From positions 1 to 12,318 of the forward strand of contig NW_021826661.1 in the NCBI RefSeq assembly GCF_006345805.1: a DNA stretch of 12,318 bases. Reading direction: 5' to 3'. Each line of letters starts with the position of its first letter. The stretch's first letter is position 1. Shown piece after piece: positions 1 through 12,318 of the stretch. The position numbers and the translations under genes were made by a program. The stretch comes from Octopus sinensis. Its lineage: Eukaryota. The notes under the pieces were generated by a model. That model was not told the DNA's origin. It saw only the letters and a list, made by a program, of their open reading frames with translations, and searched no databases.

Positions 1-44
1 TTATTATTATTATTATTTATTATTATTATTATATTATTATTAAT
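1..44. repeat. (TTA)n microsatellite
   Basis: ttattattat... from the window start with few interruptions. Confidence 0.95.
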
Positions 45-67
45 CATCATCATCAGGTTGATAGCGG

Positions 68-126
<59 letters not shown>

Positions 127-562
127 AAGTTAAAGGGGATGATGGTGATGCTGATAATGTTGGTGATAGAGGTAATGATGGTGGTGGTGGTGGTTGTGGT
201 GGTGATGGTGATGATGTTGATAACGATGACGACGATGATGATGATGATGATGATGATGACGATGATGATGATAATGATACATCATCGTTATTATCATGAT
301 CGCCATAATGATGATGATCATCATCATCCTCATCATAGCCATCATCATCATTATCGCCAGCATCGCCGTCATTGTCCTCATCGCTGCCACCAGGCCACTA
401 CAGCCATGATGGGTGTAGGTAGGGTGGGGACAGTATCAGTACCAGCTCTTCTACCCTTCAACGTGATGAGGATGATAATGATGATGATGATGATGATGAT
501 GAACATTACCATCGTCATGAACGTCATCGTCGTCGTCATCATCACCGTCATTGTCATCATCA
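45..562. repeat. Compound (GAT)n/(CAT)n trinucleotide region
   Basis: Pure (GAT)n 69-125, degenerate GAT/GGT/GAC to ~280, (CAT)n-rich ~281-380, (GAT)n ~464-501, (CAT/CGT)n ~505-562. It explains the poly-Met/poly-His ORFs. Confidence 0.95.
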
Positions 563-590
563 CGCCAGTTCTTTTATTAATACCAATATT

Positions 591-625
591 CCCCTAACCC
601 CACTCCCATCACTACCCCTCCCCCC
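591..625 (-). other. G-quadruplex-forming motif
   Basis: Five C-runs on + (591-594, 598-601, 605-607, 615-618, 620-625). On the minus strand this is G6-a-G4-tagtgat-G3-agt-G4-tta-G4, fitting G3+N1-7 x4. Confidence 0.6.
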
Positions 626-871
626 ATCGACATCCACATCTCTTTAACTCCTCCTTCTCCCTTCCTAATTCTCCCACTCCACACCCCTTCCGCCTTTCTA
701 ATCAATTTCTAATTCGCTAATTGACAACGATGAGTACTTACAATGTTATCTTTTCTTATATCCAACACAAAGTAGAAGATCGTATAATGATATCCAGATG
801 GTATCCAGATGATATCCAGTCAAATATACCACGTCTTAGCATGTAATCATCTTACGGTAATATCTTTTACG

Positions 872-1070
872 TTTTATTTGTATTAGTTATTGGGCTACGG
901 CCATGCTGGGGCTCCGCCTTGGAAGGATTCAGTCGAACAAATCGAACCCCATTACGTAGTTTTAAAATCTGGTACTCATTCTATGTTCTATGATGTCGAA
1001 CTGCTAAGTTATGGGGGAATAAATAAACCCACACCGGTTTTCAAATGGTGGTGGGAACAAATACAGGATC
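872..1070 (-). mobile_element. 3' part of SINE family A (same family as 9498-9935), diverged
   Basis: The reverse complement contains cccccataacttagcagttcg...agaatgagtaccag...gatttgttcgact...aaggcggagccccagcatggccg, homologous to the 3' half of the 9498-9935 copy. Confidence 0.75.
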
Positions 1071-1134
1071 CCACACAAAATTACATACATACACACACAC
1101 ACAGACTGCTGCATACGCATATATAACATTCGGG

Positions 1135-1312
1135 TTTCAAATGCTGGGACAAGGCCAGAAAGTTTGGAGGTGGGAGTTAGTTGATCACATCGACCCCGGG
1201 ACGCAACTGGTACTTATTTTATCGAACCCTCGCTCCCTCCCCCGAATGCATGAGTCAAAGTTGACCTCGGTGGAATTTGAACTCAGAACGTAAAGACGGA
1301 CGAAATGCCGAG
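1135..1312 (-). mobile_element. SINE family B copy (Meta-domain-like core), variant tail, head truncated
   Basis: Shares atcgacccc..gcaactggtacttattttatcga..aaagttgacctcggtggaatttgaactcagaacgt with the units at 2757-3342. B-box-like gttcaaattcc on the minus strand. Confidence 0.8.
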
Positions 1313-1322
1313 AAGTCTCCTT

Positions 1323-1360
1323 ACACACACACACACACACACACAACACACACACACACA
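1323..1360. repeat. (AC)n microsatellite
   Basis: Near-perfect acac run. Confidence 0.95.
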
Positions 1361-1597
1361 TGAATAAAATGGACTTCCATACAGCTATTGTCTCCCAAAT
1401 TCACTCACAAAGCATTGGTCGAGCCAGGGTTGTAGTAGATAATAATATCCCAAGGTGCCATGCAGTGGGATCGATCCTGAAACCACGTGGTTGTAAAGTG
1501 AGATTCTTAACCATATATCTATTCGTGCTCCTACATAATGTTAAGTTATCTGATCAAGTGGATACTTCTAGTTTCAGTAATTTTTCATTCTTTTATT

Positions 1598-1716
1598 TTT
1601 TATTCTTTCATTTGCTTCAGTCATTTGACTGCGGCCATGCTGGAGCACCGCCTTTTAGTCGAGCAAATCGACCCCAGGACTTATTATTTGCAAGCCTAGT
1701 ACTTATTCTATCGGTT
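1598..1716 (-). mobile_element. 3' tail of SINE family A (5'-truncated)
   Basis: The reverse complement ccgatagaataagtactaggcttgc...gtcctggggtcgatttgctcgact..ggcggtgctccagcatggccgcagtcaaatgactgaagcaaa aligns with ~9817-9925 at roughly 80% by eye. Confidence 0.85.
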
Positions 1717-1983
1717 CATATTGATTTGGTTTTAACATTTTTGTTTGTGTTCATAAAACTCACACACACACACGCATACACACACGTGTTTCTTACTGCC
1801 AAACAATACAAGCATTTCAAATTATCTTTAGTTCCCTTCATAAAATATATTATATAATATATATGTGTGGGGGGAGGGTGGTACCCGCGCGTGTGTGTAT
1901 GCATGCCTATATAAGTTATACGTTTTACAAATGTATTCAGTACTTTCTTGAACAGTAGCTTTCGTAATAGTTTGCTTAACCGC

Positions 1984-2036
1984 ATGCGTATACACACACA
2001 CAGACACACACACACACACACGCGCGCGTATGCACA
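1984..2036. repeat. (CA)n/(CG)n alternating purine-pyrimidine tract
   Basis: acacacacagacacacacacacacacacgcgcgcgtatgcaca. Confidence 0.9.
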
Positions 2037-2756
2037 TCCATTTAGTATTAAACGAACCTTGCAAACGTTGTGTCACTGAAACCTACAAAATCTTTTCTAA
2101 ATTCCTACTACTGACCTACAACTCTTAGTCTCGTCTTGCAGACGGAAAGTCTTGAAGAGTTGTCGTACCTATACATTTCTCTAACGACTGAACACGTCAA
2201 TCACGTGCCTCTTCGCCCATTCTAAAAATAAACCACGATACAATAAGGAAATTCCTATAAATGACTAATTCTCTAAACCTCTCCACAACATTCTTCTAAA
2301 TCCATTACAATTATCAAGAATTCTATGCAATTACCCACATAGATATCTACTAAAAGATTTTATCAACACAAGAATGGAGCGGAAAATTTCTAACAACAAC
2401 AAGAATTACAATCACTCTCAGACCTAAATTTTCTTACAACTCAAACCAGTATTGTGTACAAACATTTATGAACCTTTAAACAGCACATCACCATCCAGCA
2501 AGCTCAACAGCTCTATACAAAATGCATTCTGATTTGTCATAAGGTAATCGTGAATCAACATATTGCGATTTGAATGACACACCTGCCTCGTGAACCCTTG
2601 TACAAGTTAACTCATAACACCTTACTTATAGAATATTTAGTTGTCACAATGTAAATAACAATTAACCATATAGAAACACTCTCTTTTGCTTGTGTCCTGC
2701 CTATATGAATTAGACAAGAGAGTTTGTTGAGAAAATTGTTTTGACAGAAACTTATT

Positions 2757-3342
2757 ACCTATTTCTTTACTACCCACAAGGGGCTAAAGACAGAGAGGAC
2801 AAACAAGGACAGACAGACGGATTAAGTCGTTTATATCGACCCCAGTGCGTAACTGGTACTTATTTAATCGACCCCGAAAGGATGAAAGGCAAAGTCGACC
2901 TCGGCGGAATTTGAACTCAGAACGTAACGGCAGACGAAATACCTATTTCTTTACTACCTACAAGGGGCTAAACACAGAGGGGACAAACAAGGACAGACAA
3001 ATGGATTAAGTCGATTATATCGACCACACTGTGTAACAGGTAATTATTTATCGATCCCGAAAGGATGAAAGGCAAAGTCGACCTCGGCGGAATTTGAAGT
3101 CAGAACGTAACGGCAGACGAATACCTATTTCTTTACTAAGGGCTAAACACAGAGGGGACAAACAAGGATAGACAAAGGGATTAAGTCGATTACATCGACC
3201 CCAGTGCGTAACTGGTACTTATTTAATCGACCCCGAAAGGATGAAAGGCAAAGTCGACCTCGGCGGAATTTGAACTCAGAACGTAGCGACAGACGAAAAA
3301 CTGCTGAGCATTTCGCCCGGCGTGCTAACGTTTCTGCCAGCT
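2757..3342 (-). mobile_element. Tandem trimer of SINE family B (units start at 2757, 2941, 3123 on +; tRNA-like 5' head only at 3301-3342)
   Basis: Three near-identical units beginning acctatttctttacta (periods 184 and 182 bp). The minus strand has an A-box-like tggcagaaacgttag once and a B-box-like gttcaaattcc in each unit (gacttcaaattcc in unit 2). The core gcctttcatcctttcggggtcgattaaataagtaccag resembles the Meta/Sauria-SINE central domain from memory. Confidence 0.9.
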
Positions 3343-3454
3343 TTTATCAATTCAATAATGAAAAATAAAATTACACCATTTAGAAAAATTACATATTATA
3401 GAAAGATTAATATAAGATAAACATATATTGAATTGATAAAAGGTGTTTTTTTCC

Positions 3455-3801
3455 TAATATATATACATACACACATATATATATATATAATATATTTATA
3501 ATATATATATATATATATATATAGATATTATATATATATATATATATATAAATATAAATAATAAAAATAAATATATAATATATATATACATACATACATA
3601 AATAAATAAAATATAGATATATATATATTATATTTCGTGAAAATTGATTAGTATTTATAAATTGAATTTCCCCTGTAAGTTTGGAATAATATTCCCTCAT
3701 ATATATAATATATATATATTATATATAATATATATATATATATATATAATATATATATATATATTATAAAATATATATAGATATATATATATATATAATA
3801 T

Positions 3802-3861
<60 letters not shown>

Positions 3862-3862
3862 C

Positions 3863-3897
<35 letters not shown>

Positions 3898-3898
3898 A

Positions 3899-3952
<54 letters not shown>

Positions 3953-3958
3953 GTATGT
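3455..3958. repeat. Long interrupted (TA)n tract
   Basis: About 500 bp almost entirely TA repeats, with one ~67-bp non-repetitive insert at 3633-3699. Confidence 0.95.
3633..3699 (-). repeat. Unclassified ~65-bp interspersed repeat stub inside (TA)n (copy 1)
   Basis: The reverse complement gagggaatattattccaaacttacaggggaaattcaatttat aligns with 5388-5450 at ~70% by eye. Confidence 0.6.
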
Positions 3959-3961
3959 AGT

Positions 3962-4280
3962 GAGGGCGCGTGGCTTAGTGGTTAGGGCATTCGGCTCATG
4001 ATCGTAAGGTTGTGAGTTCGATTCCCGGCGACGCGTTGTGTCCTTGAGCAAGACACTTTATTTCACGTTGCTCCAGTCCACTCAGCTGGCAAAAAATGAG
4101 TTGTACTTGTATTTCAAAGGGTCAGCCTTGTTACTCTCTGTGTCACGCTGATTATCCCCGAGAACTACGTTAAGGGTACACGTGTCTGTGGAATGCTTAG
4201 CCATTTGCACGTTAATTTCATGAGCAAGCTGTTCCGTTGATCGTATCAGCTGGGACCCTCGTCGTCGTAACCGGCGGAGT
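3962..4280 (+). mobile_element. tRNA-derived CORE-like SINE (family C), tail type 1
   Basis: A-box tggcttagtgg (3971-3981), B-box gttcgattccc (4016-4026), CORE-like tgtgtccttgagcaagacacttt (from 4037). The head is homologous to 10059-10204 and to 7616-7744 (-). Confidence 0.88.
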
Positions 4281-4634
4281 AAAAGCAAGCATATGTATGT
4301 ATATATACTTACATGAACGGATGACCGGATAAACTGCGAGCAGGCGTTGCCATGCAAAAAGAAACATTAAAAAGCAATGGTTATGAACCCTCCTCCATCT
4401 TTACAAAAGGTGTCATTGACGCCATATTTCATGATATTTTAATTATAATAATTGATTAACATTCATTTATAGAATTACAATAAATATAAAGAGAGGTGAA
4501 GTGGGAGCTGAGTGGTTTGATGTTGGTGGTGGTGGGACTTGGACGCTTCATTAAATTAATTAAAACGATTTAGAAATGAATTATTTATAAAAAAAATACT
4601 TGGATCAATATGTCCGTTAAGTGACACACTACAT

Positions 4635-4983
4635 CAGAGGTTCTCAACCTGAGTCGGTACGGCCCCTGTGGGTCCATATAAAACTTTTGTGGGGGATCAC
4701 GCAACAAAATAGTAAATTGGGCACCCACAATAATGTTTTAAGGGCTCCAGAAAAATTTTTGCTTTAGATGTATGTATTGCTAAAAACAGCAGTGTTTCCA
4801 ACATTTTACATAGGTCAACCTACACTGAAGTGTGGACAACAAAATAGAAATTTGGAAAGAAGTTTCTAGAAAACTAGTTTTTAAACCTCGAATGGCTAGG
4901 GGGGAGTCCACCAGAATGAAATAGTAACCTAAGAGGTCCATAAGTCACCCCCCCCCCAAAAAAAAAACAGTTGAGGACCCATG
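4635..4983. mobile_element. hAT (Charlie-type) non-autonomous element / MITE, 349 bp
   Basis: Left TIR cagaggttctcaacc (4635-4649) and right TIR agttgaggacccatg (4969-4983) both resemble the Charlie-type CAGGGGTTCTCAACC consensus. The 8-bp flanks cactacat (4627-4634) and ctctacat (4984-4991) match at 7/8 (TSD). Confidence 0.85.
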
Positions 4984-5387
4984 CTCTACATAGTCACTTG
5001 AATCTGATCGAAACAGCAGCAAAATAACCCTTAAATCATATTCTACTATCATTAAAAAAACACGTTAGAAATTGTAGTCTTAGATACATTATGCATGAAA
5101 ATTAAACGACCCCCACGAAAATCAGAGAGTATGTCCGTTGCTAAAATGTCTTCGAATATAAATTTACTCATTTCAGATCGATGTAGGTTTAAACAACAGG
5201 CCTGGAAGCAAGAAATTAGCGAGGGATGCTTCACGCTCTCCCTCCTTCTCTCGGATCCACATTCTCTAACTCACTGTGCCAGTGCTTTATTCAACACTTG
5301 AACACACTAACCGACATGTAGCCATAATATTACTCAAAAATATTAAATATATATAAGTATATATATATATATATATCATTAATAGTA

Positions 5388-5450
5388 AGGGAATATAAAA
5401 ATTCCAAGCCAACAGCGAACAAATTCAGTTTAGCACACTAAATTCACAAT
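5388..5450 (+). repeat. Unclassified ~65-bp repeat stub inside (TA)n (copy 2)
   Basis: agggaatataaaaattccaagccaacagcgaacaaattcagtttag is homologous to the reverse complement of 3633-3699 and is flanked by TA runs. Confidence 0.6.
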
Positions 5451-5594
5451 ATATTATATATATATATATAGAAAAACCGCTATTTAGTTATTCAATCAAT
5501 ACTGAAACGATATGCATGTATGTGTATATGCGTGTGTTTGTATGTATGTATGTGTGTGTGTGTGTCTGTGGTCCAGAACTGAACCACCCACGCA

Positions 5595-5760
5595 CTAAAG
5601 AACAAAAGAACAAAAACCAAAAAACAGAGGTAGGTGAGTGAACAGCAAACAAGGTGTATTAGTTTGACGCTGAGGAAAACTGGAAGAATATTCGACGTTT
5701 CAGGCCTACGCTCTTCTACAGAAAGAAGTGAAAAGAGGAAATAGATGGAGAGAAGAAAAA
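5595..5760 (-). mobile_element. Possible Penelope-like element terminal fragment with degenerate hammerhead-like motif
   Basis: Minus strand 5693-5721 reads ctgtaga-agagcgtaggcct-gaa-acgt-c, i.e. CUGANGA/stem II/GAA/palindromic ACGU/H with substitutions. The family assignment rests on recollection only. Confidence 0.35.
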
Positions 5761-6159
5761 GTATATAAATGCATAAAGTTTATATGATACACTTCATTTC
5801 ATTAAACTCAAATTTGCTTCTCTAACGAAAAGTGAAATAAGAATGAAAAAGTTAATACCGATTCCGTCACAATAGAAGGAATCAATAATTGCGATGATTC
5901 GAAGAATTCTAACCGAACCGACCAACTATGATTCTCCATTATTAATGAATCTTGTCCATAAGTGTGCGGAGGTGAGTAAACCGTTATCTAATCCAGCATG
6001 CTGGAGTTCGTGTACAACACGTCATTGAAGATGGGTAGAATTAAATGTCTTCTTATAAACAGCAAAACTACGGAAGAACCGCAGCTACATTTGCATCTTC
6101 AACTGTGTTAGTTAATTCCACAGAGAAGAAGATATATTAAGGGTTTATTCTTATTATCT

Positions 6160-6265
6160 TTTCGATCTGCCTCTCTGCTCGCTTGCTTCTCTGGTCTCCG
6201 CTCGTCCGTCCGTCCTCCTCTACTCCATGTCCCTCTCTCTCCATCTCCCCTCGCATTTTCTCTAT
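6160..6265. repeat. CT-rich low-complexity polypyrimidine tract
   Basis: ctctctgctcgcttgcttctctgg...tccctctctctccatctcccc. Confidence 0.75.
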
Positions 6266-6279
6266 ATATTTGTACATGT

Positions 6280-6412
6280 CGTTGCTGGGTGGTACGAAGC
6301 TTGCTTCCCATCCACACGGTTCTGGGTTCAGTCCCACTGCGTAGCGCCTTGGGTGTCATCTACTATAGTCTTGGACCGACCAAAACCTTGTGCGTCGATT
6401 TGGTAGACGGAA
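6280..6412 (+). mobile_element. SINE family A 5' head, truncated at the Tc1 fragment
   Basis: gaagcttgcttcccatccacacggttctgggttcagtccc...ttggtagacggaa aligns with ~9518-9639. Homology stops at agacggaa. Confidence 0.85.
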
Positions 6413-6773
6413 GTTCCAAAGCTTAGAACTAGTTGTTAAATCCAGATATATTTGTCATTATTCTTCTCTTTAGTTCTTTCCTCATTTGCTCGACGTTATT
6501 TCAGCCAGGTTTCAGAGCTGACCAATCTTTCAGTACAGTAATACCTTGGTCAGCCAGACTCTGTTGTGTTGCACGCGATCTGTGGCATAGAGCTCCATCA
6601 TACTGAAAAATCTCCCCTTCATCCAAGTCTGGTATCAAATTGTCCTTCAGAAACTGGATGTATTTGACACTTATCAAGTTACCGTAAATTTTAACCAACT
6701 TTCTTGAACCATCACATTTTACATATCTCAAAAGCATCAGACTCCTATCCCCAAACCTGGGTCGTTTCGCTTT
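6413..6773 (-). pseudogene. Tc1/IS630-type DDE transposase fragment (left arm), C-terminal catalytic region
   Basis: Translation ...DGSRKLVKIYGNLISVKYIQFLKDNL..GEIFQYDGALCH...LKDWSALKPG*NNVEQMRKELKRR is a decayed FQQDNAPCH...WPAQSPDLNPIE motif. It has an in-frame stop, a ~21-bp deletion near the centre and no N-terminal half. Confidence 0.9.
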
Positions 6774-6805
6774 CCTAGAGGCCTGGCAAATTCTCACTTA
6801 TGGGT

Positions 6806-7159
6806 AAGCGAAACGACCTAAGTTACACAATGAAAACAGTGAAGTTTGGGAGTAAGAGTCTGATGTTTTGGGGATACATAAAAAGTGATGGTTCAAGAAT
6901 GTTGGTTAAAATTGACGGTAACTTGAACAGTGTCAAATATATCCAGTTGCTGAAAGACAATTTGACACCAGACTTGGACGAAGGTGAGATTTTTCAGTAC
7001 GATGGTGGTCCATGCCACAAATGACGTGCAACACAACAGAGTCTGGCTGATGAAGGTGTTACCGTATTGAAAGATTGGCTGGATCAGAGCCCTGCTTTAT
7101 ATATCATCGAGCAAATGTGGACAGAACTAAAGAGAAGAGTTCGTCAGAAGAAATATATA
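6806..7159 (+). pseudogene. Tc1/IS630-type DDE transposase fragment (right arm)
   Basis: Translation KRNDLSYTMKTVKFGSKSLMFWGYIKSDGSRMLVKIDGNLNSVKYIQLLKDNL..GEIFQYDGGPCHK*RATQQSLADEGVTVLKDWLDQSPALYIIEQMWTELKRR matches Tc1 TVK-GGG-S-M-WG, FQ-D and SPDLN-IE-W motifs. TGA at 7022-7024. Confidence 0.92.
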
Positions 7160-7321
7160 TTCTTTCACTCCACAAACATATTTGCTGTGGAATGATTCTG
7201 ATTAAATATACGCAAGGTTGAAATGAACGATGGGGTCGCGTTCACAAATAATCTTTCGAGTGAACTTTCGTTATTTTTCCCTCTATACCGACGTGTAATG
7301 TTTTCGAGTATACATTGTCTA

Positions 7322-7416
7322 GGAGACTCTTCTTAAAGTAGAAGAAATAGCTAAATTCTTTGGCTGCTATTTCTAAAAGTTCATTGTGTGGTAAAGCAAT
7401 TTTTTTGCTGAACCCT
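7322..7416 (+). mobile_element. Right end of MITE family D
   Basis: ggagactcttcttaaagtagaagaaatagctaaattctttggctgctat matches ~12269-12318. 7359-7416 is the reverse complement of the left TIR at 12167-12224. No matching left TIR is seen upstream. Confidence 0.8.
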
Positions 7417-7426
7417 ATTTTATAAA

Positions 7427-7454
7427 ATAATATATATATATATATATATATATA
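7427..7454. repeat. (TA)n microsatellite
   Basis: Perfect TA run. Confidence 0.95.
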
Positions 7455-7744
7455 GGATTGCATCTAGAAAGTTACCCTCCGAGGTACAAGTCCGGGCAAG
7501 GTTGTTTATGGAAGGCCAGCAGTCGCACATGCATACCAGCTTCCCCTATCCACACCACTGATGTTATCCAAAGGAAAGGCAAAGGCCGATACAGCTTGGC
7601 GCCTTTGACATCGCAACTCATTTCTACAGCTGAGTGAACTGGAGCAACGTGAAATAAAGTGTCTTGCTCAAGAACACAACACGCAGACCGGTCCGGGAAT
7701 CGAACTCACAACCTCACGATCGTAAGCTCGACTCTCTACGACTG
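7455..7744 (-). mobile_element. tRNA-derived CORE-like SINE (family C), tail type 2
   Basis: The reverse complement gttgtgagttcgattcccgg..gttgtgttcttgagcaagacactttatttcacgttgctccagttcactcagctgtagaaatgagt matches ~4009-4101. The tail at 7455-7615 is unrelated to 4102-4280. Confidence 0.88.
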
Positions 7745-7954
7745 TATATCTACGGTATGTATAAGTATTTCTTATTCATTTACGATTGGTTTTCTCAACT
7801 GATGATTGGAAAACGTTTTAGATATCGCAAACCTTGAAATCTTAGGATATCGGGTTGTACACAATATTCTAATAAATATTTTAGTGGATGTTTCGCATCG
7901 CTCGACCCCAAGTAAAAGAGTAAAGATTAAAGAAGGGGTTTAAGTGTCCAAGAT

Positions 7955-8068
7955 ATGTATATAAACGCATGCACATACACACACATATATACACATACAC
8001 ACACACACCCATATATATGCATACACACACTCACACACCACACGTATATATATACGTATATATTTATA

Positions 8069-8127
<59 letters not shown>

Positions 8128-8230
8128 TATGTATATCTATAAATGTATATATATGTATTCATATATATATCTATAACGTATGCGCGCGTGCACACACATA
8201 CACACACACACACGCACAAACGCGCACGAA
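7955..8230. repeat. Compound (CA)/(TA)n microsatellite
   Basis: Alternating CA, TA and CG runs, with perfect (TA)n at ~8079-8123. Confidence 0.95.
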
Positions 8231-8417
8231 CAAAACAGAGTTAGAAAAACAACATGGACTTGTTATAGAGCATCAGTCGTGAGTTAACTGAAACGCAGTG
8301 GCCACGGTTGGAATGCTTTTCATATTGAAAGTCTCCTGGATGAAAGATTTTCTGGATCTGAACAGTAACAACATTGAGTGGTTCATATAATCTATAGAAA
8401 CTTAGCAACAATGTAGG

Positions 8418-8418
8418 T

Positions 8419-8452
<34 letters not shown>

Positions 8453-8520
8453 TAGTAGTAGTCGTGATGTTAGAAGCAGTAACGGTAGCAGTAGTTGTAG
8501 TTGTAGGCAGAATTGTTGCT
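8418..8520. repeat. (TAG)n microsatellite with degenerate tail
   Basis: tagtagtag... 8418-8461, then degenerate GTA/GCA/GTT triplets. Confidence 0.9.
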
Positions 8521-8611
8521 GTTGCAAGGGAGTTGGAGGCGTTGTCGGTTTTGCTCCCCTTTTTTGCATTGTTCCATTGTGTATGCCGAGAAATAGATTC
8601 CCCCCTCCCCC

Positions 8612-8945
8612 TGCATATATACACATATATACACAAACGCACATAGGCTGAGAGAAAAAGTGAGAAACAGTACAAAGTTAAAAGGAATGTATATATGCAA
8701 TATATATATATATGTGTGTGTGTGTGTGTTTGTATGTATATTCATATATGCATATATAATTATATGCAACATCACACATACATACATAGATATATGTCTG
8801 TGTGTATGTATGTGTGTGTATATATATATATATGCATATATTTGTATATACATATATATGTGCGTGTGGTGTGAAGGTATTATTATATATATAATATATA
8901 TATAATATATATATAAATATATTTGTTCATACAAACAATATATGT
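8612..8945. repeat. Compound (TA)/(TG)/(CA) low-complexity tract
   Basis: Alternating dinucleotide runs, interrupted at ~8645-8687. Confidence 0.9.
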
Positions 8946-9229
8946 GAATATGAGCAAAGACGTTCATTGACTGAGAAAGGTATTTCACTGGCGCAGCAGA
9001 TACACTGAGATATCACGTGACAGACAAGGAGTGAGAGGCAACAAAATGGACGTCAGGGATAAGAAACTTACACTTGAATATTCTCACATTTTACCACTTA
9101 AACACTCACACATACGCACATACACACTACAGAAACACACACAAACATACGCAATGACCCGGAAGAATGAACCAACGAGCACACTAACGAACACTCGAGT
9201 ACATACACGCACATACAACCACGCACATA

Positions 9230-9247
9230 TATCTATCTGTATGCCTG

Positions 9248-9308
<61 letters not shown>

Positions 9309-9342
9309 ATATCTATCTATCTATCTATCCATCTATATGTAT

Positions 9343-9394
<52 letters not shown>

Positions 9395-9480
9395 TATATG
9401 TGTGTATATATAGATATATGTATATGTGTATGTATATATACATGTATATGTATATATACATATATATATTTATATTTATA
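9230..9480. repeat. (TATC)n followed by (TA)n/(TG)
   Basis: tatctatc... ~9248-9330, then TA-rich runs. Confidence 0.95.
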
Positions 9481-9497
9481 TCGTAAGTGCTGGAGCG

Positions 9498-9656
9498 CAT
9501 GAGCAGCCGTGTCGTAAGAAGCTTGCTCCCCAACCACATGGTTCCGAGTTCAGTCCCTCTGCATAGTACCTTGGGTAAGTGTCTTCTCCAATAGACTTGG
9601 GCTGATCAAAGCCTTGTGAGTAGATTTGTTAGACGGAAACTGAAAGAAGCCCGTCG

Positions 9657-9712
<56 letters not shown>

Positions 9713-9935
9713 ATATGTATGTATTTGTCTGTCTGTGTTTGTTTCCACACAATTCGCTTGACACCCGATGTTGGTGTGTTTACGTCCCCATAACTTTAAG
9801 GAGTCGGCAAAACAGACCGATAGAATAAGTACTGAGCTTCCAAAAAGTAAGTCCTGGGGTGGATTTGTTCAACCAGAAGCGGTGCTGTAGCATGGCTGCA
9901 GTCAAATGACTGAAGCAAAGAAAAGAACAAAAGAA
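9498..9935 (+). mobile_element. Near-complete SINE family A with an internal (TA)n tract
   Basis: The head gaagcttgctccccaaccacatggttccgagttcagtccc (B-box-like gttcagtcc 9549-9557) matches 6280-6412. Internal TA microsatellite at 9657-9722. The 3' part matches 872-1070 and 1598-1716 and ends in an A-rich tail. Confidence 0.88.
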
Positions 9936-10018
9936 TATATATACATACATACAGACATATATACATACATATATATATACACACACACATATACATATAT
10001 ATACATACACACACACAC

Positions 10019-10058
<40 letters not shown>
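9936..10058. repeat. (TACA)/(CA)/(TA)n microsatellite
   Basis: Directly visible, lying between two SINEs. Confidence 0.95.
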
Positions 10059-10307
10059 TTGAGGCGCGTGGCTTTGTAGTTAGTGTGTCAGCATCATGAT
10101 CGAAAGATTGTGGTTTCGATTCCTCGACCGGGTGTCGCATTGTGTTCTTGAGCAAAACACTTCATTTCACGTTGCTCCGGTCCACTCAGCTGGCAAAAAT
10201 GAGTAACGCTGCGATGGACTGGTGTCCCGTCCAGCTGGGGAACACATACGCCATAGAAGACGGGAAACCGGGCCCATGAGCCTGATAGGCTTTAAAAAGG
10301 GCGCATT

Positions 10308-10312
<5 letters not shown>
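10059..10312 (+). mobile_element. tRNA-derived CORE-like SINE (family C), tail type 3
   Basis: gaggcgcgtggct.. head, B-box-like gtttcgattcc (10113-10123), ttgtgttcttgagcaaaacacttcatttcacgttgctccggtccactcagctggcaaaaatgagt, then a distinct tail gcgatggactggtgtcccgtccag. Confidence 0.88.
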
Positions 10313-10365
<53 letters not shown>

Positions 10366-10366
10366 G
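10313..10366. repeat. (TA)n(CA)n microsatellite
   Basis: Directly visible. Confidence 0.95.
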
Positions 10367-10954
10367 CAGTTAAGTCCGACGGCTTCTTAGCTAGCTTAAA
10401 CTTTGAAGTCACTGTCAACAACAGTCTTGCATAAGAATAAATTTGTGCTCTACAAAACTATAAAGCAACTCATCAGATTCTTGTAAATTTGTTTTTATTT
10501 CGATTGAACCTAAAAGCAAACATAAATATATGTATGTATCTATACATACGCACACATACCCACAAATATATGTGTGTGTGTCTGTGTGTGTGTATTCATA
10601 CACATTATATACAATAGTGTTATGCATCGGTAATTGATTGAGTCCCAAGAATGTATAAAGAAAGAAATTCTCACACGCCCACATGTGCGTTGTGTGTCTC
10701 GGATGGCGCATGCGTTGTGGTATGTGTCATTTTTCAACGGTGTGTGTACTTGTCTATGCGCGCGCACCTATGCGTATGTGGTGTGTTTGTGTGTTTGCTT
10801 GTACGAGAAGGATGCATCACGCATGTATACACACAAGGGTGTGCACATGCGTGGAAGTAAACTATAATGACACGAATAACCGCCGGCGTCCAGGAAGTTT
10901 GAAAATAATGGCGTACGTCTCATTCATTCATACATATCTAGACTTACCTATTTA

Positions 10955-11158
10955 CACACCTGCATACATGCATACATATACATACACACATATACACGCA
11001 AACAAATCCCATTATATATATATATATGGATATGTATATATATGTATATGCATATATACATGTATGAATGTATGTATGAATGAAAATACGGAGGAATATG
11101 CGTATACATGTGTCTGAGGCCACATGTATATATGCAGGCATATCTATACATGTATTAG

Positions 11159-11231
<73 letters not shown>

Positions 11232-11308
11232 CATACATATACATATGTGTGTGTGTGTATGTATACCTATAACCATAATATTATATATGTTTATATATAC
11301 CTTACATG

Positions 11309-11355
<47 letters not shown>

Positions 11356-11372
11356 GAATGTATGCACACACG

Positions 11373-11421
<49 letters not shown>

Positions 11422-11428
11422 GTATATA
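10955..11428. repeat. Compound microsatellite: (CT)n(AT)n(GT)n, (TATC)n, (CG)n(CA)n
   Basis: (CT)(AT)(GT) 11159-11224, (TATC)n ~11309-11354, (CG)(CA) ~11365-11418. Confidence 0.95.
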
Positions 11429-12051
11429 GGAAATGTAAATAAACCTTTTACTAACAAACCCAGACATCAGCCTCTCTGTGGAAAGTAAACAAAGATGTTG
11501 CATCAGGAAATTTATCTTTTCGTGGACTGAAAACTCTCACAATATTTTCGTCTTGTTCGATATTCATCAGGAGAAATGGAACACTTTACCAAAAAGAAAA
11601 AAGAAACCCCCAAAAGCCTGTCCATTCAGTGATGATTATTTCCCACTTACAGTGTATACAAACTCGGTGAGATCTAAAGTGGTTTGTCGAATTTGCCTAA
11701 TACTACAGACATTGATGACTACGCACCACACAGCATGAATAAAGAAACTGAAATTTGGTCCAAAGGCTTTTAATACACATAACATTAGCGAATTAATCGA
11801 CGTTGTCACCGCTTATACTGCTATGTAAATTAGAATAATTTAGCACTGCACTGTCCGCGTTTATATACAGTGTAAATAGTTGAAGCTATTAATTTCTTCC
11901 GATGAAGGTCAAAAGGAAACGAGAAGTTACTTAGAACGATCTATTTCCTGTCCGCGGAGTGCTATGCGCTATTGCGGTGTTGCGGCGTAATCAATTTGGT
12001 TACCTTTCGGAGGAAAGGTAAAGTTTGCTTTGCAAGATTCTGTAAGTTATC

Positions 12052-12160
12052 CATATGTATATATATATATTATATATCTATATATATTACAATACTATAC
12101 GTACATATTCATATTATACATATAATATATATATATAGATATATATATAATATATACTTA
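12052..12160. repeat. Interrupted (TA)n tract
   Basis: Directly visible. Confidence 0.9.
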
Positions 12161-12166
12161 ATAATT

Positions 12167-12318
12167 AGGATTCAGCAAAGATTTGCTTTACCACATACCG
12201 AACTTTAGAAATAGCAGCCAAAAATCCACACAGACAGAGAGGATTGTTTTCAAGTTTTGGTTTTTCTGGGAGTCCCTTTTTAAAGTAGAAGAAATAGCTA
12301 ACGTTTTTTGGCTGCTAT
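12167..12318 (+). mobile_element. MITE family D, running off the window end
   Basis: Left TIR aggattcagc...gaaatagcagccaaaaa at 12167-12224. 12305-12318 tttttggctgctat is the exact reverse complement of 12211-12224 (start of the right TIR). The full right TIR is seen in the copy at 7359-7416. Confidence 0.8.

What the first reader, a model, noticed from the sequence alone, without database searches (positions are those of the whole stretch)
6413..7159. Fold-back palindrome made of two Tc1 transposase fragments truncated at the same point
Seen: the arms (- on the left, + on the right) pair over about 330 bp (~6445-6772 with 6806-7159) around a 33-nt spacer (6773-6805), with a perfect innermost 13 bp (6760-6772/6806-6818). 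A hand alignment of ~296 nt gives ~47 mismatches (~84% identity), about 10 of them synonymous, which is what neutral decay predicts. The left arm also lacks ~21 bp. Both fragments start at the same codon and no TIRs are visible. Inference: two independent insertions would not share a breakpoint, so this is probably an inverted duplication or a palindromic non-autonomous derivative. If transcribed it forms a long dsRNA with A-C mismatches and G-U pairs, a substrate for ADAR (established to be highly active in coleoids) or for Dicer. It could act as a hairpin silencing locus against its transposon family.
Basis: partly seen in the sequence, partly recalled or inferred. Interest (0 to 1): 0.72.

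Follow-up and report, generated by a model that had tools for sequence, protein, structure and literature searches.

The report
Decayed fold-back of Tc1 transposon fragments
Two broken pieces of an old, extinct Tc1-type "jumping gene" lie head to head as a real but worn-out 0.7-kb palindrome; it is a fossil of a DNA copying or repair accident, and nothing here shows that it does anything today.

Summary
The inverted repeat is real. Window 6462-6756 pairs with 6844-7138 (295 nt, 46 mismatches, 84.4%), and a perfect 13-bp inner stem (6760-6772/6806-6818) follows. Both arms are internal fragments of a Tc1-like DD34/35E transposase related to Sleeping Beauty. They lack the first catalytic D, the DNA-binding domain, the C-terminal ~50 codons and the family's long TIRs. 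Substitutions are spread evenly over codon positions, and both arms carry stop codons. The left arm also has a 22-nt frameshifting deletion.

The title claim "truncated at the same point" is not exact. The 33-nt "spacer" is transposase sequence contiguous with the left (minus-strand) copy. That copy therefore runs about 29-33 nt further 5' than the right one, which is the classic layout of a fold-back or template-switch junction.

The arms share no more derived changes than random family copies. The palindrome therefore formed while the family was young, not by late duplication of a relic. None of 11 other family loci is a fold-back, and no intact family member was found.

As RNA the region would fold into a ~310-bp imperfect hairpin (-424 kcal/mol). 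Transcription, small RNAs and editing could not be tested.

Verdict: an ordinary, non-mobile transposon fossil. A silencing role is speculative.

The parts
6462..6772 (-). Left arm. Internal fragment of a Tc1-like transposase (family HMM ~641-966), reverse-oriented. It holds the second catalytic D (FQYDG) and the E region (VEQM), a stop (KPG*, 6501-6503) and a frameshift.
   Evidence: nhmmer minus-strand hit HMM 588-966 = window 6822-6462, E=5.5e-101.
6757..6759 (-). Site of a 22-nt frameshifting deletion in the left arm. The right arm has 25 nt (6819-6843) where the left has 3.
   Evidence: Family copies and the right arm carry the missing segment.
6773..6801 (-). The 'spacer' or loop. It is not foreign DNA. 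It is the 5'-ward continuation of the left copy (reads K*EFARPLG, family KREFVRxPTG), with an in-frame TGA at 6794-6796.
   Evidence: HSP 6462-6801 to L005; 6762-6801 to L004; posteriors 8-*.
6802..6805 (.). Junction zone (GGGT), 4 nt that cannot be assigned to either copy. The inferred ancestral sequences on either side share an imperfect 5/6 microhomology (GAATGC/GAAAGC).
   Evidence: Inference from the family consensus; weak.
6806..7138 (+). Right arm. The same internal transposase segment in forward orientation (GKRND...LKRR), with a premature stop at 7022-7024 (CHK*).
   Evidence: DDE_3, profile 37-138/146; nhmmer plus-strand hit to HMM 980, E=2.7e-117.
7139..7165 (+). Right-copy-only extension. 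It holds 14-27 nt more family sequence (VRQKK) than the left arm retains. Family homology then stops about 370 nt short of the element's 3' end.
   Evidence: alignment to 7152, envelope to 7165; z up to 3.5 for the first 14-27 nt only.
6285..6461 (+). Neighbour, not part of the palindrome. A tRNA-type SINE (6285-~6438) with a degenerate TA-rich tail that abuts, and probably set, the outer end of the left arm.
   Evidence: nhmmer 6285-6418, envelope to 6438, E=1.3e-28.

Best explanation
This is a dead, non-mobile inverted duplication of an internal ~350-390-bp segment of a Tc1-like (DD34/35E, long-TIR, Sleeping-Beauty-like) DNA transposon.

Most likely origin: one fold-back event while the family was still young. 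A DNA end or stalled nascent strand inside the left (minus-strand) copy turned back on itself, or on the complementary strand, about 30 nt from its tip. It then copied the same segment in reverse. This left an unpaired loop that is contiguous with the left copy (the 'spacer') and an inverted right copy that starts about 30 nt further in.

Both arms have since decayed neutrally, each about 8-10% from the family consensus. They acquired stops and a 22-nt deletion, and a SINE landed at the left outer edge.

Shown: the anatomy, the family assignment, neutral decay, that the spacer belongs to the left copy, early formation, and the absence of TIRs.
Inferred: the single-event fold-back mechanism itself.

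Today the only intrinsic property of the locus is that read-through transcription would give a ~310-bp imperfect dsRNA hairpin. No function is indicated.
For: - Geometry: arms 84.4% identical over 295 nt plus a perfect 13-bp inner stem.
- The spacer is contiguous with the left copy. This is the defining layout of fold-back inverted duplications: a single-copy spacer, with short inverted homology at the junction between the spacer and the inverted copy (PMC3907307, read).
- The inner breakpoints differ by only ~33-36 nt in a ~1.5-kb element. The outer limits of family homology differ by only 14-30 nt (HMM 966 against 980-995). My rough estimate for independent breaks is about 5% x 10%.
- Neutral decay: mismatches by codon position 13/18/15, 10 synonymous against 29 non-synonymous codons, stops in both arms.
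- Early origin: against the family consensus, 23 and 30 private changes but only 3 shared ones. The arm pair ranks 26th of 78 pairs for shared derived sites.
- Not mobile: no TIRs in the window, whereas the family has long TIRs. 0 of 11 other loci are fold-backs.
- Not an artefact: 16% divergence and indels between the arms.
Against: - A single locus cannot separate a one-step fold-back from two head-to-head copies followed by a hairpin-guided central deletion. Both predict the same junction.
- Microhomology at the junction is only inferable from a consensus of other copies (5/6, imperfect). Four nt (6802-6805) match neither side well.
- The right arm keeps 14-27 nt of family sequence that the supposed template (the left copy) no longer has. 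A later loss at the left outer end must therefore be assumed; a SINE does sit there.
- The source genome could not be searched, so the copy number of the junction is unknown.
Confidence: 0.55

Rival explanations
1. Two separate copies of the then-active element inserted head to head, for example by local hopping or insertion into a sister copy. The resulting long inverted repeat was then stabilised by one central deletion. Its endpoints were nearly symmetric because hairpin or cruciform pairing brings equivalent positions of the two arms together. The outer ends were trimmed later.
For: - The arms behave as two independent descendants of the consensus: 3 shared derived sites against 23 and 30 private ones, no more than random pairs of copies.
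- The junction is a simple join of family positions ~606 and ~641, with at most 4 unassigned nt.
- A SINE abuts the left outer end, which shows that later events did reshape the edges.
- From general knowledge, not tested here: long inverted repeats are deletion-prone.
Against: - It needs at least three events (two insertions, a central deletion removing ~640 nt from each copy to within ~35 nt, and outer truncations that also coincide to within 14-30 nt) where one fold-back plus trimming suffices.
- No TIR remnant or second-copy remnant exists anywhere else in the 12.3-kb window.
- None of 11 other family loci shows paired copies.
Confidence: 0.25
2. The palindrome is one copy of a mobile or otherwise amplified fold-back unit, either a non-autonomous palindromic derivative or part of a larger composite repeat. 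It arrived here as a unit, which would explain why both outer ends fall at almost the same family position and why the flanks are unrelated.
For: - The outer limits of family homology nearly coincide (HMM 966 against 980-995).
- The flanks beyond the arms are not homologous to each other.
Against: - The outer ends lie inside the transposase coding sequence. There are no TIRs and no TA or other TSD.
- 0 of 11 other family loci carry the junction.
- An exact two-anchor junction pattern found nothing in JGI metagenome contigs. This is a weak test, since host genomes are hardly represented there.
- The left outer end is explained by a SINE tail.
Confidence: 0.07
3. The locus is, or once was, a hairpin-RNA silencer of its own transposon family, like Mu killer. 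Read-through transcription would give a long dsRNA that is diced into siRNAs or piRNA precursors, or hyper-edited by ADAR.
For: - Predicted RNA hairpin of ~310 bp: -423.7 kcal/mol, z = -30.
- When it formed, the arms were near-consensus and therefore near-identical to active copies.
- Precedents exist: Mu killer (PMC3440606, abstract seen), Ac/Ds composite insertions with inverted fractured Ac fragments that make siRNAs (10.1101/2020.01.07.897926), and Drosophila hpRNA loci (PMC10317233).
Against: - There is no evidence of transcription, small RNAs or editing, and none is obtainable here.
- The arms evolved neutrally and independently, with no sign of maintained pairing: 47 of 311 positions are now unpaired or wobble, and the longest perfect run is 26 bp.
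- All family copies found are degenerate fragments of at most 180 aa. The arms are at most 84% identical to them, so nothing is left to silence.
- No Rfam family matched.
Confidence: 0.07

Closest known systems
Fold-back inverted duplications with a single-copy spacer (human constitutional inv-dup, PMC3907307; short fold-back templated insertions at yeast DSBs, PMC11724301)
   Same: Two inverted copies are separated by a short unique stretch that is contiguous with only one copy. The join lies at or near a short inverted (micro)homology. No foreign DNA sits at the junction.
   Different: - Scale. The arms here are ~330 bp with a ~30-nt loop. The human cases have megabase duplications with spacers of 0.7-70 kb. 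The yeast insertions are ~5-34 bp.
- The duplication here ends after ~350 nt on both sides instead of running on along the chromosome, so a second switch or a fragment intermediate is needed.
- Microhomology is only inferable here, not observed.
Maize Mu killer, and Ac/Ds composite insertions made by alternative transposition (PMC3440606; 10.1101/2020.01.07.897926)
   Same: A partial transposase gene of a DNA transposon is duplicated in inverted orientation and can give a long hairpin transcript. It was formed while the family was active.
   Different: - Mu killer includes TIR/promoter-proximal sequence. It is transcribed from a flanking gene and demonstrably makes siRNAs that silence MuDR. 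Here there are no TIRs, no known promoter and no RNA data, and the target family appears extinct.
- The superfamily differs (Tc1/mariner against Mutator or hAT), and the host is an animal, not a plant.
Sleeping Beauty / IR-DR-type Tc1-like transposons
   Same: The family consensus aligns end to end with the SB100X catalytic domain (E=3e-32). It carries DDE_3, the second D and the E motifs, and long TIRs of ~100-230 bp in family loci.
   Different: - The window holds only an internal ~120-codon segment, twice. It lacks the first D, the paired/HTH DNA-binding domain, the C-terminus and the TIRs.
- The closest full-length transposases found are at most 48% identical.
Animal hairpin-RNA (hpRNA) endo-siRNA loci (Drosophila, PMC10317233)
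   Same: A long inverted repeat with a short loop, derived from duplication of the sequence it could target.
   Different: hpRNA loci are defined by expression and Dicer-2/AGO2-dependent siRNAs. Nothing of that kind is known or testable here, and arm complementarity has decayed to 84%.

Membership tests
Tc1/mariner superfamily, Tc1-like (DD34E-type) transposase | Similarity of the catalytic domain to DDE_3 / Tc1-like transposases | tested here: met
   - Right arm: Pfam DDE_3 at 29.6 bits (cut-off 28.6), profile positions 37-138 of 146.
- Family consensus: DDE_3 at 60.5 bits, and SB100X 5cr4 at E=3.3e-32 over the full length.
- The left arm alone gave no Pfam hit, but it is 84% identical to the right arm in DNA.
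Tc1/mariner superfamily, Tc1-like (DD34E-type) transposase | Complete D-D-E catalytic triad in an open reading frame | tested here: not met
   - Both arms start after the first D. The family's 'SDKT' motif lies about 12 codons upstream of the left copy's inner end.
- The second D and the E are present.
- Both arms have stops (7022-7024; 6501-6503; 6794-6796), and the left arm has a 22-nt frameshift.
Tc1/mariner superfamily, Tc1-like (DD34E-type) transposase | Terminal inverted repeats and a TA target-site duplication at the element ends | tested here: not met
   Family loci have long TIRs: a minus-strand hit to HMM 1177-1355 lies just upstream of each copy. The window has no match to HMM beyond 980 or before ~588. 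The outer ends lie in coding sequence.
Mobile fold-back / palindromic non-autonomous element family | Several genomic copies that share the same palindromic architecture and junction | tested here: inconclusive
   - 0 of 11 distinct related loci are fold-backs.
- The junction pattern was absent from JGI metagenome contigs.
- The related loci come from a different lineage than the window, and the source genome itself could not be searched.
Mobile fold-back / palindromic non-autonomous element family | Arms that reach transposase-recognised termini flanked by a TSD | tested here: not met
   The arms end at family HMM ~966 and ~980-995, about 370 nt short of the 3' terminus. No TSD is present. 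The flanks are a SINE tail on the left and unique sequence on the right.
Fold-back (snap-back / template-switch) inverted duplication | A single-copy spacer that is contiguous with one arm only | tested here: met
   Window 6773-~6801 aligns to the family as a continuation of the minus-strand copy: 26 of 33 nt match, with posteriors 8-*. The plus-strand alignment of the same bases is poor, with posteriors 3-5. BLAST HSPs run through it.
Fold-back (snap-back / template-switch) inverted duplication | Short inverted microhomology at the junction between the spacer and the inverted copy | tested here: inconclusive
   Present-day bases give 0 perfect nt at the strict boundary (T/T at 6773/6805), followed by CC/GG. 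The consensus-inferred ancestral sequences share GAA(T/A)GC, 5 of 6. After 16% divergence this cannot be settled.
Hairpin-RNA silencing locus (Mu killer / hpRNA type) | Ability to form a long intramolecular dsRNA | tested here: met
   MFE -423.7 kcal/mol, z = -30. Of 311 paired positions, 264 are Watson-Crick, and the longest perfect run is 26 bp.
Hairpin-RNA silencing locus (Mu killer / hpRNA type) | Transcription across the hairpin and derived small RNAs, or clustered A-to-I editing | not testable with these tools
   No expression, small-RNA or editing data are accessible. The window's ORFs are not in the protein/contig collections.
Hairpin-RNA silencing locus (Mu killer / hpRNA type) | A live target with near-perfect complementarity | tested here: not met
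   - The best family matches to the arms are 75-84% identical.
- All hits at 56% identity or more are fragments of at most 180 aa. Full-length Tc1 proteins are at most 48% identical.
- Caveat: the source genome was not searched.

The most novel reading that the evidence does not exclude
The fold-back arose during activity of this Tc1-like family and acted as a Mu-killer-like hairpin trigger. It may still be transcribed as a long dsRNA that is diced or heavily ADAR-edited. That would make it a natural animal example of a DNA transposon silenced by its own inverted-duplication by-product.
Probability: 0.06. Interest if true: 0.6.

Novelty: new member of a known kind. Interest (0 to 1): 0.2.

Why it matters
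On its own it matters little. Inverted pairs of transposon fragments are routine debris in repeat-rich animal genomes, and this one is old, non-coding and apparently single.

Its modest value is as a clean, datable small-scale fold-back junction. The loop is contiguous with one arm, and the arms were near-consensus when the junction formed. That ties the rearrangement to the period when the transposon was active.

If the source genome's RNA data showed it to be transcribed into small RNAs or hyper-edited dsRNA, it would become a useful animal counterpart of maize Mu killer. There is no evidence for that here.

Tried and rejected
1. Extending the palindrome into the flanks.
- Local alignment of rc(6100-6461) against 7139-7500 scored 12.5, with a shuffle mean of 11.5.
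- Anchored semi-global tests gave p = 0.07-0.11 for the first 27-57 nt and p = 0.0125 for 82 nt.
- A SINE profile hits the left flank (E=1e-28) but nothing in the right flank even at E<=100.
- I rejected the idea that the duplication includes SINE sequence on both sides.

2. Family homology beyond the left arm's outer end. No alignment of rc(6380-6461) to seven family copies beat shuffles.

3. Sister relationship of the arms. The first test hinted at an excess (4 shared derived sites against ~1 expected). With 11 other copies and an empirical null, the arms rank 26th of 78 pairs. I rejected it.

4. Spacer as a continuation of the right copy. This was my first guess from the reading 'KFSLMG'. 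The family alignment rejects it.

5. A shared ~300-400-nt insert in four family copies as a possible intron or subfamily marker. The inserts are unrelated to one another.

6. An exact junction scan of JGI metagenome contigs returned 0 hits.

7. Rfam returned 0 families.

8. The bacterial promoter/terminator scan is irrelevant to a eukaryotic locus and I ignored it.

9. A search for the accession numbers of the related contigs in the literature found 0 papers, so the species of the related loci stays unknown.

10. The window's own ORFs are not in the protein collection. I could not retrieve independent assemblies or transcripts of this locus.

Full report
OBSERVATION

The inverted repeat is real and is not a composition effect. 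The repeat finder reports arms 6462-6756 and 6844-7138 (295 nt, 84% complementary). It is the longest inverted repeat in the window; the others listed run through TA/CA-type microsatellite tracts or are SINE copies. A gapped local alignment gives the same ungapped block.

The block has 46 mismatches in 295 nt (84.4%), 25 transitions and 21 transversions. In the transposase frame they fall 13/18/15 on codon positions 1/2/3. Ten differing codons are synonymous and 29 are not.

Inside the block, 6760-6772 (GGTCGTTTCGCTT) is the exact reverse complement of 6806-6818. Between the 13-bp stem and the 295-nt block, the right arm has 25 nt (6819-6843) and the left arm has 3 nt (6757-6759). The left arm therefore lacks 22 nt. 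Family copies carry that segment, so it is a deletion in the left arm, and it shifts the reading frame.

Folded as RNA, 6430-7175 gives one long hairpin of -423.7 kcal/mol, against -180.7 +/- 8.1 for shuffles (z = -30). The 16% divergence and the indels between the arms exclude a chimeric-read or assembly fold-back, because such artefacts produce near-identical arms (inference).

WHAT THE ARMS ARE

- The right arm hits Pfam DDE_3 at profile positions 37-138 of 146.
- A protein search found only seven fragmentary relatives. A second search with a family consensus found 110. Every hit at 56% identity or more is a fragment of at most 180 aa. The full-length Tc1-type transposases (316-328 aa, HTH_Tnp_Tc3_2 + DDE_3) are at most 48% identical.
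- I fetched twelve loci carrying such fragments, eleven of them distinct, and built a 1357-column DNA profile from seven of them.
- The translated consensus of the C-terminal half aligns end to end with the Sleeping Beauty SB100X catalytic domain (5cr4, E=3.3e-32) and scores 60.5 bits on DDE_3.
- In the family loci, each copy is preceded by a short minus-strand match to the 3' end of the profile (HMM 1177-1355). The family therefore has long terminal inverted repeats of roughly 100-230 bp.

So 'Tc1 transposase fragments' is correct, and this is a long-TIR, SB-like family.

In family coordinates, the window's plus-strand copy covers HMM ~641-980 and the minus-strand copy covers ~606-966. Both arms lack:
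- the DNA-binding domain;
- the first catalytic D (the family motif 'IIFSDKT' lies about 12 codons upstream of the left copy's inner end);
- the last ~50 codons;
- both TIRs.

Both arms keep the second D (FQYDG) and the E region. Nothing else in the 12.3-kb window matches the family.

THE SPACER AND THE BREAKPOINTS

The 33-nt centre (6773-6805) is not a foreign spacer.

- Read on the minus strand it continues the left copy. It translates as K*EFARPLG-KRND, against family KREFVRxPTG-KRND.
- The profile alignment runs through it with posterior probabilities of 8 to * down to about 6801. The plus-strand alignment of the same bases is poor, with posteriors 3-5.
- BLAST gives single HSPs through it: 6462-6801 to L005, and 6762-6801 to L004.
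- The right copy's reliable homology starts at 6803-6806.

The two fragments therefore do not start at the same codon. The left one reaches about 29-33 nt (ten to eleven codons) further 5'. Four bases (6802-6805, GGGT) cannot be assigned to either copy.

From the consensus, the ancestral continuation of the left copy (GAATGC) and the start of the right copy (GAAAGC) agree at 5 of 6 positions. This is compatible with a microhomology-mediated switch but is far from proof.

This layout has three features:
- two inverted copies;
- a short unique stretch contiguous with only one of them;
- a join at or near a short inverted homology.

It is exactly what defines fold-back inverted duplications (PMC3907307: a single-copy spacer and 2-8 bp of inverted microhomology). 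Short fold-back templated insertions at yeast breaks are a related case (PMC11724301, abstract).

OUTER ENDS AND FLANKS

- The left arm's family homology ends at 6462 (HMM 966). Nothing beyond it beats shuffles.
- To its left lies a tRNA-type SINE at 6285-6418, envelope to 6438, E=1.3e-28, with relatives at 9501-9665 and 1372-1519. Its degenerate TA-rich tail runs up to the arm.
- The right arm keeps 14-27 nt more family sequence (to 7152-7165, HMM 980-~995). Unique sequence follows, with no SINE signal even at E<=100.
- The flanks are not convincingly homologous to each other.

Both arms thus stop about 370 nt short of the element's 3' end, within 14-30 nt of the same family position. The left end was at least reshaped by a later SINE insertion.

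AGE AND RELATIONSHIP OF THE ARMS

Against the consensus of the other copies, the arms differ at 23 (right) and 30 (left) of 291 informative columns. They share only 3 derived states. Among all 78 pairs of family sequences, the arm pair ranks 26th for shared derived sites. An earlier seven-copy test had hinted at a small excess.

The arms are the most similar pair (0.848), but only because each is close to the consensus. The two arms therefore separated when the sequence was still essentially the family consensus. The palindrome dates from the period of transposon activity. It is not a late duplication of an already-decayed relic. The Jukes-Cantor distance between the arms is 0.175.

IS IT A MOBILE FOLD-BACK FAMILY?

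- None of the eleven other family loci has two copies or the junction.
- An exact two-anchor junction pattern found nothing in JGI metagenome contigs.
- The arms have no TIRs and no TSD.

There is an important limit. The related loci come from a different lineage than the window. The window's SINEs are absent from the first eight related loci (about 52 kb), and the abundant SINE-like repeat of those loci is absent from the window. The source genome itself could not be searched.

MECHANISM

Best explanation (about 0.55): a single fold-back or template-switch event inside one copy while the family was young, followed by neutral decay and edge erosion.

The near-coincidence of both inner (~33-36 nt apart in ~1.5 kb) and outer (14-30 nt apart) limits argues against unrelated breaks. 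My rough estimate for chance is about 5% times 10%. A fragment that snapped back on itself and was copied to its other end would explain both coincidences. An in-situ double template switch would explain the inner one.

Main rival (about 0.25): two head-to-head insertions, then a hairpin-guided, nearly symmetric central deletion. This predicts the same junction and the same independence of the arms, but it needs more events.

Lesser rivals (about 0.07 each): a mobile palindromic unit, or a functional hairpin-RNA locus.

FUNCTION

The hairpin potential is real. Of 311 paired positions, 264 are Watson-Crick and 25 are transition pairs, split 11/14 or 14/11 into G.U and A.C depending on the transcribed strand. 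The remaining 22 are transversion mismatches, and the longest perfect run is 26 bp.

Precedents for transposon silencing by inverted duplications of transposase fragments exist:
- Mu killer (PMC3440606);
- Ac/Ds composite insertions (10.1101/2020.01.07.897926);
- animal hpRNA loci (PMC10317233).

Here, however, there is no expression evidence and no Rfam match. There is no sign that pairing was preserved, and no intact target exists in the data available. The ADAR, Dicer and silencer reading therefore remains an untested possibility with a low prior.

VERDICT

This is a genuine but ordinary transposon fossil and a new instance of a known kind of structure. The functional speculation is unsupported.

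Noticed in passing
window 6285-6461; also 9501-9665 (+) and 1372-1519 (-): A tRNA-type SINE family ending in a TA-rich tail. The copy at 6285-~6438 abuts the left arm and probably set its outer boundary. No Rfam family reached threshold anywhere in the window.
   Followed up: partly
window 2776-3301 (three ~180-nt units; units 1 and 3 are 93% alike), related to 1172-1309: A short tandem array of a SINE-like unit, with a further dispersed copy upstream.
   Followed up: no
window 3907-4095 and 10005-10199 (77-89%); inverted copy 7627-7738 against 10081-10192: A second dispersed repeat family (SINE-like, following TA microsatellites), present in both orientations. It forms further potential long-range inverted pairs in the window.
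   Followed up: no
window 7299-7454 against 12126-12318: The right-hand neighbourhood of the palindrome carries a repeat that matches the window's end in both orientations: 7299-7370 to 12245-12318 on the plus strand, and 7359-7454 to 12222-12126 on the minus strand.
   Followed up: no
window 1-600 and 3450-3960: Extreme low-complexity tracts: a (GAT/GGT)n-type trinucleotide region with strong strand skew, and a ~500-bp TA microsatellite block at 10.6% GC. TA/CA/TCTA microsatellites recur throughout the window.
   Followed up: no
L001 4562-4953, L010 3744-4131, L011 3756-4050, L008 ~292-597 (family HMM ~701-718; equivalent to window ~6870-6885 and ~6720-6735): Four of eleven family copies carry a 300-400-nt insertion at the same A-rich site (GATACATAAAAAGTG), but the inserts are unrelated to one another. 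This looks like a retroposon insertion hotspot, not an intron or a subfamily marker. The window's arms are uninterrupted there.
   Followed up: yes
loci L001-L012 against the window: The window's SINEs do not occur in the first eight related loci (about 52 kb). The abundant SINE-like repeat of those loci (for example the L001 insert) does not occur in the window. This Tc1-like family is therefore shared by lineages with different SINE complements, either through old common ancestry or horizontal transfer. The species of the related contigs (ENA ERZ21867824; Logan ERR12408771, ERR12374250, SRR11869390) could not be identified.
   Followed up: partly
L009 2358-2930 (-): A mariner-type ORF (Pfam Transposase_1) lies about 0.8 kb from the Tc1-like copy in that locus, so DNA-transposon debris from a second family sits beside it.
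   Followed up: no
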